Made by a program: the position numbers and the translations under genes. A DNA stretch of 39,667 nucleotides from the IMG/VR virus record IMGVR_UViG_2645727555_000028, positions 1-39,667 of that record. One strand, written 5' to 3'. The DNA comes from a virus. Taxonomy: Duplodnaviria; Heunggongvirae; Uroviricota; Caudoviricetes. This document shows, piece after piece, positions 1 to 39,667 of this stretch. Numbering within the stretch: the first letter of the stretch is position 1; every line of letters starts with the position of its first letter. Under the pieces are notes generated by a model, which made no database searches, was not told the origin of the DNA, and worked only from the letters and a program-made list of their open reading frames with translations.

Positions 1-2
1 CA

Positions 3-18
3 CTGTTTATCCACACAG
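3..18. promoter_or_regulatory. LexA (SOS) box 1, CTGT-N8-ACAG
   Basis: ctgtttatccacacag matches the CTGT-N8-ACAG LexA operator pattern, upstream of the dinI-like ORF. Confidence 0.6.
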
Positions 19-28
19 TTAAAAATAA

Positions 29-48
29 TACTGTATACAAACACAGTA
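29..48. promoter_or_regulatory. LexA (SOS) box 2
   Basis: tactgtatacaaacacagta is a near-consensus LexA box (TACTGTATATATATACAGTA), about 15 bp upstream of the ATG at 62. Confidence 0.7.
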
Positions 49-61
49 TGGAGGGACTTTT

Positions 62-310
62 ATGCGTATTGAAATCTGCATAGCCAAAGAAAAAATGACT
101 AAAATGCCAACCGGTGCTGTGGATGCGTTAAAGGAAGAATTAACCCGACGCATCAGTAAGCGTTATGACGATGTTGAGGTGTTAGTAAAAGCCACCAGCA
201 ATGATGGCCTTTCTGTTACACGCACCGCAGATAAGGATTCTGCAAAAACTTTTGTTCAGGAGACTCTGAAAGATACCTGGGAATCTGCTGACGAGTGGTT
301 TGTTCACTAA
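62..310 (+). CDS. DinI-family damage-inducible protein homolog
   Basis: 82-aa ORF starting MRIEI..., ending ...[11 protein letters not shown], typical DinI length and termini; GGAGGG RBS; two LexA boxes upstream. Confidence 0.75.
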
Positions 311-658
311 TAAACACGTAAAATCTGTAACGGCTGGAAATCATTCAATACTCGCACTATCGAAAGTTCACCAGCCAACCGCAGCGCGTTCTTGCATACG
401 ACGTGGCTGCGGTTTCAACTCCGTCCCCCACCAATCATGATTGGGCAGTACCAGTACAGCACTAGTAAAAACTGGAAATAAGCAGTCTCAGCAAAATACC
501 GGCCAGACGGTGAGAAGACAAAAAAGATACGCAAAGTAGCCGCGGCCCTTAGTGACATGAAATCCCGCTATACGGGCTTTTTTGTATCTGCACACGATTG
601 ATTATTAGGTCCGTATAGCTAATAGTGGTCTTAACCTACATATAGAATCAGAGACTTT

Positions 659-1354
659 ATGAAAAAGGAAATACTCAAGGCTCTTTGCCCTACATGCGGT
701 GGGTTACGTAACTGCACTGTGCATGGGAAGCTAACCACTAGCTGGGAGGATTCCCAATATCCAGTTTATGGGTACCATTACCATCACCTACTCCAATGCA
801 ATGGCTGTGATACTGTCTTCTATCACCACAACGAACACTTTAGTGAGCATACTACCCACGAATATCGTGATGGTGAATTTGTAGAAACGCCTATAGATAT
901 GATCACTACCTATCCTGCCGCTGAAACATTTCAAGCTCCGATATGGTTATCCAAGCTTGAATCAGTTGATCGTCAGCTCTTTCAAATATTTAATGAAATG
1001 TATTCTTCATATACTTCTGACCATTTCATTCTTTCGTCCATCGGTTTACGGACGATTTTTGATCGAACTGCTGAACTGTTACAAATTCACCCCGGTTTGC
1101 CGCTTGGTGAAAAAGTTGAAAAATTAAAACAAGATGGAGTCATAGGCGACACTGAGGCATGCGTTATATCTTCTGTAATTGATGCAGGAAACGCCGCCGC
1201 ACATCGCAGTTGGAGCCCGAATAAAAGTGAGTTCGAACAAATGCTAGAAGCTATAGAAAGTTTTGTCCAAAGAACTATCTTGGGCAAAAAATCACTTGAA
1301 CATATAACCAAACAACTCCCACCTCGGGTTACAAGACCTAAAAATAGTGCATAA
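659..1354 (+). CDS. cargo protein: N-terminal CxxC...CxxC zinc-ribbon plus C-terminal domain resembling DUF4145 (N-x3-H motif, GNAAAH)
   Basis: 231-aa ORF; Cys pairs at residues 10/13 and 47/50; C-terminal region with IDAGNAAAH; locus visibly AT-richer than the adjacent phage genes; sits in the slot where e14 carries mcrA. Confidence 0.5.
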   Translation: MKKEILKALCPTCGGLRNCTVHGKLTTSWEDSQYPVYGYHYHHLLQCNGCDTVFYHHNEHFSEHTTHEYRDGEFVETPIDMITTYPAAETFQAPIWLSKLESVDRQLFQIFNEMYSSYTSDHFILSSIGLRTIFDRTAELLQIHPGLPLGEKVEKLKQDGVIGDTEACVISSVIDAGNAAAHRSWSPNKSEFEQMLEAIESFVQRTILGKKSLEHITKQLPPRVTRPKNSA

Positions 1355-1380
1355 TCCGCGATCATCAATGTGGCGTAAGG

Positions 1381-1938
1381 TTATGGTTTACTTGCTACAG
1401 GGAATTTTTTATACACCGTTGAAATACCCAGATCATAAATCAGTGCGACTTGCTGCTGATATATTCCCGATTCAATCAACCTGCCAGCCTGCTCCCATTG
1501 TTCTACTGTCAGCTTTGGCTTTCGCCCACCATTCCTCCCTTCTTGTCGTGCTGCGGCAAAGCCCGCCCTAGTACGTTCGACAATAAGCTCTCGCTCCATT
1601 TCAGCCAGGGCACCCATCACATGAAAGAAAAAGCGCCCCATTGGTGTGCTGGTATCAATAGCATCCGTCAGGCTGCGAAAATTAACGCCACGTTCGCGCA
1701 ACTCCTCCACCAGCACGACAAGATGCCGCATACTGCGCCCCAGTCGGTCCAGTTTCCAGACTACCAGAGTGTCACCTGCTGATAATGTTCTGAGCAGTTT
1801 TTTCAGTCCCGGTCGGTCGGACTTAGTGCCGCTGATCTTATCTTCAAAAATCAGCTCACATCCTGCACACTCCAGCGCATTACGCTGCAATTCCGTATTC
1901 TGGTCATTTGTTGATACGCGGACATAGCCAATAAGCAT
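1381..1938 (-). CDS. pin: serine-recombinase DNA invertase (Pin/Gin/Hin family)
   Basis: translation MLIGYVRVSTNDQNT...LVVWKLDRLGRS... is a canonical resolvase/invertase catalytic domain with a C-terminal HTH; start placed at the internal MLIGY Met by comparison with the 184-aa Pin I recall; a gix-like site lies immediately upstream. Confidence 0.9.
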   Translation of the reverse strand: MLIGYVRVSTNDQNTELQRNALECAGCELIFEDKISGTKSDRPGLKKLLRTLSAGDTLVVWKLDRLGRSMRHLVVLVEELRERGVNFRSLTDAIDTSTPMGRFFFHVMGALAEMERELIVERTRAGFAAARQEGRNGGRKPKLTVEQWEQAGRLIESGIYQQQVALIYDLGISTVYKKFPVASKP

Positions 1939-1996
1939 GAGCATTCCCCTGAGTAAAAACCGGGGATGATGCCAGTTAGCCATAATCTCTGCATTT

Positions 1997-2020
1997 TCTT
2001 AAACGTTGGTTTAGGAGAAG
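1997..2020. other. invertase crossover site (gix/hix-like), left
   Basis: ttcttaaacgttggtttaggagaa; its reverse complement ttctcctaaaccaacgtttaagaa closely matches the site at 3879-3904. Confidence 0.7.
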
Positions 2021-2517
2021 GCTCAGCATTGCCTGTTGGCGTACCTGTTCCGTGGCCCTCAGCCACTCCGCCAACAGGCTGGCTAAAATGCAACGGAGCA
2101 GCTTTTTCTGCTGAAGAATACCCGGAACTGGCAAAGGCTTACCCGACAAATAAATTGCCTGATTTACGTGGTGAGTTTATTCGTGGCTGGGATGACGGAC
2201 GTGGTATGGATACGGGGAGGGCAATATTATCAGCTCAGGGCGATGCCATACGTAATATCTATGGTGAGTTCAGAACTGTAAACACTGAAAATTATTCAAT
2301 ATGGGAAACAGTAGGTTCGTTTAAGGGGGCCATAGTGCCATTGAGTCCCTCTACAAACAATAGTTATTTCTCCTTAACCAGAAGTATGGTGACAGAAAGA
2401 GCAGACGGCGCTGTTTACCCAAAAGTGATTGGCCTTGATGCTTCAAGAATTGTTCCAACTGCAAACGAAAACCGTCCTCGTAACATTGCCTTTAATTATA
2501 TCGTGAGGGCTGCCTGA
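2021..2517 (+). CDS. silent alternative tail-fibre C-terminal cassette (Sv'-like), no start of its own in this orientation
   Basis: ORF continuous from the crossover site to the stop at 2517; order matches stfE-tfaE of e14; would fuse to the constant tail-fibre N-terminus after inversion. Confidence 0.6.
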
Positions 2518-3119
2518 TGAATAAAGCGGTATTAAATAACGAACTCATTGCTATAAAAGCGGGAGACATTACCATTTATAATTATGATGGTGAAACGCGG
2601 GAATATATTTCCACATCAACTGAATATCTTGCTGTGGGTGTCGGTATCCCGCCATGTTCCTGTTTAGATGCTCCTGGCTCATATAAAGCTGGTTATGCAA
2701 TCTGCCGTTCTGCAGATTTTAACTCATGGGAATATGTGCCAGACCATCGCGGTGAAGTTGTCTATAACACCGAAACGGGAGAATCAAAAGAAATCACAGC
2801 TCCGGGTGATTACCCTGAAAATACAACCACTATCGTCCCGTTAACGCCATACGATAAATGGGATGGTGAGAAATGGGTGACAGATACTGAGGCACAGCAT
2901 AATGCCGCAGTAGACGCGGCAGAAGCACAGCGCCAGTCACTGATTGATGCAGCAATGGCTTCCATCAGTCTGATTCAGCTGAAATTACAGGCCAGACGTA
3001 AACTGACGCAGGCAGAAACAACCCGACTAAACGCTGTGCTGGATTACACTGACGCGGTGACGGCAACAGATACCAGCACCGCGCCGGACGTCATCTGGCC
3101 TGAACTGCCGGAGGCGTAG
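2517..3119 (+). CDS. tail fibre assembly protein (Tfa), silent-orientation copy
   Basis: 200-aa ORF with Tfa-type C-terminus (..LDYTDAV...APDVIWPELPEA); ATG overlaps the stop of the preceding cassette. Confidence 0.75.
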   Translation: MNKAVLNNELIAIKAGDITIYNYDGETREYISTSTEYLAVGVGIPPCSCLDAPGSYKAGYAICRSADFNSWEYVPDHRGEVVYNTETGESKEITAPGDYPENTTTIVPLTPYDKWDGEKWVTDTEAQHNAAVDAAEAQRQSLIDAAMASISLIQLKLQARRKLTQAETTRLNAVLDYTDAVTATDTSTAPDVIWPELPEA

Positions 3120-3531
3120 GCCATTCAATATCTGGCGCACCGGAAGTATCGACCAGCTCCAGTGCGTCCAGATAATCCAGCCACAAATTATATTGCGCCA
3201 GTTCCTCACCTTTCAGACGACCAATCGCCGCTTTACCAGGCCATTGCTTACTGTTTATGTATTCGTTGACCTGATTAATCAATTGCTGCTTTTCCAGTTC
3301 GGCTGCGGCAATTTGTTCCTCATGAGTTGGCGGTGGAATATCAATCCATGCAGGCATTCCGTCGATGACACCTCTGTATTTTCCTTCTGGTGCTTCCTTC
3401 ATAAATTCGGCGGCAACAGTGTCGTCAATTTCGATTCCATCATCGGGCCATTCGCCGGATTCCTGATAAGCGATTTTAAGCTCCACAGGGAAAAACGCAT
3501 TTTTATCGGCACTGAAAATATATTTCTGCAT
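3091..3531 (-). CDS. tail fibre assembly protein (Tfa), expressed-orientation copy
   Basis: 146-aa ORF with Tfa-type C-terminus (..WLDYLDALELV..APDIEWPTPP), directly downstream of the tail-fibre gene. Confidence 0.75.
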   Translation of the reverse strand: MQKYIFSADKNAFFPVELKIAYQESGEWPDDGIEIDDTVAAEFMKEAPEGKYRGVIDGMPAWIDIPPPTHEEQIAAAELEKQQLINQVNEYINSKQWPGKAAIGRLKGEELAQYNLWLDYLDALELVDTSGAPDIEWPTPPAVQAR

Positions 3532-3533
3532 TT

Positions 3534-4181
3534 CTACCGTCCTATCGAAATATAACTGAATCTGTATTGCTGTGAGATATCACTGGTTGCCACACGCCAC
3601 GCTGAATTACTGATATGTTCAAAATTTACAGACAAAACCTGCGGGGCAGGATTCGACGGGTCTGACTGAACGGCATCAGACATAACACTGACTGAAACCA
3701 TCGGCTGATTAGGGAATGGTATAGGGAAGTGTCCACTGATAAAGCGGGTCGTGTTTCCTGAAAAAGTGCCAAACTGAACAATATATCCACCTGGTAGCCT
3801 GAACCATCCCGAACCAGAAGCGAATGCTCCCATATCCGGTATCTGATTATCTCCTGTGCCCACATCCCTTTTCGCCGCTTCTCCCAAACCAAGGTTTTCG
3901 AGAGCCGTTTTCACCGTGCCATCCGATTTGATATCACCAAACGGATTCTTGCGGCTTAACAGCAGAGCACGAAGCGCGGTAAGCAACTGGTCGTTTCGCC
4001 CCTTCTCCAGGCTGGCACCGGATGCCTCCACCACGCTGCAAAGCTCCTCCTGCAACATATCAAAGTAGTCATCATCCAGATCGGTGGCAGGTGTGCCGGT
4101 CTGGGGGTTACCACGGGTAAAACCGTTCTTACCCGCGCCGAACTTATCCTTCTGCGCGGTTTTCGTGTCTATACGATGCAT
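3534..4181 (-). CDS. tail fibre protein (constant N-terminus 3905-4181 fused to the currently in-frame variable C-terminus)
   Basis: 215-aa ORF spanning the right gix-like site; position after the baseplate genes; e14 stfP-like. Confidence 0.7.
3879..3904. other. invertase crossover site (gix/hix-like), right, inside the tail-fibre gene
   Basis: ttctcccaaaccaaggttttcgagag; inverted repeat of 1997-2020; resembles the gix/hix core (..AAACC..GGTTT..). Confidence 0.7.
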
Positions 4182-4184
4182 GGA

Positions 4185-4769
4185 TTACTCCGGATATTTA
4201 AAAATTACGTAGGTATGCGACGGGCAGAGTTTGTTAAGCACACACTCGACAACGGTGTCACCCCAGATACGCAGTGCGGAATCACAGGGATCGCCACATG
4301 TCATCCAGGTGGAGTTGGTGGTGGCTGGCATGTTGACCTGCCAGTAATACCGCCATTCCGGCGCATTCACCGCGTCAGTACAGGCCGATGAGCAGGTGAA
4401 AGTGCTTTTGTCGTATCGCGTGATGGTGGCATCTGGTCTGCCCAGGGCAGCAAGCTGTGCAAGATAAAAATCCTCGTTGATGCCGCCCGCCAGGTTAACC
4501 TTCGCATCCAGCCGTTGCTGACGCTGGCGAAGGGTCTGCGTTCCCGCCGGAATACATTCATCCGGCAGACCGCACAGACGCTCCCAGCGGTTTATCAGTT
4601 CAGTGGTGGTGCGCGGATCCAGCTCCCGCATCAGGGCATCCGCACGCTGATGAACACGGGTTAATGACGGTGCCGCACCGGCAATCGCCGGATCGCTGGC
4701 TGACCACGCCGGACCGGGCGGCAACAGTGCCGATAACAGGCGGATGTAATCATCGTTTGTCACGTCCAT
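4185..4769 (-). CDS. ymfQ: tail protein, Mu gp48-like (DUF2313), YmfQ-like
   Basis: 194 aa; position between baseplate J and tail fibre; length and order match e14 ymfQ. Confidence 0.65.
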
Positions 4770-5818
4770 GAAATCGTCCCCAGTACCGCCAGTTCGTTTT
4801 TCGCAATGGAGATATTGTCCACCGGTGCAAGCAACTGATGGCTGTATTCCCCGTTCGCACCGGAAATCGCCTCACTGATACGCGATACCTTGAGTTCTCC
4901 CTGCGGATAACCATCACGCAGCAGGAACGAACGCAACTCCGCGGTAATGGCAGCCCGTATTTCTGGTGTGTCCGGCGTCACGCGGATATGAAAATCCACC
5001 GTATGTGCCACCGGCCTGAATACATACAAATCAGAGCCTGCCACCGGGGCCAGTGGCCAGATATGTTGTCTTGCTGCCGTTTCCGTTGATTCTTCCGGAA
5101 TGGGATTAATCAGGTCACTGCTGGCAATCATCACACCGACAGTTCCCGTTCCCATCCAGTGACGGTATGTCCATGCGCGGGTAATGCCGGGCACTTCTTT
5201 AGCCCAGACGACATAGTCCCCGTCAGCCCCGCCCTGAGGCGTCCAGTAATACCGCTCAATGACGCGGGCGCGCCACGTTTCCAGCTCTTCAGTATCAAAT
5301 CCACCTGTCAGGGTATCTGCCACGCCGGAAGACGGCAGACCATTAACCGGCGTGACCAGGATTAATGACGTACCGTCGTCAGCGTTACCGACCGCGCCTG
5401 CACTTGAGCAGGCGATCGGCACGCGCAGGACACTACCGGAGCTGGTTGCATCGGCAGTTGCCGTGTACTGAACCAGGTCATCGCGCTGAATAACACTCCC
5501 GGCGGTCACCTTCAGGCCATCGCTGACACCTTCCCAGCGCATATACCCGCTGGCAGCCGTGGCCCCCTTGCGCGGACACCGTTTCATCGCAGCATGTCGC
5601 GCCAGCCAGGACTCATCGCACAGGTCAGGCAGAATGTTCATTGCCAGATAATCGATGTACCCGTAAACCGTATGCAGCGCCGCCGCATACACCTTTGCCC
5701 GCACGTCTTCATCCATGCGCCGGAGCGTGTCGCTGACGTCCAGCCTGGCGAATAAATCGTTACGGAGCATACTGATATTTTCTGCCAGCGTCGGGCGCTG
5801 AAATTCACTGTCCGCCAT
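4760..5818 (-). CDS. baseplate J-like protein (Mu gp47 family)
   Basis: 352 aa; order within the Mu-type baseplate module. Confidence 0.75.
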
Positions 5819-6233
5819 GCGTTATCGCACTCCACAGATCATCAAAAGAAATCACTACTGGTCCATCACGACGCCAGAGGGTGATACTGTTACCCAGCTC
5901 ATTAATCCCGGTGCGGTGGATATCCAGATCAATACGGGACACCACGCCGTCATCAATCATCCATTGCAGGCATTCGCGGATATATCCCCTTACCGTCTGC
6001 ACCAGCTGATTGGTCAGTTTGCTGCGCTGAAGCAGCCACAGTCGGGAGCCGTAACGGTCATTCTGTACCGCAGGCCAGGTATCCCCCCACCATCCCATCG
6101 GGACGTCGGCATTGTCATCAGGCTCCGCCCGCCGCCAGGTGAACAGGGAAATCACCACGGCGCGGGTCAGCGGATCCAGCGGTGCGCTGGCGCAGGTGCG
6201 TTTACCGTTCACCGTCAGCCACAGTTCCATCAT
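5805..6233 (-). CDS. baseplate protein, Mu gp46-like
   Basis: 142 aa; overlapping start/stop with neighbours in the baseplate operon. Confidence 0.6.
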   Translation of the reverse strand: MMELWLTVNGKRTCASAPLDPLTRAVVISLFTWRRAEPDDNADVPMGWWGDTWPAVQNDRYGSRLWLLQRSKLTNQLVQTVRGYIRECLQWMIDDGVVSRIDLDIHRTGINELGNSITLWRRDGPVVISFDDLWSAITHGGQ

Positions 6234-6778
6234 GCCTCCATCGCTTTATCAGGTTTGTCGGTGTTACTGCCCTGACCGTTCTCCCTGTGACGATGCCCGT
6301 TATAGGCAAGCCGCATCGCTGACATGGTGGTGCCGCCGGAGTCGCACAGGTCTTTCACCTGTCCGGTCACTTCCAGATCCATTTCAAAACGTGCTTCAGG
6401 TGCATTGCGAAACGTGATCGTTTTCCCTGCACCGTCCACCACGATCCCCTCCCGGGTCAGCGTCACAGACTGCCCCTGATCGTCATAGACAGCCACCTCA
6501 CCCGTCTGCAGCCCTTTCAGGCGGTAGCGCCGGTCCGACACCGTAACAACCACCGCATGAGAACGGTCGCCATCCGGAAACAACACCACCGCTTCCGCAC
6601 CGCTGTTTGCCCTTGCGGTAAAACCGTAGGGTTCAAGATGTTCAACCCCGGCTTTGGGTTCACCGGCAATCAGGGACACATCCACGGTCTGACATTTCGT
6701 GGCGGCACTGATGCTTTTCACCACGGCCCGCCCAATCAGGCCGAGGAGTTGTCGCTGCATGGCTTCAATCGTCCTCAT
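6230..6778 (-). CDS. baseplate assembly protein V / spike (Mu gp45-like)
   Basis: 182 aa; position between hub and gp46-like genes. Confidence 0.65.
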   Translation of the reverse strand: MRTIEAMQRQLLGLIGRAVVKSISAATKCQTVDVSLIAGEPKAGVEHLEPYGFTARANSGAEAVVLFPDGDRSHAVVVTVSDRRYRLKGLQTGEVAVYDDQGQSVTLTREGIVVDGAGKTITFRNAPEARFEMDLEVTGQVKDLCDSGGTTMSAMRLAYNGHRHRENGQGSNTDKPDKAMEA

Positions 6779-7857
6779 CAGAACGGGTCCTCCTGTACTC
6801 TGGCTTTTTTCTTTTTCCGCGCGCCGGGGGCTTCGGGTTCAGGCAGATAAGCATCAGGTGGGCCGACACGGATTTCCGTCAGGGTGCCGTTCTGGTCCTG
6901 AGTAAACGTGACTTCCGAAACAAGCAGTTCAGTATTGTCGAAACCACAGACCGGATCGAAGACAATCACCCGCTGGTTGGGCTGCCACAGCGTACCGTTA
7001 CCCTGTCGCCAGCCCTGCACCACATAGGTGGTTTCATCCGTCCGCGCCGCCCGTTGTCGGGCTTCAAAGTCAGCACGTGCAAAACAGCCTGCCCCCGTAG
7101 CCTGCCCTGTCTGCCTGATATACATCGGACGGTAACGGGCAATAAATGCGTCCTCTGTGCGGGCCCGCAGCGCGGTGGTGGTGGCCTCACCGAAATCATC
7201 GTCGTTTCCGGCACGCTGCCCCGCCACCTGGTAAACAGAAAACCGCTCCCGGATACTCTTCTCCGTATCGCAGGAAAGGATGTTTTCCCCGAGTACCAGC
7301 GCAGTATGTGCCCGCGTTGAGCCAATCCCGCCAATCACCAGCCTGCCGTGCGGGTCGTCATAAGCCAGTGCCTGCTGCTGACCGAGTATTTTGTTGATTA
7401 CCTCAATCACCGTTTCACCATGATCAGGCTGGACATCAGTAATAACACCCGACGGCGCACCGTTGTTCACCACCTCAATGCCGAAAGGCGCAGCAAGCGC
7501 CTGCGCAATCTGTACCAGCGAGCGTCCGTTAAACTGTGTCGGTTCGGCTGCACAGTCAATCAGGTCAGCCGTCAGACTACGTCCGGCAATACCGGTGCTG
7601 ACCGAACGGGCATCGTAACGAACGGGCGTCGCCTCCACCCAGCCGGTGATCACCAGCTCATCACCAATCAGCACTTCCACTTTTGAACCGTTTTTAATGC
7701 GCGGCTGAAGCGTGGTGATACCCTCATCTCCCGGCCACTGGCGAGTGATCTCCACACTGAAATCCCGCGCCAGCCGTTCAATACCGGCACCGATGCGCAC
7801 CGATGTCCAGCCATTCCACTCCCGGCCATTTACCCGTAGTGTGACATTGTCGTTCAT
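6778..7857 (-). CDS. baseplate hub / tail protein (Mu gp44 / P-like)
   Basis: 359 aa; follows the DNA-circularization-like gene as in Mu. Confidence 0.65.
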   Translation of the reverse strand: MNDNVTLRVNGREWNGWTSVRIGAGIERLARDFSVEITRQWPGDEGITTLQPRIKNGSKVEVLIGDELVITGWVEATPVRYDARSVSTGIAGRSLTADLIDCAAEPTQFNGRSLVQIAQALAAPFGIEVVNNGAPSGVITDVQPDHGETVIEVINKILGQQQALAYDDPHGRLVIGGIGSTRAHTALVLGENILSCDTEKSIRERFSVYQVAGQRAGNDDDFGEATTTALRARTEDAFIARYRPMYIRQTGQATGAGCFARADFEARQRAARTDETTYVVQGWRQGNGTLWQPNQRVIVFDPVCGFDNTELLVSEVTFTQDQNGTLTEIRVGPPDAYLPEPEAPGARKKKKARVQEDPF

Positions 7858-9182
7858 TGCACTGGCACCTTCAGAGGGATCACCGGCACAAAGCCGGGAT
7901 GCGTAATGGCATTACGCCGGATAATGTCCGCGTCACGCGCCGCGTTATCAAACCAGGTCGCCGCCAGCACCAGCGCGGGTAAAACCTCATCCGGTGTGCG
8001 CTGAATGATCCGTGCAGACTGTTCAAGGCGCGTGTTGATATCCGCATTCAGATCTGCTTTCACCCGGCGCAGCGCCAGAAACAGCGCATCACTGGTTGTA
8101 CGGGACAACTCCTTATCAATTGCCGTATTCAGTGTGTCGCGAATGTCAGTCAGTTCTTCCCACGTCGGCAGGTCAACCGTGTTTTTCACCGCCGGTGCAT
8201 TGTTCAGTGCCGGATGCGTGACGGAAGGCCAGCCAGTGCTCTGCGCAGGTGTTGTTGCCTGCTCCACTGCGGCATTCTGCATCACCGCGGAAGTTGTTGG
8301 CGCAGGCAATCGGGTGACGGCATACGCCGCTTCGCTGATTGCGGTCGTACGAAGGGTGCTGGCAACCACGTTACGCTGCTGCGTCGCCGTGGCGGTGGTT
8401 TTACTGTCCGTTTTCCAGACGCCGCGCGGTTGCAGATCGCTGCCGAGGCTGACACCGGAAAGCGTTTTGATCATGGTGACCAGGTCGCTGGCGTTACCAT
8501 AAAGGCGTTTCCCGGTACGCCACATTTTCTGCACCTGCTCAACGAAATTTTTGCCTGACGATGGCGGCGGCAGAAGTACCGAGATATCCCCCTGCAACAG
8601 CCTGGCGGCATCCGATACGGCAGAATCCACCACTTTCATCGCATCAGAAACATACCCAAGCATTGTGCTGGCATTACCGACGACGTCGTTCTGCACAAAA
8701 TCTGCCACGCCATCGATACTGAAACCACTGAAACTGTCACTGATGCAGTCATCCAGTGCAGAACAGGATGACATCAGCGTCTGCGCCGTCGCCGCACCTG
8801 ATGTGGGGTAAGAGAGTTCTCCCGCTTCGACAAACTTCAGGTCAAAGCGGACAATACGCCCTTCACTCTTCGATGTGCTGACCCGAACCTCCCCGTCAAC
8901 ACAGACTTTCAGCTCACCGTATGTCGGATGGACAAGCGTGCCGGGACCGGGTTTATTCAGCGCGTCAATCAGGCGATCGCGCTGGTCAAAGCAGTCATCT
9001 CCCACCACATAAGCCGTGATGGACGGGCGGAAAGTGATTTTCCCCAGGTCTTCGGCATAGGGTTTGTCGCGGTTCGGGTATTCGTGCGTTTCCACACGAC
9101 GACCGGTTCCCGCACTTTCTTCTTCAACCTTAAACGGCACACCGCGAAATGACGCGTCCTGAAGTCTGTCTTTCCACGTCAT
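7854..9182 (-). CDS. tail/DNA circularization protein (Mu gp43 / N-like)
   Basis: ORF 7854-9224; start placed at the internal Met (MTWKD...) because it has a GGAG RBS and the upstream ATGs overlap an intergenic hairpin. Confidence 0.6.
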   Translation of the reverse strand: MTWKDRLQDASFRGVPFKVEEESAGTGRRVETHEYPNRDKPYAEDLGKITFRPSITAYVVGDDCFDQRDRLIDALNKPGPGTLVHPTYGELKVCVDGEVRVSTSKSEGRIVRFDLKFVEAGELSYPTSGAATAQTLMSSCSALDDCISDSFSGFSIDGVADFVQNDVVGNASTMLGYVSDAMKVVDSAVSDAARLLQGDISVLLPPPSSGKNFVEQVQKMWRTGKRLYGNASDLVTMIKTLSGVSLGSDLQPRGVWKTDSKTTATATQQRNVVASTLRTTAISEAAYAVTRLPAPTTSAVMQNAAVEQATTPAQSTGWPSVTHPALNNAPAVKNTVDLPTWEELTDIRDTLNTAIDKELSRTTSDALFLALRRVKADLNADINTRLEQSARIIQRTPDEVLPALVLAATWFDNAARDADIIRRNAITHPGFVPVIPLKVPVQ

Positions 9183-9242
9183 ATAAACTCCGTACATAAA
9201 AAATCCCACCGGAGTGGGACTCATTAACAGATTAATTTTTCA

Positions 9243-11078
9243 TTACCTGCCAAAGCGCGTATAGCCAACATCATGGCTGACATCAAAACCGCTGGATCGC
9301 GTTTCCATAACCCGCATACCCGGAGGCGAATTCACAAAAGAGACCTTGATCTCACCATCAACTTTTGGCGCAGAAGCTTTGTTAATCATGAAGGGATTCG
9401 GGCCTGTGGCATCGGAGGCGTTGTTTGACTGAGCCGGATCTACCGCCGGATAAGGTGTGTATCCCCGCGCCGGTATTCCCGTCCCATAAGCATCATAAGC
9501 ACCCGCGCCCCACTGCGCAGAGTTAATGGCATCGACCGTGTCACCGGAACTGTCGGTAAACCACTCAATAATTGGCTTCAGCTTGTCCCACATATTCTGA
9601 AACCACTTAACAACCGGTCCCCAGTTATTGATGACCATCCCCAGCGGCGACCAGGCAAAAACTTTCTTCAGAAGTTCCCAGCCAGCCTCAAAATAAGGAC
9701 CAATGGTTTCCCAGAGTTTCTTAAAATAAGGTCCGACAACATCCCAGTTAGTGATAATTAATCCCGCAGCCAGGGCTATCGCCGTCGCAATCATGCCAAT
9801 CGGCGTCATCGACATGATCCTGCTGACAATACTGATGGCACCGCCAACGCCCATCAATCCCAGTTTCAGAATCGCAAGACCGGCAGCAAGCCCGACGACG
9901 CCGCGAATAACCCGGGGATTTTCATCCGCAAACTTCGTGAATTTTCCCCCTAACTCCCCCAGCCATTGCGTGATATTTTTAGCGTCACCAGAAAATGCGC
10001 CGCCAATAGCTGCAAGACCGTTAGTTGCGGTCCCCGTCATTGCCTCCCACAGGTTGGACAGCGTACCAAGCTGTGCCTGAACACGTTTATTCAGGCTGGC
10101 CTGTTTATTCATCTTCTGCTGGATCTGATCGTAGCCATCCTTTCCTTTATCGATTAGTGCATTGACCACCTGAAGGGTTTCGGCATCATCACCAAATATT
10201 GCCTTAAGTACACCTGTTCGCTTAACGTCGGTCAGTTTTCGCAGCTTTGCCAGTTGCCTGAACATGTTATCAAGACCGCCAAAACTTCCTTTGCCGTCAG
10301 TAAAATCGAGCTGTACCCCGAGTTTCTGGCGGGCCATGACTTTATTGACGTCCCTGATTTTCTTAACGCTTAATCCGGACTGGATAACTTTTCGCAGGGC
10401 ATTACCTGCCGACTCCCCGTTCATCCCCATCTGATCCATCATGACGCTGATGGGGGCAAGGCTCTGTGCAGCCTGAAGACCGTCCTTGTTCACCATCTTC
10501 AGAACAGAGCTGGTTTTAGTGAAGAAGGACAACATGTTGGTATCGTCAACGCCCAGATAAAACGCCTTCTGGATAGTGTCGAACAGCCCCATCATGTCTT
10601 CTGACGCCGTTCCGGTAGCATCCTGCATCTTTGCGGCAAACTCAGCAGCCGCTTCCGGTGTTTTTTTCAGTTGTACCGCAAGATAAGCAGTCGCTTTCCC
10701 CACACCGCCAAGAATGTTTTCTGCCGGGATCCCCTGACGCACCAGCATCTGCATCATGTTCTGGAAATCAGCCGTTGTACCGGGTAGCTGGTTACCCAGA
10801 CCAATAGCCAGTTTATTGATGTCCTGAAAGCTCTTTCCGACCTCACCGTTCGCATCCATCATGGCAACTTTCAGCCCGGTGGCGGCGTTTTCCTGATCGG
10901 CATAAGATTTCAGGGAAAGCGTCAGACCCGCTGCCAGTCCGCCACCAAGCGCCAGCCCACCCTGTGACGCTTCTTCCGCCTGGCGTTTAAATCCCCGGAT
11001 TTTCTTTTGCATTTTCGACAGCGCGGGAGAAAGCCTGTCGACACCGGTGATCAACGCCTTAAGCTCAAATTCAGCCAT
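9243..11078 (-). CDS. tail tape-measure protein
   Basis: 611 aa, Ala/Gly-rich with hydrophobic segments, downstream of chaperone/tube/sheath genes. Confidence 0.8.
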   Translation of the reverse strand: MAEFELKALITGVDRLSPALSKMQKKIRGFKRQAEEASQGGLALGGGLAAGLTLSLKSYADQENAATGLKVAMMDANGEVGKSFQDINKLAIGLGNQLPGTTADFQNMMQMLVRQGIPAENILGGVGKATAYLAVQLKKTPEAAAEFAAKMQDATGTASEDMMGLFDTIQKAFYLGVDDTNMLSFFTKTSSVLKMVNKDGLQAAQSLAPISVMMDQMGMNGESAGNALRKVIQSGLSVKKIRDVNKVMARQKLGVQLDFTDGKGSFGGLDNMFRQLAKLRKLTDVKRTGVLKAIFGDDAETLQVVNALIDKGKDGYDQIQQKMNKQASLNKRVQAQLGTLSNLWEAMTGTATNGLAAIGGAFSGDAKNITQWLGELGGKFTKFADENPRVIRGVVGLAAGLAILKLGLMGVGGAISIVSRIMSMTPIGMIATAIALAAGLIITNWDVVGPYFKKLWETIGPYFEAGWELLKKVFAWSPLGMVINNWGPVVKWFQNMWDKLKPIIEWFTDSSGDTVDAINSAQWGAGAYDAYGTGIPARGYTPYPAVDPAQSNNASDATGPNPFMINKASAPKVDGEIKVSFVNSPPGMRVMETRSSGFDVSHDVGYTRFGR

Positions 11079-11253
11079 GTGTGCGTTTCTCCTGCTCTAT
11101 CCTGTTTGCCTGACTGACCAGCAAGGGAATTTCACTGATCGGCATATTCAGCAATTCGAAGGGATTAATGCGCCAGTAGCTGGCGCAGTCAAAGAAGCGA
11201 TCAGTGAGGTATTCAGCCGTCAGGCCTGGAGGAAAAAACCGGCCACAAGCCAC
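11071..11253 (-). CDS. tail assembly chaperone, possible frameshift extension
   Basis: 60-aa ORF overlapping the 3' end of the 89-aa chaperone ORF in another frame, immediately upstream of the tape measure. Confidence 0.4.
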   Translation of the reverse strand: MACGRFFPPGLTAEYLTDRFFDCASYWRINPFELLNMPISEIPLLVSQANRIEQEKRTHG

Positions 11254-11489
11254 GCCGCTGCATTCAGGTCTGCCGGAGACATCTGGTCGACAGAGTTTTG
11301 CGGCACTTTCGCCAGCCGCACAATGTATTTCGATACCACATGCGCCAGAAGTCTGACGGACTCATCCTGATTCATCTGGTAGGGATACCCCAGCTCGCGG
11401 ACATCTTTCCCGGTGGGCTCATCAAACTCCAGTACGGAGAGTGTCTCGCCATGAGCGGTAATCGGTTTCTTTAACTCAAGCTCTTTCAT
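11220..11489 (-). CDS. tail assembly chaperone
   Basis: 89-aa ORF between tube and tape-measure genes. Confidence 0.6.
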   Translation of the reverse strand: MKELELKKPITAHGETLSVLEFDEPTGKDVRELGYPYQMNQDESVRLLAHVVSKYIVRLAKVPQNSVDQMSPADLNAAAWLVAGFFLQA

Positions 11490-11845
11490 TACTGGTAATC
11501 CCCTTCTTCACCGTGGAACTCAAGATCGACCGTGCCTTCTTCGGCATTATGGTTCGCTTCGCCGTGCAGCCAGGCAGACGACAGTACATAGACCTGACCG
11601 TTCGCCAGCTCGGCAGTGATGGTCATCTCATCAGACGAGGTGATTTTGCTCACCGGAAAATTCTTCGGCACCTTGAAGGTCCCTTTGACATAAGGCGCAC
11701 GGTGAGTTTCCTTGCGGTCCACTGAACCGTCCAGGCCGATGATGTCATCATTGACCGTCCTGTTCATGGGCACCTCAATGCCGCCGGTCAGCGATAGCTG
11801 CTGACCGTCAATTTTGAAATAACAGGTTCCCCCGATACGGGCCAT
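11489..11845 (-). CDS. tail tube protein
   Basis: 118 aa, immediately downstream of the sheath gene. Confidence 0.7.
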   Translation of the reverse strand: MARIGGTCYFKIDGQQLSLTGGIEVPMNRTVNDDIIGLDGSVDRKETHRAPYVKGTFKVPKNFPVSKITSSDEMTITAELANGQVYVLSSAWLHGEANHNAEEGTVDLEFHGEEGDYQ

Positions 11846-13341
11846 TATGCAGACTCCTCTGAATACTGAAGACGGAACTGATTAACCACGGCAAAGACAC
11901 GCAGCTGGTTAACATAGTCAGGCGGGAACAGCGTGTTCAGGCGGTTCGGATCGCTGGCATCACGCTCCACAACCAGGTACTGCTTAAACAGTTCGTAGTT
12001 TTCCACGATCCCCGCACGCTCAAGCTGACGGTAGGTTGCCAGCAGTTCCCCTTTGATCACCGCCGGGGTGACAATCGCCTGACCGGGACCAAAGCGGGTA
12101 CCGTCACTGGCAAGCTTGTGACGCCCGTACTTACTGGTAATGACGGATTTCAGTTTGCGCAGTACATACGCGCTGGTATGCAGCGTCTCACTGTCGAGGT
12201 AACTGTTATCCGCAACCCCGTAAGCGTTTTTCCTGTACGTGGTGACATCACGCTGAATGCGTAGTACCCCGTTTTCGACATACGCCGTTGCCACGCCATG
12301 AGACAGCAGGGTCTGTTGTTCGGTCATCGTGAACCGTTTCCCCTTCGGCGCAGGCAGCATACCCACCAGCTCACCGGTCTGCGTGGGACGTGCCGGATCG
12401 TTGCGGATAAACACCGCTGCGCGGGCGGTACGGCTTGCCGCCAGCTCGTCGGCAGGCGTCTGGGTCTCTTTTTCGTACCCCGCCAGGGTAATGTGCTGCT
12501 GGTTAAACTGGTCACCTGCGGTCACCAGTTCTGACAGCGTGCCGATCTTTGCCGTATACACATGACCATACAGCTGACGCGCATAGCTCCAGCGACCGCT
12601 GGTATCGTTCATCTCGGTCACCAGCGTGTTAACGGAGGCCGTGTCGTTGAACGGCAGGCCGATATAATCAAACGGCTCATCCGCCATTGCAGCCACCGCG
12701 CCGGTGAGAACAGGAGAGCCCGTTCCGGCGGTCCCCGTCGCCACGGCAATCTGTACGCCCGCAGGCAGCACTTCGCCCCCACCAAAGCCGTAGTAATTGA
12801 GGCTGACAGGAATTTCATTCCCGCAAAGCCCCTTATGACGCGCGGTCAGTGTGACCACGCCAGCCGAAGATGAGGCCGTAAACGGCAGGGCCGGAACGGC
12901 ATTGATGGCATCCTGGATACTGCTGGCAATCGTCGTGACGTTATCGCCGTTAGTCACCGGTGCCTGCACGCGGGTACGTCCCACATAAACATTCACCGTG
13001 CCGGTTTCGGTTGCCGCCCCGGTCACCGTCAGCGTAACTGTTGCCACCGCGCCCGTGGATTCAGGAACGGCAATTACATACAGTTCACCAAACGGGTCGG
13101 TCTGGCGATAAGCCTCGACCATACGCGCCAGCTGACTTCCCGCACCACAAATCTGGCGTGCATAGTCTGCCGACGGCATCAGCACCAGACTGTTGGCAAC
13201 AATCTCTGCACCGTTATTGGCATGACCAATCAGCAGCGATGCTCCGCTGTCCTGTGCAGTATTCGCCGCCTGGTTATCCATTTCCGCATAAAACAGCGGA
13301 ACCAGCGTATTCGACGGAATGGTGTTAAAGCTTATCGTCAT
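11845..13341 (-). CDS. contractile tail sheath protein
   Basis: 498 aa; Mu/P2-type sheath position; start and stop overlap neighbours. Confidence 0.8.
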   Translation of the reverse strand: MTISFNTIPSNTLVPLFYAEMDNQAANTAQDSGASLLIGHANNGAEIVANSLVLMPSADYARQICGAGSQLARMVEAYRQTDPFGELYVIAVPESTGAVATVTLTVTGAATETGTVNVYVGRTRVQAPVTNGDNVTTIASSIQDAINAVPALPFTASSSAGVVTLTARHKGLCGNEIPVSLNYYGFGGGEVLPAGVQIAVATGTAGTGSPVLTGAVAAMADEPFDYIGLPFNDTASVNTLVTEMNDTSGRWSYARQLYGHVYTAKIGTLSELVTAGDQFNQQHITLAGYEKETQTPADELAASRTARAAVFIRNDPARPTQTGELVGMLPAPKGKRFTMTEQQTLLSHGVATAYVENGVLRIQRDVTTYRKNAYGVADNSYLDSETLHTSAYVLRKLKSVITSKYGRHKLASDGTRFGPGQAIVTPAVIKGELLATYRQLERAGIVENYELFKQYLVVERDASDPNRLNTLFPPDYVNQLRVFAVVNQFRLQYSEESA

Positions 13342-13495
13342 CGGTGTTCACCTTTTTATTCACGCGCCGGATATCACCCGCTGCTTCACGGCGCAGCCAG
13401 TAGTTATTCTCGTCAACATTTCGCCCTTCGGCGGGCAAAAGGTCACCGCGGGCAGGGTCAGGCACTGACCGCCCTTTAACAGGTTTCACAAACAT
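13325..13495 (-). CDS. possible small ORF (56 aa) in the connector-sheath gap
   Basis: hand-translated ORF (MFVKPVKGRS...) filling a gap of about 160 bp; no clear SD; below the ORF-track cut-off. Confidence 0.25.
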   Translation of the reverse strand: MFVKPVKGRSVPDPARGDLLPAEGRNVDENNYWLRREAAGDIRRVNKKVNTDDDKL

Positions 13496-13503
13496 GAAGA
13501 TTC

Positions 13504-14064
13504 TCAGGAAGGAAGGGTTATTTCGGTGTGATGTTCGATATCGCCGTCAGGCCCGTTACCGGGATCGAGATAATCAACATCAATCGCCAGCGTTCGCAGT
13601 TCATCCAGACTGTTCAGGTCATCCTGCTGGCGGGTATCGTCTTCAGTCAGCTCGCTGATGTTCGAAAAATCGAACTGATAAATCAGCTCATGACGATTCA
13701 GATCCAGCAGCGTGCCGCCGTCATAGTTAATCGGATTACCGCACGCTTCCGGGTTCCAGCCCAGCAGGGCCTTAAAGAGCATCTGCCGGACATCGTCCAC
13801 CACATCATACGAAGCAAACTGACCGCGCTCATCACGCCCGTTACTCAGTATGACAACCACGGAGAAGCCCTCTTTCAGCTCCTGCCAGTAGTCGGTCTGG
13901 CTTTTGTTTTCTCCCGGAGAATCATCCCCCGGTACCACATACGCCGCCGGGAGTCTCAGCTTTCCGACCTCCGGCAGATTTTTGAACTGTGCCGCGCCTG
14001 CAACCCGGTTTTCAAAATACGGACAGCGGGCACGCAGTGCAGCAATAACAGGCGTCAGTTTCAT
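13504..14064 (-). CDS. virion structural protein (tail completion/neck region), family uncertain
   Basis: 186 aa, acidic C-terminus, within the head-tail joining block. Confidence 0.5.
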   Translation of the reverse strand: MKLTPVIAALRARCPYFENRVAGAAQFKNLPEVGKLRLPAAYVVPGDDSPGENKSQTDYWQELKEGFSVVVILSNGRDERGQFASYDVVDDVRQMLFKALLGWNPEACGNPINYDGGTLLDLNRHELIYQFDFSNISELTEDDTRQQDDLNSLDELRTLAIDVDYLDPGNGPDGDIEHHTEITLPS

Positions 14065-14567
14065 CTGTGTCGTCGCTCCGGCTTCAGTGATTTACGCAAT
14101 TCCCGCGCCAGAAAATAGCGTGTCCAGCTGTGGTTCTTTTCAAGCGTTTCCACCATGAAGTTATTACGTGGAGCCAGTCGCCAGCCTCTGCCACCGGATG
14201 CACCACGATGATGGCTGCGACGACGCTTTGCCCCTCTCTTCACGCCATAGAACAAAAAAGCCGGATAAAAATCACCGGTGATGCGGCGGTTTCCCTCACC
14301 ATTACGCTGGTTAGGGGCTATACGTGCCATAAAACCAGGGCGATGTTTACTGGCTCTGGGTACCATGTAACCAATCGAACGAGCCAGGCGTCCGGTCTGA
14401 TAACCGGGGTTTTCACCCGGTGCCGACCGCGCACGGCGCATCACCAGCCGACGGGCATCACGCATATGACGCTGACCAATCGTGACAAACGCCCGCCGGA
14501 CACGGGCGCGGTTAAAGCGCATCTCCGCGGGCTGCTGAAAATCAACGTGCAAAAAGGAAGTCGTCAT
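14061..14567 (-). CDS. virion morphogenesis / tail-completion protein (HK97 gp10-like)
   Basis: 168 aa, strongly basic; position in the connector block. Confidence 0.5.
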   Translation of the reverse strand: MTTSFLHVDFQQPAEMRFNRARVRRAFVTIGQRHMRDARRLVMRRARSAPGENPGYQTGRLARSIGYMVPRASKHRPGFMARIAPNQRNGEGNRRITGDFYPAFLFYGVKRGAKRRRSHHRGASGGRGWRLAPRNNFMVETLEKNHSWTRYFLARELRKSLKPERRHR

Positions 14568-14952
14568 TGTTGCCTCCGTGACTCTGCCTACATTCGCCCA
14601 GCTCCGTACACTCCAGCAGCAGAAAGCGCCGCGCCCCGTTCAGATCGCGCTGACGTTTCACCCGGTACACACTGTCACCGCAGACCACCTCATAATCAGC
14701 GGTGATCCCCCGGCGGTAACGAATGGTGATGTAATGGGTGATGGCGTCCCCGGTCTGCGCGGTTTCCTGCCAGGTGGTGGCACTGGTCTGGATAACCTTC
14801 GCCCATGTCCGGAACGTAACCGGGTATTGAGGCTCCACGCCAAAGTTATCCGCGGGCATATCCACCCGCAGGCGGATCAGGACGCGTTTATTCAGTTCAC
14901 CGGGGTCCGGCAGAATGTAGGTTGCGCTGGTCTGCGCCTGACGAATTTTCAT
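14542..14952 (-). CDS. head-tail adaptor / head closure protein
   Basis: 136 aa; position in the connector block. Confidence 0.55.
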   Translation of the reverse strand: MKIRQAQTSATYILPDPGELNKRVLIRLRVDMPADNFGVEPQYPVTFRTWAKVIQTSATTWQETAQTGDAITHYITIRYRRGITADYEVVCGDSVYRVKRQRDLNGARRFLLLECTELGECRQSHGGNNDDFLFAR

Positions 14953-15272
14953 TGCGGAAAGTACCTGTACGGGCCGACAAGCCAGCCAAAACTCTGCGGC
15001 ATGTCGAGTTTCTCCACTTCCGTAACCGACGAGCGGTTTTCGTAAAAATGGCTGATAAGCATCAGCATCCCCAGACGAATATCATCCGGCAGGTGCAGCC
15101 CGTCCGGATCGCTGTCCGGAATGGTTTCATCCGGTGCATAGAGCTTCCGGTTCAGATACGTTTCCGTCCGCTTTTGTGCCGCACATGCCAGCAGTTGCAG
15201 ATGGCGGTCATCAGTATCGAAATCCTCATCCAGCCGGAGTTGGGCTTTAATCTCTTCCATTGTCAGAAGCAT
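14949..15272 (-). CDS. head-tail connector protein (gp6-like)
   Basis: 107 aa; first connector gene after the capsid region. Confidence 0.55.
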   Translation of the reverse strand: MLLTMEEIKAQLRLDEDFDTDDRHLQLLACAAQKRTETYLNRKLYAPDETIPDSDPDGLHLPDDIRLGMLMLISHFYENRSSVTEVEKLDMPQSFGWLVGPYRYFPQ

Positions 15273-15274
15273 AC

Positions 15275-15475
15275 TCAGCCCTCTTTACTGGTCGTGGCTT
15301 TTTTCTCTTTTGCCGCTTTACTGCTTTTTGCACTGATTCCGCGCTCTGCTAACCCGGCCTGAAGTGCAATCTCCTGCACCCGGGCAGGAAGCGCCCCGTC
15401 GTCATACTCACCGGCCCGAATGACCTCAACACGCATACCGTCCGGTGACCATTTCAGATCTTGTTTCAGGATCAT
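15275..15475 (-). CDS. small hypothetical head-region protein
   Basis: 66-aa ORF tightly packed between capsid and connector genes. Confidence 0.4.
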   Translation of the reverse strand: MILKQDLKWSPDGMRVEVIRAGEYDDGALPARVQEIALQAGLAERGISAKSSKAAKEKKATTSKEG

Positions 15476-15523
15476 GATTCTTCACCCGTCAGAACAGGGG
15501 CGCGGTTCCGCGCCCCTGAGTGA

Positions 15524-16729
15524 TTACGCCGCTGCAATCTTCAGCAGTTTGATGGCCTGCGAATCGACCAGCATCCCGCCGGTGCGCTTGGTGGTATAAA
15601 AACCGACAAACGGTTTATTGGTGTACGGGTCACGCAGAATGCGGGTGCCGATACGGTCAACGATGGTGTAACCCCGTTTGAAGTTACCAAATGCAATGGC
15701 TTTCGCATCAGCGGCGATATCCGGCATCTGTTCGTTTTCAGCGATACCGTAACCCGCCAGAGAGGACGGCTGCCCCAGTTCCAGCCCCGGACGCCACAGA
15801 TAGTTACCCTCGGTGTCTTTCAGCAGACGGATGGCAAACAGGCTGTTGTTGTTCATCATGAACTTCGCGCCAGTGCGGTGTGCCTTACGCAGCGTGTAAA
15901 TCAGTTTGATAATGGCGTCTGCGGTCACCGCGGTCGCTTCGCCGGATACAATATGCTGAAGTTTGCCGAACGCCCGGACCTTGTCGGTTTCATCAGTGGA
16001 TTCATACGCCAGGAACCCTTTCGGCTTCTTGGTACCATCGCCGGTGGTAAAGGCAATTTCTTCCTGTTCGGCAAATTCGGTTGCCAGCTCGCTGTTGATC
16101 CAGGCCTCCACGTTGAAAAAGGCATCATCCAGCATTTTCTGGGTGGCCTGCGGGTTACCGTAGATTTCCCCCATGAAAGGTTCAATCAGCCCCAGTCTGG
16201 AAGTGGCAGTCTGGGAGCGCGCGTCAGTCTCGCCAACCCATCCGGAAGCCGTGCCGCCCAGATTCACAAGTTTTTTGTAGTCGGAACCGCCAACGGTGAT
16301 CACCGTGGCTTCCTGGCGCATCACCACTTCATCTTTCAGCAAGGTCAGAATGTTGCGATCCAGCGCTTCCGGCACGGCATAGCCACCGTCTTCATCGGTG
16401 CCCACCTGTAATGCCTTGCGCTCCAGATCGCGCAGACCATCTTCACGGCCTTTACGCAGGAAGCCCACAAACGCTTCTTTATGCTCGGTGGCCAGTTTAT
16501 TCTGCGCACCACCTGCCGGACGTTTCAGCTCAAGCAGCTCTTTTTCAAGGTCGCTTTTGAGATTTTCCAGCTCGCTGAGTTTTCCGTTCAGGGTTTCCAC
16601 CTGCCCGGCAAGTTTGCCTTTTTCCTGCTCAATCGCCTCCACGCGCTTGTCGTTCTTTGCTTTGAAGTCGTCAAACTTCTGCTGCAGCTCCTGCGCGACC
16701 TGTTCGACATCTTTAATATCTACCGCCAT
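15524..16729 (-). CDS. major capsid protein (HK97 fold) with N-terminal coiled-coil delta-like domain
   Basis: 401 aa; N-terminal 100 aa Glu/Lys/Leu-rich coiled coil followed by a capsid-like domain; preceded by protease and portal genes. Confidence 0.85.
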   Translation of the reverse strand: MAVDIKDVEQVAQELQQKFDDFKAKNDKRVEAIEQEKGKLAGQVETLNGKLSELENLKSDLEKELLELKRPAGGAQNKLATEHKEAFVGFLRKGREDGLRDLERKALQVGTDEDGGYAVPEALDRNILTLLKDEVVMRQEATVITVGGSDYKKLVNLGGTASGWVGETDARSQTATSRLGLIEPFMGEIYGNPQATQKMLDDAFFNVEAWINSELATEFAEQEEIAFTTGDGTKKPKGFLAYESTDETDKVRAFGKLQHIVSGEATAVTADAIIKLIYTLRKAHRTGAKFMMNNNSLFAIRLLKDTEGNYLWRPGLELGQPSSLAGYGIAENEQMPDIAADAKAIAFGNFKRGYTIVDRIGTRILRDPYTNKPFVGFYTTKRTGGMLVDSQAIKLLKIAAA

Positions 16730-16743
16730 CGTATTTCTCCTGA

Positions 16744-17430
16744 TTAGAAGTTCAGATTTTTCAGTGCATTCAGTGCAGAGCTCACATCCTCAGCGTCGCG
16801 CAGGGACAGTGCGCTATAGCCCCCGGCCATGAATGCTTTGGCCTGGGTACGGGAGAGTCCGACATCACGCAGGACTCTTTCGATTTTTTTCTGTTCGGGG
16901 ATTTCCCCGCGGGCCAGCGCGTTCTTGACGTCGCTGATCCGTGCCTCGTCGTTAGACGGGAACGTCACCAGACTGACTTCCCAGAGGTCGATTTCTTTCA
17001 GCAGAAAGGCTTCTTTCGTCCGGTCGTATTCCCAGTCCTTCAGGACGTACCCAATAGAAAGGCCGGTTAACGAACCGGCCTTCATGTGTGCATGTGCGCG
17101 TTTTGCCAGGGGATCATCATCAATGAGCAACCGCCCCCTGACGTAAAGCCCGACATCGTCTTCCTTCATTTCGGTGTAAACACCGATGGGCTCATCCATG
17201 CGGTGCTGCCAGAGCAGCGCAGGTAACGCTTTTCTGTCACTCCACGCCCGCAGGGAAGCAGCAAATGCCCCGGACATCACCACATCATCGTGGCTGTCCT
17301 TTACACCAAAGACGGAGCCATACCCTTCAAACTCACCGGAGTCACTGACAGATTTCAGACTCAGCGGTACATCAAGACGTTGTTTCGTCTGCATTGGCGT
17401 TATCCTTCTGCTTACCGGCTTTACTGCCAT
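16744..17430 (-). CDS. prohead maturation protease (HK97 family)
   Basis: 228 aa; position between portal and capsid; exact start uncertain because it overlaps the portal 3' end. Confidence 0.75.
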   Translation of the reverse strand: MAVKPVSRRITPMQTKQRLDVPLSLKSVSDSGEFEGYGSVFGVKDSHDDVVMSGAFAASLRAWSDRKALPALLWQHRMDEPIGVYTEMKEDDVGLYVRGRLLIDDDPLAKRAHAHMKAGSLTGLSIGYVLKDWEYDRTKEAFLLKEIDLWEVSLVTFPSNDEARISDVKNALARGEIPEQKKIERVLRDVGLSRTQAKAFMAGGYSALSLRDAEDVSSALNALKNLNF

Positions 17431-18613
17431 CGGAGGGTTTCGTGGTCATGTTCATCGGTGTGAGATAGACATCCCCACCGGGACGCGGATTCATATCTTC
17501 CAGGTCGCGGCAGTCATTGGGAGAGTAAATTCCCCAGTTAATCCCGGTGGCGTAGGCTTCAAAACGGGACTTCATATCCCCGCGCAGTAACGCCCCGGCG
17601 TTAAATTTGGCGTAATAAACGCCCTGCTTACTTTTTCGTACCAGTCCGGTGTTGATCCGCTGTTCGATGCGGGTCAGATACGGCACCAGTGAATAGTTGA
17701 TAAATCCGAGCCCCAGTTCTTCGATATTGTTGAAGGTGGCGCGATCGGTGTTCTGCACCATGTGCAACGGTACCCGGAACAGACGACAGATTTCTTCAAG
17801 CTGAAACTTGCGGGTTTCCAGGAACTGGCTGTCCTCGGCGTTCAGCGCCATCGACTTCCAGTCCAGCCCCATCTCAAGGATCATCGGGCGGTGAGCATTG
17901 CCAAGCCCGGTGTGACGCTCCTCAAAATCTTTCTTCAGGCGCTCATAAGCCTGATCTGACAGCGTCTGCTCTGTACGCAACACACCCGACGTCACCGCAC
18001 CATTGCTGAACAGTCTGGCCCCGTGCTCTTCAGTCGCTGCCGCCAGCGATATTGCCTCGCGGGCATAGGCGACGGGATTCAGCCCCACCAGTCCGTCCAG
18101 CGTCAGCGTGCGCACATGCCAGATATCCTCCTGGCTCAGCACATCCGTGGAGCCGTCCGGGAATGTGACCTGATAGACCGGCTCCCAGCTACTGTTAAGC
18201 TTCGGTACCACACAACCGGGATCGACGGGCAGCAGTTCAGCCACTTCGCCAAATGCTTTCACTTTGTAGGCGTAAAAGTTTCCCCTCAGGCACAGACAGG
18301 TGACCACCAGCTCCCAGAACTCCTGCGGCGTCATATAGCCATTGGGATGCGTGGAGATCAGCTTATGCAGACGTTCGCCGGTGGCTCTCTGTTTCAGGCT
18401 GCCGTTCAGGTGATACAGATTGCAGGGCAACATCCCGACCGACTCTGCCAGCACCCTGACGCAGGAAAAAACCGCCGTCAGTCGCATGGCCCGCTGGCTG
18501 CTGATCTGCTTTCCGGTATAGGTGTCATATGATAGCCCGATAGCCTCCGCCAGCTCTGCTGGCGTGGTCACCGGTGCGTCACTTTTTCGTTGAAATAATC
18601 CCGAAAAGAACAC
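17372..18613 (-). CDS. portal protein (HK97 family)
   Basis: 413 aa; downstream of the large terminase. Confidence 0.8.
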   Translation of the reverse strand: MFFSGLFQRKSDAPVTTPAELAEAIGLSYDTYTGKQISSQRAMRLTAVFSCVRVLAESVGMLPCNLYHLNGSLKQRATGERLHKLISTHPNGYMTPQEFWELVVTCLCLRGNFYAYKVKAFGEVAELLPVDPGCVVPKLNSSWEPVYQVTFPDGSTDVLSQEDIWHVRTLTLDGLVGLNPVAYAREAISLAAATEEHGARLFSNGAVTSGVLRTEQTLSDQAYERLKKDFEERHTGLGNAHRPMILEMGLDWKSMALNAEDSQFLETRKFQLEEICRLFRVPLHMVQNTDRATFNNIEELGLGFINYSLVPYLTRIEQRINTGLVRKSKQGVYYAKFNAGALLRGDMKSRFEAYATGINWGIYSPNDCRDLEDMNPRPGGDVYLTPMNMTTKPSDGSKAGKQKDNANADETTS

Positions 18614-18795
18614 TATTTACCTCCGCCGAAAGACGGCTGTGTACGGTCGAGATATCGCGCCACCAGCCACGACCAGAACAGACACAACGCCCCGGCAACA
18701 ACAAACCCCGCCGGGGGATAAATCAGCCAGGCACCATACGCCAGCAAAAGCGCCCCCAGCACGCCCACCAGAGGCGCGAGAATCAGCATGATCAT
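18613..18795 (-). CDS. small hydrophobic membrane protein
   Basis: 60-aa ORF, two hydrophobic segments, between terminase and portal. Confidence 0.4.
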
Positions 18796-18806
18796 AATTA
18801 CCTCAG

Positions 18807-20540
18807 TTAAAGCGAGCGGATCCCATAGGACTCAATGTGGTCAGACAGCGTGTCTTCTTTCTCGTACAGCATGGCTCTGCCAACCGCCATAATCAGCGCA
18901 ACTGCACCATCGATTTTGTTTTCCGCCTGCTCTTTGACGGGCTTCACCACATCATCGTTACCCGGAATGGTTTTGCCGACCACGTTGCCGATACACCAGG
19001 TCATGATGGGATTGCCATCATGATGAAAGCGCCCCGATTCAATTGCCGCTTCCAGCTCTTTCATCGGGTCGGACATGTTGGTGTAGTTCTGAATGATAGT
19101 GATGGGGTTCAGGTCTTCATCAGCAAGGTCATGTGACAACCCGGTCGCCCCGAAGGGGTCGATGGGTGACTCACTGACCGGGCTGATTTTGTTCGCCGCT
19201 TTGGCCTCCTCGAGGATGTAGCGATAATCCACCTCCGCACCATCGGTAACGGTCAGAACGCCCATTTCCACCCATTTCTGAAAGCGTTCGGCTGTCCGGC
19301 GATCTTCATTTTTCTCGACGCTGTACACCGTGTCATACGGTACCCAGAAACGCGGGGCCACACTGTAGTAATGCGTTTTACCGTCAATCTCGCGGGTATA
19401 AAGTCGCGCCATGCTGTTCATATCCAGCTTACGCGCCAGGTCAAAGGCCAGAATGCACGGCTGCCCCTCGAACTGCTCAAGGGTCAGTGATTTATCCTCG
19501 CAGCTCTGCCAGCTCACCAGGTTGAAATACGCCGAACGCGCCGACACCCAGATATTGAGGTGTTTTGTTTTAAAGACGTTTGCCAGACGGGCGTTATTTT
19601 TCGCACGCTGCTGCTGACTTAACAAAAATTCGCGATAAACCGACACGCCAATATTTGGATTGGCTTTTTCCAGCACCTGCGGGTCGGTCCAGTCGTCACC
19701 TTCATCAACGGTATAGATGATCCCGAACAGTTCATCGTTAGGCACCGAGCCGTTGAGCATCTCGATGACTTCCCGCCGTTTGTCGTAGCACGGCCCCTCA
19801 ATGTTGTACCCGGCGGTAGTGATAGCCCACATCAGTGGCTGACGTCGCGCCCCCATCCCGGTAAGCATCGTGGTGTAAAGCGCATCTGTGGCGTGCTCGT
19901 GATATTCATCCACCACCGCACAGTGGGGTGATGAACCATCACCGGGGTTACCGATCAGCGGTTCAAAACGCGCACCATCCTCCGGACGGTTCATGTTTGA
20001 GGCGTTAACCTCAATCCCGAACGCTTCCGTCAGCATGGGTGTGCGTTTACACATCAGTCTTGCCGGACGAAAGACTTCCCATGCCTGTTTCTCCGTCGTG
20101 GCACCGGAATACACTTCCGCGCCGAACTCGTTATCACAGGCAAAACAATACAGGGCGACACCGGCAGAGATTGCCGATTTGCCGTTCTTACGGGGGATTT
20201 CGGTATACACCTCACGGAAGCGGCGCAGCCGGGAGCCTTTATTGACCCAGCCAAACGCGCAGCAGATCACAAAGAGCTGCCACGGCTCCAGCGTGATGGG
20301 CATCCTCTTAAATGCCCACTCACCCTTAGTGTGCGGCAACAGCTGAATAAATTTCGCGGCCCGTTCAGCCAGGTCCTTGTCGAAGCGGTAACGAAACGAC
20401 TTACTTTTTTCCGCCATCAGGTCATCAAGATGGCGCTGGCAGGCCTGAATCACAAACTGGCAGGCCACAATCTTTCCGCGCACGACATCACGGGCATACT
20501 GATTGGCAGCATTTACGTTGGGGTAAGATTTCCGGCTCAT
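18807..20540 (-). CDS. terminase large subunit
   Basis: 577 aa; ATPase and nuclease arrangement typical of TerL; preceded by the small subunit. Confidence 0.85.
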
Positions 20541-21040
20541 GATTCGATGATTTTCAGAAACGGGTTAGTGGCTTTCTTCTGCCCCGCCAGGCCAATCAGA
20601 CGCTGGCGGCTGCTGGGGTCGAGTCCGAGCATTGCCCCCGTACTGCTCATCTCGGACTCCTGTTCTTTTTTGGCGGTCAGCTCCGGATTTTTGACCCTGC
20701 CGCCCATTGCACCGGTGATGGTGTTGCCCTGTCTGGCAATATTTTTCACGGCACGTCGCCAGAACTCGTAGGCCACGCACCACCGCTCAAGCACCGCGAG
20801 GTCAGTCACGCACAGCAGGCCCTGACCGCAGAGTTCTTTAGTTGTCAGTTGCCACATGATCGTAGCGAGAGGGAGATCTTCTTCAGCGAACCACTCCGGT
20901 GGCTCAACACCTTTGATGGGCGTAAAAACAGGTTCATCTTTATTCAGGGCTCGCTTGCCGGGGTTTCCGGCCAGCGCCTTGCGCGCCGTTGGCTTGGGGC
21001 GACGCCCGGAACGCCCCGCCGTTCCAGCCATATGCGGCAC
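20537..21040 (-). CDS. terminase small subunit (P27 family)
   Basis: 167 aa, N-terminal basic region; stop overlaps the TerL start. Confidence 0.75.
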
Positions 21041-21156
21041 TCCTGGTTAAATTTCATTTTTCGCGGGTATAAAAAAACGATGGGGCGGGCAGTCCGGAAG
21101 ACGTCAGGTCACAGGGATTTGACCCGCCCCTCCCCTCTGGCAGTGGGAACTGGTTC
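21041..21156. other. candidate cos/packaging-site region
   Basis: GC-rich inverted repeat ggggcggg...cccgcccc between the HNH and TerS genes, the usual place for cos in HNH-TerS-TerL phages. Confidence 0.3.
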
Positions 21157-21507
21157 TTACTTCAACCGTTCACGGGCCGTCTTCGCCTTATGACACGGCC
21201 AGCACAGACTCTGCAAATTACTGTCGGCATCAGTGCCGCCATGTGCTTTAGGGATGATGTGGTCAACGGTTTTCGCCTCGCGCACCACACCGGCACGCAA
21301 ACACAACTGACACAGGCCTTTGTCACGCTTGAGTACACGTTCACGGATAACATCCCATTTCGAACCATAACCGCGCTGGTGTCGGGACTGGCCTGGCTTG
21401 TATTGCTTCCAGCCTTCGCTTTTGTGGCTTTCGCAGTAGCCTGACGGGTCTGTGGTGGTATTACGGCAACCTCGAGCACGGCAGGCTTTCGGGATTCGTG
21501 GCGGCAT
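21157..21507 (-). CDS. HNH endonuclease (terminase-associated)
   Basis: 116 aa; Cys pairs and the HNH motif region DHIIPKAHGG...N..SLCWPCH. Confidence 0.8.
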   Translation of the reverse strand: MPPRIPKACRARGCRNTTTDPSGYCESHKSEGWKQYKPGQSRHQRGYGSKWDVIRERVLKRDKGLCQLCLRAGVVREAKTVDHIIPKAHGGTDADSNLQSLCWPCHKAKTARERLK

Positions 21508-21719
21508 ATGTACTAATCTCCGATTTATCCAAATTTAACTGCCATAATGCCGACATTCTCTGCCATTGTTGGCTCCGTTTATCCGTTAAAAGGGATATCA
21601 GTTAAGTTATCCCGTGTAGGGTATAAACCATTATCAAAGCCACTCTGTAGGGAGTGGCTTTTGTAATGACAATAAAAAGCCCCGCGAATACGAGGCTTTT
21701 AGCATGTGGAAAAGGAAGT

Positions 21720-21971
21720 TTATTGTAACTTTTCAAGATAAGGAGCTATGTTGCTAACTTTTTTGTAGTTCAGATCATCCGGTAGTTGAACAGCAGGATT
21801 ATATACAACCCATATAGATTCAGACTTGCCATCTGAACCATCTGTGTTTTTACATGAGCGTAACTTGTAATGAATGATTCTATCTACGTCAGCGTACTCG
21901 GAGGTTGCATAAACTTCATATTTATTATCTCCATGGAAAAGGATAGTTTTAACTAATTTTGTAGATGACAT
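21720..21971 (-). CDS. hypothetical moron protein (83 aa)
   Basis: AT-rich ORF flanked by hairpin/T-run terminator-like elements (about 21640-21700), between the lysis cassette and the packaging genes. Confidence 0.45.
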   Translation of the reverse strand: MSSTKLVKTILFHGDNKYEVYATSEYADVDRIIHYKLRSCKNTDGSDGKSESIWVVYNPAVQLPDDLNYKKVSNIAPYLEKLQ

Positions 21972-22089
21972 GTCTGCTCCTTTGTAATTGATGGGTATGA
22001 CATATGACCACCAATAACAATGCCATATTTCTGGTGATTATTGCAGCAGCGAAATTACAAACCAAACCCAAAGATGGGCTTTGTAATGA

Positions 22090-22365
22090 CTACAGTAACG
22101 AACTGCACAATGCGCCTGTATTTCGAGGATGACGTCCAAATACGTTAATCTTCTCGCGAACGCTCTCACTACACATTCGCTCTACAATTCGCCAAACAAC
22201 CTTTTCAGGTAAAAATTTCGGCGCTAGTGCTGAAATAGCACGCCACAGACCCCGACTAAGCGAGCATGCTGTGCTACCGAAACTAAAGATGGCGAACGAA
22301 ATAGACGTGATAAACGCCCAGCACCCAGAGAGAAAAGCTGAGATGCGGTGATAAAGCTTAGTCAT
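22090..22365 (-). CDS. hypothetical membrane protein (91 aa)
   Basis: hydrophobic N-terminal half; directly downstream of Rz. Confidence 0.4.
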   Translation of the reverse strand: MTKLYHRISAFLSGCWAFITSISFAIFSFGSTACSLSRGLWRAISALAPKFLPEKVVWRIVERMCSESVREKINVFGRHPRNTGALCSSLL

Positions 22366-22400
22366 GTATTGCTCCTGTTTTTTTGGTTTTCATCGCCCGA

Positions 22401-22838
22401 TCATTTCAGGCATTGCGTCCTGATGTATTCCTGCAGGTAGTTAACCTGCGCGGTTATCCTGTCGATTCCACTTCTGAGACGGTAATAATTGAGTTCAGCA
22501 TCTGCTGTAAGTCTTGGGCTTTCTCCATCGCCCATGCTGCTGGCTCCGGTCGTTGACTTTGCACAGGTGGCGGCGACTTGCAGGCGCTTACGACCAGCAG
22601 AAACATCAGCACGGAGACTTTCGATAGTCGCGTTAGCATCAGCAAGCTCCTTTGTGTATCTGGCGTCGAGTTCTGCTACATCACGTTGACGCTTCTGCAT
22701 ATCAGCGATGATGGATGCGGCTTTATCGCGCTGCTCTTTGTAGGTCATGGCGTTATCACGGTAATGATTAACAGCCCATGACAGGCAGACGATGATGCAG
22801 ATAACCAGAGTGGAGATAATCGCGGTGACTCTGCTCAT
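22401..22838 (-). CDS. Rz: i-spanin Rz
   Basis: 145 aa; N-terminus [29 protein letters not shown] is close to my recollection of lambda Rz. Confidence 0.85.
22454..22645 (-). CDS. Rz1: o-spanin Rz1 (lipoprotein), embedded in Rz in another frame
   Basis: 63-aa ORF with signal peptide and lipobox (LVVSAC) and a Pro-rich mature part. Confidence 0.7.
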
Positions 22839-23311
22839 ACCTCAATCTCTCTGACCGTTCCGCCCGCTTCTTTGAATTTTGCAATCAGGCTGTCAGCCTT
22901 ATGCTCGAACTGACCATAACCAGCGCCCGGCAGTGAAGCCCAGATATTGCTGCAACGGTCGATTGCCTGACGAATATCGCCGCGGTCAATCATCGGTAAA
23001 GCGCCACGCTCTTTAATCTGCTGTAATGCCACTGAGTCCTGGCTTCTGGGAGAGAAGTCTTTCAGCCCAAGTTGCTTGCGGTAAGCATCCCACCAACGTG
23101 AAAGAAGTTGATAACGGCCTGCAGCTGTTGATTTGAGTTTCGGGTTTAGCGTGACAAGTTTGCGAGGGTGATCGGAGTAATCAGTGAAGAGTTCGCCACC
23201 GACAATAACGTCATAACCGTGGTTACGTGTCGGTTGTCGCCCGTTATCCGTTCCTTCTGACCATGCCACCATATCCAGGAAAGCTTTACGCTGGGAATTT
23301 AGTACCTGCAT
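22835..23311 (-). CDS. R: endolysin (lambda R-like lytic transglycosylase)
   Basis: 158 aa; ...[46 protein letters not shown]... is close to my recollection of lambda R. Confidence 0.9.
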
Positions 23312-23314
23312 AAA

Positions 23315-23665
23315 TTACTCCTTAGAGCCACCAAACTTGTTACCGATTACTCTCATTGCAGCCCCACGAATAGCATCGACACCGATCAACCCAACGCCAC
23401 CACCAATGGCAACAGAAAGCGATTTAGGCCATCCGACATACTCAAGAGCGGATGCAAAAGTCAGCGTCAGAGCGCCGCAGAGCAAAATCTCGAGCGTTTT
23501 TCGCTTCCAGCCACCACCACCGCCAAAATAGGCAATGCGCAAGCCAGCCATAACGATCGACATAATTACTGCGCCCAGCGGTGTGTCTCCACGCCACCAG
23601 CTCTGTAACAATTCAAGTAAGTCAGACCAGGAATGAGGATCGTTATGCATTTTCATAATTCCCAC
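23315..23665 (-). CDS. putative holin
   Basis: 116 aa with hydrophobic segments, immediately upstream of the endolysin. Confidence 0.6.
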   Translation of the reverse strand: MGIMKMHNDPHSWSDLLELLQSWWRGDTPLGAVIMSIVMAGLRIAYFGGGGGWKRKTLEILLCGALTLTFASALEYVGWPKSLSVAIGGGVGLIGVDAIRGAAMRVIGNKFGGSKE

Positions 23666-23787
23666 CTCCGGTTATCGGAAGTGCAACGAGTGAAGGGAAA
23701 GAAGCTGGTTATAGCGCTGAGTCGCAAAAGTTGCGTAGTGCACAAAAAAGGCCGCCCACAGGCAGCCTCTTTTTATAATTCATTGAG

Positions 23788-24030
23788 TTAACAACATTTA
23801 AATGCTGGTGGTATAGAAGGTTTTTCACCAGAACGACAAGCCGGACACCATGACTGAACGATATGCCTTCCGTCTCCCATATCCCTATAACCAAAGTCTA
23901 TTGTTTTATAAAAAACGTGCACTCCGGCATCAGCAGAACATTTTGGGCAAGATTTATATTCAACGCCATCTTGTTCAACTTCTCGTGAATAACTTAATGA
24001 CTGCTCACAAACAGAACAACGCTCCACCAT
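23788..24030 (-). CDS. small zinc-ribbon protein (80 aa), moron between Q and lysis genes
   Basis: three CxxC pairs; AGGAGA RBS; AT-rich. Confidence 0.55.
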   Translation of the reverse strand: MVERCSVCEQSLSYSREVEQDGVEYKSCPKCSADAGVHVFYKTIDFGYRDMGDGRHIVQSWCPACRSGEKPSIPPAFKCC

Positions 24031-24318
24031 ATATGCTCTCCTGTTTTTGATAGAGATTTATGGGTAGCAATTCCATTCAAAAGAAACATTGAAGGGTGTC
24101 ACTTTTTCAAAATGAGCGTAGCTGGCTGCCAGTTTTTTGTACAACACACTTTAAGGAAGGAGAGCCTTAAAAACACAATTGACATCAATAAAAAACTGCT
24201 CGGTGGCGGTTTCTTGAAGATTATCAACGGTAGACACACAAAGCCCATCGTTAGGAGAATCCTAACCAGATTTTTTGAAAAATGCAAGAATCATGTCGCT
24301 ATCTTCGGCGAAAATTAT

Positions 24319-25071
24319 TTATCTCGTCACTTTTCTTAATTGCGCCTCAGCATATGCTTCTTCCTGCCAGCACTTTGTCACCAGTTTATCAATGACATCT
24401 GCATATCCTTTGTACCACTGATAATCCGTCAGGTCTGGTACCAGCTTCTGGACATGATGCCGCGCCAGTGTGGTTGGTAAACGGCTAAACCGGTTTCCAT
24501 TGCAACGCCCACAAATCTTATAAACAGGCGTGCCATGAAGCCGGGTCCTTTTTTCATCCAGGACAATACCTTTACCCTTACACCCTCTGCACGCTGTGCT
24601 GACTTCTCCCTTACCATGACAATGCTGACATAGTTCCTTCACCCACTCCTCCTTGATAACAGATTCCCCGCTTCTGGAGTGTTTCACCACTTCGCGCAAT
24701 ACATTATGAAATCCAGTACCAGCACAATGCTCACAACGAGCCTTACTTGCCGCAGACCTGGAATAATCAGCAAAGGCAAAATTCACAAGGTAAGAAATGA
24801 TCTGTAGCCGGGTTTCTTCACTCAATTTGTTCAATGTCAGGTTATCCAGTGCCATCGCGTAATTGAGCAGACCTTCAATCGCAAACTGAGGATCCTGAAC
24901 ACCAACTTTTGCCAGGAATAAGGCAAACCCAAGCGGTGCTTTCGACTGCACCATCCCCTGCGCAGCCATCACATCCGTAATCGTTAAACCACCCGAGCCT
25001 GTCGCCGGTGCGTCATCGCTCAGTTTTGGAGATTTTGGGGAGTAATATTTTGGTAAGGCTTCAAGGTTCAT
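24319..25071 (-). CDS. late-gene antitermination protein Q-like
   Basis: 250 aa with a Cys-rich zinc-binding region (CEHCAGTG...CQHCHGKG...CRGCKGKG); position just upstream of the lysis genes. Confidence 0.7.
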   Translation of the reverse strand: MNLEALPKYYSPKSPKLSDDAPATGSGGLTITDVMAAQGMVQSKAPLGFALFLAKVGVQDPQFAIEGLLNYAMALDNLTLNKLSEETRLQIISYLVNFAFADYSRSAASKARCEHCAGTGFHNVLREVVKHSRSGESVIKEEWVKELCQHCHGKGEVSTACRGCKGKGIVLDEKRTRLHGTPVYKICGRCNGNRFSRLPTTLARHHVQKLVPDLTDYQWYKGYADVIDKLVTKCWQEEAYAEAQLRKVTR

Positions 25072-25084
25072 GCTCGTTCTCCAC

Positions 25085-26080
25085 TTACGCCAGTACGCCT
25101 ATTGCCAGCGCACGATCGATAAAACGAAATATCAGCTCCAGCTGGGAGCCATACTTCTCTTCAAATGCCACGGTATCCGCATGCAGCTCGTCGTGATGCT
25201 TTCTGCACAAAGGCAACACAAAGAGATCATGCGCTTTTGTACCCATTCCACCCTGACCGTGGCCTATCAGGTGGTGGGGATCATCAGCAGGCTTTCCACA
25301 ACATGCACACGGCTGCGTCTTAACCCAGCGCGTGTACTTTTCATTAACCCAGCGGCGACGTTTTGGGCGTAACATAAAAGACTCCGGCGACTCCGGATCC
25401 ACTTTCAGCGCCAGCACCTTTTTCGCCTTATCCTGGATGATGCTGGTGGCAGGAACCGAAGGCACAAGGTCACTTTCCCGGGTGACAGACGGCACAACAG
25501 GCTTCGGTAATCTCAGTGCCTTACGGGCTGCACTTTCCGGTAAGGCATCCGCCAGGTCATTACGAATCAGCCACCAGCACAGTTCCGGCATTGTCACAAC
25601 GTGACTATCATCAAAACCGAGATCCCGACGCACGACAGACAACACCCAGCGGGCACAGTTATCCGTTGCCATTGACTCCAGCCGTTCCGTGAACTGATCA
25701 CGCAGCTGGTTATCGCAGTGCCAGCACAGACGGATTGCGCCCGGCGCGTGTCGCATTGTTGTCATGTTCTCGCTGTGCCAGTCGGAATGAGGCCACTGGC
25801 AGCCTTTTTCACGAAGTAACCAGCTTTCAAGACATTCCACGCCACCAGCACGACGGATCACTGCCTCATTGCGGAACACGGCCCGAACAGCAGGATCATC
25901 CGCCAGCGGTTGTGATGCCGCCGGAACGGCACCACTGGCAAAAGATGAATAACGTTCTGGCTCAGGCTCCAGCAGGACACGCCCCTGCATAAACAGGGGC
26001 ATCAGCTCTGAACCTGGCCTGAACAATACGATCCCCATACGCGGGGCAATTTCAGGGGTCAGTAGTGCTCTCACGGTCAC
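25085..26080 (-). CDS. DUF968-like protein with C-terminal HNH-like motif
   Basis: 331 aa; C-terminus CACCGKPADDPHHLIGHGQGGMGTKAHDLFVLPLCRKHHDELH; nin-region position. Confidence 0.6.
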   Translation of the reverse strand: MTVRALLTPEIAPRMGIVLFRPGSELMPLFMQGRVLLEPEPERYSSFASGAVPAASQPLADDPAVRAVFRNEAVIRRAGGVECLESWLLREKGCQWPHSDWHSENMTTMRHAPGAIRLCWHCDNQLRDQFTERLESMATDNCARWVLSVVRRDLGFDDSHVVTMPELCWWLIRNDLADALPESAARKALRLPKPVVPSVTRESDLVPSVPATSIIQDKAKKVLALKVDPESPESFMLRPKRRRWVNEKYTRWVKTQPCACCGKPADDPHHLIGHGQGGMGTKAHDLFVLPLCRKHHDELHADTVAFEEKYGSQLELIFRFIDRALAIGVLA

Positions 26081-26081
26081 C

Positions 26082-26924
26082 TCAATGAACGGTATCGAGC
26101 AGCTTTAACAGCTCAGGGAATCGGGATTCGAAGAAATGCGGCTGCGTCTCACGCGGATTTGCCGGACTGGTGATGTTCTTGCCGAACATGCAGCCTTTCG
26201 CCGTCAGCGACCAGAATTTTTTGATGTTATTAATCGCGGTACGGCTGTATCGTTCGCGCTGTTCGACGATCCCCAGTTTCACCATCTGGTGATATGCCTG
26301 ATTAGCCGTCAGGCGTATACCATACTGTTTCAGCAGTGCGCTCAGTGACAGTGTCGGGCGACTTGAGCCATCGAGTGCATCAGCAGGAGCATCAATGGCA
26401 TAGCGCGGTGCCAGATTCGGTAAGCCAACAGCCTCCTGGAGTTTCTGACAGGCACCAAGCACTGAAGAGTTAGACAGGTTTAACTCCCGGCGCATAAAGT
26501 CCAGCAGAATCACTCCAGCCTGCATCTTGTCAGCAGCCTGTCCGGATAATTTTTCCGGTGCGCTGGTTACCATATCGAAAGTACGGATCACCTTCAGATG
26601 GAATGACGGGCTGATCCACATTGCATAGGCATACACCAGTTCCTTGCAGACATACGTTCCCCGTTCATTTCCCCCATGAATCACACTCACCGGGTCAACA
26701 CCCAAATTCTGGGTGTTGGTCAATTCATGAACAAGCTCAACAGTTTGTTGGCTGGAAAGAAACTTTCCCGGCTCCTTGGTTCTGGCATTTGCACCAGATG
26801 CTACTGCTGCGCGATGCAGATCGTTCAGGCTGTAACGCCCATAAGCATCACGACGAACTTCAATACCATCAATGACCATCAGATTATTCATACTTCGTTT
26901 CTCCTCTTGATCAGGCGGCTGCAC
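26082..26924 (-). CDS. KilA-N domain protein
   Basis: 280 aa; N-terminal KilA-N-like segment (VIDGIEVRRDAYGRYSLNDLHRAAV...); true start may be the internal Met (MNNLMV). Confidence 0.6.
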   Translation of the reverse strand: MQPPDQEEKRSMNNLMVIDGIEVRRDAYGRYSLNDLHRAAVASGANARTKEPGKFLSSQQTVELVHELTNTQNLGVDPVSVIHGGNERGTYVCKELVYAYAMWISPSFHLKVIRTFDMVTSAPEKLSGQAADKMQAGVILLDFMRRELNLSNSSVLGACQKLQEAVGLPNLAPRYAIDAPADALDGSSRPTLSLSALLKQYGIRLTANQAYHQMVKLGIVEQRERYSRTAINNIKKFWSLTAKGCMFGKNITSPANPRETQPHFFESRFPELLKLLDTVH

Positions 26925-27300
26925 CCGCCGTTTTATCGTACTTACTGATAGTGATCTCGACCTTCCCTTTCGGGATAACCGGTCCCCACTCCACCAGCAT
27001 TCTTTTCACCTGACTGTCGTCTTCCCACACACCCGCATGGGTCAGGGCGTCAAACAGCGCCTTGTTATAGTTGTCCAGATCGCGGATCCGGTTATCCGGA
27101 GGAAACAACACGATCTCCACTGAAGCAGGTGCCGACGTTGGTTTCGGCAGACGACGTAACTGCTCAACTATTGCTGCGCACGCCGCGCTCTGGAATTTTC
27201 GCCCCGCCGAGCTTATCAGGCTCTTACCAGCAAACGCCCCTTTGTTGGGGTGTCGCCAGTACGTGTTCACGCTGGGCGGAAAAGGCAGGATCAGCTTCAT
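26911..27300 (-). CDS. rusA: Holliday-junction resolvase RusA
   Basis: 129 aa; N-terminal LPFPPSVNTYWRH and ..DLDNYNKALFDALT.. are RusA hallmarks. Confidence 0.85.
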   Translation of the reverse strand: MKLILPFPPSVNTYWRHPNKGAFAGKSLISSAGRKFQSAACAAIVEQLRRLPKPTSAPASVEIVLFPPDNRIRDLDNYNKALFDALTHAGVWEDDSQVKRMLVEWGPVIPKGKVEITISKYDKTAGAAA

Positions 27301-27623
27301 ACTTTCAGGTCCCTCTCATGTAACCAGTGGGTTGCACGCAGCCTTGCGTTTTCCTCACCGGCAAGCAGTGCGCGGATAATCCCGACCGCCTCGCTGTCGT
27401 TGTCCTTCACCGCGGTATGTAGCGTTATCCCCCGGGCCACGCCACGCTTTATCGTGATGACGCCTTTTTTCTCCAGTGCGCGAAGATGCTCCACCGCTGC
27501 ATTCACTGAACGGTATCCCAGCATGGTTGCCACCTCCTGATTGGTTGGCGGGAAGCCACGTTCTTTCTGATAAGAAATCAGCATATCCAGCACCTGCTGC
27601 TGGCATTGAGTTAACGTCGTCAT
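27297..27623 (-). CDS. LexA-N-terminal-like winged-helix DNA-binding protein
   Basis: 108 aa; resembles the LexA DNA-binding domain only, no peptidase domain. Confidence 0.55.
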   Translation of the reverse strand: MTTLTQCQQQVLDMLISYQKERGFPPTNQEVATMLGYRSVNAAVEHLRALEKKGVITIKRGVARGITLHTAVKDNDSEAVGIIRALLAGEENARLRATHWLHERDLKV

Positions 27624-28306
27624 GCCGCCATCTCCCTGACCAGTTTTTCCGCCTGCTGGCGAACCTGCGCCAGAAACGCCTCACCACATGCCTCAAGTTC
27701 ATCGCGCCCGATGTAGCTGATTGCCGGTCCCTTCCAGGTCTTATCGAAAACAGCAATAGCACCAGCGAAGAAAGCGCCTGTCGGCACCTGCTTCTCATCC
27801 TTCGGGATAAACCAGGCAGGCAGTTCAAAACCAATACGCCCGCGAATAAAAGCAATATGGTCCGCATCTTCCGGCCACCACACTTCGCTGGTGGCAGCTT
27901 TGATCAGGAAAACATAGCGCCCGCCCTTATCACGCATGGCACTGGCATGTTTCATGATGTAACGCATGCCGGTGATGTATTGCCCCTCATGCTGACTGGC
28001 GCGGCTGTACGGGGGATTACCAAAGGCAGCACCTTTAAGCTCCGCAAGACGTTCTGACCAGTCATGCGCCAGCGCGTTATCTTCCGCCGTGTAATACGCG
28101 GCACATTTGGCGTTATCACCGTCAGTAAACAGATCCAGAACAAACGGGCCAAACAGGGTGTTAATTCCCCAGAAAATGTTGTCCGGCGTGCGCCACTGAT
28201 CGCCCACTTCCTTCAGTTCATGGGCTGGTTTGTTCCGCAGTTCCACCAGCGCCTGGCAATATTTATTACTCATTAAGCCCCCACGTAATTCCCTGACAGA
28301 TACCAC
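27620..28306 (-). CDS. phage DNA N6-adenine methyltransferase
   Basis: 228 aa with NPPY catalytic motif (FGNPPYS). Confidence 0.8.
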   Translation of the reverse strand: MVSVRELRGGLMSNKYCQALVELRNKPAHELKEVGDQWRTPDNIFWGINTLFGPFVLDLFTDGDNAKCAAYYTAEDNALAHDWSERLAELKGAAFGNPPYSRASQHEGQYITGMRYIMKHASAMRDKGGRYVFLIKAATSEVWWPEDADHIAFIRGRIGFELPAWFIPKDEKQVPTGAFFAGAIAVFDKTWKGPAISYIGRDELEACGEAFLAQVRQQAEKLVREMAA

Positions 28307-28767
28307 TCTTCACCCGATGCAGCGCGCTTGCTGCTTTTCCGTAAGCACCGCTCACGACGCGCCAGAAAATTGTTTCGTTCTGGCTGGGAGTGGCTTTCAC
28401 GGAATGCCGCCATCCACACGGTTGCAGCACGACGGTATAAGCCCCTGGACTCCAGTTCTTCAGCCTGGCGGGTCAGGCACAAAATCACCCGTGGATCGTT
28501 AGTGCCGACATAGAAATTGCGCACAGGTCTGGTTTCTCGAACTGGTTGTGGTTCCGGTTCCTGCGCTCTCTCAGTCAGGCGCGGGAAATGTCTGTGTGTA
28601 TCTCCTTCACAACGGTGAGCCACACGCCCACTCTGACGTAACTTGCTTGCTGACTGCAGAACGCGCTGCCGTGAGTAACCTGCAAAAGCATCCGCAATGT
28701 CTCCGGAAGTACAGCCCGGATGGGCTTCAATGAATTTCTGAACGTCATTCAAAAGACTCATGCTCAC
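28273..28767 (-). CDS. hypothetical DNA-binding protein (possible wHTH)
   Basis: 164 aa, basic; between the replication and methylase genes. Confidence 0.35.
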   Translation of the reverse strand: MSMSLLNDVQKFIEAHPGCTSGDIADAFAGYSRQRVLQSASKLRQSGRVAHRCEGDTHRHFPRLTERAQEPEPQPVRETRPVRNFYVGTNDPRVILCLTRQAEELESRGLYRRAATVWMAAFRESHSQPERNNFLARRERCLRKSSKRAASGEEWYLSGNYVGA

Positions 28768-29705
28768 CCCCTGAATCCTGCCGGGATCTGGCTGTAGTCC
28801 ACATTGTCGTAACTGGCTTTGAAGTACGGGTCTTCGCGTTTTTCTGTGTACGTGCTGACGGACGGCGATAAGCGCAGGGAAAGCTCATCCCATTTTTCCC
28901 GCAGCTTCGACGGGCTGAGCACGTTACGGCACCAGAACGGATCGCGGCTGACGCGGCTGTACATCTCGCAGATTTGTTTGTGAGTACGACCATCCTGCAC
29001 ACACATCAGGCGAATTTCGTTTGCCCAGGCTGTCCAGTTCGGTTCTTTGGGACGAACCACCTCGCCGTCACATTCGGCAGCCTGCTCGTACAGGGCGATG
29101 ATTTTTTTCCAGAGCCACTGTGCGCAGGTCAAATCATCCTGCGTCCCCCACTGGCGCTTTTTAGGGCTGAATACAACCGCATCAGGATGGCGAGTTAAAA
29201 AATCCTGTTCATCCGTCTGCGTGTCCGGTTGCGAAGCGTCCGGACGAGAAGGTTTTTTATCTGACGGATCATGTTTTGATTTTACTGACGGATCCCCGCC
29301 AGATTCTGACGGGTGAAAACCCGCTTTTTTGCCAGATTTCGACGCATCAAATTTTGACGGGTCAGATTTTGATGCGTCAGATTTTGACGGGTCAGAATCT
29401 GACAGTTGAGAAAATGCCGCTGCCTGAAGCTTCGCAACGTTAAGCTGATAAACATTCGACGCATTGCGGTTACCCTGGCGACGCGCCTTACGCGTTAACC
29501 AGCCTTCTGCTTCCAGCCGTGCGATAGCCGTTCTGACGGTACTCATCCCCGCGCCAATCTGACGGGCAATGGTTTCAATTGATGGCCAGCACACACCTTC
29601 GTCATTACTGAAATCAGCCAGGCGGGCCATAATTGCCACGCTGGATAACTTCATGCCTGATGCAGCGCAACCATCCCATACATAGCCGGTTAATTTAGTG
29701 CTCAT
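28764..29705 (-). CDS. replication initiation protein (lambda O-like role), N-terminal HTH
   Basis: 313 aa; N-terminal HTH-like segment; central repetitive linker (DPSKSDASKSDPSKFDASKSG) encoded by iteron-like DNA repeats. Confidence 0.65.
   Translation of the reverse strand: MSTKLTGYVWDGCAASGMKLSSVAIMARLADFSNDEGVCWPSIETIARQIGAGMSTVRTAIARLEAEGWLTRKARRQGNRNASNVYQLNVAKLQAAAFSQLSDSDPSKSDASKSDPSKFDASKSGKKAGFHPSESGGDPSVKSKHDPSDKKPSRPDASQPDTQTDEQDFLTRHPDAVVFSPKKRQWGTQDDLTCAQWLWKKIIALYEQAAECDGEVVRPKEPNWTAWANEIRLMCVQDGRTHKQICEMYSRVSRDPFWCRNVLSPSKLREKWDELSLRLSPSVSTYTEKREDPYFKASYDNVDYSQIPAGFRG
29255..29407. repeat. iteron-like direct repeats inside the replication gene (candidate ori)
   Basis: consecutive units of about 15 bp: cagattttgacgggt / cagattttgatgcgt / cagattttgacgggt / cagaatctgacagtt, plus degenerate copies upstream. 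Confidence 0.5.
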
Positions 29706-29714
29706 GACCGACCT

Positions 29715-30053
29715 CTATTTCCCTGAATTTACGACGAAACTGTTCGAGCGGGCTGAAGCACTCATGCTCATAGCCTTCGCGGAGGTAGATAACCCGTTGT
29801 GTTTCCGGTTCCCAACGAATGACTCTGACGGGCACTCCGTAGTGATCTTTGAACCAGCGGTTAACTTGTCGCAAAGGACTGTCTCCTTCTGCCGGTTGAA
29901 ATCACCCACAGCCCACTCTGCAAAGCTGTGGGTTACAATTTCCCTGTCACCTGGTACATTTACTGCATAGCAATACTCCACCTTCGCTTTTCCACCCGGT
30001 ACAGGAAGCGCAATCAGTTGCGAGCGACGGTAGTGTGTTGTTAAACTGTTCAT
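29715..30053 (-). CDS. hypothetical early protein (YmfM-like by position and size)
   Basis: 112 aa; between the CII-position gene and the replication gene; stop overlaps the upstream ORF start. Confidence 0.45.
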
Positions 30054-30613
30054 GCGTTAGTTTCTCCACATACACAAAACGCCACGACGCCCGGAGCTGC
30101 ACACTCGCGGGCGTCACTCTTTTCTGGAGCGCAAAAGATTTTGTAGACCAGTGCTGCATGCTCCTGGAGCTTCGAAATTGACAGATACAACTCATCATTA
30201 ATTGCTGTCTGCTCGTGTGGCTCCACTACCCCATCTTCGATTGCCGAACGAATCTGCTTTGAGTAACTCCCGATCTGTTCGATGACTTCCAGCAGGCGCT
30301 GGTTTATATCGGCGTTCTCTACTTCCTCAATTTCAGGAAGCGATACAAACACCCCATCAGCAGACTGTGCGACAGCATCCGCAATGTAGTGAGTGCCAGC
30401 CGCGCGCTGTAAAATCATTGCCCATCCCAGCGGGAAAATCTGATCGCCATCTGCACGAAGGCGGTTGAATAAAGCGTTCTCTGTTACATCCAGCCACTCA
30501 GCAGCTTCAGCGTAACCCCCCGGCAACGCCGCGATAGTTTTTCTGACAGCTTTCACGTACCACTCAGGCTGTTTTTCTACTTTCCAGTGATGCTTACCCA
30601 CGGTTAGCCTCAT
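30050..30613 (-). CDS. early regulatory protein at the CII position (YmfL-like)
   Basis: 187 aa; first gene downstream of cro. Confidence 0.5.
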
Positions 30614-30644
30614 CGTTCTGTGGTTAAAAATTGAAGGTGTTCTG

Positions 30645-30845
30645 TTAATCTTTCGGATAGATATCCGGTCTTAAGTCAGATTTCGTAATTGCACCTGACG
30701 TGCATTGCTCAAGTTTTTTAGCCAGCACAAAACTGGCTTTTTTATAACCATTGAAAACCAGCCGTAAGTAGCCTGGTGTTGAGCCAACTTTTCCGGCCAA
30801 CTCGCCCTGCTGTTCTTTGGTTAAAGAGTCCCAATACGCTTTCAT
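30645..30845 (-). CDS. cro: Cro-like repressor
   Basis: 66 aa (MKAYWDSLTKEQQGELAGKVGSTPGYLRLVFNGYKK...), divergent from the CI gene across the operator region; the longer 167-aa ORF would run through the operators. Confidence 0.8.
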   Translation of the reverse strand: MKAYWDSLTKEQQGELAGKVGSTPGYLRLVFNGYKKASFVLAKKLEQCTSGAITKSDLRPDIYPKD

Positions 30846-30848
30846 ACA

Positions 30849-30919
30849 ATATGTACCTCCGATATACATATTACATGATTGAGATGAACCTTCAAGATAC
30901 TTGTACCCTATCGGTACAA
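30849..30919. promoter_or_regulatory. OR-like operator region with two palindromes
   Basis: ATATGTA-N9-TACATAT at 30849-30871 and TTGTACC-CTATC-GGTACAA at 30901-30919, between the divergent cro and CI starts. Confidence 0.6.
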
Positions 30920-30935
30920 AGGTTTTAATTTCGTT

Positions 30936-31610
30936 ATGAAAACAGTCCATGACATCCGGCGGTCTAACGCCAGAAAACTGAGAGATGGTGTTGGCGGGAA
31001 TTCTTCCTTTGCCACCATGATTGATCGCGAGCCAACCCAGACCAGCAGGTTTATGGGAGATGGTGCTACTAAAAATATCGGTGACAGCATGGCACGGCAC
31101 ATCGAAAAATGTTTCGACCTGCCTGTCGGATGGCTTGATCAAGAACACCAGACAACAAACATCACAAAAAAACCTGATGTTTCAATTACTAACAAACAAA
31201 TAACGTTAGTCCCTGTCATATCATGGGTACAGGCCGGAGCATGGAAAGAAGTTGGCTATTCTGAGGTTGATTTGAGCACAGCAGAAACTTATCCCTGCCC
31301 TGTACCCTGTGGCGAAATGACTTATATCTTGCGGGTGATTGGTGATTCAATGATTGATGAGTACCGCCCGGGAGACATGATTTTTGTAGATCCTGAAGTC
31401 CCTGCCTGCCACGGTGACGACGTTATTGCATTGATGCACGATACAGGCGAAACCACCTTTAAGCGGTTGATAGAAGATGGAACACAGCGTTACCTCAAAG
31501 CATTAAACCCAAACTGGCCTGAACCTTACATTAAGATCAACGGTAATTGCTCTATAATTGGTACAGTAATTTTCTCAGGAAAACCAAGAAGATACAAAAT
31601 AAAGGCCTAA
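30936..31610 (+). CDS. CI-type prophage repressor with C-terminal S24 (LexA-like) peptidase domain
   Basis: 224 aa; N-terminal HTH region; C-terminal VIGDSM...GD.IFVDP self-cleavage domain; e14 CohE-like. Confidence 0.85.
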   Translation: MKTVHDIRRSNARKLRDGVGGNSSFATMIDREPTQTSRFMGDGATKNIGDSMARHIEKCFDLPVGWLDQEHQTTNITKKPDVSITNKQITLVPVISWVQAGAWKEVGYSEVDLSTAETYPCPVPCGEMTYILRVIGDSMIDEYRPGDMIFVDPEVPACHGDDVIALMHDTGETTFKRLIEDGTQRYLKALNPNWPEPYIKINGNCSIIGTVIFSGKPRRYKIKA

Positions 31611-31621
31611 TCAATATTTAT

Positions 31622-31645
31622 AACCTGCTTCGGCAGGTTTTTTTA
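31622..31645 (+). terminator. intrinsic terminator downstream of the repressor gene
   Basis: acctgc-ttcg-gcaggt hairpin followed by a 7-T run. Confidence 0.7.
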
Positions 31646-31648
31646 TAC

Positions 31649-31682
31649 TTGACAATGTACCCTTGAGATACATAATGTATCT
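31649..31682 (+). promoter_or_regulatory. PL-like promoter with overlapping operator palindromes
   Basis: TTGACA at 31649-31654, CATAAT at 31671-31676; overlapping palindromes ATGTA-N9-TACAT (31655-31673) and the perfect 17-bp AGATACATAATGTATCT (31666-31682). Confidence 0.55.
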
Positions 31683-32114
31683 AAAAGAAACATGTCACAG
31701 GCAAGATTAAACAAAATTTGGTTGTAACACGGCGTATGGCACATGCGTCGTTAGCGGTCTGGGGACGTTAAAGGGGACAATCCACTCCTTGCTCGGGCAA
31801 ACAAACCAGGTAGCCGGAATGTGCAAGTCAATGATGATGCTGATAAGACGCCTAACCAGCGTGGCGATTCGGTTTGACGCCTGGGAAGAGACCAGGGTGC
31901 AACGATGAGGGCATTTATGGAACCGCGACAAAGTGTGGTGCCGTAACTGGCTAAGTGCTCTCAGCGTTGTGGTGAATGCGCAGGCTGATGCGCGAAAGAC
32001 ATTGCAGCTATTGCGGAAAAGAGCTGTTCGGCGGGGCAATTAAACGCCCGTGAGAGTCTGAAATAACCGCAAGCCGGAGATCAGCACCGGTCACCACAAC
32101 AGCCACTGCTTTGG

Positions 32115-32160
32115 CGGTACCAGTTTGTACACTTGCTTCCGGCTGGTACCGCTCTTTTTA
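32115..32160 (+). terminator. terminator-like hairpin in the early-left leader
   Basis: 10-bp perfect stem gcggtaccag/ctggtaccgc with an 18-nt loop, followed by tcttttta. Confidence 0.5.
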
Positions 32161-32296
32161 CAAAACAGAGAAGAGCATCACCGGACGACGGGCTCATAAC
32201 CCAATCCATCCGGGCGGCTGCCACCGCAGGTGTTCTTCTCTGTTTTGTGGAGAAACCAACCGACCTTGCAGGGTCGATATGATGAGGAGCAGCAAA

Positions 32297-32659
32297 ATGG
32301 CTAGCGAACGCAGTACTGATGTGCAGGCATTTATCGGGGAGCTGGACGGCGGCGTATTTGAAACCAAAATCGGCGCAGTTCTCAGTGAGGTCGCTTCCGG
32401 TGTGATGAACACGAAAACCAAAGGGAAGGTCTCACTCAATCTGGAAATCGAACCATTTGATGAGAACCGTGTGAAAATCAAACACAAACTCTCATATGTT
32501 CGCCCGACTAACCGCGGGAAAATTTCCGAAGAAGACACCACCGAAACGCCGATGTATGTCAATCGCGGTGGTCGACTGACTATTCTGCAGGAAGACCAGG
32601 GACAATTACTGACTCTTGCCGGTGAGCCTGACGGAAAACTCCGCGCAGCAGGTCATTAA
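32297..32659 (+). CDS. hypothetical early protein (first gene of the early-left operon)
   Basis: start placed at the ATG preceded by GAGGAG (MASERSTDVQ...); the longer ORF from 32111 would overlap the terminator hairpin. Confidence 0.5.
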   Translation: MASERSTDVQAFIGELDGGVFETKIGAVLSEVASGVMNTKTKGKVSLNLEIEPFDENRVKIKHKLSYVRPTNRGKISEEDTTETPMYVNRGGRLTILQEDQGQLLTLAGEPDGKLRAAGH

Positions 32660-32724
32660 TATCGTTCTTAATTAACTGATTATTTATCTCATCACTGAAT
32701 ATCTTAATATAGTGAGGACTTATT

Positions 32725-33549
32725 ATGTCTCAGAACTTAGACGCAACCGCAATTAATCAAATCCATGCCCTTATTTCTGCTCAGGGTGTTAATGAAATTA
32801 TCAGTAAGATTGGTGCCGATGCTGTGGCATTGCCTGAGAATTTCCGCATTCATGATCTGGAAAAATTTAATTTAAATCGCTTCCGTTTCCGTGGTGCGCT
32901 TTCCACTGCCAGTATCGATGACTTTACCCGTTATTCTAAAGATCTTGCAGATGAAGGCACCCGCTGCTTTATCGATGCCGATAATATGCGTGCCGTCAGT
33001 GTGCTTAACCTGGGTACTATTGATGAACCAGGTCACGCAGATAACACCGCCACTCTCAAACTGAAAAAGACAGCACCGTTCTCTGCTCTGTTGTCTGTTA
33101 ACGGCGAGCGTAACTCCCAGAAGTCACTGGCAGAATGGATTGAAGACTGGGCCGACTACCTTGTGGGCTTTGATGCTAATGGTGACGCCATTCAGGCAAC
33201 CAAAGCGGCTGCGGCGATCCGTAAAATCACAATTGAAGCGAACCAGACCGCTGATTTTGAAGACAATGACTTCAGCGGCAAACGCTCCCTGATGGAGTCT
33301 GTCGAAGCGAAAACCAAAGACATTATGCCAGTGGCATTTGAATTTAAATGCGTTCCGTTTGAAGGCCTGAAAGAACGTCCGTTTAAATTACGCCTCAGCA
33401 TTATCACTGGCGATCGTCCTGTACTGGTTCTGCGCATTATTCAGTTGGAAGCATTGCAGGAAGAAATGGCTAACGAATTTCGTGATCTGCTTGTTGAGAA
33501 ATTCAAAGACAGCAAAGTAGAAACCTTTATTGGTACTTTCACCGCCTGA
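32725..33549 (+). CDS. yfdQ: YfdQ-family (DUF2303) protein
   Basis: 274 aa; length and sequence character match my recollection of CPS-53 YfdQ. Confidence 0.55.
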
Positions 33550-33677
33550 TTTCATTACTGCAAATGCCCCTGCGGGGGCATTTATGGAAACGTAATTAAC
33601 TCAATAATCGCCGGATGGTGAGAGCTTCCTTTTAGCAGAATTCAGCGCGGTGCAGCGCATATAAAGTGGAGAACGAA

Positions 33678-34214
33678 ATGTCATTTATTAAAACTTTTTC
33701 CGGGAAGCATTTTTATTATGACAGGATAAATAAAGACGACATCGTGATTAACGATATCGCAGTTTCCCTTTCAAATATCTGTCGCTTTGCAGGACATCTT
33801 TCACACTTCTACAGTGTCGCCCAGCATGCGGTGCTTTGCAGCCAGCTGGTGCCGCAGGAATTTGCTTTTGAAGCGTTAATGCATGATGCAACAGAAGCAT
33901 ATTGCCAGGACATCCCCGCGCCACTGAAACGACTTCTTCCTGACTATAAACGGATGGAAGAAAAAATAGACGCCGTAATCCGTGAGAAATACGGGTTACC
34001 TCCTGTTATGAGCACGCCAGTGAAATATGCCGATCTCATTATGCTGGCAACCGAACGCCGCGATCTCGGGCTTGATGATGGCTCTTTCTGGCCTGTACTG
34101 GAAGGCATCCCGGCAACAGAGATGCTCAAAGTTATTCCACTGTCACCAGGCCATGCCTACGGGATGTTTATGGAACGTTTTAACGAGTTATCGGAGTTAC
34201 GCAAATGCGCATGA
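33678..34214 (+). CDS. yfdR: HD-domain 5'-deoxynucleotidase, YfdR-like
   Basis: start at MSFIKTF...; H..H and D motifs (HLSHFYSVAQHAV...LMHDATEAY). Confidence 0.6.
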   Translation: MSFIKTFSGKHFYYDRINKDDIVINDIAVSLSNICRFAGHLSHFYSVAQHAVLCSQLVPQEFAFEALMHDATEAYCQDIPAPLKRLLPDYKRMEEKIDAVIREKYGLPPVMSTPVKYADLIMLATERRDLGLDDGSFWPVLEGIPATEMLKVIPLSPGHAYGMFMERFNELSELRKCA

Positions 34215-34732
34215 ATGTTTTCGAAATGGAAGGGTTTCTTCGCGGGAAATGTGTACCGCGAGATCTGAAAGTGAACGAAACAAATGCTGAGTACCTGGTA
34301 CGTAAGTTCGACGCGCTTGAAGCTAAATGCGAGACGCTGGCGGCGGAGAATGCGGGGCTGAAACACGCAATGGCCGTAACTCTTGAGCATGTGTCGGTCA
34401 CGGATGCAGGGCAGGCTGGTGTTGCTGCAATGATTATCAACGATGCCCTACACCACAGCGAAACTCCAGCTACCGATGCTTTTCTGGCTGAAATTCGTGC
34501 GGAAGCACGCAACGAGGGGATTAACTATACCGCAAGTCGTCTTGCTGCTGCTTTCAACCACGGATTTATCAATAAGTCTTTACGTGAAGTTTTCGACGTT
34601 ACGCGCATGATTCTGTCAGCGAAAGAAGAGTTGGCTAATGAACCGCACCCGATTGATGGCCTGTCCGGTGAATATGCGGAGAAATCCCTTGAAGAATGGG
34701 CGGAACAGATTCGCAAAGGAGCTGACAAGTGA
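34205..34732 (+). CDS. hypothetical early protein
   Basis: 175 aa; overlapping start and stop with neighbours. Confidence 0.45.
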   Translation: MRMNVFEMEGFLRGKCVPRDLKVNETNAEYLVRKFDALEAKCETLAAENAGLKHAMAVTLEHVSVTDAGQAGVAAMIINDALHHSETPATDAFLAEIRAEARNEGINYTASRLAAAFNHGFINKSLREVFDVTRMILSAKEELANEPHPIDGLSGEYAEKSLEEWAEQIRKGADK

Positions 34733-35139
34733 AGAAGATGATTTTTGTGGCGGCATTGCTGACCATTACCCAACAGGTGCAGGCTTCAGCAGTTATTGTG
34801 GCATCTACCGCCGCGACCACGGCTGCTGTAGCTGCTGCGAACTCTGCGAATATCGCAAACCAACAGTCACAGCGTGCTGCCAATGCATCAGCCAGTGTTC
34901 ACCCAATCGCCATTAAGACCGGCAAGAAAAATATAGGTTTCATAACATGCGGCAAACGTTCTGGCGAGGCTGTAGGTTCACTTGGATGTACGGTATATGA
35001 GGGTAGTGAGAGTAGAGAAATTCCATGGAAAACGTGGCCCGGATATGTTCTCGGCTCGAAGCTCCCTGCCAGCTATGAAGTAAACGCCGTATCGTTTGAT
35101 CACTATAACGGCGTGGCAACGGTCTATTTTGCATATTGA
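34729..35139 (+). CDS. secreted protein with signal peptide and Ala/Thr-rich low-complexity region
   Basis: N-terminus MKKMIFVAALLTITQQVQA then AVIVASTAATTAAVAAANSANIAN... Confidence 0.55.
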   Translation: MKKMIFVAALLTITQQVQASAVIVASTAATTAAVAAANSANIANQQSQRAANASASVHPIAIKTGKKNIGFITCGKRSGEAVGSLGCTVYEGSESREIPWKTWPGYVLGSKLPASYEVNAVSFDHYNGVATVYFAY

Positions 35140-35408
35140 GGCTCCGCATGAAATTCTCCAAATTTTCTGAGTTGGTGAATCGTATTTTGTCCAACAACCA
35201 CAGCCATCGTCGCGATATGGATGTAACGATCGTTGTTCATTCGCCTGGCAGCATTGGTTCAACACCCTCAGTTGAGGTTCAGTCAATTCACGCTGGTTTT
35301 GATTGGGATTCCGGGAAAGTGCTGATTTTCCCAGCACAGCCACTGACCACGCTAACACCAGAACAGATTACTGATATTACTGATAGTGTGCGCAAAGGTC
35401 AGTCCTAG
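35136..35408 (+). CDS. hypothetical protein (90 aa)
   Basis: ORF with overlapping start in the operon. Confidence 0.4.
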   Translation: MRLRMKFSKFSELVNRILSNNHSHRRDMDVTIVVHSPGSIGSTPSVEVQSIHAGFDWDSGKVLIFPAQPLTTLTPEQITDITDSVRKGQS

Positions 35409-35444
35409 CACGCATATCAGGAATACAAGAAGCATAAAGAGCAG

Positions 35445-35681
35445 TTGGAAAAATTATCGATTGAACTTGATGCTGCAAAACAGCGCATTGCAGAGTTAGA
35501 AAGTGGTTCTCAGGCACAAAAGTTAGTTGAAGCAATCATTGTTGCGATAGAAAACGAACAGGAAAGGCTTTTTGATGAAGATTACCTAATGGATTCGAAA
35601 GAATGCATTGACGTAATTCGTGAAGAAGTAAAGCGATGGAATGATTCCCGCGCCGCTGGCATTCGCATCAAAGGAGAGTGA
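35445..35681 (+). CDS. hypothetical protein (78 aa)
   Basis: acidic small ORF. Confidence 0.4.
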   Translation: MEKLSIELDAAKQRIAELESGSQAQKLVEAIIVAIENEQERLFDEDYLMDSKECIDVIREEVKRWNDSRAAGIRIKGE

Positions 35682-35682
35682 T

Positions 35683-35946
35683 ATGGCAACTTTGACAAAA
35701 AAAGAACAAGCATGGTTGAACGAATTACAGGACGTTCTTGATCGCTGTCCATCACCGAAAAAAATTGGTTTTTACACCATTGGCGATAAAAGCATTTACC
35801 TGTATGACCTGCGCCGCATGGATGAAATCATGGAGGCTCTTGATAATCGTTCGTCGATGGATTGGTGTGTTGCTGTTCATGATATGAATGCAGGGTTTGA
35901 TGAAAAGATTTTGTTCCCCTCATCAGTTGAAAGCACTGCGGGTTAA
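35683..35946 (+). CDS. hypothetical protein (87 aa)
   Basis: start placed at MATLTKK... preceded by GGAGAG; the ORF-track start 35641 lacks an RBS. Confidence 0.45.
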   Translation: MATLTKKEQAWLNELQDVLDRCPSPKKIGFYTIGDKSIYLYDLRRMDEIMEALDNRSSMDWCVAVHDMNAGFDEKILFPSSVESTAG

Positions 35947-35956
35947 GGAGTAACAC

Positions 35957-36505
35957 ATGACCACTATTACCAAAGAACGTATTGAATTGTTCATTAAAAA
36001 TCCGCTTGAAAACGGGCTTACCCGTGGTGAACAAATGGAACTGGCACGGATTGCGCTGGCATCGCTGGAAGCAGAGCCTATAAGCCAAACTTACAACTTG
36101 CCAGAATTAATCGAAGGCATGGAAGTTTCCATTGATGTAAGCACTTGTGATGCTGATTTAGGTAATCGCTATTTCGGCACCGTCACCGAGGCGTTAGAAC
36201 TTGATACAGCCAAGAATGGTTACATCCTCCTGGTTCAGGACGCAGAGCCAAACTTCGATGTAAATGGCAACTCTCCGGGAACTCCGGATAGTTGGATAAT
36301 CTGTAGTGATCGAATGCCTGAAAAGGGCCAGAACGTGCTTATTTCGGTGAATTTCGATAGCTCTCTGGTTGAACCGCTAATATGCTCCGCACGCTATACC
36401 GGAAGCACCTTTCGGCGCGGAGATGCAACGATTAAGCCGGGTAATGGTATTGAGCAAGCAACTCACTGGATGCCGCTACCGGAACCGCCGCAGGAGGTGA
36501 AGTGA
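35957..36505 (+). CDS. DUF551-domain protein
   Basis: 182 aa; C-terminal ...THWMPLPEPP typical of lambdoid DUF551 proteins. Confidence 0.6.
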   Translation: MTTITKERIELFIKNPLENGLTRGEQMELARIALASLEAEPISQTYNLPELIEGMEVSIDVSTCDADLGNRYFGTVTEALELDTAKNGYILLVQDAEPNFDVNGNSPGTPDSWIICSDRMPEKGQNVLISVNFDSSLVEPLICSARYTGSTFRRGDATIKPGNGIEQATHWMPLPEPPQEVK

Positions 36506-37077
36506 TGAACAACTTAATGATCGACCTTGAGACGATGGGGAAAAATAAGGATGCACCGATCGTTTCCATTGGCGCGGTGTTCTTCACTCCAGAAACCGGA
36601 GACATCGGACAAGAATTCTATACGGTTGTTAGCCTGGAAAGTGCTATGGGGCAAGGAGCTACACCTGACGGCGATACCATCCTGTGGTGGTTGAAACAAA
36701 GCCCTGAAGCACGAGCTGCAATCTGTATTGATGATACTTTGTCGATCAGCGATGCTCTCTCAGAACTAAATCATTTCATTAACCGGCACGCAGCCAATAC
36801 GAAATATTTAAAAGTCTGGGGTAACGGGGCCACCTTCGACAACGTAATTTTACGTGGAGCTTATGAGCGAGCAGGACAAATCTGCCCGTGGGCATACTGG
36901 AATGACCACGATGTACGCACGATCGTTACGCTTGGGCGTTCCATCGGATTCGACCCAAAAATGGACATGCCTTTCGATGGCGAACGGCACAACGCCCTGG
37001 CTGATGCCCGTCATCAGGCAAAATATGTTTCCGCTATCTGGCAGAAATTAATTCCTGCCACCAGCACAGAATTATGA
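36502..37077 (+). CDS. 3'-5' exonuclease (DnaQ-like fold)
   Basis: 191 aa; N-terminal MIDLETMG acidic motif, conserved H/D near the C-terminus. Confidence 0.65.
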   Translation: MMNNLMIDLETMGKNKDAPIVSIGAVFFTPETGDIGQEFYTVVSLESAMGQGATPDGDTILWWLKQSPEARAAICIDDTLSISDALSELNHFINRHAANTKYLKVWGNGATFDNVILRGAYERAGQICPWAYWNDHDVRTIVTLGRSIGFDPKMDMPFDGERHNALADARHQAKYVSAIWQKLIPATSTEL

Positions 37078-37113
37078 TTTTCCCGGGTGCAGCCGGTTTT
37101 GATGGAGAAAATT

Positions 37114-37395
37114 ATGAACACCTTGTTTTTACTGATGGCTGAATTCAATACCCCTAACATTGAACTCTCAGCAGTTAGCCAAAAGTACTTTGGCATGAGT
37201 CCAGCCACGGCAGAAGCAAAAGCAAACGCTTGTAAGTTGCCAGTTCCAACATATCGCATCGGCACATCACAAAAAGCAAAACGTTGCATCAATATTCAGG
37301 ATCTTGCGGAATACATAGACAAAAGACGAGAAGAAGGACGTATCGAGTGGGAACAGGTCAGAACAGGCAAACAGAAGGGCAAAGAACATCACTAA
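37114..37395 (+). CDS. PrtN / excisionase-like small DNA-binding protein
   Basis: start at MNTLFLLMAEF... with GGAGAA RBS; position at the end of the early-left operon. Confidence 0.5.
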   Translation: MNTLFLLMAEFNTPNIELSAVSQKYFGMSPATAEAKANACKLPVPTYRIGTSQKAKRCINIQDLAEYIDKRREEGRIEWEQVRTGKQKGKEHH

Positions 37396-37425
37396 AGAAA
37401 AAACCCGCCTAAAGGCGGGTTTTCA
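37396..37425. terminator. bidirectional intrinsic terminator
   Basis: gaaaaaa-cccgcc-taaa-ggcggg-ttttc: GC stem flanked by an A-run and a T-run. Confidence 0.8.
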
Positions 37426-37442
37426 AAAAGCACCAGCTATGA

Positions 37443-37616
37443 TCATGCTGCTTTGCGACGACGAAGCTTACCCTGCTGCTCTTTACCAGAGACAGTAGCG
37501 TGAGTGAACGCATTAGGAGCAGCCTTCATCAGAACTTCAACAGCAGCACCCATACCTGCGAATGCTTTCATTGTGTCGAACTTAACCTGTGGCTTGGTTG
37601 CTTTTTGATCTTTCAT
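37443..37616 (-). CDS. small Lys/Ala-rich protein (57 aa)
   Basis: hand-translated MKDQKATKPQVKFDTMKAFAGMGAAVEVLMKAAPNAFTHATVSGKEQQGKLRRRKAA; GGGAG RBS; ends at the bidirectional terminator. Confidence 0.5.
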   Translation of the reverse strand: MKDQKATKPQVKFDTMKAFAGMGAAVEVLMKAAPNAFTHATVSGKEQQGKLRRRKAA

Positions 37617-37812
37617 AGAAAACTCCCGAGACAGTAAAGGCGTCTCTAACCCTCTCTTTAAAGCTAGCTTGTTTCGCTAACTTATGCCAATCGATCATGT
37701 CGATTGGTGACATCGTTTCTTAGTAGTTTAAGCACAAAACGACTGCCATAGATGTACCTTTAAGGTAATCTGGACGGGTATCCTACAATTTGTAGCCCCT
37801 TCTCGTCTATAC

Positions 37813-38349
37813 CTACTGAGCAAATTTAAGAAAGATATCCTGCAGCTCATCAATGACTGCAGACATCACATAACCGCACTGTTCCATGCGGAAACCAAAA
37901 GACTCGTAATACTGCACCAGTTCTGGTACTGGCTCTACAATGTGGACAACTTTACATTCAACAGCTTTACAAAATATAAAAGCACTCATAAGAGTGAGTA
38001 AAACCATGCGCCCTTTCAATGGGTGAGATTCATCTTCTCTAGAAAACCTTTCGATCATATGGATACGAAAGATGTTTTCTTCAACCCCATAAACACAAAT
38101 TGCTGCTCCTGATGGTATTCCCTGAACCCGACCTTGCTGAACAAGTTTTATGCAGAACTCATACTTTTCTCTGGAGTTGCCATAGGTGCTTAACGCATAG
38201 TCCCATTCAAGCTCACCATAGCCACCACACAGAATCTTGTAATCATCATCACTGAGCGGACCAACAGCAAGAGGTAAGCCGACATGATCAATAATCAACT
38301 GGATATTGTTACGTACAGATTGACCTATCTCGTCTAGGGTAAGCATCAT
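37813..38349 (-). CDS. cargo protein, possibly GNAT-fold acetyltransferase-like
   Basis: 178 aa; AT-rich; ...PLKGRMVLLTL... and ...VQYYESFGF... loosely resemble GNAT motifs A and B; own promoter-like TATAAT upstream. Confidence 0.35.
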   Translation of the reverse strand: MMLTLDEIGQSVRNNIQLIIDHVGLPLAVGPLSDDDYKILCGGYGELEWDYALSTYGNSREKYEFCIKLVQQGRVQGIPSGAAICVYGVEENIFRIHMIERFSREDESHPLKGRMVLLTLMSAFIFCKAVECKVVHIVEPVPELVQYYESFGFRMEQCGYVMSAVIDELQDIFLKFAQ

Positions 38350-38894
38350 AGACTCTCAAGCGGAACACTAAAAATCTCATTATATCTCATTCTGATGCCC
38401 CGCATGGATTACACCTTGAAATGAAAACACCGGGTTCCCAATAGGCACCCACAAAGTGTATAACTACTTGTTTTTCAAAAACGGTACATCCTATCGAGCA
38501 TTGGTGCAACGCTAAACCGACCACTCCAGTGAACGTCAGTTTTTTCAGGCATTGCGCTGGTTTGGTTGATTTTTTGCATTTCAGAATTACCGTGCATTTT
38601 CAAATGTAGAGATTATTTTATCGATATATCATGGGGTTATGTTATTCAGCATCACTATTCAGGAGGCTCAATAGCGGGGTACTATACCATAACAACAGGA
38701 AGCGCCTGTCTCATTGCAAAAGAAAATTGAGATCCTCTCAAGGCATGAAGCTCTCACGAAGTGATGGAAATAATCTTATTAGCCGTTAACTTTGTTAAGG
38801 CCAATGATAAACAATCCAGGTTCGACGATAAATAAATAATCACACATTAAACTCTGGTGATATATCTCCCTGCTAATAGCATTGATAGAGAAAA

Positions 38895-38925
38895 AAGAAC
38901 CCAATAAATATTGGGTCCTTTTATA
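38895..38925 (-). terminator. intrinsic terminator after the 235-aa ORF
   Basis: acccaat-aaat-attgggt hairpin with a T-run on the minus strand (plus-strand gaaaaaagaa before the stem). Confidence 0.55.
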
Positions 38926-38959
38926 TAATGCCTTCCATACTATCGAAGAACTTCACATA

Positions 38960-39667
38960 TTATTTCTCCGATTTAACCCCGAACAAATCATAAATTAATT
39001 TAGAAGTGTCTGTAAGTATTTTAATCTCTTCCTTTGAGGTTGGGTCAAACGACTTCGCGAAGCTAATTAATTGTGGTGCAGCATCTCGCATTTTGCTTAA
39101 AATATCAGGATCGAGCGTTCCTTCATTCACCAGATGTGACATCTTATCCAGATAGCCATCAAAATTCATTTCTCCCCCATCAGCCAGACGCTTCATCTCT
39201 CCCAGGTACTTCTTCATATCACGTTGAGATAATTTTTCAAACTGAGCTTTCAGGTAGCTCTCATTATTTTCATTAATATACACTGTTTCTGATAAATCTG
39301 CGTAGGCACTAGAATATGAAAGTGAAATTAACAGCGAAGCAAATAATTTTAAGCTGTTGTCATCATGTTCCTGGCAGGCATTAACAAACGTTAAAAAACC
39401 AGAACCTATTGCTTGAAAATGTATATTCGCTAAAGGTTCATTATCCTTAGATTCCTCATAAAATAGCTGAACCGTGGAGGGAAGGCCATTCTTAGTTTCT
39501 ACATCAAAAGTACATTGTTCAATGGGAGTCGCATCTTTATTATCCCCAGGATTACATATACTATTAATCGCGAAATGAAAAATAGCCCGGTCAACAACTG
39601 ATGCAATAAAGTCACGATCGTTTAAATCCTCATCAGTGCAATCGTCAATATACTTATTGACCCACAT
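38960..39667 (-). CDS. hypothetical cargo protein (235 aa or more; reaches the window edge)
   Basis: AT-rich ORF with no recognisable family; an ATG sits at the window edge but the gene may extend further. Confidence 0.45.
   Translation of the reverse strand: MWVNKYIDDCTDEDLNDRDFIASVVDRAIFHFAINSICNPGDNKDATPIEQCTFDVETKNGLPSTVQLFYEESKDNEPLANIHFQAIGSGFLTFVNACQEHDDNSLKLFASLLISLSYSSAYADLSETVYINENNESYLKAQFEKLSQRDMKKYLGEMKRLADGGEMNFDGYLDKMSHLVNEGTLDPDILSKMRDAAPQLISFAKSFDPTSKEEIKILTDTSKLIYDLFGVKSEK

What the first reader, a model, noticed from the sequence alone, without database searches (positions are those of the whole stretch)
659..1354. AT-rich zinc-ribbon/DUF4145-like gene in the mcrA-equivalent slot beside the Pin invertase
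In e14 the position just outside pin holds the restriction gene mcrA. Here that slot holds a different, compositionally foreign 231-aa gene with an N-terminal CxxC...CxxC zinc ribbon and a C-terminal region carrying the N-x3-H signature (GNAAAH) that I associate with DUF4145. Location at a known prophage defence slot plus domain content make it a candidate single-gene abortive-infection or defence factor.
Basis: partly seen in the sequence, partly recalled or inferred. Interest (0 to 1): 0.7.

Follow-up and report, generated by a model that had tools for sequence, protein, structure and literature searches.

The report
Prophage zinc-ribbon HEPN defence candidate
A 231-residue gene at the end of an E. 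coli prophage joins a zinc-binding sensor-like domain to a HEPN nuclease-like domain, the same layout as the phage-defence protein RAZR, but it belongs to a large separate family that nobody has tested.

Summary
ORF 659-1354 (+) encodes 231 aa, has 41% GC against about 56% in the neighbouring structural genes, carries two conserved CxxC knuckles, and passes Pfam's DUF4145 threshold (39 bits against a cut-off of 23.1).

The element is a dusA-integrated E. coli prophage. The gene lies between dinI and the pin invertase. That slot holds mcrA in e14 and the validated defence gene PD-T4-3 in another prophage.

The closest known system is RAZR (PD-T7-4, Nature 2026), a single protein with an N-terminal zinc finger and a C-terminal DUF4145/HEPN RNase that causes abortive infection. 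This protein is not a RAZR family member:
- PADLOC finds no defence-family match for it or for 119 relatives.
- Sequence and profile searches miss the RAZR chains in the PDB, although a control confirmed those entries are present.
- The N-domain, a long β-sheet zinc ribbon, has no significant PDB match.
- The catalytic Arg position is T/V/I in all 120 sequences. H182, R131 and W185 are invariant.

The family has at least 2,693 cluster representatives, found on prophage ends, plasmids and defence islands.

Best reading: a RAZR-like single-gene abortive-infection RNase with a different sensor. This is inferred and untested. Novelty: a new variant of a known kind.

The parts
659..1354 (+). CDS, 231 aa: zinc-ribbon + DUF4145/HEPN protein (RefSeq WP_001514810.1, 'DUF4145 domain-containing protein')
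659..916 (+). N-terminal domain (residues 1-86): long antiparallel beta-sheet built on a Cys4 zinc ribbon. Putative sensor. More variable than the C-domain.
   Evidence: AF2 pLDDT 91. No significant PDB match. Mean pairwise identity 29% against 40% for the HEPN domain.
686..697 (+). Zinc knuckle 1, C10-P-T-C13
   Evidence: C10 and C13 present in 119/120 relatives
797..808 (+). Zinc knuckle 2, C47-N-G-C50
   Evidence: C47 in 120/120, C50 in 119/120
917..946 (+). Interdomain linker (residues 87-96), with conserved P94 and W96
947..1315 (+). C-terminal helical HEPN-fold domain (residues 97-219). The Pfam DUF4145 match covers residues 115-199 (nt 1001-1255).
1049..1051 (+). R131 codon: invariant arginine in the G-x-R-T-x-F-D motif. 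Candidate catalytic or substrate-binding residue.
   Evidence: 120/120
1187..1207 (+). G177-N-A-A-A-H182-R183: HEPN histidine motif. H182 is invariant and R183 is in 116/120. The canonical Arg position 8 residues upstream (I174) is T/V/I, never R.
564..585 (+). Terminator-like hairpin (CCCGCTATACGGG followed by a T-run) just upstream. It would insulate the gene from dinI transcription.
   Evidence: sequence; fold; the pattern scan flagged this hairpin
598..648 (+). Putative own promoter region (TTGATT ...; TAGAAT at 643-648). It is below the scan's threshold, so this is inferred only.
   Evidence: sequence; no consensus hit
317..415 (+). Conserved ~100-bp element with a strong hairpin (377-414), marking the left edge of the variable cargo slot. 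It flanks the cargo on both sides in related prophages.
62..310 (+). dinI-like gene, conserved left flank of the slot
1381..1938 (-). Pin-type serine invertase, conserved right flank of the slot. Homology to e14 and to the PD-T4-3 prophage resumes at about 1395.

Best explanation
The gene is a prophage-carried, single-gene anti-phage abortive-infection factor built on the RAZR plan.

The N-terminal zinc-ribbon beta-sheet domain acts as the infection sensor, most likely by binding a protein of the superinfecting phage. The C-terminal DUF4145/HEPN domain is the effector. Once activated, probably through a change in oligomeric arrangement that forms a composite HEPN site, it cleaves cellular and phage RNA. 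Translation stops and the infection aborts, which protects the lysogen population.

Shown here: the domain content, the HEPN fold, the conserved residues, the single-gene organisation, and the location in a slot that holds proven defence genes in related prophages.

Inferred: RNase activity, the trigger, oligomerisation, and the phenotype.
For: - Architecture: Cys4 zinc ribbon plus Pfam DUF4145 in about 230 aa. This is the layout of RAZR/PD-T7-4, which was shown experimentally to be an Abi RNase whose zinc-finger domain senses phage ring proteins.
- Conserved site: H182, R131 and W185 are invariant; R183, D135 and E200 are at least 95% conserved over 120 sequences averaging 28% column identity.
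- Variable sensor: the N-domain varies more than the HEPN domain, as reported for RAZR's specificity-determining zinc-finger domain.
- Slot: the dinI-to-pin slot holds mcrA in e14 and PD-T4-3 at E=2e-140 in TK3896, and other cargo elsewhere.
- Contexts: homologues are the outermost gene of P2-like, lambda-like and P22-like prophages. They also occur next to Gabija-like genes, a PRTase and a reverse transcriptase in Burkholderia, next to Mrr_cat and an integrase in Rahnella, and on 68 plasmids.
- Single gene: no conserved partner gene appears across these contexts.
- Foreign origin: low GC, and a terminator-like hairpin upstream.
Against: - No experimental phenotype exists for any member of this family.
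- PADLOC v2 gives no match at E<=1 for the protein and no PD-T7-4 match at E<=0.01 for 120 relatives.
- The canonical HEPN arginine (R146 in RAZR, 8 residues before the His) is T/V/I in all 120 members, and no Arg lies 5-7 residues upstream of H182 either. RNase activity is therefore not assured.
- No sequence similarity to the RAZR chain was detected, although the entry is present in the database.
- The N-domain fold has no significant PDB match, and RAZR's zinc-finger domain is not among the 50 hits listed.
- Two distant members are lone chromosomal genes without a visible mobile context.
- No homologue exists in 50,697 deposited phage genomes, even at E<=1.
Confidence: 0.55

Rival explanations
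1. It is simply a divergent orthologue of RAZR. It would belong to the same family, use the same ring-scaffold activation by portal or Erf-like rings, and form the same 24-mer.
For: It has the same domain order, a similar size (231 aa against about 219 aa), single-gene organisation, and an association with integrases and prophages. RAZR homologues are reported to be widespread, with the zinc-finger domain the most variable part.
Against: phmmer and two family profiles fail to detect the RAZR chain at E<=10, although a Gp77 control shows that 9Y6U/9Y9C are in the database. None of 120 members hits a PD-T7-4 model, in a PADLOC release that does detect PD-T4-3 from the same study. The N-domain is about 20 residues longer and has no listed RAZR match by Foldseek. 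The equivalent of RAZR's essential R146 is absent.
Confidence: 0.1
2. It is a non-catalytic nucleic-acid-binding or regulatory protein. The degenerate HEPN domain would serve as a binding or dimerisation module and the zinc ribbon as a DNA/RNA binder, for example to modulate prophage or host gene expression.
For: PHROG_1305, which it matches full-length (5e-43), is labelled 'DNA binding protein'. The canonical HEPN Arg is missing. Anantharaman et al. note that about 20% of DUF4145 members lack the full motif and that several HEPN families are non-catalytic. MtlR-type HEPN regulators appear among the fold matches.
Against: An invariant His embedded in a near-invariant A-G-[NS]-A-A-A-H-R-G-W motif, plus an invariant R131, points to a preserved active site rather than a scaffold. 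The PHROG label is untested. The gene lives in defence slots and islands, not next to regulatory targets.
Confidence: 0.15
3. It is a toxin or addiction module, or an inter-element competition factor such as an anti-plasmid system like Ishtar. It would stabilise its carrier element rather than target phages.
For: HEPN toxins are common in toxin-antitoxin systems; HepT is among the best fold matches. The DUF4145-containing Ishtar proteins block conjugative plasmids. The family occurs on 68 plasmids, including Y. pestis pMT.
Against: There is no MNT or other conserved neighbouring antitoxin gene in any context examined. Ishtar and BxaP have the HEPN domain at the N-terminus with different partner domains. 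The location at prophage ends next to tail-fibre and moron genes is typical of superinfection defence.
Confidence: 0.12

Closest known systems
RAZR (PD-T7-4), the ring-activated zinc-finger RNase of E. coli UMB1727 (Vassallo 2022, PMC9519451; Zhang et al., Nature 2026, PMC13017515; PDB 9Y6U/9Y9C)
   Same: Both are single polypeptides of about 220-230 aa with an N-terminal Cys4 zinc-binding domain, a conserved linker and a C-terminal DUF4145/HEPN domain. Both are carried on integrase-associated mobile elements. In both, the N-domain is more variable than the HEPN domain, and the histidine sits in a G-N-x3-H type motif.
   Different: No sequence or profile similarity to the RAZR chain or to PADLOC's models was detected. 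The N-domain is a larger five-strand beta-sheet with no listed structural match to RAZR's zinc-finger domain. The Arg equivalent to RAZR R146 is replaced by T/V/I, and this family has invariant R131 and R183 instead. Trigger, oligomer and activity are unknown.
Pfam DUF4145 (PF13643), a family of the HEPN superfamily (Anantharaman et al. 2013, PMC3710099)
   Same: It passes the gathering threshold, and the HEPN helical fold is confirmed. That paper already listed a fusion of DUF4145 to a zinc ribbon as one of the family's architectures.
   Different: This sub-family lacks the arginine of the canonical Rx4-6H motif.
DS-38 (HEP2, WP_001313577.1) from DefensePredictor
   Same: It is a validated E. 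coli single-gene defence that combines HEPN and zinc-finger modules.
   Different: The order is reversed (N-terminal HEPN, long C-terminal multi-Cys region), it is 366 aa, and it is unrelated in sequence.
BxaP and Ishtar (other DUF4145-containing defence proteins)
   Same: Both use DUF4145/HEPN as the presumed effector in Abi or anti-plasmid immunity.
   Different: Their HEPN domain is N-terminal and fused to a HEAT-like domain or a beta-rich C-domain, with no zinc ribbon.
McrA of e14 and PD-T4-3 (GIY-YIG), occupants of the same prophage slot
   Same: They occupy the same position, just outside the pin invertase at the prophage end, and are single-gene defence cargo.
   Different: The proteins are unrelated: an HNH type IV restriction enzyme and a GIY-YIG nuclease. 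Both act on DNA rather than RNA.

Membership tests
Pfam DUF4145 (PF13643) | Score at or above the Pfam gathering threshold | tested here: met
   39 bits against 23.1, E=8.8e-10, residues 115-199 covering 84 of 88 profile positions. 120/120 relatives also match.
HEPN superfamily | Helical HEPN core fold | tested here: met
HEPN superfamily | Catalytic Rx4-6H motif (R-x7-H in RAZR) | tested here: not met
   H182 is invariant. Positions -5 to -7 are G, A, D, and position -8 is T/V/I/A/L in all 120 sequences, never Arg. Possible substitutes are R183 (116/120) and R131 (120/120). Their spatial proximity to H182 could not be measured because no model coordinates were available.
RAZR / PD-T7-4 | N-terminal Cys4 zinc finger plus C-terminal DUF4145 in one ~220-aa protein | tested here: met
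   RAZR description
RAZR / PD-T7-4 | Sequence homology to RAZR or a match to the PD-T7-4 HMM | tested here: not met
   PADLOC gives no hit for the protein at E<=1 and no PD-T7-4 hit for 120 relatives at E<=0.01. phmmer, the A1 profile and the A2 profile against PDB sequences give no RAZR chain at E<=10. Controls: Gp77 retrieves 9Y6U/9Y9C, and PADLOC detects PD-T4-3. The presence of a PD-T7-4 model in this PADLOC release is assumed, not directly confirmed.
RAZR / PD-T7-4 | Zinc-finger domain fold of the RAZR / RPB9-type zinc ribbon | tested here: inconclusive
   The N-domain model (pLDDT 91) has no Foldseek PDB hit below E=0.44, and no 9Y6U/9Y9C chain is in the 50 hits listed. The knuckle topology is zinc-ribbon-like, but the domain is larger. 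Whether the RAZR chains are in the Foldseek library was not independently verified.
RAZR / PD-T7-4 | Activation by ring-shaped phage proteins, 24-mer assembly, non-specific ssRNA cleavage, Abi phenotype | not testable with these tools
   Needs phage assays, co-expression toxicity tests, cryo-EM and RNA cleavage assays.
DS-38 (DefensePredictor HEP2) | N-terminal HEPN followed by a C-terminal multi-Cys zinc-finger region, ~366 aa | tested here: not met
   The DS-38 sequence read from Table S8 has the opposite domain order and a different length.
HEPN-MNT toxin-antitoxin | Adjacent minimal nucleotidyltransferase antitoxin gene | tested here: not met
   No MNT or other conserved partner in the window or in the homologue contexts examined.
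Prophage-end defence hotspot cargo | Same conserved flanks enclosing different, known defence genes in related elements | tested here: met
   mcrA in e14. PD-T4-3 in TK3896. Homology breakpoints at about 427 and about 1395.

The most novel reading that the evidence does not exclude
This is a distinct immune-sensor family, widespread mainly in Proteobacteria and carried on prophages and plasmids. Its zinc-stabilised beta-sheet domain, which has no solved structural relative, would recognise a different class of phage trigger from RAZR. Its HEPN domain would work through a re-wired active site (H182 with R131/R183 in place of the canonical Arg), possibly with a different substrate or chemistry from non-specific ssRNA cleavage.
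Probability: 0.3. Interest if true: 0.7.

Novelty: new variant of a known kind. Interest (0 to 1): 0.55.

Why it matters
RAZR showed that a small zinc-finger-HEPN protein can sense the geometry of phage ring assemblies.

This family has at least 2,693 clusters at 50% identity and is present in E. coli, Citrobacter, Enterobacter, Yersinia (including Y. pestis pMT), Burkholderia and alphaproteobacteria. It keeps RAZR's layout but swaps the sensor fold and alters the catalytic motif.

If it proves to be a defence protein, three things follow:
- It would extend the zinc-finger-HEPN design to a second, larger lineage that PADLOC v2.0.0 missed in every member tested.
- It would offer a natural experiment on how sensor domains set trigger specificity.
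- It would test whether HEPN RNases can work without the canonical arginine.

The results also document the dinI-to-pin prophage end as an exchangeable defence slot (mcrA, PD-T4-3, this gene), which could be mined for further cargo.

Tried and rejected
- **DS-38 identity.** I checked whether the gene is DefensePredictor's zinc-finger+HEPN system DS-38. It is not: DS-38 is 366 aa with the reverse domain order.
- **Obtaining a RAZR sequence.** The supplements of the RAZR paper are not held. Vassallo's tables give only accessions (RRL46918.1). The DefensePredictor tables hold no RAZR sequence. A direct pairwise or profile-profile alignment was therefore impossible, and I used PDB sequence searches with a Gp77 positive control instead.
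- **Other libraries.** NCBIfam gave no meaningful hit. Rfam found nothing in 1-2100. There are no tRNA or tmRNA genes in the window.
- **Deposited phage genomes.** tblastn found no match even at E<=1.
- **Promoter.** The consensus scan found no sigma-70 site upstream of the gene, so only a weak candidate read by eye is reported.
- **Long family members.** Their N-terminal extensions gave only sub-threshold zinc-ribbon-like hits (Lar_restr_allev), which say nothing about function.
- **Literature.** A search for the RefSeq accession and for zinc ribbon + HEPN + Abi + prophage found no prior report of this family.
- **R136-x7-H144.** Its spacing mimics RAZR's R146/H154, so I considered it as the catalytic pair. 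I rejected it because H144 is Asp in most of the broad family.

Full report
**Observation.** It is compositionally foreign. ORF GC is 41.4% and GC3 is 34%, against 51% for the window and 55.6% for the structural genes at 4-20 kb. The protein has C10-x2-C13 and C47-x2-C50, and G-N-A-A-A-H at residues 177-182. Pfam DUF4145 (PF13643) matches residues 115-199 at E=8.8e-10, 39 bits against a gathering cut-off of 23.1. PHROG_1305, labelled 'DNA binding protein', matches full-length at 5e-43. NCBIfam gave nothing meaningful, and PADLOC v2.0.0 gave no hit at E<=1.

**Genomic setting.** The window is a prophage integrated at dusA in E. coli. In strain elppa4 the order is dusA, integrase, DinI-like, this gene (WP_001514810.1, 'DUF4145 domain-containing protein'), a recombinase (Pin-type invertase), tail-fibre assembly genes, and a Mu/P2-like baseplate. 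The window's right end reaches a DUF2713 gene; from my recollection of the K-12 gene order, unverified here, that is host yjbM. The gene is rare. Thirty-four of 5,426 complete E. coli genomes carry it near-identically. No homologue exists in 50,697 deposited phage genomes, even at E<=1.

**The slot is a defence-cargo slot.** A search with window 1-2000 shows that dinI plus a conserved spacer on one side, and pin on the other, are widespread, while the sequence between them varies. In strain TK3896 the same flanks enclose a 257-aa GIY-YIG gene that PADLOC identifies as PD-T4-3 at E=2e-140. PD-T4-3 is a validated system from the Vassallo et al. screen. Homology between the two prophages breaks at about 427 and resumes at about 1395-1397, so the cassette is roughly 430-1395. 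Other prophages carry hypothetical genes, or a DUF4760 gene and a Panacea-domain pair, downstream of the same dinI flank. A terminator-like hairpin with a T-run at 564-585 precedes the gene. No consensus promoter was found, so an own weak promoter is only inferred.

**Family and contexts.** A word-indexed search found 17 homologues, at 62-84% identity in Citrobacter, Enterobacter and Atlantibacter and about 40-47% in Rahnella and Burkholderia. An exhaustive profile search of 1.84 billion representatives found 2,693 at E<=1e-3, 1,381 at E<=1e-10 and 287 at E<=1e-30. The best 150 were nearly all matched across both domains, most being about 230 aa. All 120 members I aligned carry DUF4145.

Named members come from Yersinia, Cedecea, Pantoea and Microvirga. 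tblastn finds the family on 68 plasmids, 51 of them in Yersinia, including Y. pestis pMT.

Contexts fall into three groups:
- **Prophage ends.** In Citrobacter and Enterobacter the gene is the outermost gene of P2-like, lambda-like (GpJ) and P22-like (tailspike) prophages, among DinI, UmuD-like and Gtr morons. In Cedecea it lies directly between the integrase and dinI.
- **Defence islands.** In Burkholderia it sits beside Gabija-like genes (DUF2813/AAA_15 plus a UvrD-type helicase), a PRTase and a reverse transcriptase. In Rahnella two paralogues flank an Mrr_cat gene near an integrase.
- **Lone chromosomal genes.** Two distant members (Microvirga and a metagenomic contig) have no visible mobile context.

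No partner gene is conserved across these contexts, so this is a single-gene system.

**Structure.** The AF2 model of the full protein (pLDDT 83) has a beta-rich N-domain (strands 5-85), a linker, and a helical C-domain (97-219).
- **N-domain.** Modelled alone (pLDDT 91), it consists of long antiparallel hairpins whose tips carry the two CxxC knuckles, which is a zinc-ribbon topology extended into a sheet. It has no significant PDB match; the best Foldseek E-value is 0.44.

**Conserved residues.** Over 120 sequences averaging 28% column identity:
- C47, R131, H182, W185 and P221 are invariant.
- C10, C13, C50, T132, D135, A176, G177, A179-A181, R183, P187, E200 and F202 are at least 90% conserved.
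- The motif is A-G-[N/S]-A-A-A-H-R-G-W.
- The position 8 residues before the His, where RAZR has its essential R146 (against H154), is T/V/I (rarely A or L) and never Arg. No Arg lies 5-7 residues upstream either.

This family therefore keeps the HEPN histidine but lacks the canonical arginine. R183 and R131 are candidate substitutes. The R136-x7-H144 pair of the close relatives is not conserved more broadly: H144 is mostly Asp. The N-domain is more variable than the HEPN domain, with 29% against 40% mean pairwise identity in the broad set and 55% against 65% in the close set.

**Comparison with known systems.** A literature search for DUF4145 led to RAZR, formerly PD-T7-4. RAZR is a protein of about 219 aa from E. 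coli UMB1727 with an N-terminal Cys4 zinc-finger domain and a C-terminal DUF4145/HEPN domain. It acts by abortive infection. It assembles as a 24-mer around ring-shaped phage proteins (the T7 portal, or the Erf-like SECphi27 Gp77) and then cleaves ssRNA. Its zinc-finger domain sets specificity and is its most variable region. Anantharaman et al. had already listed a zinc-ribbon fusion among DUF4145 architectures.

The window protein has the same layout, so RAZR is the best functional analogue. Membership of the RAZR family fails wherever it could be tested:
- PADLOC finds no PD-T7-4 hit for the protein or for 119 relatives. The same release detects PD-T4-3 from the same study.
- phmmer and two family profiles against all PDB sequences give no RAZR chain at E<=10. 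A control with Gp77 retrieves 9Y6U/9Y9C at E=1e-142, so those entries were searched.
- RAZR chains appear in none of the listed hits of the three fold searches.
- The catalytic Arg is absent.

Two caveats apply. I could not obtain a RAZR sequence for profile-profile comparison. I also could not verify that the fold-search libraries or PADLOC's PD-T7-4 model cover RAZR.

Other zinc-finger or HEPN defence proteins differ more. DS-38 has the reverse domain order and is 366 aa. BxaP and Ishtar have N-terminal DUF4145 domains with other partner domains. No paper mentions this protein's accession.

**Mechanism.** The best-supported reading (confidence about 0.55) is a prophage-encoded single-gene abortive-infection factor. 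The zinc-ribbon sheet would sense a phage product, and the HEPN domain would be activated to cleave RNA and stop translation.
- **Shown:** the domains, the fold, the conserved site, single-gene status and defence-slot residence.
- **Inferred by analogy with RAZR and other HEPN Abi proteins:** nuclease activity, oligomeric activation, the trigger and the phenotype.

The rivals are a non-catalytic binding or regulatory protein (0.15), an addiction or anti-plasmid factor (0.12) and a true but very divergent RAZR orthologue (0.10).

**Verdict.** The gene is best classed as a new variant of a known kind: a zinc-finger-HEPN single-protein immune sensor from a large, uncharacterised lineage, with a different sensor fold and a non-canonical HEPN site. 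Interest is moderate (0.55). The prediction is plausible and directly testable, but the design principle is already known.

Noticed in passing
window 317-415; L011 3001-3120 and 4090-4132; L012 6704-6801; L013 7768-7849: A conserved ~100-bp element with a strong hairpin (window 377-414), just after dinI, occurs once in this window. In related prophages it flanks the variable cargo on both sides as a direct repeat, for example around PD-T4-3. PGAP annotates part of it as a partial 'capsid protein' pseudogene. It may be a recombination anchor for cargo exchange.
   Followed up: partly
L009 3304-4050 and 8001-8764 (Rahnella aceris contig): Two paralogues of the zinc-ribbon-DUF4145 family lie about 4 kb apart in one island, with an Mrr_cat restriction-endonuclease gene between them and an integrase nearby.
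   Followed up: partly
L018 1921-2643 (Yersinia pestis plasmid pMT, NC_017266.1): A family member (WP_002224263.1, 41% identical) sits on the Y. pestis pMT plasmid next to IS256 and IS110 transposases and a few kb from the phospholipase D gene. It is present on many Y. pestis and Y. enterocolitica plasmids (51 of the 68 plasmid hits).
   Followed up: partly
window 659-870 (residues 1-70): The N-domain of this protein and its close relatives is unusually rich in histidine (H22, 40, 42, 43, 56, 57, 60, 64, 67). This is not conserved in the broad family. It could mean extra metal binding, or nothing.
   Followed up: no
P0078, P0100, P0105, P0113, P0129, P0159 (distant family members, 400-507 aa): Some members carry an extra N-terminal module of about 180-280 residues with additional CxxC pairs. 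Pfam gives only sub-threshold Lar_restr_allev-like zinc-ribbon hits for it.
   Followed up: partly
window 1381-4181: An invertible tail-fibre region lies next door: the pin invertase (1381-1938, -), a Collar-domain fibre tip with a tail-fibre assembly gene on the + strand (1966-3119), and an opposed assembly gene plus fibre gene on the - strand (3091-4181). Inverted repeats are at 2592-2613/3513-3534 and 3038-3055/3164-3181.
   Followed up: partly
L013 5094-7745 (E. coli 09A22CPO026) and L012 4757-6648 (UTI89): Other occupants downstream of the same dinI flank are a DUF4760 protein, a Panacea-domain protein with an adjacent small gene (PanA-type antitoxin-like), and two hypothetical proteins of 344 and 252 aa. 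None is recognised by PADLOC. They are further candidates for uncharacterised defence cargo.
   Followed up: partly
L015 8001-8714 (Microvirga/Hohaiivirga) and L016 8001-8681: Distant family members (about 30% identity) occur as lone chromosomal genes, one between an adhesin cluster and a transporter and one between mfd and corA, with no visible mobile-element genes within 8 kb.
   Followed up: no
window 38960-39667 (-): This DUF2713 gene at the window's right end is probably the host gene yjbM (assigned from my recollection of the K-12 gene order, not verified). That would mean the prophage fills the dusA-yjbM interval and the window spans almost the whole element apart from the integrase.
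   Followed up: no

Follow-up and report, generated by a model that had tools for sequence, protein, structure and literature searches.

A Pin-type tail-fibre inversion switch predicted in an SfV-like prophage

Overview of the locus

The region at positions 1381–4181 of the virus sequence IMGVR_UViG_2645727555_000028 (39,667 nt; this whole stretch, which was analysed at full length, is called the window below) is very probably a switch that works by site-specific inversion, like Mu G, P1 C and e14 P. The prophage that carries it is SfV-like and has a contractile tail of Mu-like type. The pin switch looks intact. Its parts are present, the fibre reading frame is preserved upon inversion, and near-identical elements elsewhere occur in both orientations. 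The one assembly of the source genome shows one orientation, and the switch is presumably active there. An earlier note had described the region as a Pin-driven, G-segment-like tail-fibre cassette. Every element named in it was found, and together they match Gin/Cin/Pin-type tail-fibre inversion systems. The label "G-segment-like" fits; the precise homologue is the P segment of e14. Since the 1980s, invertases of the Gin/Cin/Pin type have been known to flip tail-fibre cassettes. The novelty of the locus is low, because it represents the known e14 P-segment / Mu G-segment system. The features are as follows.

1381–1938, minus strand: pin, encoding a 185-aa serine DNA invertase of the Hin/Gin/Cin/Pin subfamily (assigned with Pfam and by alignment to Gin)
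1854–1916, no strand assigned: candidate recombinational enhancer inside pin codons 8–28, with two Fis-consensus 15-mers
1994–2019, minus strand: left (pin-proximal) crossover site, reverse complement TTCTCCTAAACCAACGTTTAAGAAAA, read as TTCTCCTAAACC AA CGTTTAAGAAAA
1966–2517, plus strand: silent cassette with a Collar-type fibre C-terminus (Pfam Collar PF07484, 9.5e-16), stfE homologue
2006–3892, no strand assigned: invertible segment, 1887 bp including the central dinucleotides of both sites
2517–3119, plus strand: tail-fibre assembly chaperone of the Collar cassette (TfaE homologue, 200 aa; Caudo_TAP 2.7e-30)
3091–3531, minus strand: tail-fibre assembly chaperone of the expressed cassette (146 aa; Caudo_TAP 1.2e-34)
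3534–3892, minus strand: expressed variable fibre C-terminus, gp53-like (Pfam Gp53-like_C 9.6e-09, residues 128–215)
3879–3904, plus strand: right (distal) crossover site, TTCTCCCAAACCAAGGTTTTCGAGAG, read as TTCTCCCAAACC AA GGTTTTCGAGAG, identical at 26/26 positions to the e14 stfP site
3893–4181, minus strand: constant 5' part of the fibre gene (residues 1–96), outside the segment
4185–4769, upstream of the fibre gene: Mu gp48-like baseplate gene, ymfQ (Pfam Phage_Mu_Gp48)

The invertase and a candidate enhancer

Pin has the build of a small serine recombinase, with an N-terminal Ser domain (Pfam Resolvase, 1.8e-51) and a C-terminal HTH (HTH_7, 2.2e-11). Residues 1–181 aligned with Mu Gin (PDB 3UJ3, E = 1.1e-91; also 4M6F, ~1e-91), and the protein was 84% identical to e14 PinE and 77% identical to Mu Gin. 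The gene is full length, and the catalytic Ser9 lies within YVRVSTNDQ. Translation starts at the ATG at 1938 rather than at 1983, where the longest ORF begins; a 558-nt CDS equal to pin is annotated in the related Escherichia coli prophage of GF66.2. pin is not part of the invertible segment, and its transcription runs away from that segment.

In Hin, residues Q151, R154 and L155 and the basic helix-B residues 47, 48 and 51 contact Fis or the enhancer (PMC3798978). The equivalents of the Fis-contact residues in Pin are Q150, R153 and L154, which align with the Q-x-x-R-L of Hin. Residues K46, K47 and R50, in GLKKLLR, align with GLKRALK of Gin. The Hin enhancer spans 65 bp, is situated some 100 bp away from a hix site and has Fis centres 47 bp apart (PMC3798978). 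A candidate Fis enhancer was found inside pin at the expected distance, and inversion would probably depend on Fis. It is formed by 15-mers at 1902–1916 (TATCAACAAATGACC) and 1854–1868 (GTGCAGGATGTGAGC), the sole pair in pin with a 48-bp spacing that matched a degenerate Fis consensus. Their centres are 97.5 and 145.5 bp from the centre of the left site. Of 83 distinct homologues, 81 retain both 15-mers, Mu gin and e14 pinE among them. The scan that gave this single conserved pair allowed G or T at position −7. A first, ad hoc score that required G at this position gave ambiguous centres (100/150 and 137/184) that lacked conservation in e14 and Mu, and was dropped. Along pin, synonymous-site divergence among 72 distinct genes showed shallow dips (0.11–0.17, mean 0.21), a weak signal.

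Crossover sites

Two inverted 26-bp sites were identified, each composed of imperfect 12-bp half-sites around the same 2-bp core, AA. The earlier note had placed them at 1997–2020 and 3879–3904. The right interval held exactly, while the left site fitted best at 1994–2019, so that its proposed ends were 1–3 nt off. The two sites match at 20/26 positions in inverted orientation. Compared with the half-site TTCTCNNAAACC, the left site has 0 and 2 mismatches and the right site 0 and 1; the next-best candidates in the window have 6 mismatches in one half-site. A multi-site, shufflon-like system of the Min type was rejected, as just two sites occur in 39.7 kb. The left site is identical to the pin-proximal site of e14 in K-12 at 24/26 positions, differing by a T at position 7 and an A at position 21. 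Both variants were also found in other two-site loci in IMG/VR, in both orientation classes.

As a generic inverted repeat, the pair was unremarkable. Inverted 26-mers matching at 20/26 positions or more and spaced 1–3 kb apart formed 3 clusters in the window, compared with 1–3 in shuffled sequences, and the repeat statistic alone was rejected as evidence. The pair was missed by a repeat search seeded at 9 nt, since the sites share at most 7 consecutive nt. The significance of the sites comes instead from three other observations: the 19-nt family core TTCTCCYAAACCAASGTTT had exactly 2 matches in 39.7 kb (0.00 expected), the sites closely resemble those of e14, and the breakpoints of the inversion in related genomes fall at 2001–2020 and 3878–3897.

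The right site sits in fibre ORF codons ...ALENLGLGE, and the inner half of the left site (2008–2019) encodes the GLGE of the silent cassette. The repeats could thus be read as the shared GLGE coding of paralogous fibre genes, with inversion by RecA-dependent homologous recombination and not by Pin. This reading would account for the inner half being the best-conserved part of the site, for the chance-level repeat statistic and for the presence of the same site in SfV, which has no invertase. It is nevertheless extremely unlikely. An exact run of 7 nt is far too short for efficient homologous recombination, and the outer half of the left site, which is non-coding for the fibre, is still a recognisable half-site (10/12). 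The central AA was present at both sites in 64/64 two-site loci, these being 64 of the 80 pin loci surveyed in IMG/VR. The position of the left site relative to pin is also fixed: its equivalent begins 80–81 nt upstream of the pin ATG in 75/80 loci. The exceptions are L046, in which it begins at −76, and four loci that lack upstream sequence or, in the case of L009, have lost the site. In the window, 55 nt separate the ATG at 1938 from the site, in agreement with the claim that the invertase gene abuts it. In e14, furthermore, pinE and pinE pinQ mutants are locked in one orientation of the segment (PMC12529663).

Invertible segment and tail fibre

As had been claimed, two variable cassettes lie in opposite directions within the segment, each with a separate assembly gene downstream; both were recovered as ORFs with Pfam domains. 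The two tfa genes converge, and their 3' ends share 29 bp. The expressed fibre is encoded by a 215-aa ORF (3534–4181, minus strand), which contains the right site, so the proposed position of this site within the fibre ORF was borne out. Its constant part lies outside the segment, and together with ymfQ shows 98.3% DNA identity to e14. In-silico inversion, which the earlier note had suggested as a check, replaced the 215-aa fibre by a 266-aa fibre in frame. Both share residues 1–101 (...ENLGLGE), and an 801-nt (266-aa) fibre ORF is annotated in GF66.2, a relative with the flipped segment.

The variable part of the silent cassette (2008–2517) encodes 169 aa and is also read as part of a 183-aa ORF from an ATG at 1966, which lies outside the segment. 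After inversion, the ORF at the left junction would comprise 132 aa with the gp53-like end. The equivalent of the silent-cassette ORF in HH107 is annotated as "phage tail protein". The silent Collar cassette is 58% identical to e14 StfE and its chaperone 90% identical to e14 TfaE, and the 146-aa chaperone is 56% identical to e14 TfaP. At the DNA level, the gp53-like cassette did not resemble the StfP cassette of e14, and the whole of window 3246–3870 lacked similarity to e14. Rfam gave no matches on the whole window, and NCBIfam nothing above its curated cut-offs.

In the proposed mechanism, the late tail operon (minus strand) would be read through the baseplate genes into the fibre gene, of which residues 1–96 (4181–3893) stay constant. 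In the present orientation, reading would cross the right site into the gp53-like cassette (3892–3534) and continue into the chaperone gene (3531–3091). Pin dimers would bind both 26-bp sites, which would then be brought into synapsis, probably with Fis at the enhancer in the 5' end of pin. Cutting at the central AA/TT dinucleotide, a rotation of 180 degrees and religation would invert 2006–3892. The constant part would then be joined in frame to the Collar-type cassette, giving the 266-aa fibre, with the TfaE-like gene downstream. Virions would bear the other receptor-binding tip, and the flip would presumably alter the host range.

Orientation in related genomes

Both orientations occur across related genomes, with one in the source assembly. 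The window aligns collinearly with the E. coli prophage of HH107 (95.3%), whereas that of GF66.2 is flipped: window 2001–3897 aligned to it in reverse (95.9%) with both flanks collinear. Both prophages are located at the dusA locus. Among 5,426 complete E. coli genomes, the 3-kb query reached at least 80% coverage in 6 genomes as it stands and in 12 when flipped. The fibre junction was found in the present form in 19 genomes and in the flipped form in 518. The P2-like prophages of XH989 and EC15 are 99.95–99.97% identical apart from a 1.89-kb segment, which is flipped between them. In 61 of the 64 two-site loci in IMG/VR, each cassette continued the GLGE frame and had a length of 90 aa or more. 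A Collar cassette paired with an AAKR-type cassette was the expressed one in 26 cases and the silent one in 11.

Some relatives have deteriorated. The pin orthologue of HH107 is frameshifted, and in L009, which has a 99%-identical pin, one fixed cassette stands in place of the segment, replaced precisely at the crossover dinucleotides. Decay of pin switch systems does occur, and the window could itself hold a locked remnant, which has the architecture of a switch but no longer flips and in which the fibre is fixed in its gp53-like form. Drift of a site or of the enhancer, or insufficient Pin activity, would be possible causes, and the single orientation visible in the window and the two substitutions in its left site relative to e14 would fit. 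We consider this very unlikely: Pin is full length with its catalytic Ser and all checked invertase-specific residues, both sites have the central AA and good half-sites, and the same left-site variants occur in loci of both orientation classes. Moreover, the ORFs of the two cassettes and of the two Tfa genes are all intact, an argument that both have recently been under selection. A functional switch remains our preferred reading.

Comparison with known inversion systems

The closest system is the e14 P segment of K-12 (stfP-tfaP-tfaE-stfE-pinE), which has the same gene order and orientation as the window. YmfQ is 99.5% identical between the two, and the 29-bp overlap of the tfa genes is also found in e14. 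The segments differ in length (1887 bp in the window, ~1.8 kb in e14) and in the expressed cassette and its chaperone; the window fibre is 54% identical to StfP overall. Beyond pin, the window carries DUF4145 and dinI-like genes and e14 carries mcrA. Whereas e14 is a defective remnant at icd, the prophage in the window is seemingly complete and SfV-like, with relatives at dusA. The possibility that the window is e14 itself was rejected on these grounds (SfV-like prophage, one differing cassette and chaperone gene, relatives at dusA). Published experiments have demonstrated that PinE and PinQ invert the e14 P segment (PMC4272514; PMC12529663). As this segment is already shown to flip, the discovery value of the present locus is small, and the RefSeq annotation of its relatives already uses the names pinE and tfaE. 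What is gained is mainly annotation. Two alternative proteins, of 215 and 266 aa, should be recorded for the fibre gene of the prophage in the window, and both orientations need to be allowed for in host-range prediction and in the comparison of assemblies. For this subgroup, the exact site coordinates, the spacing of 80–81 nt between site start and pin ATG, and a candidate enhancer position are added.

The Mu G segment has an identical topology, with a constant 5' part of S, the arrangement Sv-U / U'-S'v and the invertase gene outside. The upstream baseplate genes of Mu (gp44–48) resemble those of the window, and the candidate Fis 15-mers lie at equal positions in gin. The G segment is larger (~3 kb, compared with 1887 bp) and encodes much longer fibres (S = 504 aa). 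Its cassettes are unrelated to those of the window save for weak Tfa similarity, and DNA similarity is limited to the invertase gene (72%). The Hin / H segment system of Salmonella flagellar phase variation shares the invertase subfamily, the 26-bp site design and the Fis-contact residues, and its enhancer geometry resembles that of the candidate enhancer in pin. However, Hin flips a promoter, and hin and the enhancer lie inside the segment, while in the window a coding cassette would flip and pin lies outside.

The same 1.9-kb segment was found at 93.6–96.2% identity in P2-like modules (Salmonella Peduovirus MET_P1_103_31; E. coli XH989/EC15), the highest value being that of window 2003–3897 with the segment in the P2-like Salmonella phage. 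As in the window, the module boundaries lie at the crossover sites and an invertase gene is adjacent. The constant part differs: it belongs to a long P2 H-type fibre (394–445-aa ORFs) and the baseplate and tail are of P2 type, compared with the SfV/Mu type in the window. The structural genes of SfV are ~97% identical to those of the window. SfV, like SfI, SfII and SfIV, has a fixed short fibre (orf21 + orf22) with the same constant N-terminus. The SfV fibre gene contains a lone, perfect 26/26 crossover site, but SfV has neither an invertase nor a second cassette, and O-antigen gtr genes lie between its fibre genes and int.

Alternative roles of the switch

The switch might mainly serve the lysogen, with the left-junction ORF (183 or 132 aa, depending on orientation) being expressed during lysogeny and masking receptors against other phages. 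There is a published precedent in e14, for which protection of the lysogen against T2 by StfE2 has been reported (PMC12529663). Whichever way the segment lies, an ORF starting with ATG runs across the left site, and equivalent left-junction ORFs are annotated in XH989 and EC15. This role is unlikely to be the main one, as conservation between the junction ORF and its e14 counterpart is poor over the first 14 residues (MMPVSHNLCIFLNV compared with MPFACYFFIFINV), a promoter and terminator scan of 1300–4300 gave nothing above shuffles, and PADLOC matched none of Pin, the fibre and the DUF4145 protein. In contrast to e14, this prophage seems to be structurally complete, with SfV-type structural genes, and the isolated phage SKA5 has the same layout as the window; a role in virion host range is therefore the simpler reading.

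One 1.9-kb segment is shared by SfV-like and P2-like phages, SfV carries an orphan site, and the segment of L009 was replaced precisely. The idea that the sites also act as portable docking points, for the exchange of cassettes between unrelated phages and for trans-acting control, has a small probability in our view. Together with the ORF across the pin-proximal site, such docking points may allow Pin-mediated swaps between elements, or a flip may activate a receptor-masking, lysogen-protecting protein similar to StfE2.

The invertible tail-fibre segment and its invertase

In every sequence feature tested, the locus is a member of the Hin/Gin/Cin/Pin group of invertase systems and of the class of invertible fibre segments that includes Mu G, P1 C and e14 P. 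The earlier note had read it as an invertible tail-fibre cassette; this observation was confirmed and its interpretation supported. The biology of such a fibre switch is already known. The locus comprised the following features:

1381–1938, minus strand: pin, serine invertase gene, 185 aa (domains and homology)
1994–2019: left crossover site, best placement, reverse complement TTCTCCTAAACCAACGTTTAAGAAAA (alignment of both stretches)
2006–3892: invertible segment, 1887 bp
2008–2517, plus strand: Collar-domain fibre C-terminus
2517–3119, plus strand: Caudo_TAP chaperone gene, 200 aa, 90% identical to TfaE
3531–3091, minus strand: Caudo_TAP chaperone gene, 146 aa
3892–3534, minus strand: gp53-like fibre C-terminus
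3879–3904: right crossover site, TTCTCCCAAACCAAGGTTTTCGAGAG (sequence reading and alignment of both stretches)
4181–3893, minus strand: constant fibre part, 96 N-terminal residues, outside the segment

The two opposed fibre cassettes proposed earlier, each with a tfa gene, were recovered as Collar plus Caudo_TAP on the plus strand and gp53-like plus Caudo_TAP on the minus strand. The right site lay within the fibre ORF, as claimed, at codons ...ALENLGLGE, and in both sites the inner half encodes GLGE. Directly upstream of the constant part were genes for a Mu-like baseplate (gp48/YmfQ, gp47, gp46, gp45, gp44). In-silico inversion of 2006–3892, proposed as a check of the reading frame, kept the frame and turned a 215-aa fibre with the gp53-like end into a 266-aa fibre with the Collar end, the two having residues 1–101 in common. 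In the flipped relative E. coli GF66.2, an annotated 801-nt 'phage tail protein' gene had exactly the size predicted for the flipped fibre. Going by family precedent, a flip would change the host range. An ATG-initiated ORF across the pin-proximal site encoded 183 aa as-is and 132 aa after the flip; following a 2025 report on e14, a lysogen-protecting role could be a minor possibility. The 3' ends of the convergent chaperone genes shared 29 bp (3091–3119), an overlap also annotated in e14 (tfaP/tfaE), HH107, GF66.2, SKA5 and XH989.

The longest pin ORF began at 1983, and the ATG at 1938 was the start that corresponds to those of PinE and Gin (MLIGYVRVST); a CDS of identical length (558 nt) is annotated for pin in GF66.2. 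Pin contained Resolvase and HTH_7 domains, its residues 1–181 aligned to the Mu Gin crystal-structure sequence (E = 1e-91), and its identity was 84% with PinE and 77% with Gin. The gene stood beside the left site, as the earlier note held, with 55 nt between its ATG and the site's pin-proximal end (1994). In E. coli HH107, the closest collinear E. coli prophage, the pin orthologue (L001 6082–6638) is annotated as frameshifted, and this copy is probably locked in the window's orientation.

Crossover sites

In alignment, the left and right sites agreed at 20/26 positions in inverted orientation and had the same central dinucleotide, AA. The right site proposed earlier (3879–3904) was exact; the left (1997–2020) was shifted by 1–3 nt from 1994–2019. 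A general repeat finder run on the window did not return the pair, because the two sites share no exact stretch longer than 7 nt. Treated as an ordinary inverted repeat, the pair was not above chance: a count of 26-mers in inverted orientation, matching at 20/26 positions or more and 1–3 kb apart, gave 3 clusters in the window and 1–3 in shuffled controls. The significance of the sites comes from their sequence identity, not from a repeat statistic. The 19-nt core TTCTCCYAAACCAASGTTT occurred exactly twice in the 39.7-kb window (0.00 expected), and, compared with the crossover sites of the e14 P segment of E. coli K-12, the right site was identical at 26/26 positions and the left at 24/26. No third crossover site was present in the window, the runner-up candidates having six mismatches in one half-site.

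Segment orientation in related genomes

Judged by alignment, both segment orientations clearly exist in related genomes. HH107 carried the same prophage adjoining dusA, collinear with the window at 95.3%, and GF66.2 carried it at the same dusA locus with the segment flipped. The GF66.2 alignment ran forward over window 1300–2020 and 3878–4800 and in reverse over 2001–3897, which places the breakpoints inside the two sites. Among 5,426 complete E. coli genomes, a 3-kb region search (query at least 80% covered, in one piece) found the as-is sequence in 6 and its in-silico inversion in 12. With a 300-nt probe spanning the fibre junction, the as-is form matched 19 E. coli genomes and the flipped form 518. 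The P2-like prophages of XH989 and EC15, urine isolates from Hangzhou, were 99.95–99.97% identical and differed by an inverted 1.89-kb segment, with alignment overlaps at 3436–3450 and 5308–5325; their pin-plus-segment unit was collinear with window 1400–3903 (93.6%; L007 2830–5333, a P2-like E. coli prophage).

Sequences resembling pin or the segment occurred in approximately 3,170–3,200 of the 5,426 genomes; the median was 2 places per genome and the maximum 10–11. Invertase cross-talk between co-resident prophages, in the manner reported for PinQ on e14, could be frequent.

Recombination mechanism and candidate enhancer

In K-12 cultures, coexisting orientations of the e14 P segment have been detected by whole-genome sequencing and PCR (PMC4272514). 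By qPCR, ~30% was inverted in the wild type and 49% with PinE over-production, and the orientation was fixed in pinE mutants and in pinE pinQ mutants (PMC12529663). From the Mu G-like layout and this measured e14 inversion, we infer the standard serine-invertase pathway. Pin dimers would bind the left and right sites and bring them together at an enhancer occupied by Fis; the central dinucleotides would be cut in a staggered fashion, with 180-degree rotation and religation to follow.

A degenerate Fis consensus gave a single pair of matches 48 bp apart in pin (1902–1916 and 1854–1868), lying 97.5 and 145.5 bp away from the centre of the left site. Of 83 distinct homologues, 81 kept the pair, Mu gin and e14 pinE among them. 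An earlier Fis scan of pin was ambiguous, and synonymous-site conservation was only weakly lowered at the candidate enhancer. The Hin enhancer is 65 bp long, lies ~100 bp from a hix site and has its Fis centres spaced by 47 bp (PMC3798978). Hin Q151, R154 and L155 contact Fis and basic residues 47, 48 and 51 contact enhancer DNA, residues described as unique to Fis-dependent invertases (PMC3798978); the Pin equivalents were Q150/R153/L154 and K46/K47/R50. These residues and the enhancer geometry support a putative Fis dependence of Pin, and the enhancer is tentatively assigned to the interior of pin.

Host element and comparison with known systems

By sequence similarity, the window is an SfV-like prophage: positions 4300–29000, including the structural-gene region, were ~97% identical to SfV, SfI, SfII, SfIV and E. 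coli phages such as vB_EcoM-689R6. The isolated phage SKA5 had the same int-dinI-invertase-segment-fibre layout. SfV has only one fibre, which is fixed (orf21, 216 aa), and one chaperone gene, lacks an invertase, and has O-antigen gtr genes between the fibre genes and int. Its orf21 contained a perfect 26/26 crossover-site copy (L089 3949–3974) at the same ENLGLGE position, an orphan site. In Mu, the G segment is annotated with the same components in the same arrangement as this locus (constant S part, [Sv-U / U'-S'v], then gin).

In a P2-like Salmonella phage (L006 2998–4892), window 2003–3897 was matched at 96.2%, bounded exactly by the sites, and this 1.9-kb segment sits behind a long P2 H-type constant part. 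Similarity to P2-like (Peduovirus) phages of Salmonella and E. coli covers the whole segment at 93.6–96.2% identity, in one case with pin as well, and since it stops exactly at the crossover sites, the segment acts as a portable module. Modular exchange of fibre cassettes between unrelated phages, of which this is a case, has long been recognised.

The closest relative of the locus was the e14 P segment. Identity with e14 itself was rejected, as the expressed cassette and chaperone gene differ (no DNA similarity over 3246–3870), and the element seems to be a complete phage of the SfV type whereas e14 is a defective remnant. Beyond pin, the window encodes DUF4145 and DinI-like proteins, e14 having mcrA in place of the DUF4145 gene. 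The DUF4145 gene (659–1354, plus strand), between dinI and pin, encodes 231 aa with N-terminal CxxC...CxxC motifs; it was found in HH107 and GF66.2 and was absent from SKA5. Its product had no PADLOC or NCBIfam match and may be accessory or defence cargo. The gene at 62–310 belonged to the DinI family (Pfam DinI, 1.1e-19). Two CTGT-N8-ACAG palindromes (3–18 and 31–46), which fit the LexA/SOS-box consensus, lay directly upstream of it and suggest an SOS-regulated prophage accessory gene.

Survey of pin loci in IMG/VR

A scan of IMG/VR with Pin as the query yielded 80 loci (85–99% identity). The proximal site started 80–81 nt upstream of the pin ATG in 75 of them, and at −76 in L046; the remaining four had no upstream sequence or, in L009 (IMGVR_UViG_2875722834_000002), had lost the site. 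An inverted distal site was found 1.5–2.5 kb away in 64 of the 80, all 64 with central AA at both sites, and in 61 of these both cassettes stayed open beyond GLGE for 90 codons or more. Where a Collar cassette was paired with an AAKR-type cassette, Collar occupied the expressed position in 26 loci and the silent one in 11.

Relatives included active-looking and decayed versions, the latter represented by the frameshifted pin of HH107 and a single-cassette replacement in L009. In L009 (Pin 99% identical), one fixed cassette encoding a 306-aa fibre and a 176-aa Tfa had taken the place of the segment (3593–4931), and its boundaries coincided exactly with the two crossover dinucleotides. Of the sites, just the outer halves were left, so that pin has no cis substrate there. 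Two further loci, L013 and L079, were atypical in that the outer half of the distal site was of the pin-proximal type (…CGTTTATGAAAA), not the fibre-gene type (…GGTTTTCGAGAG).

Follow-up and report, generated by a model that had tools for sequence, protein, structure and literature searches.

In an E. coli lambdoid (lambda-like) prophage, the late region, which is read on the minus strand of the 39,667-nt stretch of DNA analysed here (hereafter the window), carries a conserved three-part cassette that consists of a ~150-nt 5′UTR with a strong ribosome-binding site (RBS), a gene for an 80-residue zinc-domain protein and a strong intrinsic terminator. This cassette is the first unit of the late operon and is inserted between the late promoter pR′ and the holin gene. 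Comparison of the sequences indicates that the zinc gene is probably transcribed without the antiterminator Q in the lysogen, not only on induction, and the genomic contexts in which its domain occurs point to a role that probably lies in modulating DNA restriction or methylation, rather than in lysis or toxin production. When the two readings are joined, a zinc cassette in the pR′ leader would serve GATC-linked restriction alleviation for the mobile element; we hold this joint reading tentatively, as a substantial possibility that falls somewhat short of an even chance.

A conserved zinc-domain gene

The zinc-domain ORF occupies positions 23788..24030 on the minus strand (24030..23788, ATG to TAA), and the RBS AGGAG lies at 24042-24038, 7 nt 5′ of its ATG. 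The product of 80 aa, which begins MVERCSVCEQ and ends AFKCC, has the CxxC pairs C5/C8, C28/C31 and C62/C65, and also C79 and C80. The original prediction of an AT-rich 80-aa ORF with three CxxC pairs and a strong RBS is thus accurate once the minus strand is stated: the GC content is 0.407 in the ORF and 0.378 in the intergenic sequence, compared with 0.477 in Q, 0.504 in the holin gene and 0.510 in the window as a whole. The protein matches phrog_7682, a family of unknown function, over its full length (E = 7.2e-60, residues 1-80 on profile positions 1-80 of 80), and its RefSeq entry, WP_001306866.1, is named 'hypothetical protein'. Among 5426 complete E. coli genomes, 24 contain the cassette DNA (window 23740-24045, comprising the ORF, the RBS and the terminator); the ORF is annotated in 17 of these and unannotated in the other 7. 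The median dN/dS of 0.11 (253 pairs) indicates that the ORF is under purifying selection, and the AlphaFold (AF2) model of the protein is compact and confident (pLDDT 84). The ORF is therefore more than a chance reading frame, and is a real, conserved gene for an 80-residue protein that is predicted to bind zinc.

The homologous sequences fall into 20 clusters, with identity down to 57%. C5, C8, C28, C31 and H38 are invariant among these clusters, all 20 of which share the motif FGxRDMGDGRxIVQSWCPxCR, and C62, C65 and C79 are retained by 90% or more of the sequences in the 20-cluster alignment. A profile search of 1.84 billion representatives yielded 277 relatives at E ≤ 1e-3, and the cysteines of the core ribbon, C28/C31 and C62/C65, are invariant across the superfamily. 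This pattern of conservation suggests two putative zinc sites, of which the first would be the core ribbon of C28/C31 with C62/C65, and the second is tentatively assigned to C5/C8 with H38/C79.

No family in Pfam, NCBIfam, PADLOC or the PDB reached threshold for the 80-aa protein, and only sub-threshold matches to generic zinc ribbons were obtained, including PF13453 (E = 0.017, 14.9 bits against a curated cut-off of 22) and TIGR02605 (E = 7.8e-4, 19.5 bits against a curated cut-off of 31.3). A fold search with the model returned no significant neighbour, and neither the sequence nor the fold searches gave a match backing a biochemical activity. Two CxxC knuckles are plainly visible in the protein described earlier as a zinc ribbon, but all the ribbon profiles score under their curated cut-offs. 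The profile and structure search that had been proposed led to phrog_7682, of unknown function, and to nothing in Pfam, the PDB or the fold comparison. The protein has the pair of CxxC knuckles in common with the C4 zinc ribbons of the FmdB CxxC_CxxC_SSSS and TFIIB types; however, the present family has its own core, KSCPxCS...FGxR...QSWCxxCR, and a second Cys/His site, so that the domain is distinct from the generic C4 ribbons. A minimal or degenerate HNH (beta-beta-alpha-Me) nuclease was also considered and rejected, as the catalytic positions are absent: the set of catalytic His, structural Asn and metal-binding His/Asn that marks the beta-beta-alpha motif is not present, and this identity is almost certainly wrong.

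A tblastn search of 50,697 records of deposited phage genomes revealed no homologue of either enteric variant, the PADLOC anti-phage defence profiles gave no family at E ≤ 10, and a literature search for zinc-ribbon genes in the interval from Q to the holin gene, or in DpnII systems, found nothing relevant. The family is catalogued yet uncharacterised, and its domain has no Pfam entry.

Position of the cassette ahead of the lysis genes

The gene order in the window is RusA, KilA-N, DUF968, Q, the zinc ORF, a lambda-family holin, a lambda-R-like endolysin, Rz/Rz1, HNH and terminase. The holin gene S (23315..23656, minus strand; PF05106, E = 5e-28; also named so in RefSeq), which has a Met-Lys-Met dual start, is the first lysis gene; the endolysin has no Pfam match, and its RefSeq name is glycoside hydrolase family 24. 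As originally claimed, the ORF thus lies between Q and the lysis genes, here a PF05106 holin, at the site where Stx phages carry stx. tRNA genes of the kind seen in Stx phages were not found within the window.

Related loci were gathered from IMG/VR (59) and from species-representative genomes (77), together with contigs encoding homologues. In nearly all enteric prophage loci with a long enough flank, a lysis cassette starts 85-1300 nt downstream of the zinc gene, and its genes code for an endolysin, an Rz-like protein and either one or two small membrane proteins. The zinc-gene cassette co-occurs with at least three holin Pfam families (3_1; 8 with 3_7; 2_1), and the Q gene upstream of it belongs either to the lambda family (PF03589) or to the Q21/933W family (PF06530). 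Homology to a known lysis accessory protein, on which the prediction could have failed, was sought in the lysis families of Pfam, PHROG and NCBIfam, and none was found. A role as a lysis accessory protein is itself rejected, because the 80-aa protein has no transmembrane segment, its gene has several unrelated holin partners, and copies of it occur outside prophages; the protein likewise has no other hydrophobic segment and no signal peptide.

In E. coli relatives that share this Q and pR′, the site of the zinc ORF is taken by other small ORFs, as is seen with morons, and in Shigella phage SfII the pR′ block is followed by a terminator and then by S, with nothing in between. The term 'moron' suits the atypical base composition of the gene, its own terminator and its insertion between genes that are adjacent elsewhere; it does not extend to a promoter of its own, which was not found. 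The zinc gene is similar to stx and other morons between Q and S in that it occupies the same interval, has an atypical composition, is variable among close relatives and would plausibly depend on Q for high expression. It differs from them in having no detected promoter, in not being a toxin gene and in encoding a product with neither signal peptide nor transmembrane segment.

The late promoter and its leader

Q (24319..25071, minus strand; 250 aa) is an antiterminator of the lambda-Q family (PF03589, E = 6.5e-53) with extra DnaJ-type zinc fingers, and is homologous to Q-lambda (PDB 7UBM, E = 7e-38). The late promoter pR′ is assigned by homology to 24259..24287 on the minus strand. It begins 32 nt past the Q stop codon and reads TTGCAT (-35, 24287-24282), a 17-nt spacer, TAGGAT (-10, 24264-24259), tctcct and AACGATGGG, and the geometry is the same as that of lambda pR′, which reads TTGACT, 17 nt, TAAATT, tgactc and AACGATGGG. 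The last of these elements, at 24244..24252 on the minus strand, is the sigma-dependent pause element; as the 9-mer is identical and lies 6 nt after the -10 in both cases, the pause element and its placement are identical to those of lambda. From this homology we infer that transcription starts near 24252. A simple promoter scan does not flag pR′, the -35 of which matches at 3 of 6 positions. This promoter and terminator scan is insensitive, since it misses both a lambda-like pR′ and the strong 3′ terminator described below, and its negative results are weak evidence. About 125 further E. coli prophages with the same Q share only window 24226-24330 (a few reach 24179), an interval that covers the end of Q, the promoter and ~27 nt of transcript. 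The conserved cis block thus stops near +27, and it behaves as would be expected of a Q-utilisation site.

Downstream of this block, at 24190..24213 on the minus strand, comparison with related loci reveals a degenerate homologue of the terminator tR′, aaaccgccaccgagcAgtttttt. Fourteen related loci read aaaccgccaccgagcGgtttttt (...gagcGg...) at about +40 to +63, which forms a hairpin of -8.3 kcal/mol with a T6 tail. In the window and in one IMG/VR locus, L023, the residue at 24197 is an A (G-to-A), which breaks a G-C pair and lowers the fold to -2.1 kcal/mol, and two other loci (L009 and L010) have clean terminators at the tR′ position. The 5′UTR of the cassette follows at 24031..24189 (minus strand) and contains the RBS; neither a terminator nor a sigma-70-like promoter was detected in it, and homology to the E7476 cassette starts near 24151. 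In L023, which has an identical UTR, no hairpin with a T-run at ≤ -4 kcal/mol was found between +1 and the ATG. Because tR′ is weakened and no other terminator-like site is found, the terminator downstream of the zinc gene is the first effective one past pR′. With regard to a promoter belonging to the gene itself, the insensitive scan of the minus strand from the tR′ remnant to the ATG gave no sigma-70-like site, and the alignment of the UTRs has no conserved promoter-like hexamers.

A conserved terminator behind the gene

The terminator at 23744..23769 (minus strand) is a strong intrinsic one, with the structure gaggctgcc-tgtg-ggcggcctt followed by T6 and a hairpin of -12.3 kcal/mol; the simple scan misses it because the flanking A/T tracts lengthen the stem. 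At 69 of 91 loci, including most enteric prophage loci, an equivalent GC-rich hairpin with a T-run begins 9-26 nt past the stop codon, and its stem arms vary in a complementary manner by lineage (GGCTGCC/GGCGGCC, GGCTCGC/GCGGGCC and GGCTCAC/GTGGGCC). Covariation was scored in a fixed 7-bp register, with loop lengths that differ among the loci; the stem score is 0.275, compared with 0.134 for shuffled alignments (none of 500 shuffles is as high), and slid registers score at most 0.072.

A terminator that is conserved with covariation is also what an RNA-only explanation would hold. In such a case the selected element would be either the terminator, insulating the lysis genes against transcription that reads through from pR′ or from cargo promoters, or a leader sRNA similar to StxS or 6S, and the ORF would be incidental. 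Functional pR′ leaders have precedent, and an Rfam search over the terminator gave matches to Hfq-binding sRNAs (E = 0.15 and 0.79); these were the only Rfam matches, however, and they are sub-threshold and far under the gathering scores. The dN/dS of 0.11 and the invariant Cys and His residues indicate that the protein is under selection, and the domain is kept across phyla and in fusions that have no such RNA context. We thus regard the RNA-only explanation as highly improbable.

Predicted expression in the lysogen and upon induction

In lysogens of lambda and of Stx phages, the late promoter pR′ has constitutive activity and its terminated leader accumulates (lambda 6S RNA), and a pR′ leader can be functional, as in the case of StxS (Sy et al. 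2020, PMC7547250). In the prophage studied here, RNA polymerase would start at the constitutive lambda-type pR′ near 24252, would meet only the crippled tR′, and would then transcribe the zinc ORF and halt at the terminator at 23769-23744. The lysogen would thus have a basal level of the protein with the holin silent, shielded by the 3′ terminator. After induction, Q-modified polymerase would read through this terminator, leading to high expression of the zinc gene alongside the lysis and structural genes. Since pR′ is constitutive and the gene lies ahead of the first effective terminator, expression in the lysogen is to be expected, and it would be far stronger once Q acts; high Q-dependent expression upon induction is plausible. 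Most E. coli relatives keep a modest terminator ahead of the ORF, so that lysogenic expression may be specific to the variant in the window.

The predicted leader resembles lambda 6S RNA and StxS in originating at a constitutive late promoter and in being ended by the first effective terminator ahead of the late genes; like them, it would be available in lysogens and would be joined into the late transcript after Q action. IsrK of Gifsy-1, which is grouped with 6S RNA and StxS as a pR′ leader product, is also among the closest known cases. The leader in the window differs from 6S and StxS in that it is ~510 nt long and holds a conserved protein gene, predicted to be well translated, instead of being a non-coding or Hfq-binding RNA, and in that a short terminator still precedes the zinc gene in most of the E. 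coli relatives.

Prophages with a Q21/933W-type antiterminator

Zinc-gene loci of the Q21/933W type are found in Citrobacter, Enterobacter, Kosakonia, Klebsiella-like and other hosts. In these loci the interval after Q always contains variable genes on the opposite strand, including defence cargo, for example an M78 peptidase with HTH, GmrSD with HEPN, RelA_SpoT with NA37, PDC-S20/PifA-like and PDC-S42. The zinc gene and its terminator form a constant flank beside the holin gene, with the variable cargo upstream. Past the cargo, ~150 nt 5′ of the ATG of the zinc gene, there is a strongly conserved block, CTAACGCGTACGCAAAAACTATCGTAAnCTGTTAAGAGTGGTC, which is also present in SfII and in Stx1a and Stx2a phages, likewise after antisense cargo. 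In the SfII and Stx phages a canonical terminator is located ~85 nt past the block, and after it comes either S or a series made up of a small gene, a methyltransferase gene, tRNAs and stx; SfII and Stx2a_WGPS2, which have the terminator at this distance, are without the zinc gene. From its comparative position we infer that the CTAACGCGTACGCAAAAACTATCGTAAnCTGTTAAGAGTGGTC block is the pR′ and Q-utilisation region of the Q21-type subtype, and the simple promoter scan gives no confirmation of the block as a promoter. In 19 of 23 distinct Q21-type zinc-gene loci no terminator lies between the promoter block and the ATG, which suggests that the zinc gene stands in for the usual short leader and supplies the terminator.

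A domain of GATC/Dam restriction-modification operons

The original statement that the function of the gene is unknown can be narrowed, as the domain forms part of restriction-modification operons of the GATC/Dam type and represents a widespread family, not an orphan. Many stand-alone relatives of 55-100 aa occur in Gammaproteobacteria, Firmicutes and other groups. The domain is also found in fusions of the types zinc-middle-HNH (~350 aa), zinc-HNH (203 aa) and zinc-middle-NOV_C (PD-(D/E)xK), so that in its long form the domain makes up the N-terminal part of HNH or NOV_C nucleases, and in a further fusion a DGQHR/DndB-like protein has the zinc domain at its C-terminus. In 26 of 36 distinct loci from Firmicutes, a short form of 59 aa starts at most 70 nt past the gene for a D12 Dam methyltransferase (DpnII-type operons), and the genes after it encode PDDEXK_11, DpnII and N6_N4 methyltransferase. 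The operons with fusions have the order Dam, fusion, MutH-like, PDDEXK_11 and N6_N4 methyltransferase, or N6_N4 methyltransferase, Dam, PDDEXK_11 and fusion, and shorter ones consist of DpnII and fusion or of Dam and fusion; a position next to, and in the same direction as, a D12 methyltransferase gene and a GATC nuclease gene was found for the 26 short forms and for the fusions P0083, P0089, P0119 and P0141. Moreover, genes for MT-A70, N6_N4 or D12 methyltransferases adjoin the zinc gene in prophages of Proteus, Xenorhabdus, Sodalis, Tolumonas and Kosakonia.

In the window no methyltransferase or nuclease gene adjoins the zinc ORF, and the sole methyltransferase is a phage Dam (PF05869) encoded 3.6 kb upstream; Dam genes are common in lambdoid phages, which weakens the meaning of this one. 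An unannotated short form of 61 aa is present on mobilizable E. coli plasmids of 5.7-8.8 kb with no linked effector gene, and no restriction-modification or lysis genes flank the chromosomal copies in Photorhabdus and Pseudoxanthomonas. The consistent neighbourhoods suggest that the domain is a recurrent accessory part of GATC/Dam-type systems that is carried alone by mobile elements.

The HNH part of the fusion proteins weakly resembles McrA (PDB 6GHC, E = 0.077; PADLOC mREase_IV), and a profile search of the middle domain against the PDB gave only a weak match to the McrA HNH. With their order of zinc, middle and HNH, the fusions are similar to McrA-like modular nucleases, in which an N-terminal DNA reader precedes a C-terminal HNH. 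However, the fusions lie inside operons with Dam-type methyltransferases and DpnII/MutH-like nucleases, a setting that makes them unlikely to be solitary methyl-directed type IV enzymes, and the 80-aa protein has no nuclease domain.

Possible roles of the free protein

In the mechanism that we propose, the zinc domain would recognise DNA or act as an adaptor, in a way linked to GATC or adenine-methylation status. This reading is suggested by two features: the domain is the only extra domain on the nuclease in the 203-aa form, and it is located between methyltransferase and nuclease genes when it is free. The pI of the 80-aa protein, 6.05, is near neutral, unlike that of a typical basic DNA binder, and counts against a DNA module. 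A free copy in a prophage or plasmid would most likely compete for DNA sites or for the partner nuclease or methyltransferase, resulting in restriction alleviation. An activity of this kind has a counterpart in Lar and Ral, small prophage proteins, some of them zinc ribbons, that modulate host restriction-modification. The zinc protein has no significant similarity to these proteins (phrog_6422, E = 0.7, no passing stretch), and whereas Lar and Ral are early genes acting on the type I EcoKI, the zinc gene belongs to the late leader and has relatives in type II GATC systems.

The same contexts are compatible with a defence that protects the lysogen. The constitutive zinc protein would here recognise incoming under-methylated GATC DNA and either block it or recruit a resident nuclease, for which host MutH, the prophage DUF968/HNH protein and the terminase-associated HNH are candidates, so that host Dam plus the nuclease would become a restriction system. 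The gene is in a Q-independent leader in most lineages and adjoins a hotspot of defence cargo, and elsewhere its domain belongs to defence systems, being found in restriction-modification operons, in fusions to nucleases and beside a MutH-like gene. However, no effector gene is linked to it in prophages, it matches no PADLOC model, and an anti-restriction role fits the same evidence equally; the small plasmids carry the short form without a linked effector gene, a setting that does not separate defence from anti-restriction. We consider defence unlikely, and rank it slightly below alleviation.

In restriction-modification operons and in prophages alike, the zinc gene lies directly 5′ of genes that are lethal if expressed early, as might be the case for a controller-like regulator that binds DNA or RNA and delays the lethal downstream gene (the restriction nuclease, or the holin and lysis genes) in the manner of C proteins. 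C-protein genes of type II systems are likewise small, immediately 5′ of the restriction nuclease gene and co-transcribed with it. The 5′UTR of the zinc gene is conserved and has a GATC at -70 in 21 of 33 distinct upstream regions, whereas the leader in the lineage of the window contains no GATC. The gene is found alongside two Q families and three or more unrelated holin families, and its chromosomal and plasmid copies have no lethal gene downstream. C proteins are helix-turn-helix dimers, whereas the zinc gene encodes a Cys/His domain with no helix-turn-helix motif; this domain is also found fused to nucleases, which suits a targeting domain better than a transcription factor. In addition, unlike the case of C-protein genes, a methyltransferase gene precedes the zinc gene in the same operon. 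On balance, a controller role is improbable.

The idea of a DNA-recognition or adaptor module can also be extended to a more specific proposal. The domain would then be a novel reader of the GATC or adenine-methylation state, and would provide targeting or adaptor functions as a subunit of a multi-nuclease DpnII/Dam 'super' restriction-modification system. Its free form would have been acquired by lambdoid prophages and small plasmids, and the prophages would have placed it in the constitutive leader between pR′ and the terminator, as the first protein-coding counterpart of 6S and StxS, where it would reprogram host Dam-linked functions (Dam, MutH and the restriction of unmethylated DNA) in the lysogen. 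In this full form the proposal is speculative and rather unlikely.

Implications

If the reading of the leader is correct, the constitutive late-promoter leader of lambdoid prophages can hold a protein gene, and such an arrangement would provide a route to lysogenic conversion that needs no extra promoter and is insulated from the lysis genes. If the reading of the domain is also correct, this uncatalogued zinc domain would be an unstudied component of the very common GATC/Dam systems and of their second nucleases, and its free copies in prophages and small plasmids would be candidate members of a new class of modulators of restriction in Dam-positive enterobacteria.

Distribution and annotation of the zinc gene

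The zinc protein is common in prophage-derived IMG/VR contigs, whereas none was found among deposited phage genomes: a TBLASTN search of 50,697 GenBank phage genomes returned no match to either enteric variant. Annotation of the gene is uneven, as 7 of the 24 E. coli RefSeq genomes that carry the cassette have no annotation for the ORF (H87, H88, H90, H93, H102, H103 and H105); the 306-nt cassette DNA in these seven shows 98.4-100% identity with that in the genomes where the ORF is annotated.

Small mobilizable E. coli plasmids bear an unannotated ORF of 61-74 aa that is a short form of the zinc domain (positions 2971-3156 of locus L150, NC_019092.1, and 2932-3156 of locus L151, NZ_CP091680.1), and in one plasmid it lies directly downstream of an HTH and ImmA/IrrE gene pair. 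The domain also occurs in a recurrent five-gene GATC system, found in L127, L118, L138 and some 25 further Firmicutes loci, as well as in L152-L156. Its genes encode a D12 Dam carrying an HTH at its N-terminus, either the zinc protein or its fusion to a nuclease, PDDEXK_11, a DpnII or MutH-like nuclease, and an N6_N4 methyltransferase; one such operon thus combines two methyltransferases with two or three nucleases.

GATC in the leader and other genes of the prophage

In loci L002-L066, GATC was counted over the 160 nt that precede the start codon of the zinc gene. Of 33 distinct upstream regions, 21, which span divergent lineages, have the motif at -70 (to within 1-3 nt); the window's lineage lacks it. 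It may reflect shared ancestry or a regulatory site. The window prophage itself encodes a phage-type Dam adenine methyltransferase in the early-right operon (27620-28306, minus strand; PF05869, E = 1e-45). Its Q (24319-25071, minus strand) is lambda-like at both ends and 43 aa longer, and CxxCxGxG zinc fingers of the DnaJ type recur in the extra segment (PF00684, E = 3e-7). An 83-aa ORF (21720-21971, minus strand) lies in an island of GC 0.35 that separates Rz from the HNH/terminase genes; the ORF is named hypothetical in RefSeq, has no Pfam match, and is a candidate second moron.

The region around the late promoter

In Q21/933W-type lambdoid prophages (loci L002-L066, L071 (Stx2a_WGPS2) and L072 (SfII) were compared), a highly variable cargo hotspot occupies the stretch that separates the Q stop from the block CTAACGCGTACGCAAAAAC, which places it between Q and the inferred late promoter. 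The cargo is invariably antisense to late transcription and includes PDC-S20/PifA-like, PDC-S42, GmrSD with HEPN, RelA_SpoT with NA37, and M78 peptidase with HTH.

The short terminator after pR' (24190-24213) is intact in most related prophages. One G-to-A substitution at 24197 (A on the minus strand) breaks it in the window, from -8.3 to -2.1 kcal/mol, and is shared by one IMG/VR locus, L023. In relatives, other small genes come first after pR'/tR'. They encode a 59-aa CxxxC...CPYC zinc ribbon, with two terminators behind the gene (L010, 3258-3437, minus strand), an 85-aa coiled-coil protein (L011, 3186-3443, minus strand), and, in a Stx2a phage, a 65-aa winged-helix-like protein, with one terminator behind the gene (L071, 3204-3401, plus strand). 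The pattern suggests a general slot in which a small gene stands first among the late genes.

Follow-up and report, generated by a model that had tools for sequence, protein, structure and literature searches.

The window analysed here is the whole 39,667-nt stretch of a Caudoviricetes virus (IMG/VR record IMGVR_UViG_2645727555_000028), in which the interval 31646-32296 separates a cI-like repressor gene (30936-31610, with its own terminator at 31622-31639) from yfdP (32297-32659; phrog_204 match, E = 1e-49), the first gene of the early-left operon. The features of this region are collected in Table 1. The terminator of the cI-like gene, at a spot where the annotations of Ayreon and SfV also carry one, is context and lies outside the RNA locus considered below.

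Table 1. Features between the end of the cI-like gene and the start of yfdP, in window coordinates
Feature	Position	Strand	Basis
cI-like gene intrinsic terminator	31622..31646	+	7-bp GC-rich stem, then TTTTTAT
PL-like sigma-70 promoter and operators	31649..31692	+	consensus match, operator motif scan
Module A/B, RNA segment	31716..31900	+	strong conservation, pattern search
H1, long near-perfect hairpin	31899..31970	+	-33.3 kcal/mol, z = -4.6
Motif C, tRNA-shaped cassette	31966..32100	+	68-copy alignment, covariation
DicF-position hairpin and predicted intrinsic terminator	32110..32159	+	UUUGGCGGUACCAGUUU ... CUGGUACCGCUCUUUUU
H2, three-way junction	32159..32249	+	-47.5 kcal/mol, z = -7.1
Small hairpin (32261-32276), SD GAGGAG (32285-32290), yfdP ATG (32297)	32261..32299	+	sequence reading

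A sigma70-like promoter overlapped by operator palindromes had been predicted at the head of the interval, and both elements were recovered. The promoter (-35 TTGACA at 31649-31654, 16 nt, -10 CATAAT at 31671-31676) agrees with the consensus at 11 of 12 positions and is the top-scoring one within 30500-32800. Two 17-bp operators of the form TGTA-N9-TACA accompany it: one (31656-31672) sits between the -35 and the -10, and the other (31676-31692), which has one mismatch, overlaps the -10 and the start site. Across the 39.7-kb window the exact motif has just three occurrences (30852, 30902, 31656), each of them in the immunity region. Judging from the promoter sequence, transcription would start at about 31683.

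The leader that follows had been described as GC-balanced and devoid of credible ORFs, a description that agrees with its GC content (0.515 versus 0.51 for the whole window) and with the presence of at least three stops in each frame. That annotation overlooked coding capacity in this stretch, be it a small protein, several of them or a gene with a frameshift, is, in our estimation, hardly probable at all. Open reading frames do exist, including one of 110 aa on the minus strand (at 110 codons the longest open stretch in the leader) and others of 49 and 47 aa; two of them match PHROGs, both of unknown function, and hypothetical ORFs have been annotated here in Ayreon, SfV and P1 (plp and upl in the last). 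Against a coding role, Pfam gave no matches for six leader ORFs, and the only two with PHROG matches (32133-32282 on the plus and 32081-32224 on the minus strand) overlap each other on opposite strands, the minus-strand one aligning solely with positions 88-127 of a 162-position profile; given this overlap and the fragmentary profile coverage, the matches look like annotation noise on conserved DNA. The ORF annotations, moreover, disagree among phages and strands, a cassette swap between sister phages (see below) gives the 110-aa ORF another start and other first codons, with at least 99% identity kept in the flanks, and the variation is compensatory in stems, without codon periodicity.

The middle of the leader is taken up by motif C. 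Its 7-bp closing stem (31968-31974 / 32092-32098) leads over an AAU linker into hairpin 1 (31978-31993, loop GGCUGA), a hypervariable domain (31994-32072) and hairpin 2 (32073-32091, loop AGAUCAGCA), whose 5-bp stem adjoins the closing strand without a spacer, and the two loops are joined by a 5-bp kiss (31984-31988 with 32081-32085). The covariation analysis that had been suggested for this locus was carried out across relatives, and the stems of motif C, its kiss and a pair in H2 all covary. In an alignment of 68 distinct motif C copies, 96% of cells are paired and 11 pairs show changes on both sides, although the observable variation is limited by the copies having been gathered with exact sequence patterns; none of 500 shuffles reached the observed values, and slid controls were 27-50% paired. 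Columns 3-9 / 46-52 are paired in 68 of 68 copies (columns 1-2 in 50-68%), a constancy that is partly by construction, as copies were chosen with at least seven closing pairs, yet the pair types covary. The kiss does so as well (GUCGA/UCGAC, UGCGA/UCGCA, GUUGA/UCAAC), and the G.U pairs of the stems become A.C mismatches if read on the opposite strand.

Motif C was recovered from 199 phage records, spanning Klebsiella, Escherichia, Pseudomonas and others, and from at least 120 IMG/VR contigs. The cassette appears to be exchangeable as a unit: in sister phages with Ayreon-type leaders, which elsewhere are at least 99% identical to the window, its entire interior is replaced by the cassette that stands before DicF in the Qin prophage (124 nt, 89.5% identity, E = 7e-44). 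Its 5' edge coincides with the 3' end of H1, and of 76 distinct copies elsewhere, 57 are predicted to fold with the 3' end of their upstream flank paired, which is consistent with an H1-like hairpin abutting motif C. By analogy with Qin, in which the equivalent hairpin lies where the 190-nt DicF species cut by RNase III begins, H1 would be an RNase III site. Two other ideas about the cassette were dropped: that motif C forms the constant end of an sRNA gene, since a simple terminator lies within 160 nt downstream in just 17 of the 76 copies elsewhere, and that its variable domain has an antisense target, the 8-9-nt match to the terminator U-tract region (found by eye and by self-BLAST) being taken as chance.

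Directly behind the cassette, where a hairpin with a T-run had been noted at 32115-32160, we found a 13-bp stem (32113-32125 / 32140-32152) followed by UCUUUUU (U-run at 32153-32159), with a folding energy of -21.2 kcal/mol (z = -4.3). A GC-rich stem directly before a U-run is what defines an intrinsic terminator, and termination is predicted here; the SfV annotation has a terminator at the same place, and a simple terminator scanner passed over the hairpin because its loop exceeds 8 nt. Considering its sequence and its place in the leader, this element, first described as a 10-bp hairpin, corresponds by position to the DicF sRNA: 16 of 17 nt agree with the 5' stem arm of DicF, and both RNAs contain UUUGGCGGUAYCAGUUU and CCGCYCUUUUUA. 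The Rfam DicF model (RF00039; gathering threshold 48 bits, 76.7 bits for the true DicF in Qin) did not report the window hairpin at E-values up to 10, even when 91 nt were searched alone. The loop of DicF is the portion that pairs with ftsZ, and its sequence is unlike that of the window hairpin. In a crude duplexfold comparison of whole molecules with ftsZ (-60 to +60), DicF itself reached z = -1.2 and the window RNA z = +0.6; the comparison is underpowered even for DicF, and thus a DicF-like target is not implied for the window hairpin.

The terminator is followed by H2, the outer stem of which (21 bp) includes an 18-bp inverted repeat (32160-32177 / 32231-32248) whose single mismatch had been read as a G·U pair of plus-strand RNA. 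This reading gains from the relatives, in which the pair 32175/32233 is G.U in the window, A-U in relative L009 and G-C in relative L168, an alternation that indicates covariation at the RNA level on the plus strand. Within the junction, an inner hairpin (32189-32202, CGGGCUCAUAACCC) is a copy of the anticodon arm of the initiator tRNA, with 14 nt identical to E. coli tRNA-fMet (tRNA sequence verified in 5426 of 5426 genomes), and a second, variable hairpin comes after it. The H2 pattern was found in at least 120 IMG/VR contigs, which yielded 100 distinct copies (loop CUCAUAA in 68), and the flanking stem covaries among them. The small hairpin between H2 and the Shine-Dalgarno sequence is not significant alone (z = -0.9).

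At the other end of the leader, module A/B comprises a hairpin (ACGGCG...CGUCGU) and several variable hairpins, and similarity to phages with other immunity regions starts close to its upstream edge (at about 31710). Its pattern (GGTTGTAACACGGCG) occurs in at least 120 IMG/VR contigs, and in P1 and P1-like plasmids it lies directly 3' of tRNA-Ile2, upstream of ban/dnaB. The structural signal is weaker here (folding z-scores of -1.8 and +0.6); RNAalifold showed weak covariation in 5 of 45 pairs, and its consensus fold, built around a long-range helix, was rejected since covariation was almost nil.

The interval had been regarded as one leader element. What we found instead is a series of modules that move independently of one another and recur in the tRNA clusters of P1 and in late-operon leaders. 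The stretch was detected in 178 phage records and, in part, in 3022 of the 5426 complete genomes of E. coli. An Rfam search, another of the proposed checks, was run on the whole window at gathering thresholds and in three narrow scans at E-values up to 10, and returned chance-level matches only (STnc370 and STnc50 on the cI terminator, snoRNAs, miRNAs). Motif C and the copy of the initiator-tRNA anticodon arm are well-supported and widespread RNA motifs without a match in Rfam 15.

A leader acting purely in cis, in which the terminator attenuates the early-left operon and an RNase III site in H2 tunes the stability or translation of the yfdP mRNA, much as happens at the RNase III site of the lambda N leader, with no role in trans, seems to us unlikely. 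The layout would suit such a function: the terminator lies about 140 nt before yfdP, the 21-bp stem of H2 ends 48 nt before its ATG, and 32112-32320 (terminator, H2 and yfdP start) is the part that most often accompanies yfdP in E. coli genomes. Furthermore, a ydfABC-dicF-dicB read-through transcript was not detected in Qin (bioRxiv 10.1101/2023.04.14.536235), which is consistent with strong attenuation there. The modules, however, have no fixed downstream gene: motif C precedes holin genes (about 10 of 44 contexts) and genes for N-like proteins, TerB, HNH and the small terminase subunit, and it lies between tRNA genes in P1-like plasmids, where H-type hairpins with the inner motif of H2 are also found. 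Covariation preserves tertiary features (the kissing loops) that an attenuator would not need, and DicF, the homologue, is an sRNA proven to act in trans (bioRxiv 10.1101/2023.04.14.536235).

The original prediction had further remarked that no N-like antiterminator gene was visible and had suggested a cis-acting antitermination RNA of the HK022 put kind, a processing RNA or a novel phage ncRNA. No N-like gene was found in six plus-strand ORFs among those of 34205-37395, with yfdP, yfdQ and yfdR scanned as well. The idea of an RNA stands in so far as the leader is a structured, plus-strand, conserved and covarying non-coding RNA, and a processing RNA or novel ncRNA comes near to what the data point to, while the put-like part did not survive: a covariance model for put, trained on 17 sequences, which scores 95.5 bits on HK022 putL, 84.7 on HK639 putL and 52.3 on HK022 putR, gave no match in 31646-32296, and the best hit in the whole window with filters off (10.2 bits, E = 0.38) fell on the minus strand inside yfdP. 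The likeness to HK022 and HK639 put consists in a position just 3' of the PL promoter of an N-less lambdoid phage and in the module A hairpin, which repeats put stem I (CGGCG...CAUGCGUCG). This echo was followed and judged insufficient, as module A/B lacks the put stem II core (GGCGGG / CGGCAAU internal loop) and the essential G35, in place of which module A has a U (CGUCG-UU-AGCG), and module A offers no 5' strand able to pair with what comes after CGGCG (the A3-G7 / C15-U19 pairing of put). The module, unlike put, also occurs far from promoters.

A related possibility is that module A/B, about 33 nt past the start site, is a new cis-acting processive antiterminator RNA with put-like function and unrelated sequence, which would carry polymerase past 32159 and later terminators. 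It accords with a leader terminator in viable phages (Ayreon, SfV, mEp460) that have neither N nor put, with A/B being transcribed first and very highly conserved among phages with differing immunity regions, with the module A hairpin repeating both put stem I strands and the preceding CAUG, and with the speculation that N-less relatives have a put-like RNA (PMC12315714). We nonetheless rate it as quite improbable, considering the silence of the put model on A/B, the missing stem II core and G35, the weak structural covariation and the lack of any second copy of the module found in the rightward operon. In P1, furthermore, 2.3 kb separate Pban from the module, which comes downstream of a dicF-like terminator and immediately before ban, a position ill-suited to a promoter-proximal antiterminator.

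The tRNA-like traits of the modules call for a separate assessment. Motif C combines a 7-bp acceptor-like stem, continuous with a 5-bp stem, with a contact between its first and last loops, that is, the 7-bp plus 5-bp coaxial geometry of a tRNA and a contact resembling that between D-loop and T-loop. VapC-type toxins cut tRNA-fMet, and H2 and the cassette could serve as decoys or sponges that titrate tRNA-recognising host factors (anticodon nucleases including VapC-type toxins, other tRNA-targeting defences, processing or modification enzymes) and so protect early development. The 14 nt shared with the tRNA-fMet anticodon arm, with three G-C pairs and CUCAUAA kept in 68 of the 100 distinct H2 copies, are in line with this proposal, as are a hypervariable middle domain that fits an arms race, phage tRNA genes near motif C at 15 of 60 scanned loci (in the same orientation wherever this was checked) and, in P1-like plasmids, a nearby gene for the anti-Thoeris protein Tad2. 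We still find it very improbable: ARAGORN detected no tRNA genes in the window and the Rfam tRNA model none in the leader, no consensus NCCA tail follows the motif C stem (ACCA in 2 of 76 copies), and the anticodon-like stem has just three pairs and a different context. In the literature searched we found no precedent and no description of the motifs, whether by sequence, as tRNA-like RNAs of phages or as mimics of the initiator tRNA; they may be among the roughly 10,000 structured RNA candidates from viruses catalogued in PMC10690425. The YrlA model, tried as a further candidate, scored true tRNAs only.

A broader version of the tRNA-mimic idea, which we regard as fairly improbable, would see motif C and the H-type hairpins as an undescribed and widespread class of phage tRNA mimics, released from leaders by nucleases, acting as decoys for tRNA-directed defences or translation-initiation factors, and exchanging cassettes in the course of an arms race. 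Modelled in this way, motif C would be a scaffold shaped like an L, its hypervariable part an 'anticodon domain', the H-type hairpins would bring the copied anticodon arm of the initiator tRNA, and both would be set free from the leaders of early or late transcripts by the host nucleases that process tRNA and rRNA.

We reason that the leader is, on balance, probably a locus akin to dicF, which heads the early-left operon and encodes a polycistronic non-coding RNA whose products are processed and act in trans. The homology is positional: in Qin, the spacer between ydfC and dicB contains, in order, a long hairpin, a cassette, DicF, an STnc100-like module (38.8 bits) and dicB, and the window likewise places a terminator-hairpin RNA after a long hairpin and a cassette in a repressor-controlled prophage operon. 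The lengths agree too. The position 190 nt upstream of the DicF 3' end in Qin is the hairpin/cassette junction, the start of the RNase III product, and the distance from the H1 base to the U-run in the window is 190-195 nt. According to bioRxiv 10.1101/2023.04.14.536235, which cites Faubladier 1990, the transcript from dicBp, itself under repressor control, is processed to DicF in two forms, a 190-nt species by RNase III and a 53-nt species by RNase E.

Under this dicF-type scheme, host RNA polymerase would start at about 31683 once the CI-like repressor has left both operators, and would transcribe module A/B, H1, motif C and the DicF-position hairpin in turn; part of the transcripts would end at the U-run, and those that read through would run on via H2 into yfdP, yfdQ and yfdR. 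The long near-perfect stems of H1 and H2 would offer sites to RNase III, and a cut at the H1 base would release an RNA of about 190 nt made up of the cassette and the terminator hairpin, comparable to the 190-nt DicF species. Further trimming may involve RNase E and possibly RNase P, the latter on the 7-bp acceptor-like stem. The terminator hairpin would then act in trans as an sRNA that pairs with its targets in the manner of DicF, through a loop of another sequence, and motif C would provide a stable tRNA-shaped scaffold with specificity in its hypervariable domain, while phages would exchange the cassette slot by recombination in the conserved flanks. What the data show are the modules with their folds and covariation, their positional homology to dicF and the swapped cassette. 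Cleavage of the leader by RNases III, E and P is what the homologous locus and the stem geometry lead us to expect; the transcription start, termination efficiency, the nucleases involved, trans action and its targets we infer.

Parts of the stretch are present in about half of the complete E. coli genomes, where annotations are blank or show hypothetical ORFs. Recognition of a dicF-type locus would give new prophage sRNAs a concrete and testable origin. It also suggests that the 190-nt DicF precursor holds a structured, exchangeable cassette and not a mere spacer.

Among known systems, the lambda N leader has an RNase III site in a long hairpin between the early promoter and the RBS of the first early-left gene. 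H2 resembles it as a long hairpin ahead of the same kind of RBS, and differs in being a three-way junction with conserved inner motifs and in occurring at many locations other than ahead of a gene. C4-type RNAs are excised from the leader transcripts of phages, and RNase P acts on their acceptor-like stem. C4 (P1/P7), P4 CI and N15 CA share with the window a small structured RNA with an acceptor-like closing stem in a phage operon leader, while their fold and sequence are unlike those of the window, where a1/b1-type target repeats did not come to light. As a candidate, C4 itself (RF01695) was set aside, for it scores 70.7 bits elsewhere in a P1-like plasmid and is absent from the window.

STnc100 (RF02076) and PasD, Hfq-associated prophage sRNAs that have been detected experimentally, come closer to motif C in architecture. 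They share with it a 7-bp closing stem (...GGUG/CACC...), AAU, a hairpin with 5 bp and a loop of 6 nt, a middle that varies and, adjoining the closing strand, another hairpin of 5 bp, all in equal dimensions. The 5-bp loop kiss that covaries in motif C is not evident in STnc100, and RF02076 (gathering threshold 47 bits) gave nothing on 31940-32170 at E-values up to 10. In P1-like plasmids STnc100-like copies come after H-type hairpins, and in Qin after DicF; the P1-like plasmid copy labelled L003 (40.4 bits) has a U-run after its closing helix and serves as a terminator, whereas the helix of motif C has no U-run.

The ban operon of P1 shares with the window a repressor-controlled promoter (C1 in P1) followed by a long stretch of like module types. 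Its leader contains a Qin-type cassette with an annotated 'dicF-like region', H-type hairpins with CAU loops, motif C and an STnc100-like module, and module A/B sits just before the first replication gene. In P1 three tRNA genes and tciABC stand among these modules, which extend over 2.6 kb, and the region is annotated as the minus-strand ORFs plp and upl, while the window is tRNA-free.

The dicF locus of Qin can be compared with the leader as a whole. It lacks the upstream module A/B, has the Qin cassette where the window has motif C and an STnc100-like module where the window has H2 with its copy of the tRNA-fMet anticodon arm, and leads into dicB instead of yfdP. In both, a repressor-controlled promoter of the early-left type drives a polycistronic RNA, the cassettes are closed by GUUGUGG.../...CAAC, DicF and the window hairpin share the terminator design and the slot after the cassette, and a long hairpin, a cassette, a terminator-hairpin RNA, a structured module and a protein gene follow one another in identical order.

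We lean, with a modest degree of confidence, towards reading the leader (31646-32296) as a dicF-type ncRNA locus with proposed processing; the locus carries a new tRNA-shaped cassette and a copy of the initiator-tRNA anticodon arm. The prophage was identified by BLAST as lambdoid, of the SfV / cdtI / mEp460 / Ayreon kind, and the sigma70-like promoter with overlapping operator palindromes that the original prediction placed ahead of the leader is indeed present. The exact 17-bp palindrome TGTA-N9-TACA occurs at only three sites in the window, two of them in the divergent cI/cro control region (30852 and 30902) and the third (31656) between the -35 and -10 elements of the leader promoter, while a copy with one mismatch (31676) lies over the -10 element and the start site. 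Weak Rfam matches to STnc370 and STnc50 (31612-31685, minus strand; 22-24 bits vs thresholds of 54-55) cover the cI terminator and the promoter; most likely the terminator hairpin by itself accounts for them. The late leader of the prophage yielded neither motif C nor any H-type hairpin or put element.

Features of the leader, its surroundings and the compared loci (positions refer to the window unless another record is named)
Feature	Position	Strand	Remarks
Q-like antiterminator gene	24319-25071	-	farther on
Cro-like repressor and CII-like (CP76) activator genes	30050-30613, 30645-30848	-	rightward operon
CI-like repressor gene	30936-31610	+	terminator at its end, 31622-31639
Promoter TTGACA-16-CATAAT	31649-31676	+	11/12 match; top-scoring promoter-like site within 30500-32800
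Module A/B	31716-31900	+	
H1	31899-31970	+	
Motif C	31966-32100	+	
Terminator hairpin	32110-32159	+	
H2	32159-32249	+	
Long hairpin	Qin ydfC-dicB spacer, 1st		
Cassette of Ayreon-type leader	Qin spacer, 2nd		124 nt, 89.5% identical, E = 7e-44
DicF	Qin spacer, 3rd		76.7 bits
STnc100-like module	Qin spacer, 4th		38.8 bits
Second cassette type, E. coli SK1144 Qin (L445)	1369-1483		
Second cassette type, Ayreon (L001)	leader cassette slot		
Second cassette type, phage P1 (L444)	~1410-1510		
HK022 putL			95.5 bits (put model)
HK639 putL			84.7 bits (put model)
HK022 putR			52.3 bits (put model)
Best window match to put model, filters off	inside yfdP	-	10.2 bits, E = 0.38 (rough)

As predicted, no credible ORF exists in the leader up to the yfdP ATG (32297), every frame holding at least three stops. 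Its GC content (0.515) equals the window level (0.51), and a Pfam search left all leader ORFs without a match. The only PHROG matches in the leader, phrog_33599 and phrog_3651 (both of 'unknown function', one match being partial), involve overlapping ORFs of opposite orientation in conserved non-coding DNA (32133-32282, plus; 32081-32224, minus), and both families may have been assembled from spurious ORF calls. The stated lack of an N-like antiterminator gene also held, for the six further early-left ORFs scanned (34205-37395) as well as for yfdP, yfdQ and yfdR.

The hairpin with a T-run proved real (stem 32113-32152, followed by UCUUUUU; z = -4.3), as did the 18-bp inverted repeat, which belongs to a 21-bp stem (z = -7.1). 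Its mismatch, foreseen to be a G·U pair in plus-strand RNA, gives way to A-U in one relative and to G-C in a second, an alternation which argues that the plus-strand RNA is under selection. H2 is a three-way junction in which a long outer stem opens into an inner hairpin and another, variable one; with the pattern ACGGGNNCATAWCCCAATC it was recovered from at least 120 IMG/VR contigs (100 distinct copies), and covariation is seen in the stem that flanks the inner hairpin (CCGGA/UCCGG, CGUA/UACG, GCGUG/CACGC). The inner hairpin (CGGGCUCAUAACCC) shares 14 identical nt, namely three G-C pairs and the loop CUCAUAA, with the anticodon arm of the E. coli initiator tRNA (whose sequence was checked in 5426/5426 genomes); this loop recurs in 68 of the 100 distinct copies, and other H copies bear a perfect T-arm (GGGUUCGAAUCCC).

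Homologues were collected by exact sequence patterns, and for motif C GGTGAATGCRCAGGCTGATG yielded at least 120 IMG/VR contigs with 118 distinct cores. Both ends of the cassette are conserved and enclose a middle (27-267 nt, median 68) that is unrelated in sequence. Across 68 distinct copies trimmed to these ends, the proposed fold was paired in 96% of cells with 11 pairs changed on both sides, values reached in 0/500 shuffles, and sliding the partners reduced pairing to 27-50%. The closing stem has 7 bp (pairing at the two positions beyond its outer end drops to 50-68% of copies); on the 5' side, AAU and then a 5-bp hairpin come after it, and on the 3' side another 5-bp hairpin sits directly against the closing strand with no spacer, an arrangement that, in the modelled fold, has the geometry of a tRNA acceptor and T-stem. 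When copies with an altered first loop were sought as a test of loop-loop contact, the second loop was altered to match (GUCGA/UCGAC at 3 loci, UGCGA/UCGCA, GUUGA/UCAAC). Neither ARAGORN nor Rfam calls motif C a tRNA, it has no NCCA tail and it matches no Rfam family; its dimensions equal those of the core of STnc100, which, like PasD, is a prophage sRNA detected by experiment. In 57/76 distinct copies of motif C the predicted fold pairs the 3' end of the upstream flank, as would be expected if a long hairpin abutted the cassette, and H1 (z = -4.6) is one such hairpin. These tRNA-mimicry features suggest a putative decoy function of the leader RNAs, which we deem rather improbable.

The 5' half of motif C is present in 199 phage records (Klebsiella 62, Escherichia 53, Pseudomonas 36; also P1, D6, PY54 and HK629), with tRNA genes nearby at 15 of 60 scanned loci (sharing its strand wherever this was checked). 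Since the next gene downstream varies (in 44 contexts, holin ~10, YfdP 2, N-like protein 2, the rest TerB, HNH and small terminase), the cassette appears to be a general resident of phage operon leaders and not PL-specific. Between tRNA-Thr and tciA of P1, the genes named plp ('putative lipoprotein') and upl (L444 2155-2724 = AF234172 69472-70041, minus strand) coincide exactly with H-type hairpins, motif C and a short cassette encoded on the plus strand, and are probably structured RNA wrongly annotated as genes.

BLAST also revealed that parts of the leader occur independently of one another, and that homology to phages with different immunity regions begins at ~31710. On P1-like plasmids, 31953-32101 recurs at 96% identity between tRNA-Thr and tRNA-Ser of a tRNA cluster, in which 31716-31827 is found directly 3' of tRNA-Ile2, upstream of dnaB/ban. 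The module types in these loci are the extremely conserved A/B, long H-type hairpins, a cassette closed by GUUGUGG... / ...CCACAAC, and a terminator hairpin. Just before dnaB/ban, 3' of module A/B, AUUUUCUGGUGAUGAC resembles the single-stranded DicF 5' end UUUCUGGUGACG (L004 3180-3215 and other P1-like loci). In the P1-like plasmid pGA_Eco1 (L003), a Thoeris anti-defence Tad2 family gene (5628-6149) lies ~450 nt downstream of tRNA-Ile, in a region with RNA modules and tRNA genes.

A covariance model of put was built from 17 aligned sequences with helices as published (PMC9378689); these were drawn from a set made up of the two HK022 puts (putL and putR) and the annotated putL of HK639, each taken from its genome, together with further puts from IMG/VR. 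It finds nothing in the leader, and we reject the proposed HK022 put identity. Module A echoes stem I of put (CGGCG ... CAUGCGUCG), but is without G35, the 5' pairing strand or any stem II. Viable phages of the window's group must nevertheless pass the early-left leader terminator without N and without put; thus a new antiterminator RNA based on module A/B is a live rival, though one to which we assign little probability. Canonical put-like elements (AACGGCGCG-N4-TAAACCATGCGTCGG) are numerous: 62 distinct sequences were recovered, from at least 120 viral contigs, and the outer portion of their stem II clearly covaries. The put element is far commoner than the handful of published examples. The HK639 record (37910-37969) has an 'M3-like RNA' annotated downstream of cII, besides its putL-like RNA.

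Copies of the leader show an exchange of cassettes. The 62 distinct full-length leader copies form two groups, the second matching the window at 99% identity or more except inside the cassette closing stem, where an unrelated 115-nt cassette replaces motif C. In P1, downstream of Pban, a promoter under C1 control, the same cassette type stands beside what the record annotates as a 'dicF-like region', and therefore the Qin dicF locus was examined. This second type (GUUGUGGCAAUCCGCGAAAUGGCGCGG ... CAGGUUGACCAUACGC...) is found in Ayreon-type leaders and the ban leader of P1 as well as in the dicF precursor of Qin, and here too a kiss could form, between the first loop and the last (AUGG / CCAU). 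The tRNA-shaped, STnc100-like module of Qin (L445 1565-1705; Rfam threshold 47) is unannotated and lies between DicF and the dicB start codon. A 58-nt DicF query met no annotated feature among the four records listed.

According to bioRxiv 10.1101/2023.04.14.536235 (citing Faubladier 1990), Qin DicF is excised from the transcript of the DicA-repressed dicBp: a 190-nt species arises through RNase III, and the 53-nt form through RNase E. Counted upstream from the DicF 3' end, 190 nt leads to the junction of long hairpin and cassette in Qin, and in the window 190-195 nt separate the base of H1 from the U-run. From this published cleavage and the matching distances we infer that H1 and H2 may be RNase III sites, that a ~190-nt cassette-plus-hairpin RNA would be freed and then trimmed, and that the processed products would act in trans; the leader would likewise be transcribed and terminated, and its RNAs would have targets. 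The original interpretation, an antitermination or processing RNA or a novel ncRNA, is partly borne out: folds, covariation, position and cassette exchange point to a dicF-type ncRNA locus, and put is set aside. The terminator hairpin of the window receives no score from the Rfam DicF model and differs from DicF in its loop, but it occupies the same slot and has in common with it 16/17 nt of the 5' arm and the CCGCYCUUUUUA end.

Follow-up and report, generated by a model that had tools for sequence, protein, structure and literature searches.

Results

Genes and features at the right end of the window

The window (the whole stretch of DNA analysed, 39,667 nucleotides of a Caudoviricetes record, IMGVR_UViG_2645727555_000028) ends in a region, 37426-39667, that lies behind the phage early operon. 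The last gene of that operon is excisionase-like and belongs to the PrtN/pyocin-activator family (37087-37395, plus strand; Pfam PF11112, E = 4.2e-23; PHROG 1300 'excisionase', E = 8.4e-40), and it forms the left border of a cargo slot. It is directly followed by a strong terminator, as a sequence-only reading of the same DNA had proposed. The terminator scan places a G+C-rich hairpin at 37399-37424 with an 11-pair stem (6 G-C), a loop of 4, a T-run on the minus strand and an A-run on the opposite side, common to the convergent xis-like and 57-aa genes.

Three open reading frames follow on the minus strand, at 37443-37616 (57 aa), 37813-38349 (178 aa) and 38960-39667 (235 aa), again as previously read. 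The G+C content is 0.42 at 37501-38500 and 0.37-0.38 at 38501-39500, versus 0.45-0.50 in the early operon next to it and ~0.55 across the structural genes, which confirms the reported shift in composition. The sequence-only reading had taken the three frames as one cargo island where an integrase would be expected. As shown below, just two of them are phage genes, and the third lies in host DNA.

The prophage/host junction lies in dusA

Region 37426-39667 straddles the attL of a prophage whose integration site is the 5′ end of the host gene dusA. The phage part extends up to 38493, the crossover core occupies 38494-38501, and host DNA runs rightward from there. On the minus strand the core reads ATGCTCGA, 8 bp that are identical in attB, attP, attL and attR in a four-way alignment, with imperfectly matching flanks. 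The window matches K-12 dusA exactly until ...CACCAATGCTCGA, with phage sequence beyond, and the intact dusA of prophage-free genomes aligns with the window from 38494 onward. The phage-side arm of attL (38350-38493, minus strand; the P′ arm of attP) matches the attP of phage mEp460 and diverges from K-12 dusA.

The host dusA 5′ remnant is a 42-codon frame at 38475-38603 (minus strand), recognised by its identity with K-12 dusA up to the core and by host-specific variants, and labeled 'tRNA-dihydrouridine synthase, incomplete' in RefSeq. Its bases 38494-38603 are host-derived, while its final codons and stop are phage-derived. Next comes the native dusA upstream region, the host intergenic stretch between yjbM and dusA (38604-38959, minus strand), which is identical to K-12 and includes a second terminator-like hairpin at 38893-38922, that of yjbM, 3′ of the 235-aa frame. 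Thus, the 610 nt separating the 178-aa and 235-aa frames consist of phage att arm, att core, dusA remnant and dusA upstream region.

The 235-aa frame (38960-39667, minus strand) is host yjbM, outside the prophage, with its start ATG being the final three bases of the window. Its product matches DUF2713 (Pfam PF10897, E = 9.9e-166) over positions 1-235 of 235, and is identical to K-12 YjbM at 233 of 235 residues (99%). In genomes its neighbours are zur, yjbJ, dinF and lexA, a conserved chromosomal setting, and a match to the host part of the window is found in ~4380 of 5426 complete E. coli genomes. The possibility that a conserved host chromosomal gene beyond the prophage boundary had been counted as cargo is therefore realised for this frame.

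The integrase is not missing or replaced, as had been supposed, but lies at the other end of the prophage. In mEp460 the gene order is xis(PrtN) - cargo - attP - int - dinI, with attP between int and cargo and bearing a dusA-like 5′ end. With this order, integration places int at the far prophage end, just left of position 1. In a sibling lysogen, strain GF66.2, the int end is indeed one base before window position 1, and a restored full-length dusA is divergent from int. In its integration module, which is dusA-specific, the prophage does not fit the parallel drawn with e14 and its lit gene.

A single AT-rich three-gene island that took the place of the integrase has, after this, practically no probability left. 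The shared strand, the low G+C and the absence of int from the window had spoken for it; attL at 38494-38501, the dusA remnant between the frames, the identity of the third gene as yjbM and the position of int at the opposite prophage end refute it.

Promoter-like and terminator elements of the cargo genes

The cargo genes had been read as having promoter-like and terminator elements of their own. The terminator part stands, with 6 terminator-like sites observed versus 1.7 ± 1.4 in shuffles, but generic σ70 promoter-like matches are at chance level (6 found versus 6.7 ± 2.6 expected). The promoter-like elements relied on here are supported by their conservation across genera and not by generic σ70 scoring.

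The promoter-like element of the 57-aa gene (37780-37809, minus strand) consists of a -35 TAGACG (37804-37809) and a -10 TAGGAT (37780-37785) spaced by 18 nt. It lies directly 3′ of the stop codon of the 178-aa gene, is invariant or nearly so in 12 loci from 12 taxa, and aligns with a near-consensus TTGATA-N17-TATAAT in Shewanella. For the 178-aa gene, a -10-like TATAAT is present at 38379-38384 (minus strand), 29 nt upstream of its ATG, and a -10-like block at equal distance from the ATG is retained in loci from unrelated genomic contexts. Transcription is predicted to start near 38372 for the 178-aa gene and near 37773 for the 57-aa gene. A conserved promoter-like element thus precedes each of the two cargo genes, and the strong terminator closes the pair.

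Between its promoter-like element and its start, the 57-aa gene has a putative structured leader (37617-37775, minus strand) with a minimum free energy of -49.2 kcal/mol (z = -3.74); none of 200 shuffles folds as well. It contains conserved inverted repeats at ~37754-37769, at 37687-37707 (CCAATCGA-N5-TCGATTGG) and at 37661-37683. The hairpins are kept in Enterobacteriaceae, where compensatory changes affect only 3 pairs and the covariation term is +1.6 kcal/mol, and the Photorhabdus locus is without the leader. With covariation this weak, we make no claim of an RNA element. An Rfam scan of 37000-39667 returned just sub-threshold terminator-like matches. Incidentally, sRNA-17, an mEp460-associated RNA of E. 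coli K1, was considered for the cargo region and rejected, as its primers map to ~32045-32152.

An acidic orphan GNAT-fold protein and a small basic protein

The larger cargo gene (37813-38349, minus strand; PHROG 4350) encodes 178 aa from the first ATG. Translation likely begins at the second ATG (38346) instead; the resulting 177 aa match homologues and RefSeq. The GNAT-like nature previously assigned to the protein is confirmed at the level of fold, which has the mixed beta-sheet, the V-shaped split between beta4 and beta5, alpha3 and alpha4. Structural matches include the toxins TacT3, TacT2 and AtaT, and Gcn5/PCAF, NatD, RimI/RimJ and SpeG are also neighbours.

Invariant or nearly invariant residues comprise H97, E100, the HPLxG loop, Y148 and an FGF motif. 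Y148, which precedes FGF in alpha4, is almost invariant across 66 relatives; H97 and E100 are invariant among close relatives. An invariant H-P-L-x-G-(R/K)-M loop occupies the position of the acetyl-CoA pyrophosphate-binding motif between beta4 and alpha3, departing from the Q/R-x-x-G-x-G/A pattern. The protein is strongly acidic, with a pI of 4.3-4.9 in 31 of 32 homologues and a net charge of -10 to -18.

In sequence, however, it is an orphan. Curated Pfam GNAT models (Acetyltransf_1, _3, _7, _10 and others) are unmatched, no Pfam family matches at E ≤ 1, and among the 66 relatives one has a marginal Acetyltransf_1 match and the others none. A PDB profile search gave spurious matches only, to designed and coiled-coil proteins. 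The protein failed the tests for membership in the known GNAT toxin families.

The smaller gene (37443-37616, minus strand; PHROG 2741 'unknown function', E = 8.1e-36) encodes a 57-aa protein with a pI of 10.5 and a net charge of +7.6. The partner pI is 9.7-10.8 in the 11 homologues aligned and 9.8-11.1 in three distant partners. The AF2 model is of low confidence (pLDDT 61), its sole helix being central (residues 15-37), so the protein is predicted to be mostly disordered. In its basic tail, E-x-x-G is invariant and Lys/Arg comes next; the C-terminal residues are usually Ala-Ala.

Profile searches, proposed earlier for all three proteins, were decisive for one of them. Pfam identified yjbM, but the 57-aa and 178-aa proteins fall only into PHROGs of 'unknown function', with nothing found for either in Pfam, NCBIfam and PADLOC scans. 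In PADLOC-DB v2, the 57-, 178- and 235-aa proteins are all without a match at E ≤ 1. A literature search by protein accessions and by prophage GNAT/exclusion returned nothing relevant to either cargo protein.

The two genes travel as a pair

In the window the 57-aa gene lies 196 nt downstream of the GNAT gene, and each of the GNAT homologues examined is followed by a small gene 80-200 nt further downstream. The two are paired in 12 of 12 loci from other genera. The pair is present in Salmonella, E. hormaechei, Serratia, P. vulneris, Photorhabdus and Shewanella, and Salmonella and Enterobacter assemblies that carry it are very numerous. It is kept as a unit in relatives of just ~32% identity, with a recognisably related, co-diverging small partner. 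Its insertion sites lie near att, at Q/lysis, in tail modules and at prophage edges; in Serratia and E. hormaechei it is in the late region, adjoining Q and lysis genes.

Within Enterobacteriaceae the small protein is 79-93% identical, versus 65-72% for the GNAT protein. Phages SKA5 and Lys8385Vzw have the small frame intact, with a ribosome-binding site, and no GNAT gene. A GNAT gene without the small gene was seen in none of ~20 loci inspected.

The cargo is thus a two-gene moron composed of an acidic orphan GNAT-fold acyltransferase and a basic, by prediction largely disordered 57-aa protein. It has the attributes of phage morons in its conserved promoter-like elements, its terminator, its G+C of 0.42 and its exchange among sibling phages. 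Judged by these attributes, the earlier idea of a phage-borne, autonomously organised cargo beside the excisionase-like gene is borne out for two genes.

A cassette hotspot between xis and attP

The integrase of this prophage type is present in 728 of 5426 complete E. coli genomes, about half of which carry the GNAT pair; the GNAT cassette is in 356 of the 5426, including O157:H7 and O111 strains. In most other sampled carriers of the integrase, the slot is taken by toxin-antitoxin modules of the Panacea or YafO kind. A PanA + 139 aa module was found in 206 of the 5426 genomes and a PanA + 153 aa module in 46, and a third PanA module and a YafO module were each seen in single genomes examined. 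The GNAT cassette and the two counted PanA modules together account for all but about 120 of the 728 integrase-positive genomes. The E. coli xis-attP slot is therefore a cassette hotspot, whose sampled alternatives are Panacea/PanT or YafO modules. Incidentally, a 179-aa protein upstream of YafO in UPEC 26-1 was considered as a GNAT homologue and rejected, not being one.

Discussion

A toxin-antitoxin-like reading of the cargo pair

We infer from sequence that the cargo pair is a toxin-antitoxin-like conflict module. Counting for this are the conservation of the pair, the complementary charges, the own promoter-like elements and the hotspot counts. To suppose a toxin or defence function, as the sequence-only reading did, is reasonable, as sibling phages carry PanA and YafO modules in the same slot. 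Besides, the small-only loci of SKA5 and Lys8385Vzw, together with no GNAT-only locus, make the asymmetry expected of toxin and antitoxin, although in few loci. The explanation as a whole, an attL-straddling prophage end whose two-gene cargo is such a module, has in our estimate slightly less than an even chance of being right.

In this module the two proteins would interact, the small one docking with its basic tail in the acidic substrate groove of the GNAT protein as an inhibitor, an acetyl acceptor, or both. The GNAT protein would be a harmful enzyme, restrained by a small, probably protease-labile partner, which the conserved C-terminal Ala-Ala would render labile. Its own promoters would drive transcription of the pair in the lysogen, and since the host dusA promoter now points into the GNAT gene, read-through probably adds to its transcription. 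Infection or prophage loss would free the enzyme, causing growth arrest or exclusion of rival phages; the module might serve addiction, abortive infection or exclusion. In this specific form, a new two-gene module in which the tail of a disordered peptide checks an acidic orphan GNAT, or is acetylated by it, and release arrests growth or excludes rival phages, the proposal is tentative and on the doubtful side. If true, it would make the pair a toxin-antitoxin or abortive-infection system built on a GNAT enzyme, widespread in Enterobacterales prophages and not related to TacT/AtaT.

Several observations run against a conflict module. The toxin-like gene comes first and is followed by a 196-nt spacer, unlike in classic overlapping toxin-antitoxin operons. 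The polarity is unusual, in that an acidic protein would be the toxin and a basic one its antitoxin. Within Enterobacteriaceae, conservation is higher in the small protein than in the GNAT protein, the opposite of the usual fast-evolving antitoxin. The hotspot neighbours amount to guilt by location only, and PADLOC holds no model for either protein.

Alternative readings

Some of the same observations would be accommodated if the roles were reversed. The small basic protein would then be an effector on a conserved host target, such as nucleic acid, ribosome or RNA polymerase, and the acidic GNAT protein would modify it, with Lys or N-terminal acetylation turning the effector off or on, in a type VII-like toxin-antitoxin or a regulatory pair. 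The order and charges fit the usual arrangement of acidic neutraliser first and basic effector second, and the higher conservation of the small protein within Enterobacteriaceae could make it the effector. Its tail motif, an invariant ExxG and then Lys/Arg, is similar to the G-K sites at which histone-tail substrates of GNAT enzymes are acetylated, and the structural neighbours Gcn5/PCAF, NatD, RimI/RimJ and SpeG act on basic substrates. We nevertheless consider this rather unlikely, as disorder is predicted for most of the small protein, nothing points to a target, and its presence without GNAT in SKA5 and Lys8385Vzw argues that it is not lethal alone.

The GNAT gene might instead be a stand-alone acetyltransferase moron, for antibiotic or small-molecule resistance or for modification of host or rival-phage proteins, with the small gene an unrelated neighbour. 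GNATs do serve in anti-defence and host takeover, as with AcrVA5 and the Rac/Qst GNATs of Pseudomonas phages. A GNAT fold with plausible catalytic residues, a separate promoter-like element per gene and the late-region pairs of Serratia and E. hormaechei, which would be expressed in lytic growth too, are consistent with it. However, order and adjacency are strictly kept in four unrelated contexts, down to ~32% identity with a co-diverging partner, which argues strongly against chance neighbours, and the complementary charge is conserved throughout, making a stand-alone enzyme a slim prospect.

A canonical GNAT/RHH type II system of the TacAT/AtaRT/ItaRT/KacAT kind, acetylating aminoacyl-tRNA and blocked by its antitoxin, would suit a cassette in a toxin-antitoxin hotspot, but appears very improbable. 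Apart from one marginal match among the 66 relatives, no Pfam GNAT model matches, even in remote relatives, and the PDB search gave no genuine sequence match. The upstream overlapping DUF1778/RHH antitoxin gene is absent, the att arm and dusA remnant lying upstream of the GNAT gene, and the partner is downstream, of 57 aa and predicted to be disordered. While tRNA-acetylating toxins use positively charged surfaces, the enzyme, judged by its net charge (-10 to -18) and a pI of 4.3-4.9 in 31 of 32 homologues, appears to lack a basic surface for aminoacyl-tRNA.

Comparison with known systems

Elements with dusA-specific tyrosine integrases insert at the dusA 5′ end with semi-conserved 21-bp att repeats, and they give a replacement dusA 5′ end and promoter beside int while the native 5′ remnant stays at the other junction (Farrugia et al. 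2015, PMC4482086). The present prophage agrees in insertion within the dusA 5′ end, in the new 5′ end provided on the tyrosine integrase side and in the remnant at the other junction; its own short att repeat has the 8-bp identical core with imperfectly matching flanks. There is no essential difference; the window just lacks the int/attR end, int itself being seen in GF66.2 and mEp460. The xis-attP slot is not presented in that paper as a cassette hotspot.

Since this prophage architecture is already known, it adds little. The cargo pair, on the other hand, is uncharacterised yet common, and moves as a unit between unrelated temperate-phage positions. Bona fide toxin-antitoxin modules take its place in other E. 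coli genomes, at one sharply defined slot. PanAT (a Panacea-domain antitoxin with its toxin) and YafO modules occupy exactly this slot, in the same orientation, in sibling dusA-integrating phages, but their proteins are unrelated to the cargo pair, neither window protein matching PF13274 or PF13957. The xis-to-attP slot of dusA-integrating phages is thus a usable hotspot for mining further cassettes. If the pair is a GNAT conflict module with a peptide partner, it would be a new family in the GNAT toxin/defence repertoire and a simple two-gene system open to testing.

In GNAT/RHH systems the antitoxin C-terminus fills the toxin active site, and TacT acetylates TacA. By analogy, the cargo pair resembles TacAT/AtaRT/ItaRT/KacAT in combining a GNAT-fold enzyme with a small protein and in the proposed tail-in-active-site logic. 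It differs in lying outside their sequence families, in a downstream partner that is not RHH/DUF1778, in a 196-nt spacer with a separate promoter-like element, and in the strongly acidic enzyme.

Toxin-first modules with an internal antitoxin promoter are known in mqsRA and rnlAB. The cargo pair likewise has the larger, presumably harmful gene first and the promoter-like element of the small gene at or after its end; it has no homology to these modules, and its toxicity and neutralisation are putative.

In content, an orphan GNAT with a small basic protein, the pair differs from the systems described so far (PADLOC negative). In organisation it is like lambdoid morons and the P2/P4 att-proximal defence hotspots, as it appears to form an autonomous unit of promoter, gene and terminator with a lower G+C, which some phages have and otherwise near-identical ones lack, and which is placed at att-proximal, Q/lysis and tail-module sites.

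Gene content and boundary of the prophage right end

The sequence-only reading, which saw an AT-rich three-gene cargo island in place of the integrase at 37426-39667, is partly right. Three minus-strand ORFs of 57, 178 and 235 aa are called as claimed (37443-37616, 37813-38349 and 38960-39667), the ATG of the last being the final three bases of the window. They are preceded by a PrtN/excisionase-like gene (37087-37395; PF11112, E 4e-23; PHROG 1300 'excisionase'), and a strong hairpin terminator was found 3' of it (37399-37424), again as claimed. The composition is indeed distinct from that of the phage operon, as G+C drops to 0.42 and then 0.37, whereas the neighboring early operon has 0.45-0.50 and the structural genes are at ~0.55. 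The claim of own promoter-like and terminator elements holds for terminator-like sites (6 vs 1.7 expected) and for conserved promoter-like elements, but not for generic promoter-like matches, which are not enriched (6 vs 6.7 expected).

By megablast, most of 37400-39667 is carried by only 332 of 5426 complete E. coli genomes and part of it by ~4380. Genome annotation places 'DUF2713', two hypothetical proteins and a 'tRNA-dihydrouridine synthase' marked as incomplete in the matched region, and the match of phage mEp460 is limited to 37400-38600. When aligned with K-12 and mEp460, the window equals the K-12 dusA region, including host-specific variants, up to ...CACCAATGCTCGA, and phage sequence lies beyond. 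A four-way alignment including attR of the sibling lysogen GF66.2 displays the textbook pattern of attB x attP recombining to attL and attR, with the 8-bp att core ATGCTCGA at 38494-38501. Independently, the match to intact dusA of prophage-free genomes begins exactly at 38494. Thus, 38475-38603 is what is left of the native dusA 5' end, an ORF of 42 codons, and the native spacer between yjbM and dusA spans 38604-38959. Beyond the attL core, the 235-aa ORF is host yjbM (PF10897, E 1e-165; 233/235 residues identical to K-12) in its usual neighborhood, zur-yjbJ-dinF-lexA. It is therefore a chromosomal gene outside the prophage, whereas the 57-aa and 178-aa genes remain as a real two-gene cargo.

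Incidentally, a comparison of loci (L001 7561-8548, L006 3203-4195 and L003 2322-3307) shows that other strains have one DUF2713 ORF of ~330 aa where K-12 has two genes, yjbL and yjbM. Strain A39 has a frameshift in this gene, and K-12 may have a split form of it.

Location of the integrase

Nothing replaces the integrase. The GF66.2 prophage has its left end in common with the window at 99.9%, and its 1098-nt integrase gene, divergent from a restored, full-length dusA, stops one base short of window position 1. Gene order in mEp460 runs PrtN/xis (+), 57 aa (-), 178 aa (-), attP with a dusA-like 5' end, int (+) and dinI (+), and the window starts with a dinI-like gene at 62-310. Because the window begins one base past the stop codon of a dusA-type integrase, as judged from GF66.2, and ends on the yjbM ATG, the integrase and the attR junction lie just outside it. 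The int gene and attR that the suggested extension of the window was meant to reveal were seen in GF66.2.

Further cargo-like genes follow dinI at the left end, namely one for a 231-aa DUF4145-domain protein (659-1354, +) within a stretch of low G+C (0.41-0.43) and a Pin/Hin-type serine recombinase gene (1381-1983, -) adjoining invertible tail-fibre genes. Elsewhere, ~31965-32158 (-) matches the primer and probe sites of sRNA-17 exactly (at 32045-32076 and 32127-32152); this 193-nt ArcA-modulated sRNA was reported in E. coli K1 RS218, where an mEp460-like prophage encodes it (PMC7719688). Its overlap with an ORF is possible, because 'hypothetical protein' genes were removed in that study before intergenic regions were defined (PMC7719688).

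A cassette hotspot between xis and attP

Among the 5426 complete E. coli genomes, 728 have the integrase of the dusA-integrating prophage, and 356 have the xis-57aa-GNAT-dusA' arrangement. The same slot holds Panacea (PF13274) with a 139-aa partner in 206 genomes, a pair identified in phages SKA5 and Lys8385Vzw, and Panacea with a 153-aa partner in 46, a pair identified in GF66.2. Single genomes examined have a third pair with Panacea and one with a YafO toxin (PF13957). The slot is a hotspot for cassettes, and all sampled alternatives are toxin-antitoxin (TA) modules. The GNAT gene, the leader and the small-gene promoter were lost to the incoming cassette in SKA5 and Lys8385Vzw, with the small ORF, its ribosome-binding site and the terminator still intact.

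In E. coli UPEC 26-1 (L035 1307-2718), the slot, containing a 179-aa gene and a YafO toxin gene, abuts zur directly; neither the dusA remnant nor yjbM is left, which suggests that the junction underwent a deletion.

The GNAT protein and its small partner

The cargo status and GNAT character of the 178-aa protein were upheld. The profile search proposed for it places it in PHROG 4350, of unknown function there, with no match in Pfam, NCBIfam or PADLOC. A word-indexed search gave 51 homologues, which belong to Enterobacterales, Plesiomonas and Shewanella. When 1.84 billion representative proteins were searched exhaustively with a profile, only 93 relatives reached E <= 1e-3, with a marginal Pfam GNAT match in just 1 of 66 of them. 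Conserved positions include W49, H97, E100 and Y148 ahead of an FGF motif, and an H-P-L-x-G-(R/K)-M loop is conserved where the CoA-binding motif is expected. The product is probably 177 aa, since the second Met is the start in homologues and in the RefSeq entry. Acidity is uniform in the family, 31 of 32 homologues having a pI of 4.3-4.9 and a net charge of -10 to -18. The protein was rejected as a member of the TacT/AtaT-type GNAT/RHH modules, as the enzyme is acidic, does not match them in sequence and has no DUF1778 antitoxin gene upstream.

The 57-aa protein (PHROG 2741, also listed as of unknown function) is basic, with a pI of 10.5 and of 9.7-10.8 in the other ten homologues compared. 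AF2 predicts one central helix at residues 15-37 and disorder in the remainder (pLDDT 61). No paper on either protein was found in the literature.

At every locus examined, 12 of 12 from other genera among them, the GNAT gene is followed at 80-200 nt by a related small gene on the same strand. The pair is at the dusA attL in Salmonella, between a DUF968 gene and a methylase/holin block in E. hormaechei, between antiterminator Q and lysis genes in Serratia, at a prophage edge in Pseudescherichia vulneris, within the tail module in Photorhabdus, and directly adjoining a dusA 5' remnant, '...FSIAPMLD', in Shewanella frigidimarina. Even GNAT relatives at only 32-35% identity have a small basic partner downstream, which has in common with the window protein the central helix, an invariant E-x-x-G followed by Lys/Arg, and a C-terminus that is nearly always Ala-Ala or Lys-Ala. 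The persistence of the pair through these contexts and this divergence implies that its products would work together.

Three of these neighborhoods have further features. A distant pair (32% identity; L039 2306-8531) immediately follows the integrase of a P2-like prophage, near DUF7946, Bro-N and a faint SIR2 match, as is typical of defence hotspots. In S. frigidimarina (L009), two tandem dusA 5'-like fragments (~5380-5440 and ~5630-5705) upstream of the GNAT homologue suggest successive integrations, or their remnants, at one att site. The Serratia liquefaciens prophage with the Q-lysis pair encodes, just past its lysis cassette (L024 8488-8769), an Acb2/Tad1-hairpin protein of the anti-CBASS/Thoeris sponge family.

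Expression signals

Directly 3' of the GNAT stop codon is a promoter-like element, TAGACG-18 nt-TAGGAT (37809-37780), which varies little or not at all among 12 taxa; in Shewanella, a near-consensus TTGATA-N17-TATAAT aligns with it. The putative ~157-nt leader of the small gene (37617-37775, -), between the two genes, folds far better than shuffled sequences (z = -3.7). Three inverted repeats in it, including CCAATCGA-N5-TCGATTGG at 37687-37707, are conserved across Enterobacteriaceae with weak covariation support and may serve as RNA hairpins or DNA operators; the leader is absent in Photorhabdus. Upstream of the GNAT gene, TATAAT (38379-38384) lies 29 nt from the ATG, and a -10-like block occurs at equal distance in unrelated contexts. 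The host dusA promoter is directed into the GNAT gene in the lysogen, and alignment and terminator scan revealed no convincing terminator between them; we infer that read-through could occur.

A candidate GNAT-based conflict module

The two-gene cargo is real, widespread, uncharacterised and sited in a TA hotspot, and can reasonably be proposed as a candidate conflict module of a new, GNAT-based kind. We conceive that the basic tail of the small protein would engage the acidic substrate groove of the GNAT protein, as an inhibitor, an acetyl acceptor or both, so that the pair would behave as a TA-like module. This model is favored by the conserved pairing, the complementary charge, the predicted disorder of the small protein, and its tail, with a conserved ExxG-K/R and an Ala-Ala C-terminus similar to ClpXP degrons. 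It is also favored by the predicted separate promoter of the small gene, as in the toxin-first modules mqsRA and rnlAB, by survival of the small gene without the GNAT gene, never the reverse, in the loci inspected, and by slot neighbors in other genomes that are TA only.

On the other hand, the charge polarity is unusual, the spacer between the genes is long, and conservation within Enterobacteriaceae is higher for the small protein than for the enzyme. The last point keeps alive a model in which the two roles are reversed.

The architecture that carries this candidate module, a dusA-integrating prophage with attL and host yjbM, is ordinary and already described. Elements with dusA-specific integrases supply a dusA 5' end in place of the native one, of which a remnant stays behind (Farrugia et al., PMC4482086), and the arrangement in the window, GF66.2 and mEp460 is the same as that layout.
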